NCBI RefSeq assembly: GCF_041956535.1 | Contig: NW_027192194.1 | Span: forward strand, 684,760-748,759 | DNA: 64,000 bases | Direction of reading: 5' to 3' | Source: Calcarisporiella thermophila CBS 279.70 | Taxonomy: Eukaryota; Fungi; Calcarisporiellomycota | Part shown: positions 1 to 64,000 of the stretch, in pieces | Numbering within the stretch: the stretch's first letter is position 1 | How the letters are laid out: each line of letters begins with the position of its first letter | Position numbers and translations under genes: made by a program | Notes under the pieces: generated by a model | What the model was told of the DNA's origin: nothing | Database searches by the model: none | What the model saw: only the letters and a program-made list of their open reading frames with translations

Positions 1-1
1 G

Positions 2-106
2 GCCGCGGCTGCTGCAGCATCGGCTTCGGTGGAGGTCGATGGCCGAGAATCTACATTTGAGATCCATGATGGTGCGGGGGCATCCGCTCACCATCACGGG
101 TGGTAG
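2..106 (+). CDS. 3' end of an upstream gene (partial), product unknown
   Basis: Open frame AAAAAASASVEVDGRESTFEIHDGAGASAHHHGW* ending at TAG 104-106. GC-rich, followed by a T-rich 3'UTR-like tract. Confidence 0.55.
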   Translation, partial: AAAAAASASVEVDGRESTFEIHDGAGASAHHHGW

Positions 107-601
107 GATCGCTTATCGTTTTTTTTTCCTTTCGCATGTAAATATTGGTTTGCCGTTTACTATTGTTCTTTTCCCTCCCTCTCCATCCCTCCTCTCCCTC
201 TCCCTCCCCCTCCCCCCTCTCTCTACCGATACTCTATTTTATTGAGATTAATTTTGGTAATTCCTCACTGTGATTCTATTTTCGCATTCTCTCATCCTCA
301 CCAAAAAACGCTAGATCCAATACGACATCCTTTTATTCCATAAAATAAAATAAAAAAATTACAAAAATACTCTAAAACATGCAAACGTTTATAAAGTAAA
401 AAAAAGGGGGGAGGGAAAGGAGGGGCTAGAGAGCTAGCAAAACAAAAATGAAGCATCATAAAAAGATATGGCGAAAGGAAGCAGCATGAAAGTATAGAAT
501 CACCCTTGTTCATAAAAATAAATCCAGGATGGATATTTATTTTAGCATTGCGTTGATTGCATAGGTGATGAAGAGGAGGAGAATCAAAAAGGGTTGCCAG
601 T

Positions 602-1924
602 TTACTGCTGCGAGCACTGGACGCCGGGCTGCCCGTCCCCCATCTCCTCGTCTTCGTCATCCGCCCCATTTTCCATTCTTGCCTGTGCTCTGCTCTGCTG
701 CCCTGCGTCCAACACACCCAATACAGCCTCCTCTACATGCTTGTCCTTGCCAACAGAGGGGAGCTCACGGCGCGGCGGCAGTATGCTCTCGAGCTTAACG
801 ATTTTGTCGGGGGAGGTCCAGTTGGGTGCGGGGAATTCCACATCAAACTTCACGTACAAGTTCCCGTGCTGATGTGTGCGATGCTGAGGCATACCCTCTC
901 CGCTGATAACCTTGATGTCTCCCGGGCGGATAACCTCGCCCGGCAAAATGCTCACTGCCAGTACCCGGTCATCCAGGTGCTCCACATGGAACTGGCCTCC
1001 GGCGAGGGCGGTTAGCAGATCGATCTTCACCTCACAGAACAGATCGTCGCCCTTGCGCTTGAAGCGCGGATGCGGCTTCTCTTCTAGGACAATGATAACG
1101 TCTCCAGGTACGATACCGGGCATCTGGTCGCCCTCGCCGGAGAACGTGATCTTTTGACCCTCACGCATACCCTTGTCAATGTGCACCTCGAGAACCTTGC
1201 GCTCATTCACAATCTTCTTTCCGTTACACTGCTTGCATCGGTCTTTATCGCGGATCACTTCGCCCTCGCCCCGGCAGTCTGGGCAAGTCTGCTGGATCTG
1301 CTGCACCAACGGGCCCATCTGCCGCAATGTAATCTTCACACCACGACCTTGACATCCACCGCACGTCTGCACGGCTCCTTCTTTGCCACCTTTACCGTCG
1401 CACTTGGAACAGATAACATGCTTCTGCAGTGCAAGTTTTGACGTCTTTCCCTTATATAGGTCTTCAAGCGAGACTTTGAGAGCGTGTGCCATGTCTTTGC
1501 CACGCTGAGGTCCTGACGGTCCACGACGACCGGCCCCTCCGAAACCTCCGAAACCTCCGAACAACTGGCTGAAGAGATCCTCGGGAGATACACCGCCACC
1601 CATTCCATCGCCTTGCAGCCCACTCTCACCATACTGGTCGTAGATTTGTCTTTTCCGTTCGTCTGAAAGGATCTCGTAAGCATGAGAGATTTCTTTGAAC
1701 TTATCACCTGCTTCAGGGTTCTGTTGAGATTGTGAGAGGAAGAGAGAGAAGAAGAGGAAAACAATTAAGGATCATCAGAAGATTAGGTCGCGATCTAATT
1801 TCCTGTAACAAACCTTATCTGGGTGGTATTTCAAAGCAAGTTTACGGTAGGCCTTCTTGATATCTGATTCAGATGCATTGGGAGAGACCCCAAGTTGGTC
1901 ATAATATTTTGTTTCCCTAACCAT
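602..1924 (-). CDS. YDJ1: Type I Hsp40/DnaJ co-chaperone (Ydj1/Mas5), 2 exons
   Basis: MVRETKYYD...LKYHPDK J-domain with an intron after HPDK, G/F-rich region, four CxxCxGxG-type repeats, C-terminal CaaX (CSQQ). Confidence 0.96.
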
Positions 1925-2233
1925 GATGTTATTGTTTTGTAGAGGAGGAGAGAAAGAGGAGATTGATTAGATTTAAAAAAAGAAAAAGGGGGGAAGAGAG
2001 GGGAAATTATATCAAGTATTTTTGAAATAAAGAAGAGAGAAATGTTAGGTAGGAAGAAAAAAATATTTATAAACAATAGAAAACGAAAGAAGTTTGAAGA
2101 AAGCTCCAGAGATTGGTTTAAATTTTATCTCTGTTTCTCTACTCAAATTGGGCTTACTATTAAAATTCAGTCTTGAGAGTGAGACTACTTACTCCATTTG
2201 GATGGTAAGAGTTTGGACGAAAAGGCTCGTTGC

Positions 2234-2243
2234 CGAACGTTCT
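2234..2243. promoter_or_regulatory. Possible heat-shock element (nGAAnnTTCn)
   Basis: cGAAcgTTCt about 310 bp upstream of the YDJ1 ATG. Only two pentamer units. Confidence 0.35.
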
Positions 2244-3541
2244 ACACTGTGTATACATCCTCCGAGCTGCTTCGCTCAACGAAGAACCTCTTTAGTAATA
2301 CAGTCATCTCTAATGGTTGGGATGTAGCACTATTAGGAGAGATTTTCCGCTAGCTCTATGACCTCATTCTATGATCTTCGCATACTCCATCAAATTGACT
2401 CACCCATTGGCCGTGCAAGTTGTGCACGCAAGTAGACCACCGTGTCAACAGGAATCCGGGGTAGCCTGCTTGGCCCGCCCTTGCTCTTGCAGAATCTGTG
2501 GATCATATTTGAGTAGCTCAAAATTGCCTCATATTAATGAATCTTGTGTTCTGAGTAGTGGTATTCTTTTAAACCCAATGAATTTGATGTCGATCTTAGT
2601 AAAGTACTTACGGATTTTGCCACTCCACAATCATTACTCAAAGTTACTTCGATCATAAGGTACTTGCGAGCTTTGTGTAAATTTTCTGGGTCATGGTAAT
2701 GCTTTCAAGTTCACAAAGGACCTGCATCTTTATGAGCGAATCTTCTTGGTTCTTTAACGTCATGCTCTAAATTGAAATTATCTCAAGCTATAATAACATT
2801 GTATAACCATGAGGTTTATTTGTGCGTCTTTTGGCCGATGTATTTTCGAAGATAGGGGATTCTAGCACTCCTTATTGCCTTTTTTCTTCGCACGGTTGAA
2901 TATCCCTGCCCATCCTCTTCGATTATTGCGATCTTTTGAGAGTGCCTGACTAGAGGTTATTTTTTCTGGTTATCTAGAAGCACTATCACTTATAGAAAGC
3001 ATGGAGCAGTGCTGGATTTTCCTTTCTTTCTCAGCTCATGGCGCTTGCGTGGATGCCAGCATGTACCATATTGATAACACGGACAAATAATGCTATTCAA
3101 AGCTTCTTCAGTCAGGCACTTGGCATAGTTGTTGCCACTGATTGCATTGAGGCTGTCCATCCTCCAATCACTAAGCTCTTTGAGTTGAAATCTACTTGCC
3201 TTGGACAATTTCAAATTGAACTCTTCCATCAGCGTCAAGCCAAGGAAACAAAGAAATATGGCAACCTCTTCGTTTAATCATATGCTCGTGGTTTATTTCT
3301 CCGGTGGATCCAGGACGAGGGATCCTTGTGCCAAGATCTCAATCATATCGATTTGATTTTGACATCATACTCCTAGACCATACACGCTTGCTTTTATGGC
3401 GCTCTCTAAAATAGAAATGTTCGAGAAGAATCCCGTTTTCCAATTGCATTCGACGAATATCAGTTGACGCCAATATAAAAACCCCACGCTTTTCTATTTC
3501 TTTTTCTCCCACACGCCAATCCACTTCTCTACTGATTCATC

Positions 3542-5527
3542 ATGGAAAAAGGACAGCAACATCAACCAAAACACGATCAGCCTACTGCAGGCACCGGCAC
3601 AGGTAACTCAAACACCTCGAGTACGGGTGGCCTCAAGTCGAAAATCACACTTCCCCAGGTCAATCTCTCGAGGATTACGCATGACTTCCGTGCTCAATTC
3701 CATAAGCTGGATACGCGGAATGTAGACACTCGTGATCTTCAGGTGTTTCTCAATGACGAGAAGAGCGTACTTGGGTCATTGCGGGATCAAGTGTACCTAA
3801 ATTGCGCTTTGAATTTCTAAAGTGTCCATTGATTTAACTCTTTCTTTTCACAGCTATGCCCATAGAAACGCGGCAAAGAATATTGTGGTATGGGGTCAGA
3901 AGGAGGGAGAGGATATTGCAGATGTAACTTCTAGGTTGGGGCAGGTAATGTTAGAGATTTGAAATTTAACACTCGAAACTTCTCAAAAATCTCATTGGAG
4001 TTTTCTTCCAATAGCTAATGGATATGATGGCTGATGTACAAGAAAAGTATTCAAGTAAGTATATACTTGCTTGTCTTTGATGACTTCTTCAAGTAACATA
4101 GAATTCCCGTTTTGATAGAGAATTATGAGCTTTACCGTTCTTCTCTCAAAGCTATCCGTACGCGAGAAAATGCGCTCGGAGAACATCGCGAAAAAGTGCG
4201 CAAAATTCGCAGCCAAATTGCAAGCCTTAAGAAATCCAATCCATCTTCGCACAAGCTCCCGGATCTTGAGGATGACCTGCGCGTGTTGGAGTCAGACAAG
4301 GAGCACGCAAATAAAGAGCGAGGTACGTGATTATGTTGATGTAACTACTTGCCTAGTGTGTCTCATTCGTTTTCGTTTTTAGAGCTCGCTGCTTTCAAAC
4401 GCTATGCCCTGCGTGAAGCCTGTTATCTCCATTTTCTAGCCACTTATGAATATGCTGAGAAGATTTCGATGGTCTCTGGCTTCGCGCGACAGCTGGGCGA
4501 TGTCCTCGTTACTGATCCTGCTCCGGAGGGAGCATCGCACCCTCCTTACATCGGAGCGGAGAAGACGAGTCAAATCGTTACGGATTGTAAAGCTGCACTC
4601 GACAGTTGGCAACCGCCAGAATGGAAACAAGAGGGCGGAGGTGGCGTACCATCCTCTGAATTCCACCAACAACTGCAAGAATCGCCTGCGACTCCGACTG
4701 AGGAAATCGGGCGGCTCCAGTTAGGTGGGGAGCATGGGTATCCCGCCGATCAGAAGGTACCTCATGATCAACCACCTCAGCAACAACAGCCATCCTCACA
4801 AGCGCCTCCACCGCCACTGCCTTACCGTCCACAAGGGTCCTCTTTCGTCAGTATTGGACCGGATGGGAAGCTTCAACCAAGTCAGCCTGAACACCCACAA
4901 CCTCCACAGCAAACACAACCTCCACAGCAAACACAACCTCCACAACAACCACAGCAACCACAGCAACCTCAGCAACCTCAGCAACCTCAGCAACCTCAAC
5001 TGCCTCAGCAACCTCAGAACTATGGCTCTAGCAACAGCAGTGGAAGAGTACAAGGACCGCAGTATCTATATAAAACACCAGAAGAATATTTCCAAGGTCA
5101 GTATCCTCCACCAGAGGATTATAGTGGCGATGCGCAATACCAAGAGCCTCCGCCCCACGGTTACCATGATGCGGCCGCCGGACAATTCCATTCGCAACCT
5201 CCCTACGATCATCAACCATACCAGTACTCACAGCAACACCCGCATGCATATCAGCACCAAAGCGCCCAACCCCCTCCCTATGAGCATGCCAGTGGTCCTG
5301 GAGGTTTTCGAGTACCACCACCTCTTTCCGCAGAGGAAGAGAAACGGCGATTGGCGCAGCAAGAAGAGGAAGAATTGCGCCGCGCCCGTGCTGGAAAGCA
5401 GCCGCAACGTCAGCCAACAGACCCCTTTGCGGATCCAGCAGAAGGCTCCGCAGAGCAAGGACAAGTGCCAAGCGAAGGCCAGACTTTTGAAAATTCCCAT
5501 CACAAACCTGAGGAACGGAAGCTGTGA
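3542..5527 (+). CDS. Eisosome Pil1/Lsp1-family BAR-domain protein with long P/Q-rich C-terminal tail, multi-exon
   Basis: Spliced exons give WGQKEGEDIADVTSRLGQ, YRSSLKAIRTRE and FKRYALREA...EYAEK, which match Pil1/Lsp1 motifs. Confidence 0.8.
4892..5017 (+). repeat. Coding tandem repeats: about 3 x 18-bp (PPQQTQ) then 9-bp PQQ units
   Basis: cacaacctccacagcaaa repeated, then cagcaacc(a/t) units. Confidence 0.85.
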
Positions 5528-5934
5528 AAGGGGCAGAGGAAAAGAAGGGCTAATATCCCGCATTCATCTTTTTACTTATCAGAAACAAGCTTATCGATAA
5601 ATATTCATAATTTCTTGCTTACTATTTCTTGTTATCTGGAATATATTTTTTCTTTTCTCAACGACATTGAAGAATGTAACCCTATTTTGGACTGTTCAGG
5701 AACGGCTCCTCGTTGAGTCTTCTCTCTTTTATTGATTTAGCAAATCGATAAAAAAAAGAGAAAAAAGAAAAGCAGACCTAGATTGATAGGAGGGTGAGAA
5801 AGAAATTAAGAGTAAATAAGCAGAATTCTACGCTTATTTGCATGAAGGTGGGAAAACGCATTTACCAATGGCGAAAAAAAAAAAGCAAAATTAAATAGAG
5901 GAAATAGATAATAAATTATATTGGAATAAATAGA

Positions 5935-6942
5935 CTAGTAGAGGAACATAAGGCCTGCGAGCACGGCGGCAAAGACGGATGTCACTGCCGAAGCCGAGAC
6001 TACGGAAGCAGCCCCAACCAAGCCCATTGCGCTACCTGCGGTCTGGTAAGGTTGCTTAACGAGCTGAGTGTAGCCGTTGGAGTCGATGACAGTTTGGACG
6101 ACCACATCCGCAGGGAGTTCTCCTTGGTCGGGGAAAGGCACTTGTTGCGGCGCATCCGCCTGGGCGGGTTCAGGGACGTTGGCGGTGGCGGTCACCTGGA
6201 CAACATGCTGGGTAACGGTCTGGACATTCACTTGGGGCTTCTGCTGCACAGGAACGACTACCGTCGTAGTGGGGGTAGCAGCAGTCGTGGTAGTGGGGGA
6301 GACAACCGAGGAGGAGGAGGAGGAGGAAGCGGCGGAAGAGGAAGACGAAGACGAAGACGAAGACGAAGAGGAGGCGGAAGAAGAGGAGCGAGCAGGAATA
6401 GAGGTCAAGCCAACAGAGGGAATTTGGGTGCCCGAAGCTGAAGCGGTTGCGTTCAAGAGGAGGGAGGTGGCATTCACGAGCGCACTGGGCTCTGGGTTCT
6501 CAAGGCCGAGGCCGAGGCCATTTTTCTTTCCCTTTCCTTTCCCCTTTCCTTTCCCCTTCCCTTTTCCTTTGCCTTTACCCTTCTTCTCGTTCTTTGCGTT
6601 CGGGTTGGGTACAGGCTTAGGGATGGGGATGACTTCAGGCAACTCAATCTCCTTCTCCTTCTCCTTCTCTACCTCCTTTTTCTCCTCCACGGGGGTCTCG
6701 TCGTTAACTTTAGGGACATTATCGCCCGCGTTTTCAGGCTTCGGGTTAACGTCTACAACATCAGCGCGCTTTGCAAAGGAGACTCCAACTATCATTCATT
6801 AGTAATAGGGTAAGTGATAAGCCCATCTTGCCACGGATGGAAAAGATGATAATATACCCAGCGCTTCATTTGAAGCGGGAGCCTCAGCGGATGCGAGCGT
6901 GGCGACGGCAAGCGAGGCAAGAAGGAAGAATTTCAAATTCAT
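5935..6942 (-). CDS. Secreted Ser/Thr-rich, probably GPI-anchored cell-surface protein, 2 exons
   Basis: Signal peptide MNLKFFLLASLAVATLASA, intron GTATAT..GATAG, KR site (AKRAD), (KG)n tract, poly-Ser/Thr and hydrophobic C-terminus. Confidence 0.8.
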
Positions 6943-7955
6943 TGTTCCACAAGAATAAAGGGAATGAGCAGAAGGAACGAGTAGGGAGACGGATGGAAGT
7001 AAGAATGATGTTAAGGGAGAAGGATTACGCGAGGTTATAAGAGCGAGGATAAAGGAGTGCAAAAAAAAAAAATGTTCTGACGAGTGAGTAAGAAAGGAAA
7101 AAGAGAGTTGAGTAAGAACTCGAGCTAATATGGCAAAGCCAGAGTGATACGCAATTACAGAACAAAATGTCGTACAAGATAACCTTAACGCGGCGAGCGC
7201 ATTTACTCCATAGGCCACGTGTAACCTCCACTCTTAGTTGGTCTAAGCCGCGTTCGCAAACTCTATATTGGCATCATCAATCCTGTAAACAAGCCGGCAG
7301 GGAACTTGCGCCGGAGGTAATTAGGCCGTCATCCCCTCGAATGGCAGCTGGGATCGCATCGTTTCCAGTGTACATCCTATGTGTAGCCCAGCAACGTGGT
7401 GATATTGTGCGCGCAGGGTAGATTTCGGCCCGGGCGCATGCTCTCACCTTGGTATACAACTTCCTGAGAAGGTGGTCTGAGGGTGCTCGGCCCAAAGGCC
7501 AATTCATCTCCTTGATCAAATAGAGGACCTGTAAGCTTAGTGGCTCCACCCAGCAAATCCCCAATAAAGCCGCCCAGAAGCCGGCCCAGCTAGCTTGTTT
7601 ACAGTTTTGTGGGAGTTGCTATACACTGGCCAGTTGGCTTCTAGTGAGCTCCTTAAACCTCCGTATTTGAATCGGGCGTCATTGTAGAATATGAGTGGAA
7701 ACATCCACCTCGACCTGAATTATATTATAAATATTAATAGCGAAACTTACCATACAGCAATTACATATGAAGAACACAAACAGTGGAAAAGTGATGAACG
7801 AACAGTGAGAAAGAAGGTAAAAAAAGTCAAAGACAATACAGGAGCAAATAAGATTACCATAAACAAATCTAAAAAAAAACAAACAAGAGCACTTCAAGAA
7901 AGAGATTGTTCACATCTCAAAAGAACCAAATGCAATTATGATAAGCTGTATTATA

Positions 7956-10900
7956 TTAAATATAAGCATCATTTCTTGCGCGCACGGGTCCTCCTCCTCC
8001 TCCTCCACCATCACGCTGTGATCGATCATCCACCGACATATCCTCATTAGTGAAGTCACCTTCCGTGCGCTTCCGAATGGCTGTCCCAGAATCGGCGGGC
8101 GAGGTCGATCTTACGCTGTTCTCTTCTTTCTGCTGTTGCTGGGCTTGTGTAGAAGCAAACAGTTCATCCACATGCTGGATTATATACTCGACGGCCTTAT
8201 TCTTGCGGTTAATATCTGCAAGGTCACGTGCCGACTCAGAATCCCACATAAGGGTGGGGCCAAACACAACCGATAGATTCTTGGGCGACATGAGGTTGAT
8301 TTCGCTGAGCTTTTGGACTCGATCCAGATGGAGCATGAGGTAGCGGAAAGTCTTGTAATTTACAGGAGGTAGCTGCTGGATGAGGTTACGGAAGGTCTCG
8401 AGCTGCTTCTCCTCGTCTTCTATACCTATTTCAAAAAAAAAGGCAACGGTGTTCAATGTGTTGTAGAGAGACATGGATAAGTGAGCAGCTTACGGGTTGC
8501 GTCGATGAACTGCGTGTAGAGCTCAAAGGTAAGCAAAGGCTGAGGTAGCATTCGTAGGAAGGTTTTCAGCACGCTGGCAACCACACACACATCCAAATTC
8601 GGGTCGTTGAGATCTGGGTCTTCACCGTTGTCGAATGCAAGCTGCATGCTTTTCACAGAGGACGATCCGCCTGATTTTCGGTATATACCCTCGAAATCCA
8701 TGCCTCGCCGCTCCACCGCTTCTATGCACCGACGCAACACTAGTGGGACATCTTCAGTGCCAGATCCCACGAGCAATGTCAGCTCACAACCGAAAACTAG
8801 TACACCAGAGGGATAAGAACAAGAGCCTTGATTCATTGCAAGTTTGAGACACAAACCTCCACTCTTCGCAGATTCCAGTTCCTTTGCTGAATTTTTACTA
8901 ACCACACAGGTCGTGGGCGCTCTACGCACACATTTGGCGTGGACGGGCATTCCGCAAACTAAATGGAATAAAGGGATTTAGCCATCACGCATGCTTTCAC
9001 GACGAAATTCTAGTACGAACCTGCGCATCGATACTCTGCCAAGCCCCAGAGTTTGTCTCCACAAACTTCACATTTTACCCTTCTCAAGAAGGAAGTGGGA
9101 TTAAATTGGTGCTGACCATGATCGACAGCACGATCTCTTTGCGGGGGCTTCTCCTGGTACGAGGGCTGGTGAACCTGTTCCTGAAGGGGGGGCAGGTACT
9201 GAAGTTGCTGCGGCTGTGGCTGTAAGAGCGGCTTAGTCATTCCTTTCATTGCATCTCGAGCTATTGTGGAGAGAGCATTGAGTTATAATACAAGAGCAAT
9301 AGAGTAGCAAGCACGCGTGTTTACCTTTCTTCCACTTGAATTTGGCTTGGCTAATGCTATTAAATCGTTGTAGTGTTCCCACTCTTTGGAACTGTTCGTT
9401 CGATTTACGGCCATAAAACGTGCTTTGATCTGTAGGAGAAGAATGGAAAATTTCAGTAAGCTCATCGAGGAGAAATTCTGCATCCTTCTTTACGCACTTG
9501 AACTTATTGAGCTTTGTGAGTCTAATCTTTCGTACAAATCTCTATTTAGCTGGAGAATATCCTCGTTCTTTTGCCGTAGCACCAAGATTTCATGATCAAG
9601 CTCATCCCGCGTTTTCCGGCGCCACTCGATCTCTTGAAGTATTGTATCACGTTCTGCCATCAGAGTCCGCAGCTCCGAGAGGTAGAACGCTTTGAGCTGG
9701 TCCTGTGCAGAGTCTGAAAACTCGGAGTCACGACCAGTCAGCAGCTCCTGGAGCTCCCTAGATATCGCGTCACGTTGTCGCCGCAAATTCTCCACAGATG
9801 AAGAAATTTTCGTGTGTTCTGCGCGCATGTGCTCCACCTCCATCCGCACGCCATCATATCCATACTCGTCCCTTTCGAGCTGGATTGCCTGGAGTTCGGA
9901 TTTAAGGCGCAGCACCATTTGCTCTGCTTGCTGGCGAAGGGCAACTTCATTGGAAAACTCGTTCTTGACGCATTCAAACTCCTCCACAGCCTTACGACCC
10001 ACGGCCTGATTTCATGGATAGAAAGGGCGACATGTACTTGAGAGGTCAAAAACAAAAACAGAATCAAATAAAAACACTTATAAATATTACCTTGATCTTT
10101 TCGAAATTCGTTTCGGCCTCGTTCAATTTGTTTCGAAGAGATATGATCTCGTGTTTCAACTGCGGAATGTCGTCGGGGAGTGCGGAAGCATCCACGGGAC
10201 CCGGGGTGTTAGGCGTGGATAGAACGGAGTCATCTTGATAGAGGGGGGGAGCACGAATTTCCGTGGTGCTCTTGTTAAGTGAAAACCCGATCATGCTCAT
10301 TGAGAACCTCTTTGGAGAGGCCGTGGGCGGCTGTACATTGGATAGCGAGCTATGAGAGGAGATGGAAGACCGCCACCCGGCAATTCGGTCACTTCCCGTC
10401 GGACTATTGGGCACAGGCGTATTGACATTGAAAGAGGCACCGGGGAATCCAGCGCCAATATATCTACTTCGACGTTTGTCAGCGCGTGCTGAATCGGCCG
10501 TATTTTCGCCGTAGTCGAAGGAGAGGTCGAGCAGACGACTTAGGCGGTCGAAGGTGTTGATGCTTTCGTCGAATGAGAAGAACATGGACGTTTTGGGGGT
10601 GCGTGTTCCCTGGGGCAGATCAATGTAGCGGGAAACAAAATTGGAGGTGGTCGAGCTAATTGTTAATTGACGTCTCTCCTTGGACGCTACACCAGCCGCG
10701 GTAGCAGCAACTGAAGTCCCATCGGAGGACGGCTTGGGACTCTTTGGCAGTGATGCGAATTTTGTGTGTTTAGTAATGTTGTGGTTACCATCCTCTGACT
10801 GATATCCAGGGCTATCATTCTGGTCCGATTCATTTGCATGAGAAGATTCGTAGCGGTCTCCAGACAATATGGGGGAGTTTTCATCGGATGTAGATGGGAC

Positions 10901-12043
10901 CATTCCCATATGATAATCTCTGCGCGTCTGTGGACGCTGTGTAAGAAATTCAGAGATTTTTTTGGAAGAGGGCACCGCCCGTGTATCTCCATAGCGCGAC
11001 CGCCCACTTGTTGAACGTTTCAAGTCAAAGTCGTCCAGCTGGTGCATATTACTCAGTTGCGTTTCGGATAGAATAGCGGATTTGCGCTTGCTTTTAGGTG
11101 ATTGTAAGGCAGAATTCGGGCTCCCAACCGGTGAGCGTATCGGAGAGCGTAACGGTGAGGAAGAGGGGGAGCCCAGGATGTTAGCCCATGGGATACTCTC
11201 TCGGATCTTGGTAGAGTGTGGTGAAGGGCTAGGTGAGGGAATATGCCCGGATTTACTCAAAGGTAAATTTGTCAGCTCCTTTTCCCGTCGTTTGTGTAGC
11301 GGTTTTGTCTTTTCCGTCATCCTCTCTTTTTCTTCTGCTCTTCTTAGTTTCTCCTCCTTCTTTTTTGCGTAGCAGACAGTGCAATAAATGCCCTATGTAT
11401 TTTGAAAGAAAAAAAAAAATAGAATTAGGATTCAACCATATGCGAGGAGTAGCATTACTAACAACCGACCTTTGAGGTTTGTGTAAAAACCAGGTCTTCG
11501 ATCTGATTTTCGCATACAATGCATCGAAAGCAGTCGGCATGGTAAGCATCCTCGCCGGTCATAATAGCAGCATCTTGTATTGATTTGCCGCAACTTCGGC
11601 AATTGTACGAGCAGTTCTCACATATTGGCGAGCCGTTGGAGAGCAGTAGGAGATTGGAGTCACATTCGACAATTTGTCTGCATTTCGCACAACGAAAGCT
11701 AACAAACACCATTCCACGGTTTAATAGAAACCCCAAAATGTATTAGCATTTTGTATTCTTGGTTGAAGGCTTACCAGTCGATGTGCCAGATGCCGTCTCC
11801 AAATGATACCACCGATCCTTCTTCAATAAGCTCGCCACATCCCCTGCACTGGGCGTCCTGCTCCTCCTCGATTGGCGTGTCTTTGGCCTCCAGACTAAAA
11901 ATTGGACTTCAGATTTTGGTTGATGAAAATGAATAGCAGGCAAAATGGCACAAAAACAGGCGACGAAACCAAGATCAAAAAGGAAAACATAAATGAGACA
12001 TGGATGTAGCCACAAACCTTTCCAAGATCACGCTCTCTCGCAT
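7956..12043 (-). CDS. LIM-domain RhoGAP with coiled coil and C1 domain (Rga1/Rga2-like), multi-exon
   Basis: N-terminal LIMs (CRGC...WHIDC, CAKC, CRSC, HADCFRCIVC), C1 domain (HQF...CEVC...HAKC), RhoGAP motifs GIYRKSG and NLMSPKNLSVVFGPTL. Confidence 0.9.
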
Positions 12044-12437
12044 CCTATATGATTGTGTGAGCGTTATATTGCGTTGATGATGGTGAAGAGAAAAGCGGCT
12101 GCAAAAAAGCTAGGATCTCGAGTTGAACAGTATTTTCCGAGCAATTTTTTGGATGAGCAAGGGACGCACAAAGTTGTGGATTGGCCACGGATCGAATGCT
12201 CTTTTGGTCGAGTTTAGGGAAATCGTTCAGGGCTAGTACCCTAGAAGCCTGTCATTGGCTTGCCAGCGAGTGTTTTAATGCCTTAATTAAAGTATATAAA
12301 TTAAGTGTGCAAAGTATAAGACCGGGGTTTAAGACGCGTTGATGAAAATAATAAATCTTTATTTAAAACAATTAAAGAAAGCTAGAATTTCCCGTTTTTT
12401 ATTTTATTTTCTTCTCTATCATTCACGGGCAGCCGCA

Positions 12438-15400
12438 TCAATTCATGAAAACATCCAACCGATTCAACCGGGCGTACATGTCCGCGGGCATTCTGAATTG
12501 TATCATTCCTGCAAAAATCATTAGGGCACGCGCCTTGCGTCTCAGCAGATTCATTTTCTAATAGCCGTAGGTTAGGTTCGCTATGCTTATAAAAAATAGC
12601 CGACTCTCTCTTAAACTTACCAGCTGCCTTTCTGAGTCCCCATACGGGGATTCCTTCAACGCAGTGTATAATTTGTACAGGATCGTCATTGTCATTAAAA
12701 GCAGTTGCGAGAAATTTCGCGCAATGGTCTCGTCCAAGTCCCGAAGATCATCGGCTTTGCGAGTGATAAGAGCCATATCCGATTCAAGCGGTATTAAATT
12801 CAATTGTTCCATAAGCTATAATAATTAAAAAAAAAAATAAAGCAGAATTTAGTATTCGCCTGTGCAGCAATTTTTTTTTGATAAAAATAAAAAGATTGTA
12901 TTGACCTGGAGCGCTTGCTCAAATTGCCCCTCATCATATAGGCTAGTGAATTGCAATAGCTGTAGCAATAGGCTACAAGTTGTCTTGCTTCGTTCCGAGA
13001 TACGTGCTGAGATGTAGGGGTACTGCATATAGTAGGTCATGACATTCTCCGCAAGTGACTTTATATCTTCACCGCCTCCAAACGCGCCGGTTGGTGGAGC
13101 AAGCTCTGTGGATTGTGCTTGGTGATGTAGGGGTAAAGTGAGTGCTTCTCCAAGTTGTTCATTGAGAATCTGGACAACTGTGTCGTATTCCTGTAACGGA
13201 AAAAGTTGTTATAGATTATGTCCCAATTCTTATGATAAACAAAACTTTTTAGCCCTACCTCGGCGAGATTGTATAAGTGTACAGCATCAAAATAACGCCC
13301 ATCAGTATGACTCTTCCGCGCAGCTTGCATGGTGATATTTTGCACAAACTCTCGTTCGTTGCTGAGGAACATCAGCTTCATGTATTGCTCGATAGACCCT
13401 GGCACTCGTGTGCCATCGCGACGCGCTTCTCCTAAGAGGCCACTATAATCTCGTGTTTCAAGGGCGAGATCCCGTACATAGGCGTGGCAGAGTCGGACCA
13501 AGTGTAGGCCTTCCTCTGTATCTTTGCCGTAAAGACATAGCAGGTAGAGATACTGAAGTGCATCCTGAGGCTCAGACCGGGCAAACATGCGTGTATACTG
13601 GTAGACAAGGCGAGCAAAATCGAAGCGAGGTACCTCGTTGCCGCTCTCGTCAGTGGTAATGGTAACTAAATAACCATGAACTATTAGTTTCAGAGAATAA
13701 TTAATACGATTTTCAGTCGAGAATTACCATAATTCACATCTGCTACATGCGGATTTTCCGGGATTCTAAGCAGACCGTAGTAGGCCAGCGCAATAGCAAA
13801 GTGAACAGCGTCAACTTGGTACTGGTCAGTTTGCACGAGATAGTCAATAGCCTAAGGAAAAGAATGTAAGAATAGGCCAGGATGTAGCAACTCAAACCAA
13901 ATCTAAAATCTACCCTCTCAAACTGTCCACTGAGTAGTAGCACCTGGAAGTATGACACGGGATTATTGCCCTTAGGGTTGAAGTGGGCAGGTCCATATTT
14001 CAACACGATATTCTGCAGATCGAAGAGAGTATAGCGATCCTGTGGCGATTCTTGAACATTTGTGCTCTCGCGCACTAGGGCAAACTAAGGTAACTCATGA
14101 GGGTTAATAGCCTAGCAATTAATAATATGCAATGATTGCAATGTTAACCTGTAACCAAAGATAATCTTCTAGTGTCTGAATTGCATCGGCAAGTGTTTTC
14201 TTTGACAGTTCGCAACGGCCCAAAATCTTGTATACGGCCAGGCGATACGGGTCAACTGGGCCACTTGAATAATGAACGAGCTGATTGTATTCGGAAAGTA
14301 AACGGTTTTGAATATTCTTAGGTAACCTAATTAAAAAAAAGAAAAAAAAAACTTAGCAAAGAAAGTGTAAGAGTAAACAGCTTTAGAAATATAAACCTTC
14401 TGTCCTCGCTATCCATGTAAGCCTTAAAGTAAGCTAAGAAGGAACTTTCAATTTTTTGAAGGACGTTTTCATGTTCAATTGCAAACTGAAGTGCTTCTCG
14501 CTCGTGACCACATCGCATCAAATAGAAAATTTGCGCCCATATTGCTGTATCGTTGTTGACGATCTGTTAAAAAATTGATATATTAATCTGCCAATTATTT
14601 AAGGGCTAGCTTTTTATATTGACCTGTAGCTTTTTGTTTGTCCACATTCCATGTTTCTTATACCTAATATTGATATATCCCTGGATTTTGTTGCGGACTG
14701 ATGGCACACCGCCAATTTTAGCTTCATGCGGATTTTGGGCAATGGTTTTTTCAACGAACCCAAGAAATCTAGTATATTAACACTATGAGATCCTCAAATA
14801 ACCTATGTTTGCGCGAGCATCCACTTACTGTTCTTCTAAAAATCTTTTAGCACCTCGGACAAGTTTTTGTCTTAGCTCGACTCCTTGAGGGCTATTATAG
14901 GGCGAATAGAGGTATGCGCGCGCATACTGTCTTGCCTTGAGCGGTTGTCGTTGAAATTCTCCATTCAGTACATATTCCTCTCCAATAAGCGTAGCTAACA
15001 ATCGACCACATTCTGCAATACTATGCAGCTTCTATATAGTATTTCATTGTCAGTTAAAAGTCAATGGCTGTCTAAGCTTGGAAACATACAGCGTCTTGCA
15101 AGAGTGAAAGGGCAACATCCCGGAAAACATGGACCACTCCGAAATCTTTTCCTTGCAGACGGTGGTCATTCAGTGCCCGTACCGCCTTGGCATAACGCAT
15201 CATACGAGTATGCATTTGCAATGTAGGGGTAGGTAATGAACTCACTGCAGATTCATCGCGCATCACACTCGTACTCAGAGATTTCTATACGAAAATGATA
15301 TTGGAGAAACGCAAGCACGAAATTTAAAAATTAAGCACTTACTGTTGGCGAGAATGGTGTGCTCACTGATGCGCGGAAACCGCTAGCACCCATCGAGCTA

Positions 15401-16003
15401 CGTAGTAGAGAGCTTGTCCCATCCAATTTTCCACCAGCAGTGCTACTTCGTCCTTGATGCTGTCCAAGCTCTTCAAAAATCTTCTTTTTGAACCTTTCCC
15501 AGTCTAGATGAAGGGAACGCTCAAGACATTCATCAAAATCTCCTAGTGTCTAAACGCAAAGACAAAAAGGTGAATTACAAAGCAAAAAGAAAGAGGAGAA
15601 AATCTAAACCTTTCGGCGGCCTTCCTCAATTGCGTTTATGATGATCTGCTCGTGTTCATGCCGAAGATAACCCTATCCAAAGATAAAATATTCTCCATAA
15701 GCCATGTTTTCGCCAATTCGAAGCCCAATTATTTTCAACCTCTACGTCGGTATCGTGCAAAGGTTGCACAGGCTCTAAGACCTGAACTTGCTGTAATGGC
15801 TCGATCAGAGATCGCAAGGGTGATGAAATAGGCCCACGTATGCCATCCTCACGCGTTGTTGCCTTTGCTGCGAGTTTGCGCGATTGATTCTCGAGCGTCT
15901 CAAGGCTTCGTTCGATCTGCGGGAGATCGGGACTGATAATGTGAGTTGTGAGTCTTTTAGACTGCTCAAGAAGCTCCTTGAGTGATGGTGCGGACGACGC
16001 CAT
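12438..16003 (-). CDS. NIC96: Nucleoporin Nic96/Nup93, multi-exon
   Basis: SLKELLEQSKRL...LPQIERSL at the N-terminus, IWAQIFYLMRCG, YFQVLLLSGQFE, and C-terminal IQFRMPADMYARLNRLDVFMN. Confidence 0.92.
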
Positions 16004-16226
16004 CGCAATTTTTTGATTTGGCAAGCAATGCGCGTACTTTTCAATATTTCACTCTACTTACACCTGAATTGTTTATGAGGCGCAAGAAAGCAACGTCACG
16101 CACAAATTTTAGAAGTTACACTTTTTATTCTATTGAATTTATTTGAAAATTCCATGATTATTCCGTTCAAAGATAACATGAAAGGAATCTATAAGCTAAA
16201 TCTTAAGAAGCTGTGCCAACTCCAGT

Positions 16227-19200
16227 TTAGTTTCCATTGGTATTGTCACCTGCTCCACCTATCTCTTCTTTTTCTAATTGGAAGGCTACCAGACTCTTAT
16301 TTTCTGGAACTAAGTCGCCGACTTTGTAAAACACTTGCGAAATCTTCCCAGGGAAAGGTGATTTAATAAGATGCTAGAAAAGACCGCATGAATAGTTAGA
16401 GTTGCCCATTAATTCAGATGAAATCAAAACTTACCTCCATTTTCATAGCCTCTAAAATTATGAGCGGTTGATCCTTCTCCACTTCTTGACCCGGTTGTAC
16501 AAGAATCTAATAAAATTACAAGTATAGTCGGATGCGCAAAAGTGGAGCTATCCAAGCGTATTTACCTGGGATATCTTACAGGGCATGGGAGTTTTAACCG
16601 ATCCGGCGACATCTGAACTGGTGGCACGGAGATAGGATGGCGTGGGGATGGATAATGTGGTTTTTCCCGTCTAAATAATAGAGAAGGTCCATCAAATTGA
16701 TCGGAGGAAAAATAGAAAAGCAAACCATTTACCTCGCCAAACACGTGCACTTTTTCCTTATTCAAAACAACACGACTTCTCAATTGCCTGTCTGCAATAT
16801 CTGTCACCAGCACTCCATCCTGCGCGCGTATTGTTGACCTTACACCCTCAAATGTTTGTGTCTTATCGTCCCAACTTACGGTAATATCCAATAATCCATC
16901 TTGTCGTGAGGTCACTTCAGTGACAATCTTCTTCGAAGTTTCTGCATCTTCAAAGGTGATTTGGCGGGTGTGAAGGAGATTAAGGCGGGCATTGGTTAGC
17001 TTGGTCCATGGAGAGTGGGGATCCAATGTACCAGCATTAGCTGATTCGAAAGCTTCAATATCCTTCAAGATAATAGAAAGCGCTGCCTGAGCCGCTACCT
17101 CTGGAGCAGGTGTACTGATCGGGGGGAAGAGCTCAGGTTCATGTTTCTAAGCAAAAATTGTTAAATTGTTTTATTGGCGATACAATAGAGAGTTTGATGG
17201 GGTATTACCTTGATGAATCCCGTTTCGACATCACCATCTATAAAAGCGGGATGTGATGCCAACGTTTTAAGAAAATCTATATTAGTATTCAAGCCAACCA
17301 CCTAACAAGGCAAAGGTAAATTAGTAAATCTTATTTCATAAATAGTATGACCTGTGTGCATACCTCATACTCTCCCAATGCCTTTCGCAGTATGCGAAGT
17401 GCTGCCGTACGGTCCTCGCCCTTGACAACAAGTTTGGCAATCATTGGATCATAATGCACGCTAATCTGATCTCCTTGTCCAAATCCTGTTTCCAGTCGGA
17501 CAGTAGGAGAAGCCTCAGGTGTTCGGACATGTAGCAATGGTCCAGTGTCGGGAAGGAACCCACTAGATAATTAATTAGTTATTTCTATGAAAGGTTTCCT
17601 TTTTGGTATTAAGGATTGCCTACTTTCTAGGATTCTCCGCATATATACGAGCCTCAAATGCATGTCCATCTAATTTCAATTGCTCCTGTGTATAAGGCAA
17701 TGGGTTTCCGGCAGCGACCTAAGAAAGAGCATATTATATGAGAAATTTGAACACAATAAGAACACCGCCATACAGCTTACTTCTAGTTGCCAGTGAACTA
17801 GATCAGTGCCTGTGACCATTTCGGTGACAGGATGCTCAACCTATTAAGAGTCTCCGTTTAAATTGAATCTGATGTTAAGCCAGAGTAATTTATACTAACT
17901 TGTAATCTAGTGTTCATCTCCATGAAATAGAATTTTTTCTCTAAATTGTCCATGATGAATTCTACCGTACCAGCCCCCAAATAATTTACAGCACGCGCGG
18001 CATCCACAGCTTTCCGACCAAGTTCCATCCGTAACTCCTCCGATAAGCCAGGAGCTGGGGCCTCCTCTAATATTTTTTGGTGCCTACGTTGAACCGAGCA
18101 GTCGCGTTCAAATAGGTGCACTGCATTTCCATGGCTATCTGCAAACACTTGGACCTCGACGTGGCGTGGAGTTGTTAGGTATTTCTCAATAAGAACCTTG
18201 TCATCACCAAATGACTTGGCAGATTCACGTTTTGCCGATTCAAGAGCAAAGTCAAATTCAGCGGGTGAATTAACGATGCGCATGCCTTTACCACCTCCAC
18301 CTTTGATGGCTTTAATGAGAACCGGGTATCCAATGCGTGCGGCTTCTTCCTTGAGAAATCTGGGGTCTTGATTCTCACCATGGTAGCCAGGAACTACGGG
18401 AACATTAGCAGCTTCCATGATGATTTTAGATTCACTAATTGAGAAGAGGATAAATAACAACTCAGCAACCCTTTTTGATCTAAGAACAACCTTTTAGATC
18501 CCATAGAACGAATCGCGCTGGCAGGAGGACCAATGAAAGTGATACCTTCCTTCATAAGTAAATCTGAAAACTCGGCATTTTCAGATAAGAATCCATAGCC
18601 AGGATGAATGGCCTAAAAGAATTCTAATCAAAATGCTGAATTTCCCAATAAGTTAAATAATCTAAAACATACCTGAGCCCCACTACGCTTCGACACATCG
18701 ACAATCTTATCCATTCTCAAATAGCTTTCTGAGGACGCAGCTGGACCGAGCAAATAAGCCTCGTCGGCCTAGTTTGTATACACGACATCAACAACTTCGT
18801 ATATGAACATAGATGAAATTTGCGAGCGAATTACCATCTTGACGTGAAGAGCATCCCTATCCGGCTCGCTGTACACAGCTACAGTTTTTATCCCAAGCTT
18901 CTTTGCTGTCCTAATTACTCTACACGCAATTTCACCACTATACACCATAATACAGGGTATGAATGATCTCATCCTTAAAATAAAAAGAATAGGATATGGG
19001 GGAGGGAATACCGATTTGCGATAAGTATTTTATCGAATAGTGGTTTACGAACTATGGAAAGATTAAAAAACAATGTCAATAAACACAAACAGGAAGCATT
19101 ATGGATCCTTAGGATGCCTCAGCTCTGCTAACCCTCCAGTCGTCCTTAACTCTTACAGTAGAAATTTTTAAGGATGCTTACCTGTCACACCTGATGAGTA

Positions 19201-19287
19201 ACGCGTCCATATACGATTTGTACTGATGTTTATGATTCTTGGATGAGCAGCGCGGATTGTTCGCGCAGAATTAAGTAACATTGCCAT
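16227..19287 (-). CDS. MCCC1: Methylcrotonoyl-CoA carboxylase alpha (biotin) subunit, mitochondrial, multi-exon
   Basis: Basic presequence, [46 protein letters not shown] and biotinylation motif EAMKME. Confidence 0.88.
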
Positions 19288-19497
19288 TGAAAGTCGAAAT
19301 GCTACAACAGAAACAACTCAAAGGAACGCGGGGGGACGTGGGAAATTTTTTTATTGAGTGCTGCGGACTCTGGGTCATAATTTCTTGTTTCACTTCGTGA
19401 ATTTTCTTAATCTTTTTTTATGTTGAATTGCCCCTCATTTTATTTCTATATTTTTTGTACGCTCCTTTGAATGTTTAAACGAGAAGATGAGAAAATT

Positions 19498-20503
19498 ATG
19501 CCTTTCGGTGTATTGAGTATGCAGCACATAAAGCCATGATTAGCAATATTTTCTAACCAATGTAAATTCTGATTCTGCATTCTACTTAGTGCCAAACGAT
19601 CCTTATATTCGGCTACGACGCCCTCCGCGAGGGCTATTTGTTAGAGCAGAAGACCCTAACAAGTGTATAAAAGATAAAGACTGCCCACCTCCTCAATGTC
19701 CTTCTTGTCCTCAGGACCAAAAATGTGTCCTTGTTACCCGTTCGTGCAATTTGTGCGCGTCGGCCAAGTGTGTGCCTTTAGCACAAATCGCCGATGTTTC
19801 CACTGGTCCTCAGGGTGGAAATAATACAAACTGGACATTAATTGGAGGTGTGATTGGCGCTATTGGCTTTGTCGTCTTACTTGTTGGAGTTCTTTTGTAT
19901 TTTTGGCGCAAAAAAACGCGAGGCACAAATGTAGTTAATTCGAAAAATCTGAATGATAATGGCAGGCCATTAGAAGAGGTCAGTATTACTAGCTAATTCC
20001 AGCATATTTCAATCTGCATAACTATATAATATATATTTCTTTAGATTAGAGCTGGTCCTCTATCTCAAAATTATGATATACCAACCAATGACGAAATTGG
20101 CCCACGAGCAACAATTATTAAAACGGCGAATCGCGTTAACCTTGGAGAGAGACGAACGTCTGATAAGGGTGGCGATCCGTTGTTGGTGACACGTGCACGC
20201 CCTAAGCTAGTACGGGTTGTCTCCAAACGTAAACCCAAAACGGAACCCGGTGTAGAACTGGTAGACTCAAAAGACTACGCATCTGGTATGAGTAGTACTA
20301 TTGAACCAGCAATATTAATGAATGGAGTGCCCACGAATGAGGGTAATGATATCCCGCAATCCCTGAATGCAGAAAATGAAAATTCTACAACCAAGGATGA
20401 ATATAGCCCAATCACTATTGCTTTCGATGGAGATGATTCCAAGGCGTTGATCCAAACAACCTCGGCAAATGCGAACCAAAGCAATATGGACAAGAAAACC
20501 TGA
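19498..20503 (+). CDS. OPY2: Opy2-family membrane anchor, 3 exons (start uncertain)
   Basis: 8-Cys domain CIKDKDCPPPQCPSCPQDQKCVLVTRSCNLCASAKC, then one TM helix and a basic stop-transfer (WRKK). Confidence 0.75.
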
Positions 20504-21108
20504 GGCATAAATAATTCAAATTAATAGCATATCTCCGTAGATACGTACTCAAATACTCTGGTTGAAAAATTTATCATTTTTGTATCACTATGTGTTCATT
20601 TATTTATGCAATGTGCTATTTCTACCCTTTTCTCATTTTATTAACACGGCCTTCATGTTATGATCAGCTTCGCCTCACTTTTACATTATTTATTCAAACA
20701 CCTAAAGTAAGATATAATAAGTACTCCATAAAATGCATTCATTCAAGCTCCAGCTCTTATCTCACCTCTCCTGAGCTGACTAAATTTCTCGGGGTAAAAT
20801 CAGCAGGATTGTGCTTAAGATATACATTTGTGAGCGTATATTAACGAGATATCCTCGGTATATAGACCATCATCTATTGACTAACTCTAGCAGCGGATCA
20901 AGTCATCAGAGCAATACCAACCCTTGAATAAGTCGCGAAAAGTGAACTCGAATCTATCCTCCCTAAAACATATACTAATTCATATCCAACTAGAGTGGGC
21001 TTTTATATGATAATTTAGCTTTTTTATTCGATTTTATCTATTACATAGAGTGAATATATCAATAGGAATAGCGAACAAGTGCCATTTTAATATACATGCA
21101 AAGAACAT

Positions 21109-21620
21109 CTACGACTTCATCACATTATCCGGTACACCTTCGGGCCGTGGAACCCGCTTACTCTCCCATGAATCCAGCTCTTCTTCGTGTGCTTGGAGTC
21201 TCTAAAAGAATGATTAGTTATTAAAATAATGTACTAGAATATTACTAGAGCTTTACCCAATATTCTTCTTGTAAACTTAGGCGTCGCTTGCCTTTGCTCA
21301 TGTTGAGTTCATCTTCTTTCTTCAACTAGCGGAGGCAAAGAGATAAAATTAATAAATGTCAAAAAGAGCCAACATCATATTACCCATTAATTCAATTGTT
21401 TTCATGTAATTGATTTTTTCAATATCGGTGTGGATCTTACCTGAGTTACACGATGCTCATGATGCTCGTATCTTGTCTTGGTGAACTGCTGTAAACCAAA
21501 TGATCCAACCACAAGAACTGTAATAAATGGAAGCCCAAAAAAGACGAAAGGCCGGCGCTTGATAAACGAGTTGAGACCTCCTAATTTTGGATTAAGCGGC
21601 CGACTTTCGAACGTTGGCAT
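21109..21620 (-). CDS. COX16: Cytochrome c oxidase assembly protein Cox16, 3 exons
   Basis: PFVFFGLPFI..VVGSFGLQQFTKTRYE, LSLQEEYWRL and SWESKRVPRP motifs. Confidence 0.9.
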
Positions 21621-21808
21621 TCTTTAAAGATCTGTATTGAAGTTCTGTTTCCACTCCAACGCTTTTAACAATTTAACAGTCACTATATACAATCTTAATT
21701 AAAGCAGGCATGCTGAGTTGTCTTTTCGAGATTCAGATATTCTCAAAAATATTAGTAGCTCTTGAAGTAGCTCATGTGATGACCCATTTATAAAAGTCTC
21801 AGTAAATC

Positions 21809-22097
21809 ATGTCATCTCCAGTCCAATACAAATATTTGATCTCAAGGTAAAGCTTTTTTCATGTACGCTCCAAACGCCGTTATCTTGTGTTTTTCCTAAT
21901 CTATTCCTTTAATTTTTTTTATCTTAATTAATATAACAAATAGATCTGGAGACATTGTGTTCTCGATAGTTGTCGGGGTAGGAGCGTATTTCTTATATGA
22001 GCGAGACAACCCACGCCCTGAAGGCCGCAGCCTGGTAGAATTACTAAGAAGAAAAATATCTACTCGAAAACCAGAGAATGTCGATGAGAATAAATAA
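21809..22097 (+). CDS. NCE101: Non-classical export protein Nce101-like, 63 aa, 2 exons (intron 21847-21943). Not in the ORF track.
   Basis: Spliced MSSPVQYKYLISRSGDIVFSIVVGVGAYFLYERDNPRPEGRSLVELLRRK..., matching the YLISR..D....G..AY.LYER family pattern. Confidence 0.8.
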
Positions 22098-22309
22098 ACT
22101 TTGATGGTTTATTTTATAGTTTGTTCAGGGTTTCATCCTCCTTATTCCTGACTCTTACTTGTACAAAATAACCACAAATATTGAGAAAATATTAGAGCCT
22201 GAAACATTAATGGTTTATTAGTATTATTAACAAGTAAGCGGAAATGATATAGAACAACAGGGTATATAAACATAGCAATAATAACAATTGCAGCGAAGTG
22301 GTATAGATG

Positions 22310-23752
22310 TCAGTCGTCTTTCAACGCATTTAGACGATTTAATCTTTTCACATAGCGTCCATATGTGCTACCTCCAGTGAAAACAAAGAATCTCCCATAT
22401 GATGCAATCAACGCGTCCACCATCGGCATAAGCCGCCCGCTGGGTATATCGTCACTGTGAATTTTTAGAATATCCTGAGACATATCGTGTAGGGTAAATG
22501 TACACGGGAATTCTTCCACGATTGGACGGAAAGTAGTACGAACATGTGGGCTCTCCGGTGAGTCTGTGGCCATGAAGACAAGCGACCAGCGACCATAATA
22601 TCTGGCGTTCCTTTTACATTCCTCCAGGTTCGGACGAGTTCCGATGGCTGGCAAGGGGGGCGGCTCTTTCTTGATTTTGGATTTCCGTCGCCCTATTACC
22701 TTTTTCAGCTTATCGCGCAACTCCAATAAGTTCTCTCTCTCGTGCACTGCGTAATAACCGTCGCCAATCCGCGCTTGCACCGAAACAAACTCGTTGCCCA
22801 ACAGGGTAACAACACGTTTTGCCGCAGCTATCACTTCGGGATGGCTAAAGACAATGGTCTCCTGTATAAGGTCGAACATTGCCTTACTCTCTGGTAAATT
22901 CATCGTAACACGCTCGGATCCAAACAAGGAACCAAATCGTACTAACTTCGCCGAGTGCTTCCTCAAATCCTCGGCCATTAAGCGAATCAAGTAGGGCTTC
23001 AGTCGTTGCTGGTCATTCCTCTCATATTGGTCAAATATTTTGTAATCTTTTCGAGTAGCATCGTGTAGCATTAGCACTTCCGTTTTCTCGTCCTTGATAT
23101 CAAGCATGCGGTTAAGATCTGCCCGCGCATCATCTAGAAATATCATGCGCACTTTTTTCTCGATTGCGTTGAAATTAAGGAGTTTGTTGAATGGAACATA
23201 AAAGACCTTGTTGGTGATGGATTTACAGGGTCGACTCGGTCGAAGACTCAAGCAATCGTCATAGCCGTTTTTTAAGAAATCGAAAGTGCGAAAAGGTATT
23301 GCCCTACCAAGATTGGCCGGAGGGACAATGAGGGTGCGATTTAGCATGTATGCAATGCGAATTGCGTTTTCTATAATGTAAACGAATGTTAATCTTGTCC
23401 CAACCTTACTGAGTAGATATTTGGGAAAGTACTGACCCAAAGCACCTCTTTGATTATGGAATCCCGAATGTAGATAAAAGGTAACAAACTTCTCCTCACT
23501 CTGCCCAGGAGAATTGACCGTTTTTTCTATATATTTTGCTGCTGGGCGACCGTGGTCTACTAAAGTATAAATTTAGTGAAAGAAGAATTCAATGCTAATT
23601 CAACCATGCGCACCCATCCATCGCGTTGCTCTGAGAATGACAAGCGGTGTTACCGCTGTGCTCTCAAGGGTGATTTGATAGAAGAGCGAGAGTGTTAAGA
23701 GCACGAAGAGGACACACCAGGTAAATATTTGCCTATCTCTATGTACACCCAT
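22310..23752 (-). CDS. Type II membrane O-fucosyltransferase-like (CigA-like) glycosyltransferase, 3 exons
   Basis: N-terminal TM, spliced YLHSGFHNQRGALENAIRIAYMLNRTLIVP, GSLFGS, QARIGDG, FMATD and D..IAS.G..F..T.GSTY. Confidence 0.75.
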
Positions 23753-24550
23753 TACCAAGCTACTATCGAGGATAACTTAAGAAAAAGTTATGAATTGGAA
23801 ACGGGAGAACGGAATCAATAGAGGGCCAGTCTGAAATTGTGTCGAGGAATGGAACAATAAATGGGTGAAAGCTGAACAAAGAATTCGAACAACTATTTTG
23901 CAATAAAAAATGGATGGGTGGGTATAATTCTAAAAGCCATCACAAGAGTAATCGTAAGACCGCGGTAAAGGAAGAAAGGAAGATAAGGAGAGGGGAAGAT
24001 GAATATAAGGAAATATAGCCATCCAGAAATGGAACACGCGAATATATGGTTAAATTTAAGTTGGTTTTTCCTCTTCGAGCCGCATATTTTCATTCCACGC
24101 TTATTTCTTTGGCAAGTCACAAAACTACGGCATGTGATCGGAATGCACCGAGGCCCTGGCTTTAATATAGGGAAAGTTGTTTTTTGAATGGGAGATCTCA
24201 TTGTTTTAAGGCATTTTGTTGACTCCAGTCATCCTTTTAATAAATCTAGAGGACCTCTCCGTAAATATCGATGCATTTTAAAGAATGCCATTTTTTTTCC
24301 TCAAGTATTCACTTTTTTATGTCTAGTGATTATGAAACACGACTGGCCGATGAAACATTAATGCTAAAATTTTCAACTTTTGACCAACGAATACAATGTA
24401 GCTAATAGTTTGGTAACCATCGGAAATACGAAAATTGGATGAACATCAATTTTCCAACTCATTGTGTGTATATCGGTCTATATTAGAGTGGTTGTGATTG
24501 AGGTAGAAATTGGAGATATAAAAGCACATGTCTACACACGGTTAATGAAA

Positions 24551-25924
24551 TTAATCTAGCGGAAGGCCGAGTATGCGAAGTGCATCCTGTACTGCCTCCT
24601 TAGGTCCACTATGTTTTGTTTTCTCGTCACTCAGCTTCACGACGGGAATTCCGCGGCACTCACTCAGCTTGATCACAATGTTCATTGGGACACTTTTTCC
24701 TCCCCCCTTTCGCTCAAAGTCATTTGTGAAATTGGTACCAATACCAAATGCGCACTTTACACCGGATGAGTCACAATGTTCTTTCAGCTGAATGGCTAGC
24801 TCTGGAGTGAGTGAATCCGAAAACATAATAACCTTCTGCGATGCATTTATCCCTAGGGTCCGATAGTGCTCTACGACACGATCTACGAACCCAAACGGGT
24901 CGCCACTATCATGGCGGACACCACTAAAGGCATTGGCAAGCTTGCCTCCGAAATCACGGAAAAAGACCTCAGTTCCAAACGTGTCTGTTAGCGCAATTCC
25001 CAGCTGTCCCTTGTAGGTATCGTGCCACTTCTCTAGAGTGAGTCGATTTGCATTAGCTACTCCCTCAAGTGCGCTCACACCCATAAAGAGTTCATGTGCC
25101 AGAGTTCCGACAGCAGTAAGGCCATATTTGTGCGCAAAGTGGACATTGCTTGTCCCCACCAATTTTCCTTGGCTGCCTGGATTTTCAAGTAAATGCTCCT
25201 TATTTGCACGAGCTAATACGCGTACTACAATATCCTGAGTGTAATAGTCGCGGCGCCGGCGAGTTCCAAATTCACTGAAAACACATCCATGCTGCAAGAG
25301 CTTCATTGCCTTTGCCTTTGCCCTGCTCTCCTGACCATCATAGTTCCAATCAAGGTCAACGAAACGGAAGTAAGCTTCGCTGACTAGAGCGAGCAGAGGT
25401 ACTTCATATAGAATAACTTCATGCCAAAATCCTTGAATGTTTAGCTGGAGATCTCCATCGCTATCCAAACTTATATTCACTTGTTCTGCTGGCCGATAAC
25501 GGAATGACTGCAGAAATTCGAGATATTCTCTAGAAAAAAAGGAATATCCTTCAAGAAATTGGCGCTCGTCCGCTGTAAGACTTAATTTCTCAAGGCCTAT
25601 TAAAGTTGAAATTAAATAGAACCAATATAAGCAATTTAGAAAAACAATATAATATTTAGGACAGAAATGCCCAGAATCTATGTATCGAAGATACTAACCT
25701 TGAATCCGCGACTTTAGCCATTCTATCGCAGGCTCATTTAGTCTGATAGTTGGCGATCTATTTTTGAATCGGTACTTTACGGGAATGTCACGAAAATGGA
25801 TGAACACAAACTGCTGCATGGTAAATTTATAAAGATCATTATCGAGAATCGAGAAGGGGATATCCTGATTTGTCGGCAAGGAATGAATGCCATTATTTGC
25901 ATTTGTAGTAAGGTCCTGCATCAT
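24551..25924 (-). CDS. NPT1: Nicotinate phosphoribosyltransferase, 2 exons
   Basis: SILDNDLYKFTMQ, SEFGTRRR, GTSNV, LTDTFGT, GVRHDSGDP and FGIGTNFTNDF. Confidence 0.96.
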
Positions 25925-26135
25925 TGTTAAGGGTCTGAATCTTCGCTTCCAGTGCAGCAATCTTTACAGGTGCAGAACGTACGTATTAGTCGCGCCACGA
26001 AAGGTCTTTTTTTATATTGGTAAAAATTACTATTTTTTTTTGTTGTCAGCCTGTAAGATTTAACCCTAATATAATAATTAAACTGTGCGGGGGTCGAACG
26101 CTCTATGACTTTTCTTCAGTTTTCTCCTATATTCA

Positions 26136-27727
26136 ATGGATGCATCGAAAATAACGCGCATCGTTTTCATCGCACTTGTTCTCGATATTCTCGCATTCAC
26201 CATTATTCTACCCTTATTTCCACGACTCATTCACTTTTATAACTTTTCAGAAGATAAGGTATACAAGTGCTGATTAATATTTACTGACATTTCAACTCTA
26301 GCGAAATTGACCTCGATGTAACTCCTCTCTACCTATTTAGAGCTGGCTATTGGAATGGTCGCTAAAATGTATGGCTGAGTTCCGTCGTTTAGTTGGGAGA
26401 TTTGTCCCTGTTTCGTCTTCATGGGACACCGTCTTATTAGGTGGGGCGCTTGGCTCCCTGTTCTCATTTCTACAGTTCCTCATATCCCCTGTAATCGGCT
26501 CTCTATCGGATCGTTGGGGCAGAAGGACTGTTCTGCTTTTCTCCATGGTAACATTTCGCTTTATTTTTTTTTCTTTCTCATGGAGAAAAGAGCCCTGGCC
26601 ATCTATTTTTTTTTTCTATTCCTTGGCATATTTCTAACTCTATTTCATCTTTCTAGCTGGGCAATATTGCATCCAGTTGTCTTTGGATGACTGCAAAGAC
26701 ATTCGAACGCTTTGTACTCGCCCGTGTTGTTGGAGGTTTGAGCGAGGGAAACGTTCAACTTTCCATCGCTATCGTATCGGATGTTACGACCAAAGAGACA
26801 CGTTCACGGGCGGTTGCCCTTGTTGGAATTGCCTTCGCGATATCTTTCACCATTGGTCCTGCAATAGGTGCATATTTCGCCTCCAAGGATATTTCGAGCG
26901 TACACCCCAAACTCATTGAGTGGGGGTTCAATCCATACTCCACTTCAGCCTTGATCTCCTTGATTCTCCTCATCATCGAAATCATGTTTATTTATATCTT
27001 CCTCCCTGAAACCGCAAACATATCCCGAAAACAGGAGTCGGGCTCCTCCAAGTCCACTGAAAAACACCCTCAACTAAGTGCTACGGAAAAAAACAAGCGT
27101 ATTGATAATCTTCGGGTTCTCTCCGCTCTTCACTTCGCCTTCCTCTTTATTTTCTCTGGGATGGAGTTCACGATAACCTTTCTCACGTTTGATCTCTTTG
27201 ACTTCACTCATATGCAGCAAGGGAAACTCTTGGGATTTATAGGGATTCTTTCTTCTCTGTTCCAGGGGGGATATGTGCGCAGAAGAGCACATAGTGTAGG
27301 AGAGAAGAGAGTTGCCTTACAAGGGATGGCATCATGCGCGCTTGCATTGGCGTGTATAGCTGGAGTTGCAGCTTTTCCTAGTCTTGGCCTGCTTTATACG
27401 GGGGCTGCCCTGTTGGCCTTCACCTCAGCAAGCGTTGTGACCTGCCTCACTGCTCTTGCCTCATTACAATGTGACGGGTTACAATCAGGTGCGGAAGATG
27501 GAAGAAAAGGAGCAACCCGATATGCAGGCGCAGGGAGCACTTTAGGAAAGTTCCGCTCCTGGGGTCAGCTTGGCCGTGCACTGGGACCCATCGCTGCATG
27601 CTCTCTCTACTGGCTCCAAGGGCCAATGCGATGCTATGGCATTGGTTCCCTATCCATGGCATTAATTGCCAGTCTATTTTCCAGAGTTCTAGTTGATATT
27701 GATACTAAAAAGAAAAAAAATGTTTAG
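26136..27727 (+). CDS. MFS transporter (MFSD10/tetracycline-efflux-like), 3 exons
   Basis: LDILAFTIILPLFP, motif A GSLSDRWGRR, GGLSEGNVQLS and QGGYVRR. Confidence 0.88.
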
Positions 27728-28127
27728 ACCATTTCTTCAACTAGTCATCTATTAATTTATATTCTACTGTTCTTTTTCATGGCACACTATCAGCCCGCAA
27801 TATAAATAGCATTCTTCTTTCTTAAACTGGAGGATCAGTTTGAGTATGTTGGTATTATAATACAAAATACATTCTTAGTAGATATGTATGAAAGGTAAAG
27901 AAATCGTAAGCCATATGATCAGAATGTCACTCGAATAAACAATGCAAGAAAATGGTGATTATTTTATTGAATTTGTCAACAAAAATTTGCACCAGTCAAG
28001 GGTTGCATTCAATAAATAGAGTAAAAAAACTAAACATAATAGGAGACATAAAACGAAACATCAAGTATCCAGTAGAGAGGTGATATACCAAGAGTATTGG
28101 ATTCATTACACATTCGCGTTTGTATTT

Positions 28128-29443
28128 CTACCCCAATTCGGGATCCACTTCTCCCTTCTCTTCTCTTGGTTTGTACTTGTCTTCATCCGCTTGGATCTCT
28201 TTCCGCCAGCCCCATCTTTTGCTTAACCAAAGAACAAGGTATACAAGCCCGATCAATACTGGCACTTCGATCAATGGTCCTACTACCGATGCAAGTGCCT
28301 CTTCAGAATCAATCCCAAATGTTGCTACAGCTACAGCGATTGCCAGCTCGAAATTGTTACTTGCGGCAGTGAATGTTTGCGTGACGGCAACTTCATATTC
28401 TGCGCCAAGACACATCCGCAAGAAAGATAAAGTTAAGAAGAAGATGATAATAAAATAGGCCAGTAGCGGAACAGCTACACGCACCACTGGAACGATATTT
28501 TCAATGACCTGTCGGCCTTGCATGCCAAACATAATGACAATCGTGAAAAGGAGTCCAAGCAGTGCGGTGGGCCCAAAATAAGGAAGGAAGCAGGTGTTGT
28601 ACCAACGACGTCCAGCGATGGAGAGAAGAACAAATCGTGTAATGACCGCGGCAGCCAATGGTATCCCAAGAAAAATGAGAACAGAACGAGCAACATCCCA
28701 CACACTAATGAATCCGACCAGTTTATCAGGAGTAGCGCCGAACCAAGAAGGCACAACATTAAGATAGAAATAAGCAAACGGACTGTAAAGGGCTATCTGT
28801 AGTAGAGAATTGATAGCCACAAGGATAGCGCAATACTCGGAGTCTCCACCAGCGATTTGATTCCAAATGAGAACCATCGCAATACATCGTGCCAACCCCA
28901 CTAGTATCACACCATTCCGATACCCGGGCAAGTCTGGCAAGGTAGCCCAAGCCAAGGCAGTCATGATCGCAGGCGCAATAATCCAATTTAGAGTAATTGA
29001 GATAGCAAGCTGCTTCCAAATGGAGCGGGATATCAAGATTTGCGGGAGGAGTTCGAATTGAACCTTACAAAGTATCGGATACATCATCCAGAGAAGTCCG
29101 ATGGCAATGGGGATGGATATACCGTTGAGTTGGAGATGATTGAATGCGTCGCCCATGCCAGGTACGAAATACCCCAATAAGATGCCTAGAGCTATGGCAA
29201 GAATAATCCAAAGGGCTAGCAGACGATCTAGCCACGATAAACCCCGTATGACATTTGTTCCGATTGTTCCTAATATCATAGAGAGGGAAAAAATGAACGA
29301 GAAATTATTATAATTGGATAGTGGGCTAAATTCATACCTTTCTTATCGAATCTCTGGCTGACAGCACCGCTACACGATGCTCGAGATGAGGATAAGTCCA
29401 TTCTTGTTGAGGAAGTGATATTGTTTTCGTGCGTATTTTCCAT
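28128..29443 (-). CDS. ACR3: Arsenite/antimonite efflux transporter Acr3, 2 exons (alternative start 29401)
   Basis: GLLWMMYPILCKV, GLARCIAMVLIW with the conserved Cys, ASNNFELAIAVA and GPLIEVP. Confidence 0.96.
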
Positions 29444-29665
29444 AGCTATTTCTGGAACAGAGTTTTGAATGAGAGGGGTGAATTAGCAGCGAATTCATTT
29501 TTCACACAAGCTTACCATCTAATTTTCGGCACCTGCTCGCATAGCAGAATTGCAATTACCTTCGTTTATTATTTTGAATCCTCGTTTTCAAGTAGTTGCT
29601 CTATGAATTGTCTCTATATAAATAAAGTGGAAATCCTTAAATATCAATATATGGTAATTGACAAG

Positions 29666-29784
29666 CGTTAACGTTATAATTAGTTAACTATTGGTCGAGA
29701 GCATGCTAACGAGAGATCGATTTTGTGATTGGTGGGGATGACAGTTTTGATTGATATTAAGCCCATGATTATAGATCGATCTCT
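29666..29784. promoter_or_regulatory. Palindromes in the shared ACR3/ACR2 promoter
   Basis: CGTTAACG (29666-73), TAACGTTA (29669-76), TAGTTAACTA (29681-90), and inverted repeat AGAGATCGAT (29712-21) / ATCGATCTCT (29775-84). Function is inferred only. Confidence 0.35.
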
Positions 29785-29942
29785 TCTACATAAAAACCCA
29801 TACGGTGAGTGGCAAAATTGGACAACTCAAAAGCTTTCTGTGGCTTTATTCAAATAACGCAATTTACCATTGGTATTTCTCAATATTGCAATAATATTTA
29901 GAGGCTCTCCTTAGTCCTGATCCTTATTCATCGTTTCATACC

Positions 29943-30455
29943 ATGGCTACTATTAGACCAAAAAATGCTGAGGGCTACCCTCCTGTTAGCGAAGAGCTGG
30001 AGCTGCCTCTTATCGAGGCTGAAGATCTGGCCAAGACCATCCGCGAGGGCGATAAAGATGTGCTTGTAGTCGATTGTAGGCGGAATGATTTTGCGGTTAG
30101 AATTGGTTTTGCTGCAATCGAAACACAATTAAGGCTCCATTTCTTTCTGTAATAACAACAGGGAGGGCATGTCAAAGGAGCTATCAACGAGCCAGCGCAA
30201 TCATTCGCGGAACGTGCTGAACTTCTTGCTCAAAGCATACCACAGAAAAAGGTAGTTTTTTACTGCATGTCCTCAAATGGCCGCGGACCTCGTTGTGCGG
30301 GATATTACCAGCAGGCATTGAATAATCTCGGAATCAAAGATAAAAAAGCTTACGTGTTGAAGGGGGGAATCTTGAAGTGGGTAAAGAATTTCAGCAATGA
30401 AGATGACCTAACCGAAGGATATGACGAAGACTGGTGGAAACAACAGTCCAACTAA
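29943..30455 (+). CDS. ACR2: Cdc25/rhodanese-fold arsenate reductase (Acr2/Ych1 family), 2 exons (intron 30096-30161)
   Basis: VVDCRRNDFAGGHVKGAINEP and CX5R active site FYCMSSNGRGPRCA. Divergent from ACR3. Confidence 0.85.
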
Positions 30456-30758
30456 TTTTGATCGTTTCTCCCTTTTTTTTACTTATGTTTGGTTCAATAA
30501 ATACATACAAATATTTGCTATTCAAGTGCTAATTTTGATATCTGTTTAAAGAGCTGCATCCGAGGAGTGCTAAGACATAATATTTCGACGGCATTTTATG
30601 CCTTAGATACAACAATTTATCACTTGGCGCTGATATGCTAGACTGTGAGCAATCCAATATGGAAATATTATTTAAATAAAAAAGAGAATATAATACACTC
30701 TTTGAAGTAATTAAATCTTGTTTAAAGGGTGAGATATATAGCTTTCTAAGCGATAGCA

Positions 30759-33700
30759 TCATCCACCGAAGACGAGTCGCAGGATTAAATAAGTGACACA
30801 GCCCAAAAATCTCACTGCACTCAGGAAAGCCACGGCCCAGAATATAAACTAAGAAAACAAGACTCAATTATGCGCAGATAAGGTTGGGAAATGCATTTAT
30901 AGTTACCGTTAAATAAGGATTAAAGCCTCTTCTCACGTCTTGGTTATTCGAGATTAGATCGTTGAACCAATCACTGGTCATGGTAATGATGAGCAGCGCG
31001 TTTGAGAAAGCCCAGCTTAACACGAGATTGGTACGGAACAGCTTATAGTAGTCCTCCTGTTTTGTTTTCGCATCACGCTTCTGCTCTTTTTTCACTTCAG
31101 GGACCGAGAGCTCGCGCAACATCTCTTCATAGGCAGCACTGATATCATGCTGTTCCACCGGCATCTCGACTCGAACGATTTGCTTACCACTCTCAGATTT
31201 CGTCACTGGTGCCGCCCCAAGACTAGCTGCGTTGTTATCGCCCTTTGTGCCCCACGAGACGTCATGGGTATTGCAAAATGCATATACCATCAGGATATTG
31301 ATGTAGGAGGGCATAAGCAGGAGATATTGCAAAAATGAAGTGAACATATGCCAGGGCTCCAGGTGCAAAAACGAGGCGACAAAGTAGAGAAGGTAGGTCG
31401 AACCAAGGGATATGACAATATCACGGAAAACAGGTGAGGTGCGCAATAAAACAAGAGTCTGCTTCCAGCCTTCGAGCGTCTTTGGCACTGAATGGTAAAT
31501 CGTGAAGCCGGAAACGTAGAACTAATCAACGAAGTAGGTTATGTATCAGCATCATTAGGGGGACATACCAGTTGCCTACCATAATCATCATAATCACGCC
31601 AAAGAGCACAACACAAATTCGATACAGCCACTTGGATCCTTGAGGACGATTGCCCAAAGCAGAAATAAAGATGATCACGATAACCTAAATGTAGACAGAG
31701 GTCGGTCAGAGCCATCCATTTAGAGTAGAGCATCACGTGTCTCGTGTATACCATAATGTAGAGGTTTCGCATGACTGGAAAAATCTTCTCCCCATACGTG
31801 AAAAATGGGTCAGGCACCCCTGTGTCTATTTGCCTTGTTATTTCTTGCCCGTTGATTTTCTCGGTGATCTTGATGGGGAAAGATGCCTTCCCGAGGAAGA
31901 AGAACGCTAGATAGAAGTTAGCCTAGGAGAGATAAATGATTAATCACCACACCATAATGCGATTGAATATATGGTCTACCAGCGCAAACCAATTGAAGAG
32001 CAGATTGATTCCATTATAAAAGAATTCAAACGTCAACAGCAGCTTTCTAAAGAAATTGTGTCCAGAATTGTAGATTCGGTAAAAGTGCAATGTGCCATAG
32101 ACTGCTGCAAAAAATGATCCATTCAGCCATCTTCTTCGTTGTGAGATGAACTCGGGGAGGTTGTCGGGAACATCGGTCTCAGCCTTAGCGGATTTAACAT
32201 ACTTAAGAAGCCACGCCTCATTTCGTTTAGCGACAAGCTCGAAACATAAGATGCGGTCTTCAGCAAGGTACATGTTAGCTTCGAATATCCCGGCGTCAGT
32301 CGCGCCACCGTGCAATTGTTCGCCTTTGAAGTATGAGGCTAGGGGGCCAACGCCAGGAGCTGAATCCTTAAGTGCGCGATACCGATAGGCTGAAAAGGCT
32401 CCGGGAAGCACGGAGATGTATCCGAAAACGGATTCGAGAGGCTTATCCAGGATGTTCGACATTTTATATTCGAAATTTTGCGAGGCAACCAGCGGGTTGA
32501 GTAGATTAGTCCAGCCCCGACCGAGCTCGGCGCAGATCTCACCGCAAGCACCTCCCACGTTAGGATTGCGATCAAAGGCTGTAACAAGATTGCGTAAGAC
32601 CATAAAATTGCTTTTCTATCTTCAATCAACACAAGCATACCCTTCCAGAGATGATAAATCGAAGTCGAGCTAGGCTTTGTCCCTACGTCCAGCAAGATGC
32701 AGACGTGCGGGTTAAGCAGTGGAGCAAAAGCGTTGAAAAACCATCGATGCGAGTTCAGTTTCTTCTTGTTCTGCTCCTTTAGGCAGAACAGGACTTGTAC
32801 AGGGACAGCACACTTGTCTGAGCCGTGCACTTGCATCTTGGTATCGAGCATGGTCTGCACTGTATATTCAAACAGGTGGCCCGTGACAGGTTTCCCGGCA
32901 ACCTCAGACTTGGCGATGCCCTCCTGGTAAACCCCCATTGCTCCCAGGACTTTGAGAACGCGCGGGTTTATCTTGTTACGGCCATCGGAGACAATGCATG
33001 CCACGATCTTCTGCCACCCGTCTTGTCCCCATGTCTTGGACCGCGACCGACTACAGAGGTGCATTACGTTCTTGATGACGGAATTCATTGTTTTGAGAAA
33101 TAGCTCCTCATCCTCCTACGGAATAAAAAGAGGCTTGGTTTAGAACTCATCCAAGAGAGACCCGGATAGACTCCGTACATTATACATGGTCATCACAATG
33201 AAAATCTCGGTTTTCCTTCTATACAAGTAAGGGCGGAGAGTGTATCTCTCATTAATAAAATCGTCGGGATCGCAAGTGACAGCGGTGTATCGCATATATT
33301 GGAACTCTTCTCCCTGGGTATATCTCACATTACGTAGCACCTTCTCTGGAACTGGACAGTCGAGAACTAGATTCCCTTGCACAAGCTCTACATGGCGAAA
33401 TGACTAGGAGGAAAAACGAAACAGCTTATATGAGCTTTCAATATAGTTGGCACGCAGAGCGAGTAAGCAAAATACCTGTCGATTTTTAGCACGCTGTGCT
33501 CTCTGGCGTTGCTCATACTCCATATCAATTCGGTGTTCATTCCCACTATATTGATTCCTACGGTAATTAGGCGAGGTATTATGGCTTGGATATGCACCAG
33601 GTGAGTGATTATCCACGGAGTATCCCGTTGAAGAGTTGCTCATCGGTTCTGGAGCGCGGTGCTGGACCATGGCAATATGCTCACTGTCGTTGGTGAAGAA

Positions 33701-33886
33701 AGAATATTGGTCATCTTGCTGCTGATAGTCATAAGTGCGCTGATGATGACGGTGATGGTCGCGAGTCGTTTGGCGAGGGGGATAGCCGCCTCTTCCACCC
33801 GAGTGCGAGTGCAGCGGTGACGGTGGCTTTTGAGAATGGTAACCTGCATTATAGGCGCCATCCAAAGGAGTGTTCATATAAGACAT
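30759..33886 (-). CDS. Chitin synthase (division 1), multi-exon
   Basis: [48 protein letters not shown] and HDVSWGTKG. Confidence 0.96.
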
Positions 33887-34755
33887 GTTATTGGGTATAT
33901 TAAGGGATAGTAATTCACGAAATAAATAGAAATTAAGAGGAAACGAATCGAATTGTTAGGAGAGGAGTAATACGACAACCATCAGTGGTGAATTGAAATT
34001 AGCATCCATAAAGCTTTGTGGACCAGGCCAGTAAATGTCTTTGACTAAAGGATGATACTGGGGAGGCAGAAATGGGTATTGACGCGAATAAAGAAGGGAT
34101 GGGGGCGAGAGGATTGTGTAGAGGATTATAGGAGTATTGGAAATGCGCGTGGAGTCCAAAGTTACAGTTTCTTCGAGACAGACGAGGATACCCGGCGTCA
34201 AATTAGGAAGGGGAAGAATGATAACCGCAAAGGTGGCACAGAACCTTAATTCCACACCTTGGCTTCTAGATTGGTCTCCTCATTTAGAGAATAACAATAA
34301 TATACTCAACTATAGAAGCTCTGAAGACTGGCTACGAATTAGAGCTTGGATGGCCCTCTGTTAACATTCTTGGGCAGTTGTGCTTTTAGTGCCAGCGAGC
34401 GTACAAAATTTAGATTGTGCGGAACATAACTGTCTATAAATATAACCTCGTGGTTACACACAAAACACGCAAACAATTCAATGCAGAGCCTATGACGTCG
34501 ATGAGTAACGTCACCGGGTGCAACTCTACGATCTCACCGGGCTTTCTCCCTCCCCCCTCTCCAAAACCTCCCGCTCCTTTCCCCAAAAAAAGATATATCC
34601 CATTTGAAGATAGTCCAGTGTGTCAATAAAAGTTATTATTGCCATTCCGGAAGCCTCCTCCCCTCCTGGCCCAATTATCTCTGGAAAAGGGGATTTTACG
34701 AAGATAGCTTGCTCTGATCCCCCTCCTGTGTTCACGATTGGGTCTTGTGCTCACT

Positions 34756-35810
34756 ATGGAACGAGACATACAAATGGACGAATTCTACGACGGTAGGTGC
34801 TGTCTGTTAATTTACCAGTCTTAATCCACTCTCCAAAGTTGAATGTTGTGCTAATCTTTAGACATAGCTAATGAGAGCGAATTTGAATGCGACTCTTGGA
34901 TAGAGTGGTTCTGCGTGCGCACGGGAGGCTACTTCGTGGAGGTCCCTGAGGAATTCATCGAGGACGAGTTCAATCTTACCGGTCTTGCCAATCTTGTGCC
35001 TTACTATCGTGATGCTCTCGAAATGATTCTGGACATTGAATCGGACGAGGACAACTACGGCGCGCCAGACGAAACCCTTGTAACGCAGAGCGCAGAGTTG
35101 CTCTATGGCCTTATCCATCAACGATATATCATAACAAGAGCAGGGCTGGAAGACATGGTAAATCCATTACAATGGTTGCTCTATCCCCGTACTAAACGAA
35201 CACACGTATGTATTTGGGTGACTAGCTGAACAAGCTTGAGCAGGGTCATTTCGGAACTTGCCCAAGAGTCTTTTGCCGGAGGTGCATCGTTGTTCCGTGT
35301 GGGAGATACGATTACCCAGGACTCGACACTCTCAAGCTGTACTGCCCAAACTGCCAAGATCTCTATAACCCAACCAACTCACGCTATTCCACCATCGATG
35401 GTAAGCATTCTCGCGTCCCCCTCCATTCTTGCGCCTCATCAATGATCGTCTCTGATCCCTTCTTCTAAGGTGCCTATTTTGGGACGACCTTTCCCCACCT
35501 CTTCTTTCATACATATCCTGAGCTCCTCCCTAAAACGAATACAAACAAATGCTATGTTCCGCGCATCTTTGGATTCAGGGTCTCCGAAAAAAGTAGGTCT
35601 GGTCCGCGAATGGAATGGTTGCGGAAGAAGCCATTGGAAAAGGGTGAGCTAGACAAAGTTGAGAGCGACTATGAAAGCAGCGATAGGGAAATGCCCGACG
35701 GGACGCTAGAGGACGATGAAGAAAGGGATAATTTAGATGACATTGAAGAAGACACAAAGAACACGAGCGAAAATACGCAACTTGGCACGCAGCATCGTGT
35801 GAATAGATAA
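34756..35810 (+). CDS. Casein kinase II regulatory (beta) subunit, 4 exons
   Basis: [34 protein letters not shown]...CPNC zinc motif, [13 protein letters not shown] and YVPRIFGF. Confidence 0.95.
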
Positions 35811-36188
35811 GCATGAATAAGCTCTATGAATCGCCGTCCCCTCCGACAGCCACCCAAGACTACCAAGCAATAACATTCCCTTCTTGGTCTCCCTTTCCCC
35901 CACTTACTATCTCTAAGTATCCTCCCATCACCTGCATCATCCTCTTGCAATCAAAAAGAAAAGTGCTTCTCTTCCCTCCCCCCCCCCCCCCCACAATAAT
36001 TTGAGCCGAATGAGGAGCAATATGGACACTTTTCATGATATATATTATTTCTGATTATTCTATTTTTTTTTTGTAAATATGTTTGTGGATGTAAGTTCTG
36101 AAAAATAAAATGGAAAAAAATAACCATTTTATTATCATTATTGTCAATATTATTCACAAGTTAAAATCCGAAAAGCGCCCTCGCTCCT

Positions 36189-38514
36189 CTAGTTGTCAGC
36201 AATTTCCTGCTGGACAAACTCGGGGTACTTCTTGATCACCTCGTCCCAAGTCGTTGTCTCTTCGCAGAGCTCTTTAAGCAGCTGCAAGATAACATCCGAT
36301 TTTTCACGGATTTGCTTGGTGGTATCACGCTCACGCAGAGTCACCGTGCCGTCCTGTACCGACTGGAAGTCGATGGTGACTGCGAACGGCGTACCAAGCT
36401 CGTCATTGCGCGCGTACCTGCGGCCAATGGAGACACCCGAGTCGTCCACCTTGGATGTGATGCCGAGTTTGCGCAGCCGGGAGGAGAGTTCCTGCACCTT
36501 CGGGACAAAAGCCTTGTTGGAGCTCAGTGGAGTCAGGAGACACTTGAATGGGGCCACAATGGCGGGGAAGGAGAGCACCGCACGCTGTTCGTCGTCTTCA
36601 CGAGTCCAGTACGAGTGCTCAATGAGCGAGTAGAGGATGCGGCCGATACCGAAGGATGGCTCGATGACGTTAGGAGTGTATTCGCGAACTGTCGAAGTGA
36701 GAGATGCGTAAGTTCAATCGCCTGAGATTATGCAAAAACCCCTCCTGCAATCAACGCCAACTTACCATGTTCGGTGACCTTGGCTTTCTCGATGGTGATC
36801 ATGTCTGAGCTGACCTCATACACCGCACCATCGGTGCCGGTCACGTTGGCTTTGCCGCCGGCGCTATCCATCTGGGCCTTGAGGGCCTCGAGCTGAGCGT
36901 CCTCCAACGCTAAGAGGGCCTCCTCGACGGCCTTGGCGTTCTTCTTCAAGCGCGGGCCGAACACTTTCTTGTTCACCTCAAGCTGCCACCGTTCAACCAC
37001 GAGGGGCTCGGGAAGATTCTCGCGCACAACAAGCTTCTCTTTGGTACGGCGGGAATGCATCGTCAGATCGAACGCGGAGCGGTCGGCACAGCCAACACAC
37101 TCGATCCAGCCCTAAGTAACAAAAAAGAAATCCCACCATCAAACCCCCGGTCTTGAGCAACTCCAAATAAAAGCCACCTACATAGCTAGTGTGGATTTCT
37201 GCGTCCCAGCAGTCGCAGGCATAATGTGCCATCTCATTGCGCATGTGCTGACGGAACCGTAGCCTCTGGGTGTTGATACCGATCTTCTTGAGGAACAGGT
37301 AGATACGGACGAGGAAGTAGCCGAGAGTTTGGTTGTCTACCAGTTTCTTCTCCACCGCCTCCCCAATGGTGATTTCGATCGGCTGTGTGTTACCCGCGAG
37401 CTGCTCGTTTGCCGAGAGTAACCGCAGTGAGACGTGTTTGACCTCATCAAAGCGGGGATGGTCCTTCTTTAGGGGATCGACGTAGTGCTCGATTTCAGCC
37501 ATGTTGAACTCGCTAAATCATACAAATGCTCTATTAACACCGATTTTTTTTCATCCCGCGAGCTCTTAGCAGCAAATATTTACCGCACACGGAGTAGACC
37601 GGACCGTGGAGAAATCTCGTTACGGAATGATTTGCCGATTTGGGCGCTTGCGAAGGGCATGCGGCCATTGTTGAACTCGAGCAGTTTCTTGAAGCAGAGG
37701 AACTGCCCCTGGGCGGTTTCGGGACGCAAATAGCTGTAAGGTGACCATGAGTCAAATGCGGGGAAACACAGCATAGCAATGTATCTAGTATCCTACCCTT
37801 TCAGCGTACCGGTAGGCCCGATCATCGACTCGAACATCAAATTAAACTCGACGGGCTCGGTGAGTTCGTTACCGCTCTCCGGGTTGGTGATATTATACTT
37901 TCTAATGAGCTCGCCAAGCTCTGGGCCAGAGTAGTTGTCAATCTACACAGTCGAGTAGGTTATCCATGGGTGAGATACAGATGTCATCAATAGCATGAGA
38001 TCGGGTGATGGATCATTACCTGGGCTAGGATGATCTCATACTCGGCGCGAATAGAGTCTTCAAGCTCCACGGCAGTGACTTTTCCGGCCTTCTTCTTCTT
38101 CTTGTCATCCTTCTTCTTCTCCTCTTCCGAGTTCTTCTCCTCCTTGACCTTTCGTGCAATCTTATCCCCCTCCAATCGTGCCTCGAGCACGGCTTCAACC
38201 AAGTGATCGGCGCGGAAAATTTCGCCCGTCACCTTGTCGCGTACCATCCAGTCGGCAAATTTGTCGACGTGGCCCGATGTCTTTAATACCTCCGCAGGCG
38301 TGACAATGCTGCAGTCAACTTCAAGCATATCCTCCTCGATGACGAAATGATGCCGCCATAATTGCATGATGTTGGCCTGAAGAGCGCAGCCAGTTGGCCC
38401 GTAATCATACAAACCAGCAACACCGCCATAGATCTGGAAAGAGGGTGCATAGAAGAATCGTTTTGACATGAGCTGCTCGAGAGCATTGCGGTCGAATTTT
38501 TTTTCGGCTGTCAT
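36189..38514 (-). CDS. GRS1: Glycyl-tRNA synthetase, multi-exon
   Basis: [43 protein letters not shown] and [13 protein letters not shown]. Confidence 0.97.
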
Positions 38515-39424
38515 GATGTAGAAGTCGTCGTGGGCTTTGGTGTTTGAGACAATGGTTGACGAAAAGTAGTCCACTTATTTATAATTTCTACACTCTGATT
38601 CATGCACAGCAAGTGTAAACAGAAATCATTGGCCACCAAATGAAAAAATTGGAAGTCATTTTCACTAAGATTTAGTAACCCATTATGCACTGTATTTAGC
38701 CATATGCCCATCCCCCCACAGAGCTCTGTAGGGCAACTCGGCGCGATATCCATCCATGTTTTGCTCAATAACCGGCCATTATATGATGGCACATGCGCAA
38801 AGCGTAGTAGCCATTCTATTTTTCCGTATTAGGAGCGTGTATATGTCCAGTGCTTGGTTTAAAATGAGCAGCTATTTTTCTGATGTTCTTTAGAAGAGCG
38901 CAATAAACCCTCCCGACAGATTTTACGTGATTTAATCACTTAAAAAAAAATTGGAGAGTTAGGCCGAATTCACGAGTAATCGCTTAAAAACTTAGTCGAT
39001 GCCCTGAAAAATACACGTCTTTGACCAAAGCAGGAGGATCCGAAGTTATCAGATGTCTCTACTGATGAGCCAAGTTGGATTGGGGAGTTTAGAGCAACCC
39101 AAGGGCATGGGATCCCGCTATATTGGTTTTCAAGGGATATACGCAGCCATGAGTTAACTCAGTCAGGCTCTATTTTCTTAACTTTTAAGCCTACCACAGA
39201 AATAGGGAAATATTTAACGCAGCAAATGTTGGAGGGCTCACAAATGATTATCCGCCCAGCCTCTTGTAAACTCATCGGCACTTTCGTCATTCACTTGATA
39301 GTTCCATATTTCATTCATCACATTTTGTCACCGAGTAATATAAAATGAAGGACCACCGTTTCACCGTGCCTACGACTAGAGACAAAAATCCACCGCTTTC
39401 AATAGGAGAATCAACGTTATCAAG

Positions 39425-40249
39425 ATGGCCGCGGTTTCTTCGGTAGACAACGTCGAGAAATACTACGACTCCGACCCGCAACTTGAGTGGGATCGACTAG
39501 CGGTTTACCCCACCGAATTCCATGTCACCCTCCGCGTACTTCGAGACTCTCTCCCTCCCGCGCCTGCCCGCATCGCCGATATTGGCGGGGGACCCGGGCG
39601 CTACTCGTTGGAGCTCACTCGAAGAGGATATGACGTCACCCTGCTCGATCTGTCCTCGGCCAACTTAAAGCTTGCGAAAGAGAAGGCTGCCGAATTGAAA
39701 GTCGAATTGAAGGAAGTGATCCATGGGAACGCCCTGGATCTCCCCTTTGCTGATTCGTCGTTTGATGCTGTACTGTTACTTGGCCCGCTTTATCATTTCC
39801 ATTCGCGAGAGCAAAGAGTCAAATGCTTACGCGAGACGCTACGCGTCGTGAAACCTGGTGGCCTCATCGTTGCCGCCTGGATTAACCGCTTCAGCGTTTT
39901 CCGCGATTTTGCCAAACGTGACCCAGAATCTCTTCTTCAGAACCCATCGTTCTTGGATGTTGCCTCATCCCATGGGAAATATGACCCGGCTATGCTTGGG
40001 GATTTCTTCTGCGATGCGTATTTTGCCCATCCAGATGAAATTGTCCCTGAGTGCGATGAGGCGGGGCTGGAGGTGGTGGAACGAGTGGGGGTGGAGGGGG
40101 TGGTTAGTCGCAACGACGAGAAAGTGAACCAGCTGAAGGGCGAGTCGTGGGAAAAGTGGGTCGACATCAACTACCGTCTGGGGAGGGAGCCGTCGATGCT
40201 GGGCGCCTCCGATCATATCGTGGCAGTGTGTCGCAAGAAGCCTGAATGA
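39425..40249 (+). CDS. Class I SAM-dependent methyltransferase, intronless
   Basis: Motif I IADIGGGPGRYS, VTLLDLS, FDAVLLLGPLYH and RVVKPGG. Confidence 0.92.
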   Translation: MAAVSSVDNVEKYYDSDPQLEWDRLAVYPTEFHVTLRVLRDSLPPAPARIADIGGGPGRYSLELTRRGYDVTLLDLSSANLKLAKEKAAELKVELKEVIHGNALDLPFADSSFDAVLLLGPLYHFHSREQRVKCLRETLRVVKPGGLIVAAWINRFSVFRDFAKRDPESLLQNPSFLDVASSHGKYDPAMLGDFFCDAYFAHPDEIVPECDEAGLEVVERVGVEGVVSRNDEKVNQLKGESWEKWVDINYRLGREPSMLGASDHIVAVCRKKPE

Positions 40250-40468
40250 CAAGTCAGGGTCTATTGTCAAAGGAAAAAATCCTAAAAAAAAATGAATGTA
40301 TTTCGAAGTGATTATCTATACACGGGTCGCCTATACAATACAAAGTTACACTCTTTAGATAAAATTACGGCACAAAGAAGAAAACGAAACGATGAAATAT
40401 TAGCAGTCAGAGAGAGTGTTCAAAAAAGGAAGAATAAAGGAGGGCGAAAAATAAGCAAAGAAATAAAT

Positions 40469-41550
40469 CTAGGAGCCGGCCCCAATTTCTTGGGATATGG
40501 GGATGGGTAATGTCTCTACTCTTTCGCAGCCTTCGTCCAGCTCTTCCTCCTCATCGCTCGCCAAACCACGCCAAAGCTCCGGCAATACACGCGGCAGGTC
40601 CTTTATATCCTCTATTTGAAAGTGGCCATGTTCCGACGGTAAATCCCCCAGATACACCCCAATCCATCCGAGGTCCATGGCCGCTCTCACATTCATGGCT
40701 GAGTCGTCCACGAGCAGACATCGCCGCGGATCCATGACGCCAGCCTCACGCATTGCTTGCTCGTAGAATCGAAACTCGGGTTTGCATGCAAAGTTAGGAA
40801 GAGTATAGTCACAATAGGTGATTCCGTCAAACAGGTCATAAATGCCAAGGAGATTGAGGCAACGGATTGCGTGCTATATACATGAAGAGGATAACAAAGG
40901 TAAGTGTTACTCTAAAACAGGAAACGGGGAGGGGTTGGCCCTCTGAAAGGATGGACTGTTTACTGCTTGGCCAGCGTTGGTGAAGGCCCACTTCTTGACG
41001 CCCTTCAGGGTAGCCAACATTCGCCGCAGCTCCAAGTCTGGCGTGAGTATTTCCTCCAGGGGTAATCCCCCGTCGACTTCTAAATCTATCGAGAAGAAGG
41101 AGGGGGAGGGAGTTTGTTGATGTTATAGATTAGCTCGCCTTGCAAAGAGAGGAAGGAGGCAAACTCACTGTACTGTGCAGGATCAATTGTTCCGTGGTGT
41201 TGGAGCAAACCGCGAATGGTCAGGCCATACTCTCGGTAGTATCGAGTCTGCAATTTTCGGGCCAAATCCACAGAGATTTCCAAATTCTTGCATATGTAGC
41301 GCTGGATCCTATTAAGGGGAAGAGGGAGAGAGAGAGGTGGGGTAAGGGTCAGCCTTGTGTGCTCGTCTTAGGTATTGAAACAAGGGCGCATATGTATATA
41401 GGTATATATATTCCTTTGGTGCATTAGCTCAAGAATCCCTGAATGTCGCGAGTAGAGACAGTTGTCGACATCGAAGAAGAAGACCGGCAATTCACCCTGG
41501 GGATTCTCGGCTAGTTCGACAATACGCCTAATCTGCTCGCGATCATTCAT
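40469..41550 (-). CDS. SDT1: HAD-family pyrimidine 5'-nucleotidase (Sdt1/Phm8), 4 exons
   Basis: FFFDVDNCLY, YYREYGLTIRGL, WAFTNAG, ACKPE and LVDDSAMNV. Start is uncertain and intron 1 appears non-canonical. Confidence 0.88.
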
Positions 41551-42572
41551 GTCCAAGATGAATCTGTCAAACGAAAAAAGAGGCCGTTTTTTCAAATCGG
41601 TGGAATCTTTCCTTGCCGAATCCTAGGCCAAATTCCAATTGCTTAATGCGTGATGCTATGATGATCGAGGTATGTGCCTGCGATTCGTCGCCGGGGGGAT
41701 GATTTCTTTCTCCGGCACAGGCCAATGGCCCCAGCAGGTCGAGCCGCTGTGGAGCAGCCCCCATAGCAGAAATGCCCCTGATCGAATCGGCCAAAGAGGC
41801 AAAAAAATTGCGCGAGGAAATGGAACTCGAGAGGGGGGCTTTAGTCGAAAAGGCCAGGGCACTGAAAATTAACGCTTGCGCGCGAAGCCCAAGAGTTGTG
41901 CAAAATGGGTGGCAAGAAACCACCCCCCCCCTCCTACACGTGACTGCACTGGAGCCTCGTTTTTAAGAGAGGGAATAAGGCGAATATTACCTCAGTTGCG
42001 TTCCCACCACATCCCCCGAAGTCGTAATTCAAAGCTGCTACCACCTCATCATCTTCTGGTGTTGGCACTCCAAAATACCCGCTTCTCTTTGCTATCTACC
42101 CACTCCTCTCTCATCCTCTTCCTTCTCCTATCGGCTCCCACCAACTCGCATTCCTCCTCTTTCCCTAACCAGCCCGCCATTCTTCGTCTTGGCAGGGGAT
42201 AGGAGTTTGGAAGTGGTATAGATTGTTTCTTCTGTTAGCCTCCCCTTCTTTTCTACTCATATTTTCTAGAGCAATTGCTTATATTCTTATTCTCTATCCA
42301 TTAATAAACTACATTGGTCCTCTCCCCCCCCCTCCACCTTCTTAGCTAGACCCGACTCGCCTCGACTCTCCCTTTGAGACAAGCATCTTAATCACAAAGG
42401 CGTGTTCGGAGACGGGAGAGCAAGTGAAAGCCGAGTCTACGGATATTTATTCATCTAATAACTATTAATTTTCCCATCTTCTGGCCTCTCTCCGGTCTTT
42501 GGCTTCAGCCCCCCTTAATAATTCTCAATTGAACCGGCTTCATCCGGCCACCAGTCTTCTCCTGTAAAGCAA

Positions 42573-43264
42573 ATGGGCCTCAAGTACAAAACATATCTCA
42601 ACGGCAGTAAGCACGTGCACGTCTACGGGTGCAATAGTTGCCGTACACATCTCGCCACCAGCGATAAGATTATTTCAAAGGTATCGATTAAGATAAGTCC
42701 TTCTTTCTCTACAAGTTATGTGTTTCCTCCCTAATTTGCTCGCCTACTTTTTTAATTTTCTCGCCGATGGCCCGCACTTTCCTTATCACTTTCTCACTTT
42801 GTTTTCCTCTCTCATTACTAGAATTTTCATGGTGTGCATGGCCAAGCTTATCTCTTTCACGTAGTGTAAGTTTTTTCTGTTGCTTAAAGGAAGAGGGAGT
42901 TATTTCTGCTCGTGTCCCAAACCAGTTTTTCTTACCCGGCTACAAACATCTTGTTCTGAAATCGCTTTCTCCGCTTCTCCCCGAATTTGTTTTAGTGTGA
43001 ATGTGACCGAGGGCCCTCCCGTCGACCGCAATATGACCACGGGCCGCCACACGGTATGCGACATCTACTGCCTACAGTGCCACTGCGTGGTGGGCTGGAG
43101 ATACGTAAGTTGGGCCTCCTCTTTGAAGCTACCACTGATTGCTTAGCTCTCTTCCGCGTCTCTTGCCACCGATCTTCTAGGTGAGGGCGTTCGAGGAGAG
43201 CCAGCGGTACAAGGAGGAAAAGTACATCCTGGAACGAGAGCTGTTGGTGGAGATCAAGGAATGA
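42573..43264 (+). CDS. Yippee/Moh1-family zinc-binding protein, 4 exons
   Basis: Spliced YGCNSCRTHL...IISK NFHGVHGQAYLF VNV...RNMTTGRHTVCDIYCLQC..VGWRY..AFEESQRYKE. Confidence 0.92.
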
Positions 43265-44008
43265 GGTCCGCCGCGTTGCGACCTGCTCTGCTTCGTCCCT
43301 CCCCCCCCCCCAGCTTCGTTTCTCTTTGGCCTTCTCCCTCCTTCTCTCCCTTTTTCTATTCCAATCTGCTCTTATATCATATGTGTACTATCTGCTTTAT
43401 TTTTATTTTCTACTATATATAAATTGTGCTTAAAGTGTGCTTTCTTTTATCTTTCCCTTCTTCTTTCAAAGACTTCGAACCTTTTCGCTATCACCCTTGA
43501 ATATTTTTTTTGCCTTTACTTTGTAGAATACACGAAGAACTGAAAGAGGTTTCTTTTAAGGCTTATCCGTCTTAGTTTGAGATGGGGTTCCACGTTTTCT
43601 TTCTCCCTCCTTTCCTTCTCTTCTTTCTTTTTTCATTTTGTTTATACTATTGCTTATTGAATCTTATATATATAAAAGTTTTACATCAGAAATAGAAAGC
43701 ACACGGTACTGAAAAAAAGAAGATTAGATCAGATGAAAATAGCATAGACAAAAGGAAATCGGATACAAGTGATTTCTGGAAAGAAAAAAAAAAAAGGTTC
43801 CATTATCACAATTAGACATGTAAAGGAAAAAAAAAAGCAGCAGTGTCCCGAAAACCCAGTGGTAATAAATTTCAAACAAGCCAGTTCTTCCGTGCTCCAA
43901 CCTTCATCCTTCCCTCTCTCGACCACCAAAAAAATAAATGTGCAAAGATATCACTCCTCATCCCCCGATTCCATTCCTCGCCGCCTCTCTCTCCTCTTAC
44001 AAAACGAC

Positions 44009-45202
44009 CTATCGGTGCTCGTGGTCTTCGGGCAAGAGTGGCGTGGCCTCGGCGGGCAGCTCCTCCACGTCCGGCTCCAGCGGGGGCGCAAAACAGGGCG
44101 GCTCCACCACCCCGTTAAATATAAATGTCCCGTAGATGAGCAGCGAGAACCCAACCACCTGAAGCCAGGCAAAGCGCTCCCACCCAAGTGACAGCGACAC
44201 CATCCATATGAACAGCGTCCGGCAGGTATCGATGGTGCTGCGCGCGGTCGCGCTGACGGCGCGCGTGACGCTCAGGCCAAAGAAGTTGAAAAACGAAATG
44301 CTCGCCGCAAAGGCGATGCTCGATGCCCAGAGCTCGGGATGCGCCAGCACCTGACGCCAGCACGCCACGACGTCGAAGTAGCCGCCGGGATGGCTCACCC
44401 CGAGGGTAAAGTGCAGGATGGGCATGGCGGTCAGCACGGTGATGAGCCCAAAGGCGCCCTCCAAACCCACCGCCACCACCGGATACACCGAGTAGCGCGA
44501 CATCAGCTTCTCCTCGATCACAAACTGTGACGCGGTAAACACCTGCGCCCCCAGCACCAGGAGCACGCCCACCACCGACTCCCAGTGGAAGGGCACCTCC
44601 TCCGCCAGCGTGGGGTTCGCCGCCTCGGGGCGCTGCTGCGGAAAGAGGGCCGACGAGAGGCCGACTAGCCCCACCCCGAGCACCACCAGAAACAGAGAGT
44701 ACCACTGGAAGAAGAAGAAGCGGCGCTTGAGGAAGACCACGGAGAAGAGGCCGACAAACAGCACGATGGAGCCGCGCAGCATCTGGTAGACGGAGGCCGC
44801 CGTCAGCAGGAGCCCCACGTTCATGATGGTGGTGCCGGTCAGATCGCACAGCGTCGGCAGCCAGAGCAGCAGCTTCCGCCAGCCTGTCAGGGGTAGGCCG
44901 TCGCCCTCGTCCTTCAGGAGGGCCTCCGCCTCGTTGCCAGCCCCCCCCAGCCCCGCCGCTCCATTTCGCTTTGCTCTTCGCCTCTGCAGCCATTCCCCGT
45001 ATTGGAAGGCCAGCAGGCATGCCGCCTCTCCGATGAACATGGTGAGGGTCTGGAAGACCGGCTGCTCAAAGTATCGGCGGGCGGCAGGATCGGGGGAGTC
45101 GCAGTTTTCGACGCACACATTGTCCTGGTACTTGTTGAGGATCGTGTTGAGCACTCCAGTAACCAGCATGCCCATCACTAGGGCTCTGGTTTTGACGGTC
45201 AT
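44009..45202 (-). CDS. SLC35F6-like (DMT/nucleotide-sugar transporter) membrane protein, intronless
   Basis: FEQPVFQTLTMFIGE, LWLPTLCDL, SVYQMLRG, QFVIEEK and SATARSTIDTCRTLFIW. Confidence 0.88.
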   Translation of the reverse strand: MTVKTRALVMGMLVTGVLNTILNKYQDNVCVENCDSPDPAARRYFEQPVFQTLTMFIGEAACLLAFQYGEWLQRRRAKRNGAAGLGGAGNEAEALLKDEGDGLPLTGWRKLLLWLPTLCDLTGTTIMNVGLLLTAASVYQMLRGSIVLFVGLFSVVFLKRRFFFFQWYSLFLVVLGVGLVGLSSALFPQQRPEAANPTLAEEVPFHWESVVGVLLVLGAQVFTASQFVIEEKLMSRYSVYPVVAVGLEGAFGLITVLTAMPILHFTLGVSHPGGYFDVVACWRQVLAHPELWASSIAFAASISFFNFFGLSVTRAVSATARSTIDTCRTLFIWMVSLSLGWERFAWLQVVGFSLLIYGTFIFNGVVEPPCFAPPLEPDVEELPAEATPLLPEDHEHR

Positions 45203-45741
45203 TGGGGATGATGATTCTTGTGTCCGTGAGGGGGGGAGGATTGAGTAAATGGGGGAGGGGAGCTAGTCAAGCGCAAAGGAGGGGATTTCAAACTAGAGTA
45301 AAGGGTCAGCAAGCTGATCAACCTCCAAGAATGGTTGGATATGTGAAAAATGAGGCGTGAATTTGGGAGGGTCTTGCGTGATAGGGCTAGGTTTCGGTTG
45401 AACCCATCCTGTTCCCTTTTGGAAGGCTGATAGAGCTTGTCCCTTGAATCTCCGGAAGGCCGGTCTCAACCCAGTTCAAGGCATAAATCTTTCAGCCGCC
45501 TCCCGTGATAGAGAATGGACGCTAACGCCTTTTATTATAATGGAAAAATAAAATGAATTCAGAAAAATATCAGAGCACCATGGGCAATAGAGGGAACTTG
45601 AGATATTATAGAGGAAAGGGGTTTTCTGTTTTTTAGATTTTTTTTTTCGAGTTTTCATAGGTTTTTTTTTTCACTTCGCTAAGCTAACTGCAATAAACGA
45701 TAGAGGGGGATGGGAAGGGAGGGTGAGAGAGCGAGAGGAGG

Positions 45742-47420
45742 CTAGTGCTTCCACACCTTATGCTCGAGGAGCATTTCGTTTTGGGGAGCAAGGCCAACAC
45801 ATGCGCGGAAAATATTCTCCATGGCCATACGCTGCTTACTAAGGGCGTTCACCACCGGGGTGCCGGGGGGGACCATGGGGGCCTTGAGCATGACTAGAGG
45901 CACAACCAAAAAAAAAACAAAGGCAGAGAAAAGTGAGAAAAACAATGCGCATGGACAGAGGTTCAGGTCAAGCGCTTACAGCTGAGGATGCTCAAGACGG
46001 AGTGGAAGGGGGCGTAGTCGGCCATGTCGTCGGTGCGGTACTCGATGCGGGTCATCAGCTCGGTGATGAGCACCAGGTCGAGGATGAGGGGCGAGGCCAG
46101 CAGCGAGTCCTCGCACATGTTGTAGATGGAGATGACGCTCTTGCCGCCCATGAAGATCTCGGAGTAGTACTCGTCGAGGGCGCGCTTCGAGTCGCCCACG
46201 CTCTTCACATACTTGATGACGACCACGTGGTCGGGGTGCTCTCCGGGCGCGTAGAGGATCTGGTTGGCGGCGACCATGTCGTCCACGACGCTGCTCTTGG
46301 AGATCTCCTTCGAGCGGAACTGCGCGTGGGACGAGAGGTTCATGCCGTCGTTGTTGCCGAGGTGGTTGTACGACGTGATCCCGATGGGCTTGATGCCCGC
46401 GTTGACGAGGAAGTCGACGAGCACGGACTTCACCTTGGTCTGGCCGGACTTGAAGTCGTCGCCGCCGATGTACACGCGCTCGCGCTCCGCCAGCTCCACC
46501 ACCCCCGGCACAAATGTGTTCTGGGGCGACCCGTTCACGAAGGGGACGCGCTCCAGGATGCACGCCAGGGCGAAGATGGTGGAGGGGGCGATCTCCGAGT
46601 GCGACTCGCGGACCGCGCGCAGGATGTTGTCGGCCGTGTCGTTCACGTTGGGGAGGATGTCGGCGTAGCGCTCCGTGTTGGCCGTCCACACCACGATCAC
46701 CGAGTCGAGGCCGTGGCGCTCGCGGAACTCGCGGATGTCCTTGCGGATCTGGTCCAGGTGGGCCTGCTTGTCGGCGCCGGGGATGAGGTTGTCGGCGCGC
46801 TCCGACTGGTTGGCCGCGATGAAGTCGGGGTAGTAGATGGAGGGCAAGGGCTTCATGCCCGCCATCTCCTCGTGCACTTGGCGCTGGAGGTCGTAGTCGA
46901 GGACCTGGGCCCGCTCCATGGCTCTGGCGAGGTCGTGCCCGCTAATGTCCCAGCCCCCGAGGGCGATGTCGTTGGGGTGCACCATGGGCAGGATGTCCGA
47001 GAACGGGAGGTACACGTCCTGGCCCTTGGCGTCGACCCCGAGCTTCAGCGTCGAGGCCATGACCACCGAGCCGAAATAGTTCGGGTGCTTCACGCCCTCC
47101 TTGGTGCGCCAGCTGAGCCCTCGGCGGTTCGCGATGATGGACGCGGTGAGGGTGGAGCCGTTGTTGCCGCCCCACCCCACCATCATCAGGCCCAGCTTGG
47201 GCACGCGTCGATCGGTGCGGAAGTGGTAGGTCGTCTTGGTCGGCGTGACTCGGAGGCTAGCGCTGCGCTCGTCCCGGGTCACCCGAGCATTTTCGTAGAC
47301 ATAGTCGGAGAGAATGTGCGTGTCCGTGTACCGCACGTTGTCCGAGTCGACCTGGAAGGCCAGGGGCGAGGCGGAGGACTCGGCACGTTCGTAGGAGAAG
47401 TCGGCAGTGTTGGGAGGCAT
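45742..47420 (-). CDS. INO1: Myo-inositol-1-phosphate synthase, 2 exons
   Basis: [37 protein letters not shown] and CEDSLLASP. Confidence 0.97.
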
Positions 47421-48133
47421 GGTTATCTTTTCTTTTTAGAGGGGAGAATGGATTCCGGGGAGGAAAATTACGGGTGGAGGAGGAGAAGAGATAAGGGGGG
47501 GGGGATAGAGAATACGAGATAGCAAAGAAAATTAAAAGGCTGGATAATGCCCGTTGGAGTGCGCTGTTTAATGGATTATTCGAGGGCGGTCACCGAGCCT
47601 CTTCCTTCCCCGGTAAGGGTTGTGAGTGCTTGAGAGTAGATTGGCGAACCTAGAGAATCATCAAAGAGCTATTAGAATGCATTCTCATTGCGCTGCATGA
47701 GGAGGCAAGATGCAGGCCGCCATGAGCACTTACGTGGTGGTAAGCCTTTGTTCGGCGCCGAATGTTAACGCCGAGATATCAACAGTGAGATGGGGGAGAT
47801 GTTTTGAGAGAGGTGGAGAGAAAAGGGGTCAAGAAATAGTCAAGATGGCGAGCTTATTCAAAGGCTAATAACTCTTAGGAAAAAGCTTGTGATGAATTGA
47901 AATCAAAGTTGGGACAGGGAATCTGCATGCGGCTTTTATTTGCCGTTCCTGAGCCCTTCTAAGATGTTGGGGTTGGGAAGGGGGGGGGAGGAAAATCCCC
48001 TGGAGCCTCGTATTTCGGCCAGACACTTGGGCCAATGAAGGGGGGCCGTGTGCGAGAATTAACACAAACATCCAAAATAGAACACAAAATCAAAACAGCG
48101 CAGTCGCGCGGCTATTTTATTTGCCCCCCCAGC

Positions 48134-49790
48134 CTACAGCTGCTGGTGAAACTCCTCAACCGCCTCCTCCAAAATCCGAACTCCCTGGTCAGCCTCTTCA
48201 CGTGTCAGCACCAGCGGCGGCACCACCCGAATGGTGTTTTTGCCCGCGGTGATGATGAGCAGCCCGCGCTCGCGCGCCAGGTTGGTGAGCGGGGTGGGGT
48301 CGCGCGTGAACTGCACGCCCAGAATCAAGCCTCTCCCGCGGATCTCCGTGATGAGCGAGGGGTATTTCTGCCGAAGCGTGTCGAGGCGCGCCCGCAGGTG
48401 GTCGCCGACGGTGCGCACGTTGTCGAGGACCGGCTGGCTGCTGAGGCGGGAGAAGACCTTGCGCGCGACGCTACAGGCGAGCGGATTGCCGCCAAACGTG
48501 GTCCCGTGTTCCCCTATCACAAAGCAAATCAGTAACCGTGGCCCAAAAAAGAATCAATTCCCTTCCATCCGTCCGGCCGTGGATGGCTTGCTCACCTAGC
48601 TTGATCACATCAGCCACCCTTTCGCTGACCAGAATGGCGCCGATGGGGACGCCGTTCGCCAGGGGCTTTGCGACGGTCAAGATGTCGGGCCGAATGTCTT
48701 CCTGCAGGTGCTGGTGGGCCCAGACCTTGCCGGTGCGAGATAGGCCGCACTATTAGGGAGAGGGGATCCAAAGAAGAAGGGTTAGTAAGCATGCGATGTG
48801 CAGAGCAAATCCTCCCAACGGCCATCTACCTGGATCTCATCGAAGATCAAGAGCGCGCCCACCTCATCGCATTTACGCCGCAGCTCACGCAAGAACTCTT
48901 CGCTCGCAACGTGTACGCCGCCCTCGCCCTGGATGGGCTCCACGATCACCGCACACGTCTCTGGTGTGATTAGCTCGCGGATGCCGGCGACGTCGTTGTA
49001 GCGCCCGTGCTTCACTCCTGGGATCAGCGGGGCGAATGGCTTCTGATACTTTGGGTTGGGGGTCACGGAGAGGGCGCCCATGGAGCGGCCATGGAAGCCG
49101 CCCTCGAACGAAACAATCTCCCAGCGCGTCCTTCCATCCTGTTCCGCTAGATGTTTCCCCCACTTTCGGGCAAACTTCAGCGCGCCCTCATTGGCCTCAG
49201 TGCCCGAGTTGGAAAAGAACACCCGCTGCATTCCGGGGGCGGCCTCGATCAATTGCTGGGCCAGTTCCCCGGCATGCTCATTGTGGTAGAGATTCGACAG
49301 GTGGACGACCCGATTGGCCTGCTCGTACAGCGTCTGGGCGACCTCGGGATCGGCATGGCCCAGGGCATTGACCGAGATCCCGGCGGTAAAGTCGAGGTAA
49401 CGGCGATTAGCGCTGTCAAAGACGTAGCAGCCCTTGCCGTGGGTGAAGATTAACGGGGGGCGCGCATAGACATTGACCGTATACTGGGCATAGCGTTTGA
49501 GGGCTTGAGCGGTCTCCGGGTTTGTCTCAGCATCTAGATGCGTCTAGGAAATCATGGGGTAAGTGGCCCTCTCTTTTCACAAGCACAGTGGACCCCTTAC
49601 CTTTTTCCCGGCGAATCTCGAGCTTGTCGCACTCAAGCAGCGAATCTTAGGAGTCGCCATTCCATCAATACCAAGAGGTTACCATGTTGCCATCGGGGTG
49701 GAGAAGAACAATACTTACTGTGGTCGGGGTACGGCTTGTGAGAGCTTGCGGGAGCATCCGCAGCCGCGCTAGGCTCTGGATTCGGTTCAT
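48134..49790 (-). CDS. ARG8: Acetylornithine aminotransferase, mitochondrial, multi-exon
   Basis: [48 protein letters not shown]-Lys TVAKPL and HGTTFGGNP. Confidence 0.95.
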
Positions 49791-50317
49791 TACCGGTTAG
49801 TCGTTTAGGATAGAGAAGGCTGGCACGTTGGCACGGGGGAAAAAGGGGCGAGAAGGGAAGAATGCAATGAATAGGAGAGTATGAAAAGTAGTAATATCAA
49901 GAGAACAGGCCAAGAGGACGAGGGGTTACCTAACCTTGCCCCTGTCCGCAGGCGAATGGGAAAGTGAGCAATTAATTTTTTCTCATCATTACTATGTCTA
50001 AGCTGGATCTGGCTGGCTCCGAATTCTCTCGGCCCCAAAATCGATGAGGTGGGGGGGAGGAGTTTGAAGCAAATCATGCGAGTTTCGACCACGACGTCTC
50101 CCCCCCCCCTCCCGTGTCTTGCTCGCCATGGGCCGCCCTGTTTTGATATAGGGGCCGTGAAGGAGCCCGCCGTCGACGCCCCCGGCCTTGTTTGATTCGG
50201 AGGCCTTCAATCACAGTCATGCTTTTTGCTTGGATATGGATCCCGTCCACCCGTCTCTGAAATCGTTGGTTTTATTCTACAAAGGTCATAGGTCTTGGAG
50301 TGTCCATCAAGAAAAAG

Positions 50318-50357
50318 CACACACACAAACACACACACACACAAACAAACAAACACA
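50318..50357. repeat. Imperfect (AC)n/(AAAC)n microsatellite
   Basis: cacacacacaaacacacacacacacaaacaaacaaacaca. Confidence 0.8.
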
Positions 50358-50553
50358 AAAAACAAAATAAAGACATCAAAGCAATGCAGGATATTGTCCT
50401 TGTATATATGTATAGCTTTATACTGTGTTATATATTAAAACGGGTCGCCCCGGCTGCAGTCCCCGGCGGAACCGCGGTTGCCTCTTCCGTGCCATTCGAT
50501 GTTGCACCCGCGCTCCCCTCGCTACACATGCGGAGGAGTGAGTCGGGTTGAAG

Positions 50554-51777
50554 TCATCCGGTGGTCACGTTCGTGGTAGCATGGGAATTAAGCATGGGGT
50601 GGTGGGGCATCGCAAGCCCTTGGGAATAGAAGTCGATGCTATCGCCGAGGGGGGCGGCCCCGATCTTGGCGGGGAGGATGGGGGTGGCGGGGGCGGCGGG
50701 GAGGATGGGGGTGGCGGGGGCGGCGGGGGGGGCGGAGGAATGGATGGGCGTGGTATCATTAGCAGCGGGGGTGGCGCCGGAGTACAGGTTATAGAGGATT
50801 TGCTGGTGGGAGGAGTCGGTGGGGGTGGAAATAAATATCGAGGGGCGGTCGCTCTCCTTCAAGTGGGGTTGCTCGAAGTGTCCATTGGAGGGGGTGGCGG
50901 AGGCGACGCTTGGCTGGCGCGTGACGTGCTCCATTAAACTCTTTAGCATCTGCTGCTGCATCGCTTGCCGCCGGCGCGTCTCGTTCAGCACGCGCATCAT
51001 CTCGCCCAGGTTCTCCTGCAGCGCCGACATTTGCTGCATCATATCCTGCTGGGACACCTGCATCATGGCCACGTGCGACTGAAGGTCGCAGGCGTCACGG
51101 CGGGTCTCGTCGAGGGCCTTCCGCTTGATCTCCTCAAGGAGGTCGGGGCGCCCGCGCAGGAACCGGCTATGGCTGAACTCCCATATCTGATTTTCCGAGT
51201 TGGTGCGTTGCCCGCGCGGCGATTTGTTGACCTTGTGGAAGCCATACCTAGGGGGAGGGGGAAAAGGTCAGCCAACTCCTCTCCACAATACTAGACTCTG
51301 CCGATGGGGCCTACTTACATGTTCAGTTGCCGGACAAAGCTCGAGAAGTTGTTGTGTTTGAAGTGGAGGGGGAGGACTTGTCTTGAGAATTCCGCAATAT
51401 TACACACAATGAATGAGGTGCCCAGGTAGTTCCACGCTAAGAGATGATTATGCTTGTTATCATTGACCATACTAAAGAGAGGGGGGGGGGGGAGGGAAGG
51501 GAGAAGGGGAGAGGTCAGTTATCAGGGCCGGATGAAATGGACATTCCATGCTCGATGCTTACTTATACAATTTATGTACGAATGTGTTTTGGTTGCTAGG
51601 ATTGTTGGACTTGCTTGGGGTTTGCATGGCTGGGGGCTGCAGCATCATGGCCCCCATCCCATACTCGTCCAGCCTGGGTGAATCTATGGAAAATGGAGAT
51701 GTGGGGGAGGGAATGGGGGAGGGGGAGTGGTTGGTGATGAGGGCATTCAGCGAGGGCTGTTTGTACATTTCACTCAT
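50554..51777 (-). CDS. HSF-type DNA-binding transcription factor, 3 exons
   Basis: FVHKLY...FKHNNFSSFVRQLNMYGFHKV...WEFSH..FLRGRPDLLEEIKRK, followed by a coiled coil. Confidence 0.93.
50668..50721. repeat. Perfect 27-bp tandem duplication in the HSF C-terminus (AAPATPILP x2)
   Basis: ggcggggaggatgggggtggcgggggc at 50668-50694 and 50695-50721. Confidence 0.9.
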
Positions 51778-52876
51778 GGAGCAAGGGTAATGGCGCAACG
51801 CAAAATGAGAAGTATTCAGGGCTGAGCAGCTGGAAGGGGGAATGAGCAGAAAAAGCAAGGGCAGCAGGCGGCAAGGGCAGGGGCTATGGCAATGACGGAG
51901 GGGAAAGGCAATGGGGAGAGGCTGTTTGCAAATGCAATGGGCAAATCGTGCAGAGCAACGGAGGGGGAGCACGGCAAAGGCAAGTACTTAAAATAGAGGA
52001 CGCATGTGGACACGGACTGCCTTTTTGAAGGTGACTGTGCGGCTAAGCAAACCTTATCTCCAGCGGACACAAAAGGGAACCGGGAGGGCTGGGCTCCCGC
52101 GAACAGAGCAGCGGCTGGACAGCTTAGGGGCAGGCCGTGGGTCATTATCTAATCGGGCCGCCCGGCTCCCTGCGCGCTAACAAACAAACGCTGGACGCTT
52201 TGTGCGATGGTGCTGTGAAACCGGCATCCAGGTTCTCAGGCCTGGCTGCCTGCTACCCGCTGTCATCACCCCCGTGCGCCGGGGGGGTTTCGACACCGCT
52301 GGGCCGGTCCCTGGGAGCGGTTCATTTGCGTCACGCGATCCATCCTGCTCGCGTCGCCCGAGCACGCATCCCAAGGCCCTGGCCCTTATCCTGTGCTCTC
52401 CTTGCAAAGCACGGGGCCGGTCTGAAACATGCAAATGGCACTCCGAGAGGGGGTTCTGACAGGCCAGAAGGGCCCGCCGTGCCCATTCGACGCGCCCGAT
52501 AAGCTTTCAAACTCATCCCCCCCAAATCCCCTGCCCGCTCGCCCACAACGTGGGCCTCGCCTTCCCCCGTCACCAACCAGCGCGCGCACCCTCGGGCGGA
52601 TCACGCCATCCATGCCTAGGTTTCCAACCTACCCGCCCGCCCCTGATTGGTGCATTTCCCCGGCCGGATTTGGACTTATTAAATTTCATTTTCATTTCCA
52701 CCTGGTCTTGATCCCATTTTCCTCACGCACCCAACCCCTTCTCACGAGAGCTCCCCTTCCCCTTCCTCTTGCTATTTAGGGCCGCCAGCCTCTTTGCTTG
52801 CTCTTCTCGCGCCTTCTCCCCCCTGCCCCCCTCTTGCCTTGTTCCTTGCAACACCAGCAGCTAATCCCATCATTCA

Positions 52877-53050
52877 ATGTCGCGCATTTTGGTGCTAGGA
52901 GTGATCCTGCTCGCCGTCGCCACGGTGTGCTGGGCCGTCCCCGTGCCATCCGATTCCAAAAAGGATGACGCAGAGCTGAAGAAGCGCGCATTCTGCGGTG
53001 GAGATCCCACCCCCCAGTGCCATGGCCGTCGCCATGGTGGTCATCACTAA
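52877..53050 (+). CDS. Small secreted prepropeptide, 57 aa. Not in the ORF track.
   Basis: MSRILVLGVILLAVATVCWA|VPVPSDSKKDDAELKKR|AFCGGDPTPQCHGRRHGGHH*: hydrophobic signal peptide, charged pro-region, KR site. Pyrimidine-rich leader, attcaATG context (same as the MFS gene), T-rich 3' region. Confidence 0.8.
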   Translation: MSRILVLGVILLAVATVCWAVPVPSDSKKDDAELKKRAFCGGDPTPQCHGRRHGGHH

Positions 53051-53463
53051 TTCAACTGTTTTTTTTTCATTTTTGCAGTCTTACTAATTCTCTTTTGGTC
53101 TCCTTAATCTCATGTTGGTTGGATGTAACCCTTAAGTTATTCTTATTTTGGTCTGTGTCTCTCCTTGATTGTCCCCCGTCCCCCTCTCCTTCCACGGACA
53201 TGCATGTCTAGTCCCTCTTCCCCCCTCTCTCATTTTTTTTATATATCTATCCCCATATTTAGCGTAGCCGTCGCTGTTTGGTTTTCGTTTACTAGTACCT
53301 AATCCATTGTGCTGTATAATTGGGTTGTTGTTTTTATTCCTTCTTTTCATTACTCAATCATAATCTTTCACTGCAATGGCCTTATCTATTATATATATAT
53401 AAGTAAAAGAACAAATCAGAATCGTTTCACAAATGTGTATAGTCGTGTGTATAGAGGTTGGGG

Positions 53464-53488
53464 GAGAGAGAGAGAGAAAGAGAGAGAG
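53464..53488. repeat. (AG)n microsatellite in the ANT1 3' region
   Basis: gagagagagagagaaagagagagag. Confidence 0.75.
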
Positions 53489-53537
53489 GAGCGGGGGGAG
53501 GGGGAGAGGGGCAGAGCCCGAGTCTATCCGTGGCCGG

Positions 53538-54662
53538 TCATACGGCCTTTGGGTTCCGTGACATCCGCCTGGCTAATAGGATGAAGAAGAGGGTGTACTC
53601 CGTCAGCTCCTCCTTGATCATGAAGAGCAATGCCTGCGAGAGGACGGCCTTGGTGATTTGTGCTTGCATTCCCTAATGGGGCATCAAGAAAAAAAAGAGG
53701 GCCTCCGCCAATCAGTCACCATCGCTCGTGGAGGGCGCAACCTCCTCTCGGCAATCCCTTACCTTGTACCATCCGGACACTCCCTCGCTTTTGTAGACCC
53801 TCGTCAGCACATCGATCCCCGACCGGTAGGGTGTCATCTTGACCCCGCGCGGCGCCTTCCACTGCATCCGCACCTTGGCCATGATGTAGGGGTAGGTCAC
53901 GACGGTGGCAAGCGTCTTGGACGTCGCCCCCACGAAGAACGCCAGGCCCGGCGTGAGGTCCTTTCGCCCCAGCCGCCTCAGCACCAGCGCCTTCACCCGC
54001 TCGAACATCCCGTACGTGATGGCGGGGTTGACCGTGAGCACGAGCGACGCCCGCAGGCCCTTCCAAAGCGTGGCCCACCCCTCCTGCCGCACGATCTCCT
54101 GCCCCGTCTCCAGCAGCGACTTCCGCTCCTCCGGCGGCAGGGTCTGCTGCCGCGTGGTGATGACGTTGATCGGCAGGGTGAACAGCTGCGTCAGCGCCCC
54201 CGCCACCGCCCCCACCCACAGCTCCGTGGCCGTGGAGAGCGTCCCCAGCCGCTTCTGGTACCGCTGCCGGATGATCGTGTAGAAGTAGAAGTAGGCAAAG
54301 CTCTGAGCCACAACCCCAATGAGGGCTGCCGGCAGCCCCGCAAACAGGCCCAGGGGGCCTTCCTCCCGGAGGATGTGCCGAATGCCCTCCACCGTCGAGG
54401 CGTAATGCTGCGACTGGCCGTCAGTTTTGCTCTGAACCTGGAGCCGGGTCTTAATGCTAGAGTGGGAGGGGGAGGGGGGAAGAAAAGAAAAGATCATCAG
54501 TCAGCATCGGTTGACGGAGATGGATCGGGAGATGCATAGCAAGGAAGGATGATATTACATGTCAAGTGGATAGATGCATATCAGCGAGATCGCCGCTCCT
54601 CCTGCGCCTGCCAGCGCATGTCCCCATGGCGGCAGCTGCTGCTCCTTCGAAAGTGCGCCCAT
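53538..54662 (-). CDS. ANT1: Peroxisomal adenine-nucleotide carrier (Ant1/PMP47-like, mitochondrial carrier family), 3 exons
   Basis: GHALAGAGGA...YPLDIIKTRLQ, LPINVITTRQQ, LVLTVNPAITYG, YPYIMAKVRMQ and GMQAQITKAVL. Confidence 0.85.
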
Positions 54663-55504
54663 GTCCTCTAGTTAGTCTGCGGGTTGGCCTTTTGGACGGA
54701 TGTGAAATAAAGGGGGGGGGGGGATGGAATGCGGTCTTATTTAGGGCTTGCTTATTGCTATTCGGGGTAAGGTATCAGGGTTGGAGTCCGAGGGGGAGGG
54801 CTGTTTGTATCATGGAAAAATTAATAACGAACATGACCTAACGAAAATTGCCTCCCATTGATTCTCCGAGATTGCCCGCCCACATGAAAAAGAATTTTTC
54901 GGCCGAGAGATTGGTTATCTGGATCCACGGTTAATAATAGCGGCTGCGCTGGCCTTCCCTTCCGATGGCATCGTCCCCTAGGATGCGATCTTCCGAGGCC
55001 AAGACCTCTTGGCCTCTAAGCCAAAGGGTAAAAGTGCCGCCTAAAAGTAGCCAGGCATATTTGCACCCACGATCTCATCATCCTCATGTTTGTTATTATG
55101 ATGGTTATTATTATTATTATTGCCGTGTTGAGACGGCGCATCCTCTTCCTCCTCCATAAGTATGAAGGAAAAAAAAAATCGTGTCAAAGGGGGTAGGGGG
55201 GTTGGGGGAAGCAAAAATGAAAACCAAAGTTAAGCTAAAAAAAAATTCCAGTTTTGTCTTTTCCGCCGTGTACTTCTATAGAAACAAAATACAAAAGAAA
55301 AATCAAACATAAACACACACCAATAGTAAAGGAATGAAGAAAGAGGGTCCATGATCCCGAGTATTTTGGTCCAAAGCAGAGTTGAAGCTGCCTCAGAACG
55401 GGTAATATGTAAAAAGAAAACAAATAAAAAGAAAAATATATATATAAAATGCTTATATATAACGGTTATGAGAGGGAGGGGGGGGGGGAGAGCCCACCCT
55501 AAGC

Positions 55505-56917
55505 TTAGAACTGAAGCTTCTTGGGTTGTTCTACAAGGAGAAAGAAAAAAAGACATCCATTAGTTCCACAAAACCGGGTCGACCTCCCCCAAAAGGGGTC
55601 CAACATCACTTACCCCAAGTGAATTCCTCGCGACCGAAATGGCCATAGCATGCCGTCTTCTGGTATACGGGCTTGAAGAGGTCCAAGTCCTGCACGATCT
55701 TACCGGGGCGCAAGTCCCAGTTCTTCTTGATGATGTCGAGGAGCTCGGCGTCGGACTTCTTGCCGGTCCCGTAGGTGTCGACGTACACGGACACGGGCTC
55801 GGGGACACCGATGGCATAGGAGAGCTGGACAAGGCAGCGGCGGGCGAGACCGGCCGCGACGAGCGACTTGGCGATCCAGCGGGCGGTGTAGGCTCCAGAG
55901 CGATCGACCTTGGACCAGTCCTTTCCGGAGAAGGCGCCTCCTCCGTGGCTTCCCCATCCTCCGTAGGAGTCGACGATGATCTTGCGGCCAGTGAGACCGG
56001 CGTCGCCCTGAGGGCCACCGATGATGAACTTGTTCGAGGGCATGAGGTGGTAGCGAGTGCGTTCATCAAGGAGGTGCGCGGGGATCACGGCGTTGATGAC
56101 CTTCTCACGGAGCTGCTTGCGGATGTCCTCCACCTCGATCTCGGGGGCGTGCTGGATGGAGATGACCACGGCGTCGACGCGGAGCGGGATCATGGCTCCG
56201 TTCTCATTCTTGTACTCGATCGTGACCTGGGTCTTGGAGTCGGGGCGCATCCAGCTGCAGGTGCCGTCGCGGCGGAGATCGGCCATGCGCTTGTTGAGTT
56301 TGTGGGAGAGGACGGCGGTCATGGGCATGAGCTCGGGGGTCTCATCGGTGGCATAGCCAAACATGATACCCTGGTCACCAGCACCAATGTCCTCAACGCT
56401 GAAGGAGCGCTGCACAAGACCCTGTGCAATATCGGGGGACTGCTGCTCGATGGCAACCAAGATGTTGCAAGTCTTGTAGTCGAAGCCCTTCTCGGAGCTG
56501 TCGTAGCCAATCTGCTTGATGGCGTTGCGGATGACCTAGAAGAGGGGGTTAGGATGTGAGCATCAGCGCGTCATCTCGCCTCCAAAACACCATCTGCCAC
56601 TTACCGCCTGGTAGTCGAGCTGGGCCTTGGTGGTGATTTCACCAAAGACCATGATCATACCGGTCTTAGCCGCGGTCTCACAGGCAACCTTGGAGAGCGG
56701 ATCTTGGGCAAGGCAGGCATCGAGGATGGCATCGGAGACTTGATCGCAAATCTTGTCGGGATGACCCTCACCAACCGATTCGGACGTGAAGAGGAAGGTT
56801 TCGCCTGGATATATCACAAAACGTAAACAAAAAGTCTTTCGTTAGTACATCCAGCCCAGTCAAGCAAGAGAAGCCGGTGGGGGGGGGGGGGCGATAGTTA
56901 CCGTTGTGAGAAGACAT
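55505..56917 (-). CDS. SAM2: S-adenosylmethionine synthetase, 4 exons
   Basis: [28 protein letters not shown] and YGHFGR. Last exon EQPKKLQF*. Confidence 0.97.
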
Positions 56918-58049
56918 TATATATTAGAGGAAGGGAAGAGGAAGATGGGGGGAGGAAGGGACTAGAAAAGAGCAGAGATGAGGTTTGAAAGGAAAAGGGA
57001 AAAGAGCACCACAAAGGAAAACAAGAAAAATTTTTCTGGCTCAATCACGTTAGGACCTTTAAATATCGCACGCAGGAGTTCGGGGAGGGAAAAGAAAAAA
57101 AGCCCGAGATTGTTTGTTTACCCCTCCTCATTCCTCCCCTGGAGCACCCGACCAACCAGCGCGGGATTGCAGTTGAGGGCGAGGGGAGAACGTGGTCGAA
57201 ATGAGAGGTCGGCCGGCCAATTGCAGGAATTGTGCAAGCGTGGTGCAATCCTCGACCAACCACCGCTCGCCGACCTCCAGGCCCCAACAACAGCTCATTT
57301 CTCTTTCCCCTGATCTCTTTCTGATCTCCCGACCGCTTTATTAAAACGAGGATACGCTCGCGGCCCGGCCTTGAGCGCCGACTCTGGCCGTGGGCTCTCC
57401 CCTCCTGTCCTCCGCTCAAGGCCGCGCGGCGCGCCCAGAGAAGCCGGGCAGTTGGTTGGGGAACTGGCGAAGGTTTGTTGTGTGAAAAAGAGGAACAAAG
57501 GCGATAAGGAAAGAACGGATCTTGAGATTCTTGATTGCCCAACCGAGATCCCCGCGCGCTTCACGTTCCGCAAAATACAGGCTCTCATGGCCCATTCTAT
57601 TTCGGATTTTTTTTCCCTCGCGGTGCCTTTCGGAGCCGGCAGCTTCCTCCCTTAGCATTTTCTTCTTCCCCCTTCTGAATAGCGCTTGCTTGCTCTCGCC
57701 CCTCGTCCCCCCCCCAAAAAAGTCAAATCGGATGATGCATTTCCTTTTCAGCCGCTTCATATGAAAATCGCCGCCTTGTTTTATTTAGCATTGAAAAAAA
57801 TCGCATGTTGCAAATGAATAAGCATTTTCGTTTCTGTGGGAATGATGGCGCTGATAAGATAATCACTCCGGCCAAATCGGCCGAGCCACCCTGCCATAGG
57901 CCCACGGCTTAGGCCCCACCCGCACTTTTCGCTCGGCAGTCTCGCCACAATCTAGTTTAATTGAGCTTTTTATTAGTTCAAACTCTCTCGATCAGATACA
58001 GCTCCCCGAAGAAGAGGAAGAAGAAAAAAGAGGCGGCCCCCCACATCCA

Positions 58050-61000
58050 TCATGCAAAGCCATTTGCTTGCAGCCATTCCTCCACGTCTCGCCCATCCCG
58101 CTCTACCCAGCTAGCTCGGACTCGGAGCGCTTCCAGACTCTGCTGAAGGGAACGTGCGAACTCGCGGGTGTCCAGCGTGGAGAAGAAGCGCTCGGCCTCA
58201 CGCAAACGCTCCCATGACGAAAAGTTCCCTACCGAGGCACGAACAAGGTTTCCAAGGAGGTTCCAGGAGCGATGGTAGCGCGCGAAGAAAAGCTCAAAGT
58301 TTTCACGGAAGAAATCCCAGAGATGGGCTCGTGCCAGAGGATTGGCACCAAGTCTACGGGACAGGGAGGAGAGAAAAAAAAAACGGAGAAAATAAGATTA
58401 CTCTCAATATCCTTGTCAAACCTCGAAAGGGGCCACACGAAACAATAAAAGAAAGTTCAAACTTACGGCTCGGACAGCACATTAATGTCCTGTTCTCTCA
58501 CCTCATCACTAATGGAAAACTTGAGGGACCGCTGGATCAGCTCGGGGTCCCGAGCCGATCCAAGCGCTGCCAACGCGGCCATCTTCTCGTCAATCACATT
58601 CGATTTGCGATAAAGACTCAAAACTTGCTCATATTCCTGATGTCCGCCATTGGAAACTACAATCTCGTACACAATGTTGCGAATGTTGGGATGCACGGCG
58701 CTGGAATCACCCGCTACAAGCCGTTCGAATCTCTTTTTAGCCTCCTCAATGACGCTAGAAGCAGAAAAAAAAACGGTCCCGTCAACCAACAGCTTGGATC
58801 AAGCACAAAAGAGGAAAAAAAAATGTCCGCGATCAGGAAGCTTACCTTGGCTCTCCGCCACGCGCCGCATTGGCCAAGGACAGGGTGCGTAAGAGGGCCT
58901 TCAAATGGTTCTCCCCCTTGGGATATTCCCATCCAAGCTCCTTGGCAAGGCTGGCGAACAGGGCGCGCTGCAGCTCCTTCAGCCCTTTTTTGACCGATTC
59001 ATCCTGCTCGTACCACGCAGACCGCAGTGCCGATAAATTCGTGGCAATTTCCGACCAGACCACGTAGTTGTCTTCGTGGTCGTAGCATCGAATCAGGCTG
59101 AGCAGGCTACTCGTTTTCGTGTACCCGCTGACGGCGAGTGCCCCAGCGTCCGCAATTAGCCCAACCCGATCGGAGGCATTTTTCAAGTCGCCGCGACGCA
59201 CCGCCTCGCCAAGTTGGGCCCACAGCTCAGCCGTGTAGTTGACACGATACACGCCAATGTGCTGGTGGTTCAGTTTGACGAACGAGGAGGACGCATCGAG
59301 GTTTTCCCCCTCCAAAGCAAAGATCTCTTCGCGCTGTGTGAGGGTCAAACTGCTCCCGGGTTTGCCGTTGGCCAGGACGTTCAGAGGCACCATCCACACC
59401 ACCTGATCGTCCTTCTCCTCCACATCCCCCGTGGCCAGGAACCGATTCTGACGCACACGGATTTTCCCCTCCTCCCCAGCCACCCGGCTGACCATCAGAA
59501 CGGGGAAGCCCATGTTCCGCGTCCACAAGGACATGAATTGAGCCACTTCCACCCCCGATTCTTCACTCAGGGCTGCCCATAGATCTTCGGTGGTCGCGTT
59601 GGCGTACATGTGTCGATGAAGGTACCGCCGTATACCCGCGAGGAATACGTCCACGCCAAGCCAGTTGGTGAGCATACGGATGACAGACGCTCCCTTAGAA
59701 TAGGATATCATATCGAAGATTTGCTGGATGTCACTTGCATCGCGCACCGGGACCTATCAGGGGGGGGGGGGGGGAGAGGAAGAAGAGGAGGGGTCAGCTG
59801 GCGGTAAAGCAACGCTGGGGGAATTCTTGCCCCTGCTTACCTCGATGGGATGCGAGGAACGTAATGCATCGAGGCGTAGCCCACTCTGCAACACTCCCGT
59901 GACAAACTGGGTCCAGACGTCCCACTCCGGGAATTCCTTATCAACGGCAAGCCAGCCTCCCCAGGTCGCAAACCCCTCGTTCAGCCAGAGGTCTATAGAT
60001 ATCAAGGATTAGGTTTGAAGAGATGGTGAGGGATCCTCCTTCTGCTTCTCACCTGACCACCATTCCATGGTCGTCAAATTTCCAAACCACTGATGCTGCA
60101 ATTCGTGATCCACGACATAGGCTACGCTCTTTTTTTGTTCCGCATCGGACGTCTGCGGATCATACAGCAGCCTTGCACTACGGTAAGTGATCAGCCCCCA
60201 ATTTTCCATCGCACCAGCTCCGAAATCCGGAATGCAGATGAGGTCCACTTTCGGCAACGGATAGGGGATGCCATACATCTCCGCATAGTATTCAAGCGTA
60301 CGCGCGGCAACCCCCAGCGCGAAACGGCCCTGTTCTTTGAGGCCGGGGGTGGTATACACTCGGCACTTGATGGGGCGGCCATTGAATTCCCCCGTGGTCA
60401 TCTCCTCAAGATACTCGAGCTCCCCCACTACAAATGCAATAAGCTAATGCAAACGAGATCAGTGTTCGTATTTTCAAAAATCTTATTCTCTCAAATGAAT
60501 AGGGAGAAAGGAGACGAGGAGAGGGATTTTACATAAGTACTCATGACTGGAGTCCGATCAAACTTGACTTCCTTCAGACCCTGGCCCAGCGGGGTCTCGG
60601 CTACGACGGGCATGTTGGAGAGGGCAGTGAGCGGTTCGGGCACAATCAACGAAATGTTGAAAGTGGCTTTGAGTGCGGGCTCGTCCCAGCATGGGAAAGC
60701 ACGACGCGCATCCGTGGCTTGGAACTGAGTAGTCGCCATATATCTTTCGGGGGGTCAGACCAGCAATATTAACGGTGAGCGGCAGGGGAGTAAATTAGGC
60801 CGAATCCAACTTACTTCGTTCTACCCTCCCTGTCCTTGTACGAGGAGCGATAAAAGCCCACCAGTTTGTCGTTTAATATTCCGGTAAACTTGAGTTTAAG
60901 AAGGGCTTCTGTACCGGCCATTAGCGACTGAGGAAATGTGATGGTGCACTGCTCTTTGGTCTCATCATACTCGATGCTCGAGGCGGAGACACTAATACCA

Positions 61001-61264
61001 AATCGGAGTTTAATTCGAAAAAAGGATGTCGTGTCAATGACAAGAATACCTTTGCTCTAGCTTCATGGAGGTGGCAGAGTAGGCAGCGCTCGAAACTACG
61101 ATCTCAGTTGTGTTCAAAACGATCACCGACGTGTCCTGGTTCACCACGAGGCGCACCGTTTCTTCCCCGGAGAAAACGAACCGCTCCAGGTCTGGCCTGA
61201 GAGTAACGTCATAATGGGTGGGTTTGACATGGGTAGAAAGGATAAGCCTGTCTGTAGTATTCAT
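58050..61264 (-). CDS. APE2: M1 zinc aminopeptidase (Ape2/Aap1, puromycin-sensitive type), multi-exon
   Basis: [43 protein letters not shown] and [10 protein letters not shown]. Confidence 0.93.
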
Positions 61265-62216
61265 GGCGTGATTTGTCTTGATGTCTCCGAGGCGGGGAGA
61301 GTATAGTGAGAGGCGCGAAAGAAAGGCGGAGGTGAGCAAAAACCTAGAACAATAGGCTCGGCCGATGCCAGTCACGCGGAGGGGTCGAATAAATGATAAA
61401 TTAGAGGATCTTGAAATTTCTGAAGTTTTGACTGATACGTGGGGTACAAAACATATAAATAAAAAAAAGAGGCGCGAAATGCATATGCTTTCTAGAAAAA
61501 ACAGCTGGTCTCTCAATAATGCGTATAGTGCTAGTGGAATCCGGGACAAAACCTACGCTATCGGCATCCCCTACAAGCCTCTCGCCATCCTGCCCCAAAG
61601 GGATTTCAGGCGGGATCTCCCACAAGAGGGAAAATATTCAAGCGCTGGGAGCGGGGTGAGGTCAGCGTGAATGTTTTCACCAATCGCGATATCTGTTTTC
61701 TAGGAATGCATTGGGAATCACCAACTGAAACCCCCTCTCGTTTAGAGAGCCATAGGCCCCATCAGCACCAAGTGGAAGGTGGCCCGAGATTATGCCCTAA
61801 TACCCGAAAAAATCCGGGGGGAGAAGAAGGGAGAAGGGCATGCAGACTGCTGCTAACATTAAGGAGGGAAAAGAGGAAGAAAGGGCAAATAATGACATAT
61901 ATAGCTATAGAATCGAATGGATTCAGCCCTTGATTGGGTCAACAGGATGCTTCCGGCAGCAGCAAATTGCATCGCAATGACCCGGAGTATTTTTTCTCTT
62001 AGATTTTTTTATTTCAATTCCTTGATTGACACCAGGCTTCTCAATTCCCTCTTCCTGTTGCTAGGCTCTTAGATAGATACTGGTTATCGCCCTTTGAAAG
62101 CCTCGTGATCCCTCTGTTATCACACCCTCATTTAGAAGAGGGGCGTCGTTATCTTTATCCCACTCTATCTTCTATTATTAATTAAACACCCTAATACACT
62201 TTCTTTCTCCCAAACA

Positions 62217-63677
62217 ATGGAAAAATTCATCGAAACCTACCATGGCAAGGAGTTGGGGGGAGTGGACGTGCAGGAGCAGGTGGAGCAACTCGTCAAGAAA
62301 ATCAAGGCCCGCCTGCGTGAGGTAGAGCACTCCACGTATGAGAAGTTGATGGATGTAGATCGGGTTTTACAGCAGTTGGAGGAGAGCTATTCACACTTCG
62401 AGGAGCTCTCCCTCCAGGACAAGATCTCCTTTGTTATGTCCCTTATCGACCAGGCGCTCCCCCCCGCCGCCAAAAAGTTTTCTTCCTTTAGAGATAGACT
62501 CGATGCTACCCTGCGCATTCTAGAGCAAAAGTATGCAGAGCTTGAACGGCTCGATCTTGATCAAGCCATGGATGCCACAGTCGACGCTACAATGCGCCGC
62601 ATCGAGCAAGTAGACACATGCATTACGGAAGCTATAGATGATATCAAGCGTGCTGCAAGCGAGGGCACAAAACGCCTGTTGAAGTTCAATGAGCTCCCTG
62701 CGGAATGGCAACATAATCAATACATTCTGTCGGGATATCGGTTCTTGACTTCACCGTGGCAGTGTCTTGCCTCCATTTTCTACATCCATAATGAATCAGG
62801 TGTGTCTTCATCCTTGGGCGGCCTCGTTCTGCTCCGTCTAAACTTATTCTTTTTTTTTTTTCTCTCTCCCTCGCTTTTTTTTTAAAGGAAACATCTGGTC
62901 CCACCTTGGTGGACTTATTTTCTTTGTGATCCTAGGTGTGTGGACCCTGGGATCACCGGATTTCTCCAACACATTCTCTGATAGACTTGTTATTGGCGTG
63001 TTTTTTGTTGCGGCGGCGAAATGCTTTGTATGCTCCACCGTCTGGCACACATTTTGTCACATTGGTACGTGGACATAAATGTTTTGAATATGCTCAGTCC
63101 AGTTGTTTTTTGCCGGTGCTAACGGTCTCTCTTCACTATAGCCCATCTGAAAGTGGTCAGGTGCTGCCTATGTCTCGACTACGTTGGCATCTCGATCCTG
63201 GTGTGCGCGTCCGTCATGGTCACTGAATACTATGGTTTCTATTGCGACGACTTATTGCGCAACACCTATATGAGTGGCACCGGTATTCTTGCAATACTCG
63301 GAACCATTGTTCCTTTCCTCCCCTGGTTTGACTCGAAGGGCGGCGAGTGGTTCCGGGTCTCTTTCTTCGTCTCCCTTGGGGCCACCTCCATTATACCCAT
63401 GTTGCATCTGACCTATCTCCGCGGCATCGTTAACACCTTTATCTGGGTCTCCCCCGTGATCTACTCCATTGCGTCTTACTTGTTTGGAGTTCTCTTTTAT
63501 GCGAACCATTTTCCAGAGCGTCTGATCCCTGGGCGGTTCGACATCTTCTTACACTCCCATCAAGTATGGCACCTCTGCGTGTGCGCTGGTGTCTACTACC
63601 ACTACCGTGCCTCCCTCCACTTCCACCAACAGCGGATGGAGTTTGGCTGTCCCGCAACAAACCTGCAGATAAATTAA
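62217..63677 (+). CDS. PAQR/hemolysin-III (Izh) membrane receptor with helical N-terminal extension, 3 exons
   Basis: NQYILSGYR, HNESGNIWSH, CSTVWHTF, LDYVGIS and PER..PGRFD...SHQVWH. Confidence 0.92.
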
Positions 63678-64000
63678 TTTATTGACGAAGAAAAAACTTG
63701 CATTTTTTGAATGATACCTACAGACGCGATTATATTAAAACTAGACTCATTTCACTCTCGTTGTCTTTGTGATGGTTAGAACATCCCTCCTTTGTTTTTC
63801 GCTCTGCTTTTTAGTATTACCCTTAACTCATATCATATCCTCTTTTTGTTTCTCCTCCTCTTCCATGTCTACGCCTATTTTATTGATGTTGGTTTTTTTG
63901 GATATTTCTTTTTTTTTTTGAAATACTGGTGTTCACTTTCCCGATTCTGAAGGAAGTGTGGAAACAAGTTTAGCAAATAAAAACAAATTGCATTTGGGAG

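Follow-up and report, generated by a model that had tools for sequence, protein, structure and literature searches.

The precursor ORF and its gene model

The window analysed here is a stretch of 64,000 nucleotides on contig 4 (positions 684760-748759) of the Calcarisporiella thermophila CBS 279.70 genome, which comprises 28.2 Mb in 116 contigs. C. thermophila is a thermophilic saprotroph for which, to our knowledge, neither a close relative nor any other member of the phylum has been sequenced. It is an early-diverging fungus (phylum Calcarisporiellomycota), and the ascomycete-like context assumed in an earlier note on this DNA does not apply. The note had drawn attention to a complete ORF of 57 codons at 52877-53050 (+), with its ATG at 52877 and its TAA at 53048-53050, and start, stop and translation are exactly as given there. 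The ORF lies, as described, in the gap between an HSF-type gene and an ANT1-like gene, although this gap measures about 1.9 kb rather than 1.7 kb. The HSF-type DNA-binding gene VTP21DRAFT_8581 (P0006; 50557-51777, −; 353 aa, PF00447) is divergent from the ORF, with its ATG at about 51777, leaving 1.1 kb between the two start codons, and the mitochondrial-carrier (ANT1-like) gene occupies 53715-54500 (−) on the other flank.

Residues 1-20 (52877-52936, +) form a predicted signal peptide made up of an n-region with Arg3, a hydrophobic core and the residues C-W-A before the predicted cut. Their best 12-residue Kyte-Doolittle mean is 3.33, Arg3 is followed by the hydrophobic run I4-A20, and Ala and Cys occupy the −1 and −3 positions. 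This hydrophobic segment, of about 18 residues, could in principle act as a membrane anchor instead of a signal peptide. The polar pro-region (residues 21-37; 52937-52987, +) ends in L-K-K-R, a Kex2-type site with Leu at P4, Lys at P2 and Arg at P1, and is followed by the 13-residue core AFC-x7-CHG (residues 38-50; 52988-53026, +), which is the predicted mature peptide. The precursor closes with RR (residues 51-52; 53027-53032, +), a possible second dibasic site, and an HGGHH tail (residues 53-57; 53033-53047, +). Upstream of the ATG, a CT-rich stretch at 52700-52876 (+) that includes a TATA-like TATTTAG at 52773-52779 would, judged by its sequence only, provide the core promoter and 5' UTR, and a T-rich stretch lies downstream of the ORF.

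The ORF had been reported as absent from the track of open reading frames, and the public record partly differs, in that residues 8-57 serve as the last exon of a 215-aa model (XP_069254864.1 / VTP21DRAFT_8582; P0002), where they are joined to three upstream exons at 52004-52141, 52241-52456 and 52508-52648 (+). If this model were correct, the last 50 codons of the ORF would form the last exon of a larger protein that is not secreted. The model does exist in NCBI, and SnowyOwl, which was used together with MycoCosm to annotate this genome, can draw on RNA-seq to choose among ab initio models (PMC11393059). The 57-aa reading is nevertheless the better model, because the codon scores of exons 1-3 are like background (17th-48th percentile of small ATG ORFs), the 215-aa protein has no homologue (it forms a cluster of one), its upstream exons start well inside the 1.1-kb spacer, take up most of it and leave almost no room for a promoter of the HSF-type gene, and its last intron (52650-52896) would cut out the start codon and residues 1-7, a segment that aligns with the N-terminal ends of the two paralogues described below. 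The 57-codon ORF itself scores 0.135 per codon, at the 82nd percentile of small ATG ORFs. We therefore consider it very improbable that the 215-aa protein is real. The stretch 52004-52648 (+) is Arg/Pro/Gly-rich in translation, lacks homologues and looks non-coding, and exons 1-3 are probably a mis-annotation in the spacer before the divergent HSF-type gene.

A family of three paralogous precursors

The ORF at 52877-53050 is not a product of chance. A six-frame search of the genome with the single 57-aa product found paralogue 2 on contig 6 (570563-570739, −; E 0.0037), and a profile built from copies 1 and 2 found paralogue 3 on contig 19 (174808-174987, −; E 8.3e-5). A degenerate DNA pattern for KRxFC...CHG matched exactly these three sites in the whole genome, with no match for the reversed control, and it is this recovery of two paralogues by protein, profile and DNA-pattern search that places the window ORF beyond chance. 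In the 250 kb around the HSF loci and the paralogues there are 116 small ATG ORFs with a signal-like start, of which only the three family copies also carry a Cys loop downstream of a dibasic site. A genome profile search for further members at E<=10 returned only a weak match on contig 95 (L015:1154-1399, +), which was rejected as a family member, being a different, secreted-type ORF that resembles the family in its signal peptide only. This ORF, of 81 aa with a signal-like start and eight Cys, is in its own right a candidate small secreted cysteine-rich protein.

All three copies are 57-60 codons long, with frames intact from ATG to stop, and share a common build of a hydrophobic signal-like N-terminus ending in Ala, a short pro-region, KR-AFC, a Pro-rich loop, CHG and a variable tail. 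The positions invariant in the three-copy alignment are M1, A20 (at −1 relative to the predicted signal cut), K36-R37-A38-F39-C40, P44, P46 and C48-H49-G50, while the pro-region and tail are divergent. Across the copies 20-27 residues follow the KR, and 13-15 of these (AFC...CHG) are conserved. Overall identity among the copies is only 29-39%, with copies 1 and 2 the closest pair. The eight KRAFC and CHG codons nevertheless differ at five positions (Lys, Arg, Phe, His and Gly), each time synonymously, which at this level of overall identity argues for selection on the peptide. The conservation is that of three old paralogues in one species.

The comparison separates what is common to the family from what is peculiar to the window copy. 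Both paralogues keep a signal-like N-terminus, a pro-region that ends in KR and, directly after it, a core with both Cys, as the earlier note had read them from one copy. The C-X7-C loop that it described is present in the window copy but is not a fixed spacing, with six residues between the Cys in paralogue 2 (C-x6-C) and nine in paralogue 3 (C-x9-C). Its Gly plus dibasic 'amidation signal' and its His tail are confined to the window copy: neither paralogue has GRR or any RR at this place, and the core runs on as CHGWGE... and CHGLHL... in paralogues 2 and 3 respectively, against CHG-RR-HGGHH in the window copy, so that the three tails are unrelated.

The paralogues differ in how they are annotated. 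Paralogue 2 reaches the 93rd percentile in codon usage, and its public model (XP_069253675.1, P0001; 72 aa) has an intron of about 600 nt after ...KEAN that leads to a different last exon, so the tail of this copy is uncertain. The modelled intron (L002:863-1472, −) has a GTAAGC donor after ...KEAN and an 18-codon last exon, and directly after the same donor there is also a candidate intron of much smaller size, whose branch site is CTGAC and whose acceptor is TAG. Paralogue 3 is unannotated, is found in none of the protein collections searched and has a neutral, background-like codon score (54th percentile). Copies 1 and 2 each have a TATA-like element some 100-120 nt before the ATG, which in paralogue 2 is a TATAAAA at about 120 nt.

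The family is known only from C. thermophila, and its absence elsewhere is provisional, since the DNA of other fungal genomes lay outside the direct searches and small ORFs are often unannotated. None of the three precursors matched a Pfam family above the gathering score, the only matches at E<=10 being two sub-threshold ones to the hydrophobic segment. A word index of 5.8 billion proteins gave no match with the ORF; queried with the alignment of all three copies, it gave a paralogue from C. thermophila itself and nothing else. An exhaustive HMMER profile search, covering 1.84 billion representatives, recovered the two Calcarisporiella models together with three other proteins, which were set aside as unrelated repeat or defensin-like proteins matching the signal peptide or repeats. 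The suggestion that the family is undescribed thus holds across Pfam, the word index and the HMMER profile search, none of which matched a described family. The best score in the ESM Atlas (0.77) was uninformative, JGI metagenome contigs searched by alignment contained no relative, and exact-protein look-ups in public assemblies with the 57-aa ORF, P0001, P0002 and paralogue 3 found none, own-genome records possibly being excluded from these. This 28-Mb genome has two occurrences of the motif KRAFCxNPxP, compared with 39 in 596 Gb of prokaryotic genomes and with matches on 52 metagenome contigs; the prokaryotic and metagenome occurrences were dismissed as chance, as none has the second Cys-His-Gly or a signal peptide.

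HSF-type neighbours and processing enzymes

Paralogue 2, like the window copy, is divergent from an HSF-type gene (VTP21DRAFT_9953), at a distance of 2.7 kb. In a comparison of 22 HSF-type loci (21 fetched and the window's own), VTP21DRAFT_8581 and VTP21DRAFT_9953 are mutual closest relatives, with 68% over 111 aa versus 50% for the next. Since the closest HSF pair coincides with the closest peptide pair, the most likely history is that a peptide gene and its HSF partner were duplicated together from one ancestral pair. The partners are not always direct neighbours. On contig 6, paralogue 2 and its HSF-type gene are separated by an intact pterin-4a-carbinolamine dehydratase gene (L011:1259-1579, +, corresponding to contig 6 positions 571558-571878; PF01329, E 1e-30) that has no counterpart at the window locus, and the 10 kb around paralogue 3 contain no HSF gene.

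Co-regulation of HSF-type gene and peptide is possible. Direct regulation by an HSF was considered and rejected, as the upstream regions of the three peptide genes contain no trimeric HSE, nor do they share a motif beyond chance. A general pairing of HSF-type genes with such peptides was likewise rejected: the surroundings of the other 20 fetched HSF-type loci contain no similar small ORF, and none was found beside HSF homologues in three other early-diverging fungi, Jimgerdemannia, Umbelopsis and Basidiobolus. HSF-type factors are greatly expanded in this thermophile, with about 23 loci encoding HSF-type DNA-binding domains, many of which have an intron at profile position 58/59.

The other neighbours of the three copies encode a RabGAP, an aldo-keto reductase, the pterin dehydratase, an NAD kinase, a PI-PLC, a Zn2Cys6 factor, HlyIII, hydrolases and a chitin synthase. 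None of the copies has a DUF3328, tyrosinase or P450 gene nearby, and the idea of a RiPP cluster was discarded because only ordinary genes, and no typical RiPP modifying enzymes, surround them.

Kexin-type proteases, for which the earlier note had suggested a genome search, are present. There are six loci with a kexin/furin P-domain (P_proprotein), located on contig 5 (1110032-1112179), contig 7 (757755-759762), contig 17 (258385-258645) and contig 19 (558104-558436), two pairs of which are close neighbours on opposite strands. Peptidase_S8 and P_proprotein are combined in all three loci that were checked, of which two are convergent genes on contig 5 and the third lies on contig 17. A single Kex2 is reported for most fungi (PMC8528282), and the kexin set of Calcarisporiella is unusually large. 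Kex2 cleaves with Arg at P1 and Lys at P2 and prefers an aliphatic residue at P4 (PMC8528282). The aligned sites read L-K-K-R in the window copy, which is the canonical L-x-K-R, V-D-K-R in paralogue 2 and K-E-K-R in paralogue 3.

Known peptide systems and a candidate role

Several known systems resemble the family in part. Secreted proteins and effectors of the K2PP type and fungal defensin-type precursors have a comparable single-copy architecture, in which a signal peptide is followed by a short N-terminal pro-domain ending in LxKR/KR and then by the mature product. In the K2PP layout a disordered pro-domain lies in the first half of the protein after the signal peptide and ends in KR/RR or LxxR (PMC8528282, Outram et al. 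2021). Such a pro-domain is found in all three Calcarisporiella copies, but a mature folded effector domain is not: the predicted mature part is only 13-27 residues long, with two Cys and no folded multi-disulfide domain, and the host is a saprotroph and not a plant pathogen. KEPs, which include the ascomycete alpha-type pheromone precursors, have a signal peptide, dibasic KR cleavage and a released peptide, to which the hydrophobic N-termini, KR sites and cores of the Calcarisporiella precursors would correspond. They release peptides of 9-24 residues, and the pipeline that defined them required at least three repeated cores between KR/RR/KK sites (PMC6339444, Le Marquer et al. 2019). The Calcarisporiella family falls outside this definition, with one core per precursor in all three copies.

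Other likenesses are more restricted. In animal amidated neuropeptide precursors (contryphan, oxytocin-type) a Gly and a dibasic site come after a Cys loop, and only the window copy, in which Gly-Arg-Arg comes after the loop, would resemble them; the other copies do not keep the Gly-dibasic arrangement, and the genome gave no match to PHM domains. Plant and mycorrhizal CLE dodecapeptides are likewise short and Pro-rich with a His near the C-terminus, and ...SPNPSCHG in copy 3 loosely recalls the CLE GPNPLHN, although CLE peptides begin with Arg and are not known to contain Cys. A Bowman-Birk-like inhibitor loop was considered and rejected because the loop length varies (6, 7, 9) and there is no P1-Ser motif. 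As read from its precursors, the family is new and lineage-restricted but of a known kind, that of kexin-processed secreted peptides.

The ORF is probably one of three paralogous C. thermophila genes for single-core secreted propeptides, for which we infer secretion, cleavage, a disulfide and a function from sequence. The N-terminal signal peptide would take the precursor into the ER, and a Golgi kexin would cut after the invariant Lys-Arg, exposing an invariant Ala-Phe-Cys N-terminus. The product would be a short peptide in which two invariant Cys enclose a Pro-rich loop of 6-9 residues and are followed by the invariant His-Gly. In the window copy, kexin cleavage at RR and carboxypeptidase trimming may reduce this product to the 13-mer and detach the HGGHH pentapeptide, whereas the other two copies would keep their unrelated tails of 7-15 residues. 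A disulfide, or joint ligation of a metal, would bring the ends of the loop (AF-C ... C-HG) together into one surface, and conserved loop ends presented in this way would suit recognition by a receptor or other partner. The most likely role suggested by these features is that of an extracellular signalling or otherwise bioactive peptide.

The same residues permit a different reading of the core. Cys40, Cys48 and His49 are invariant, and additional His occur in copy 1 (HGRRHGGHH) and copy 3 (HGLHL), so a Cys/Cys/His metal site instead of a disulfide is a live alternative, and the two-Cys alpha-pheromone of Fusarium is active in its reduced form (PMC7289986). That the family as a whole consists of secreted metal-binding peptides, which chelate Cu or Zn outside the cell through Cys...Cys-His and the tail His and have no disulfide, seems to us unlikely, given that Cys pairs passing through the ER are usually oxidised, that copy 2 has no extra His and three ligands on a 13-mer make a weak argument, and that no metal-related genes lie near the copies. 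An improbable alternative is that the three ORFs are relics or not expressed, such as the decayed remains of an old gene that no longer yield a product. The missing annotation and neutral codon score of paralogue 3 and the lack of known orthologues would fit such a history, but all three frames have stayed open despite their low overall identity, the motif codons have changed only synonymously, and the TATA-like elements of copies 1 and 2 also speak against it.

The least probable reading is the one that the CHG-RR-HGGHH of the window copy most readily brings to mind, namely an animal-style amidated, hormone-like peptide in which Gly50 donates the amide after cleavage at RR and the His-rich tail binds metal. 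The Gly is invariant but the dibasic site that would have to follow it is not, and the tails of the paralogues are unrelated. With the Gly-dibasic site in the window copy only, amidation is unlikely as a property of the peptide family. The earlier note had also suggested looking for a PAM-like enzyme; a six-frame genome search with the two peptidylglycine monooxygenase domains (PF01082, PF03712) gave no match at E<=1, which is a weak negative because of the six-frame approach and because the control genomes were silent.

No part of fungal genomes is annotated less well than the small secreted peptides, and the three genes of this family are a case in point, one being buried in a doubtful 215-aa model, one having a doubtful 3' exon and one being unannotated. 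Bioactive peptides released by Kex2 are well studied in Dikarya (pheromones, KEPs, RiPPs) and hardly in early-diverging lineages. If the Calcarisporiella peptides are real signals, they would place short two-Cys peptides released by kexin outside ascomycete mating as well and would offer an easily tested system, since the 13-mer can be synthesised. If they are not expressed, they are a reminder that paralogue conservation alone does not prove function.

The ascomycete peptides closest in outline to the predicted core are the two-Cys alpha-pheromones (Fusarium WCTWRGQPCW, Xylona RFCHLPGQGCSK), in which the first Cys likewise follows an aromatic residue, the loop contains Pro and the second Cys comes 6-7 residues later. 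The Calcarisporiella family differs in lacking tandem repeats, G-Q and any sequence similarity, and in its host, which lies outside Dikarya; a central Gly-Gln turn is required in the alpha-pheromone (PMC7289986). An exon-wise six-frame search found no match to the Ste2 receptor (PF02116) at E<=1 in the genome, which is a weak negative. A bolder proposal, which we consider doubtful, is that the peptides are the first non-Dikarya fungal peptide signals made via the alpha-factor route, that they act through a non-Ste2 receptor, and that they were co-inherited with a pair of HSF-type regulators that control or answer them. Receptors of the Ste3 class bind lipidated CAAX peptides. The genome contains a single gene for a STE3-type (a-factor receptor) GPCR, at positions 46661-47551 (−) of contig 42, with a score above the Pfam cut-off.
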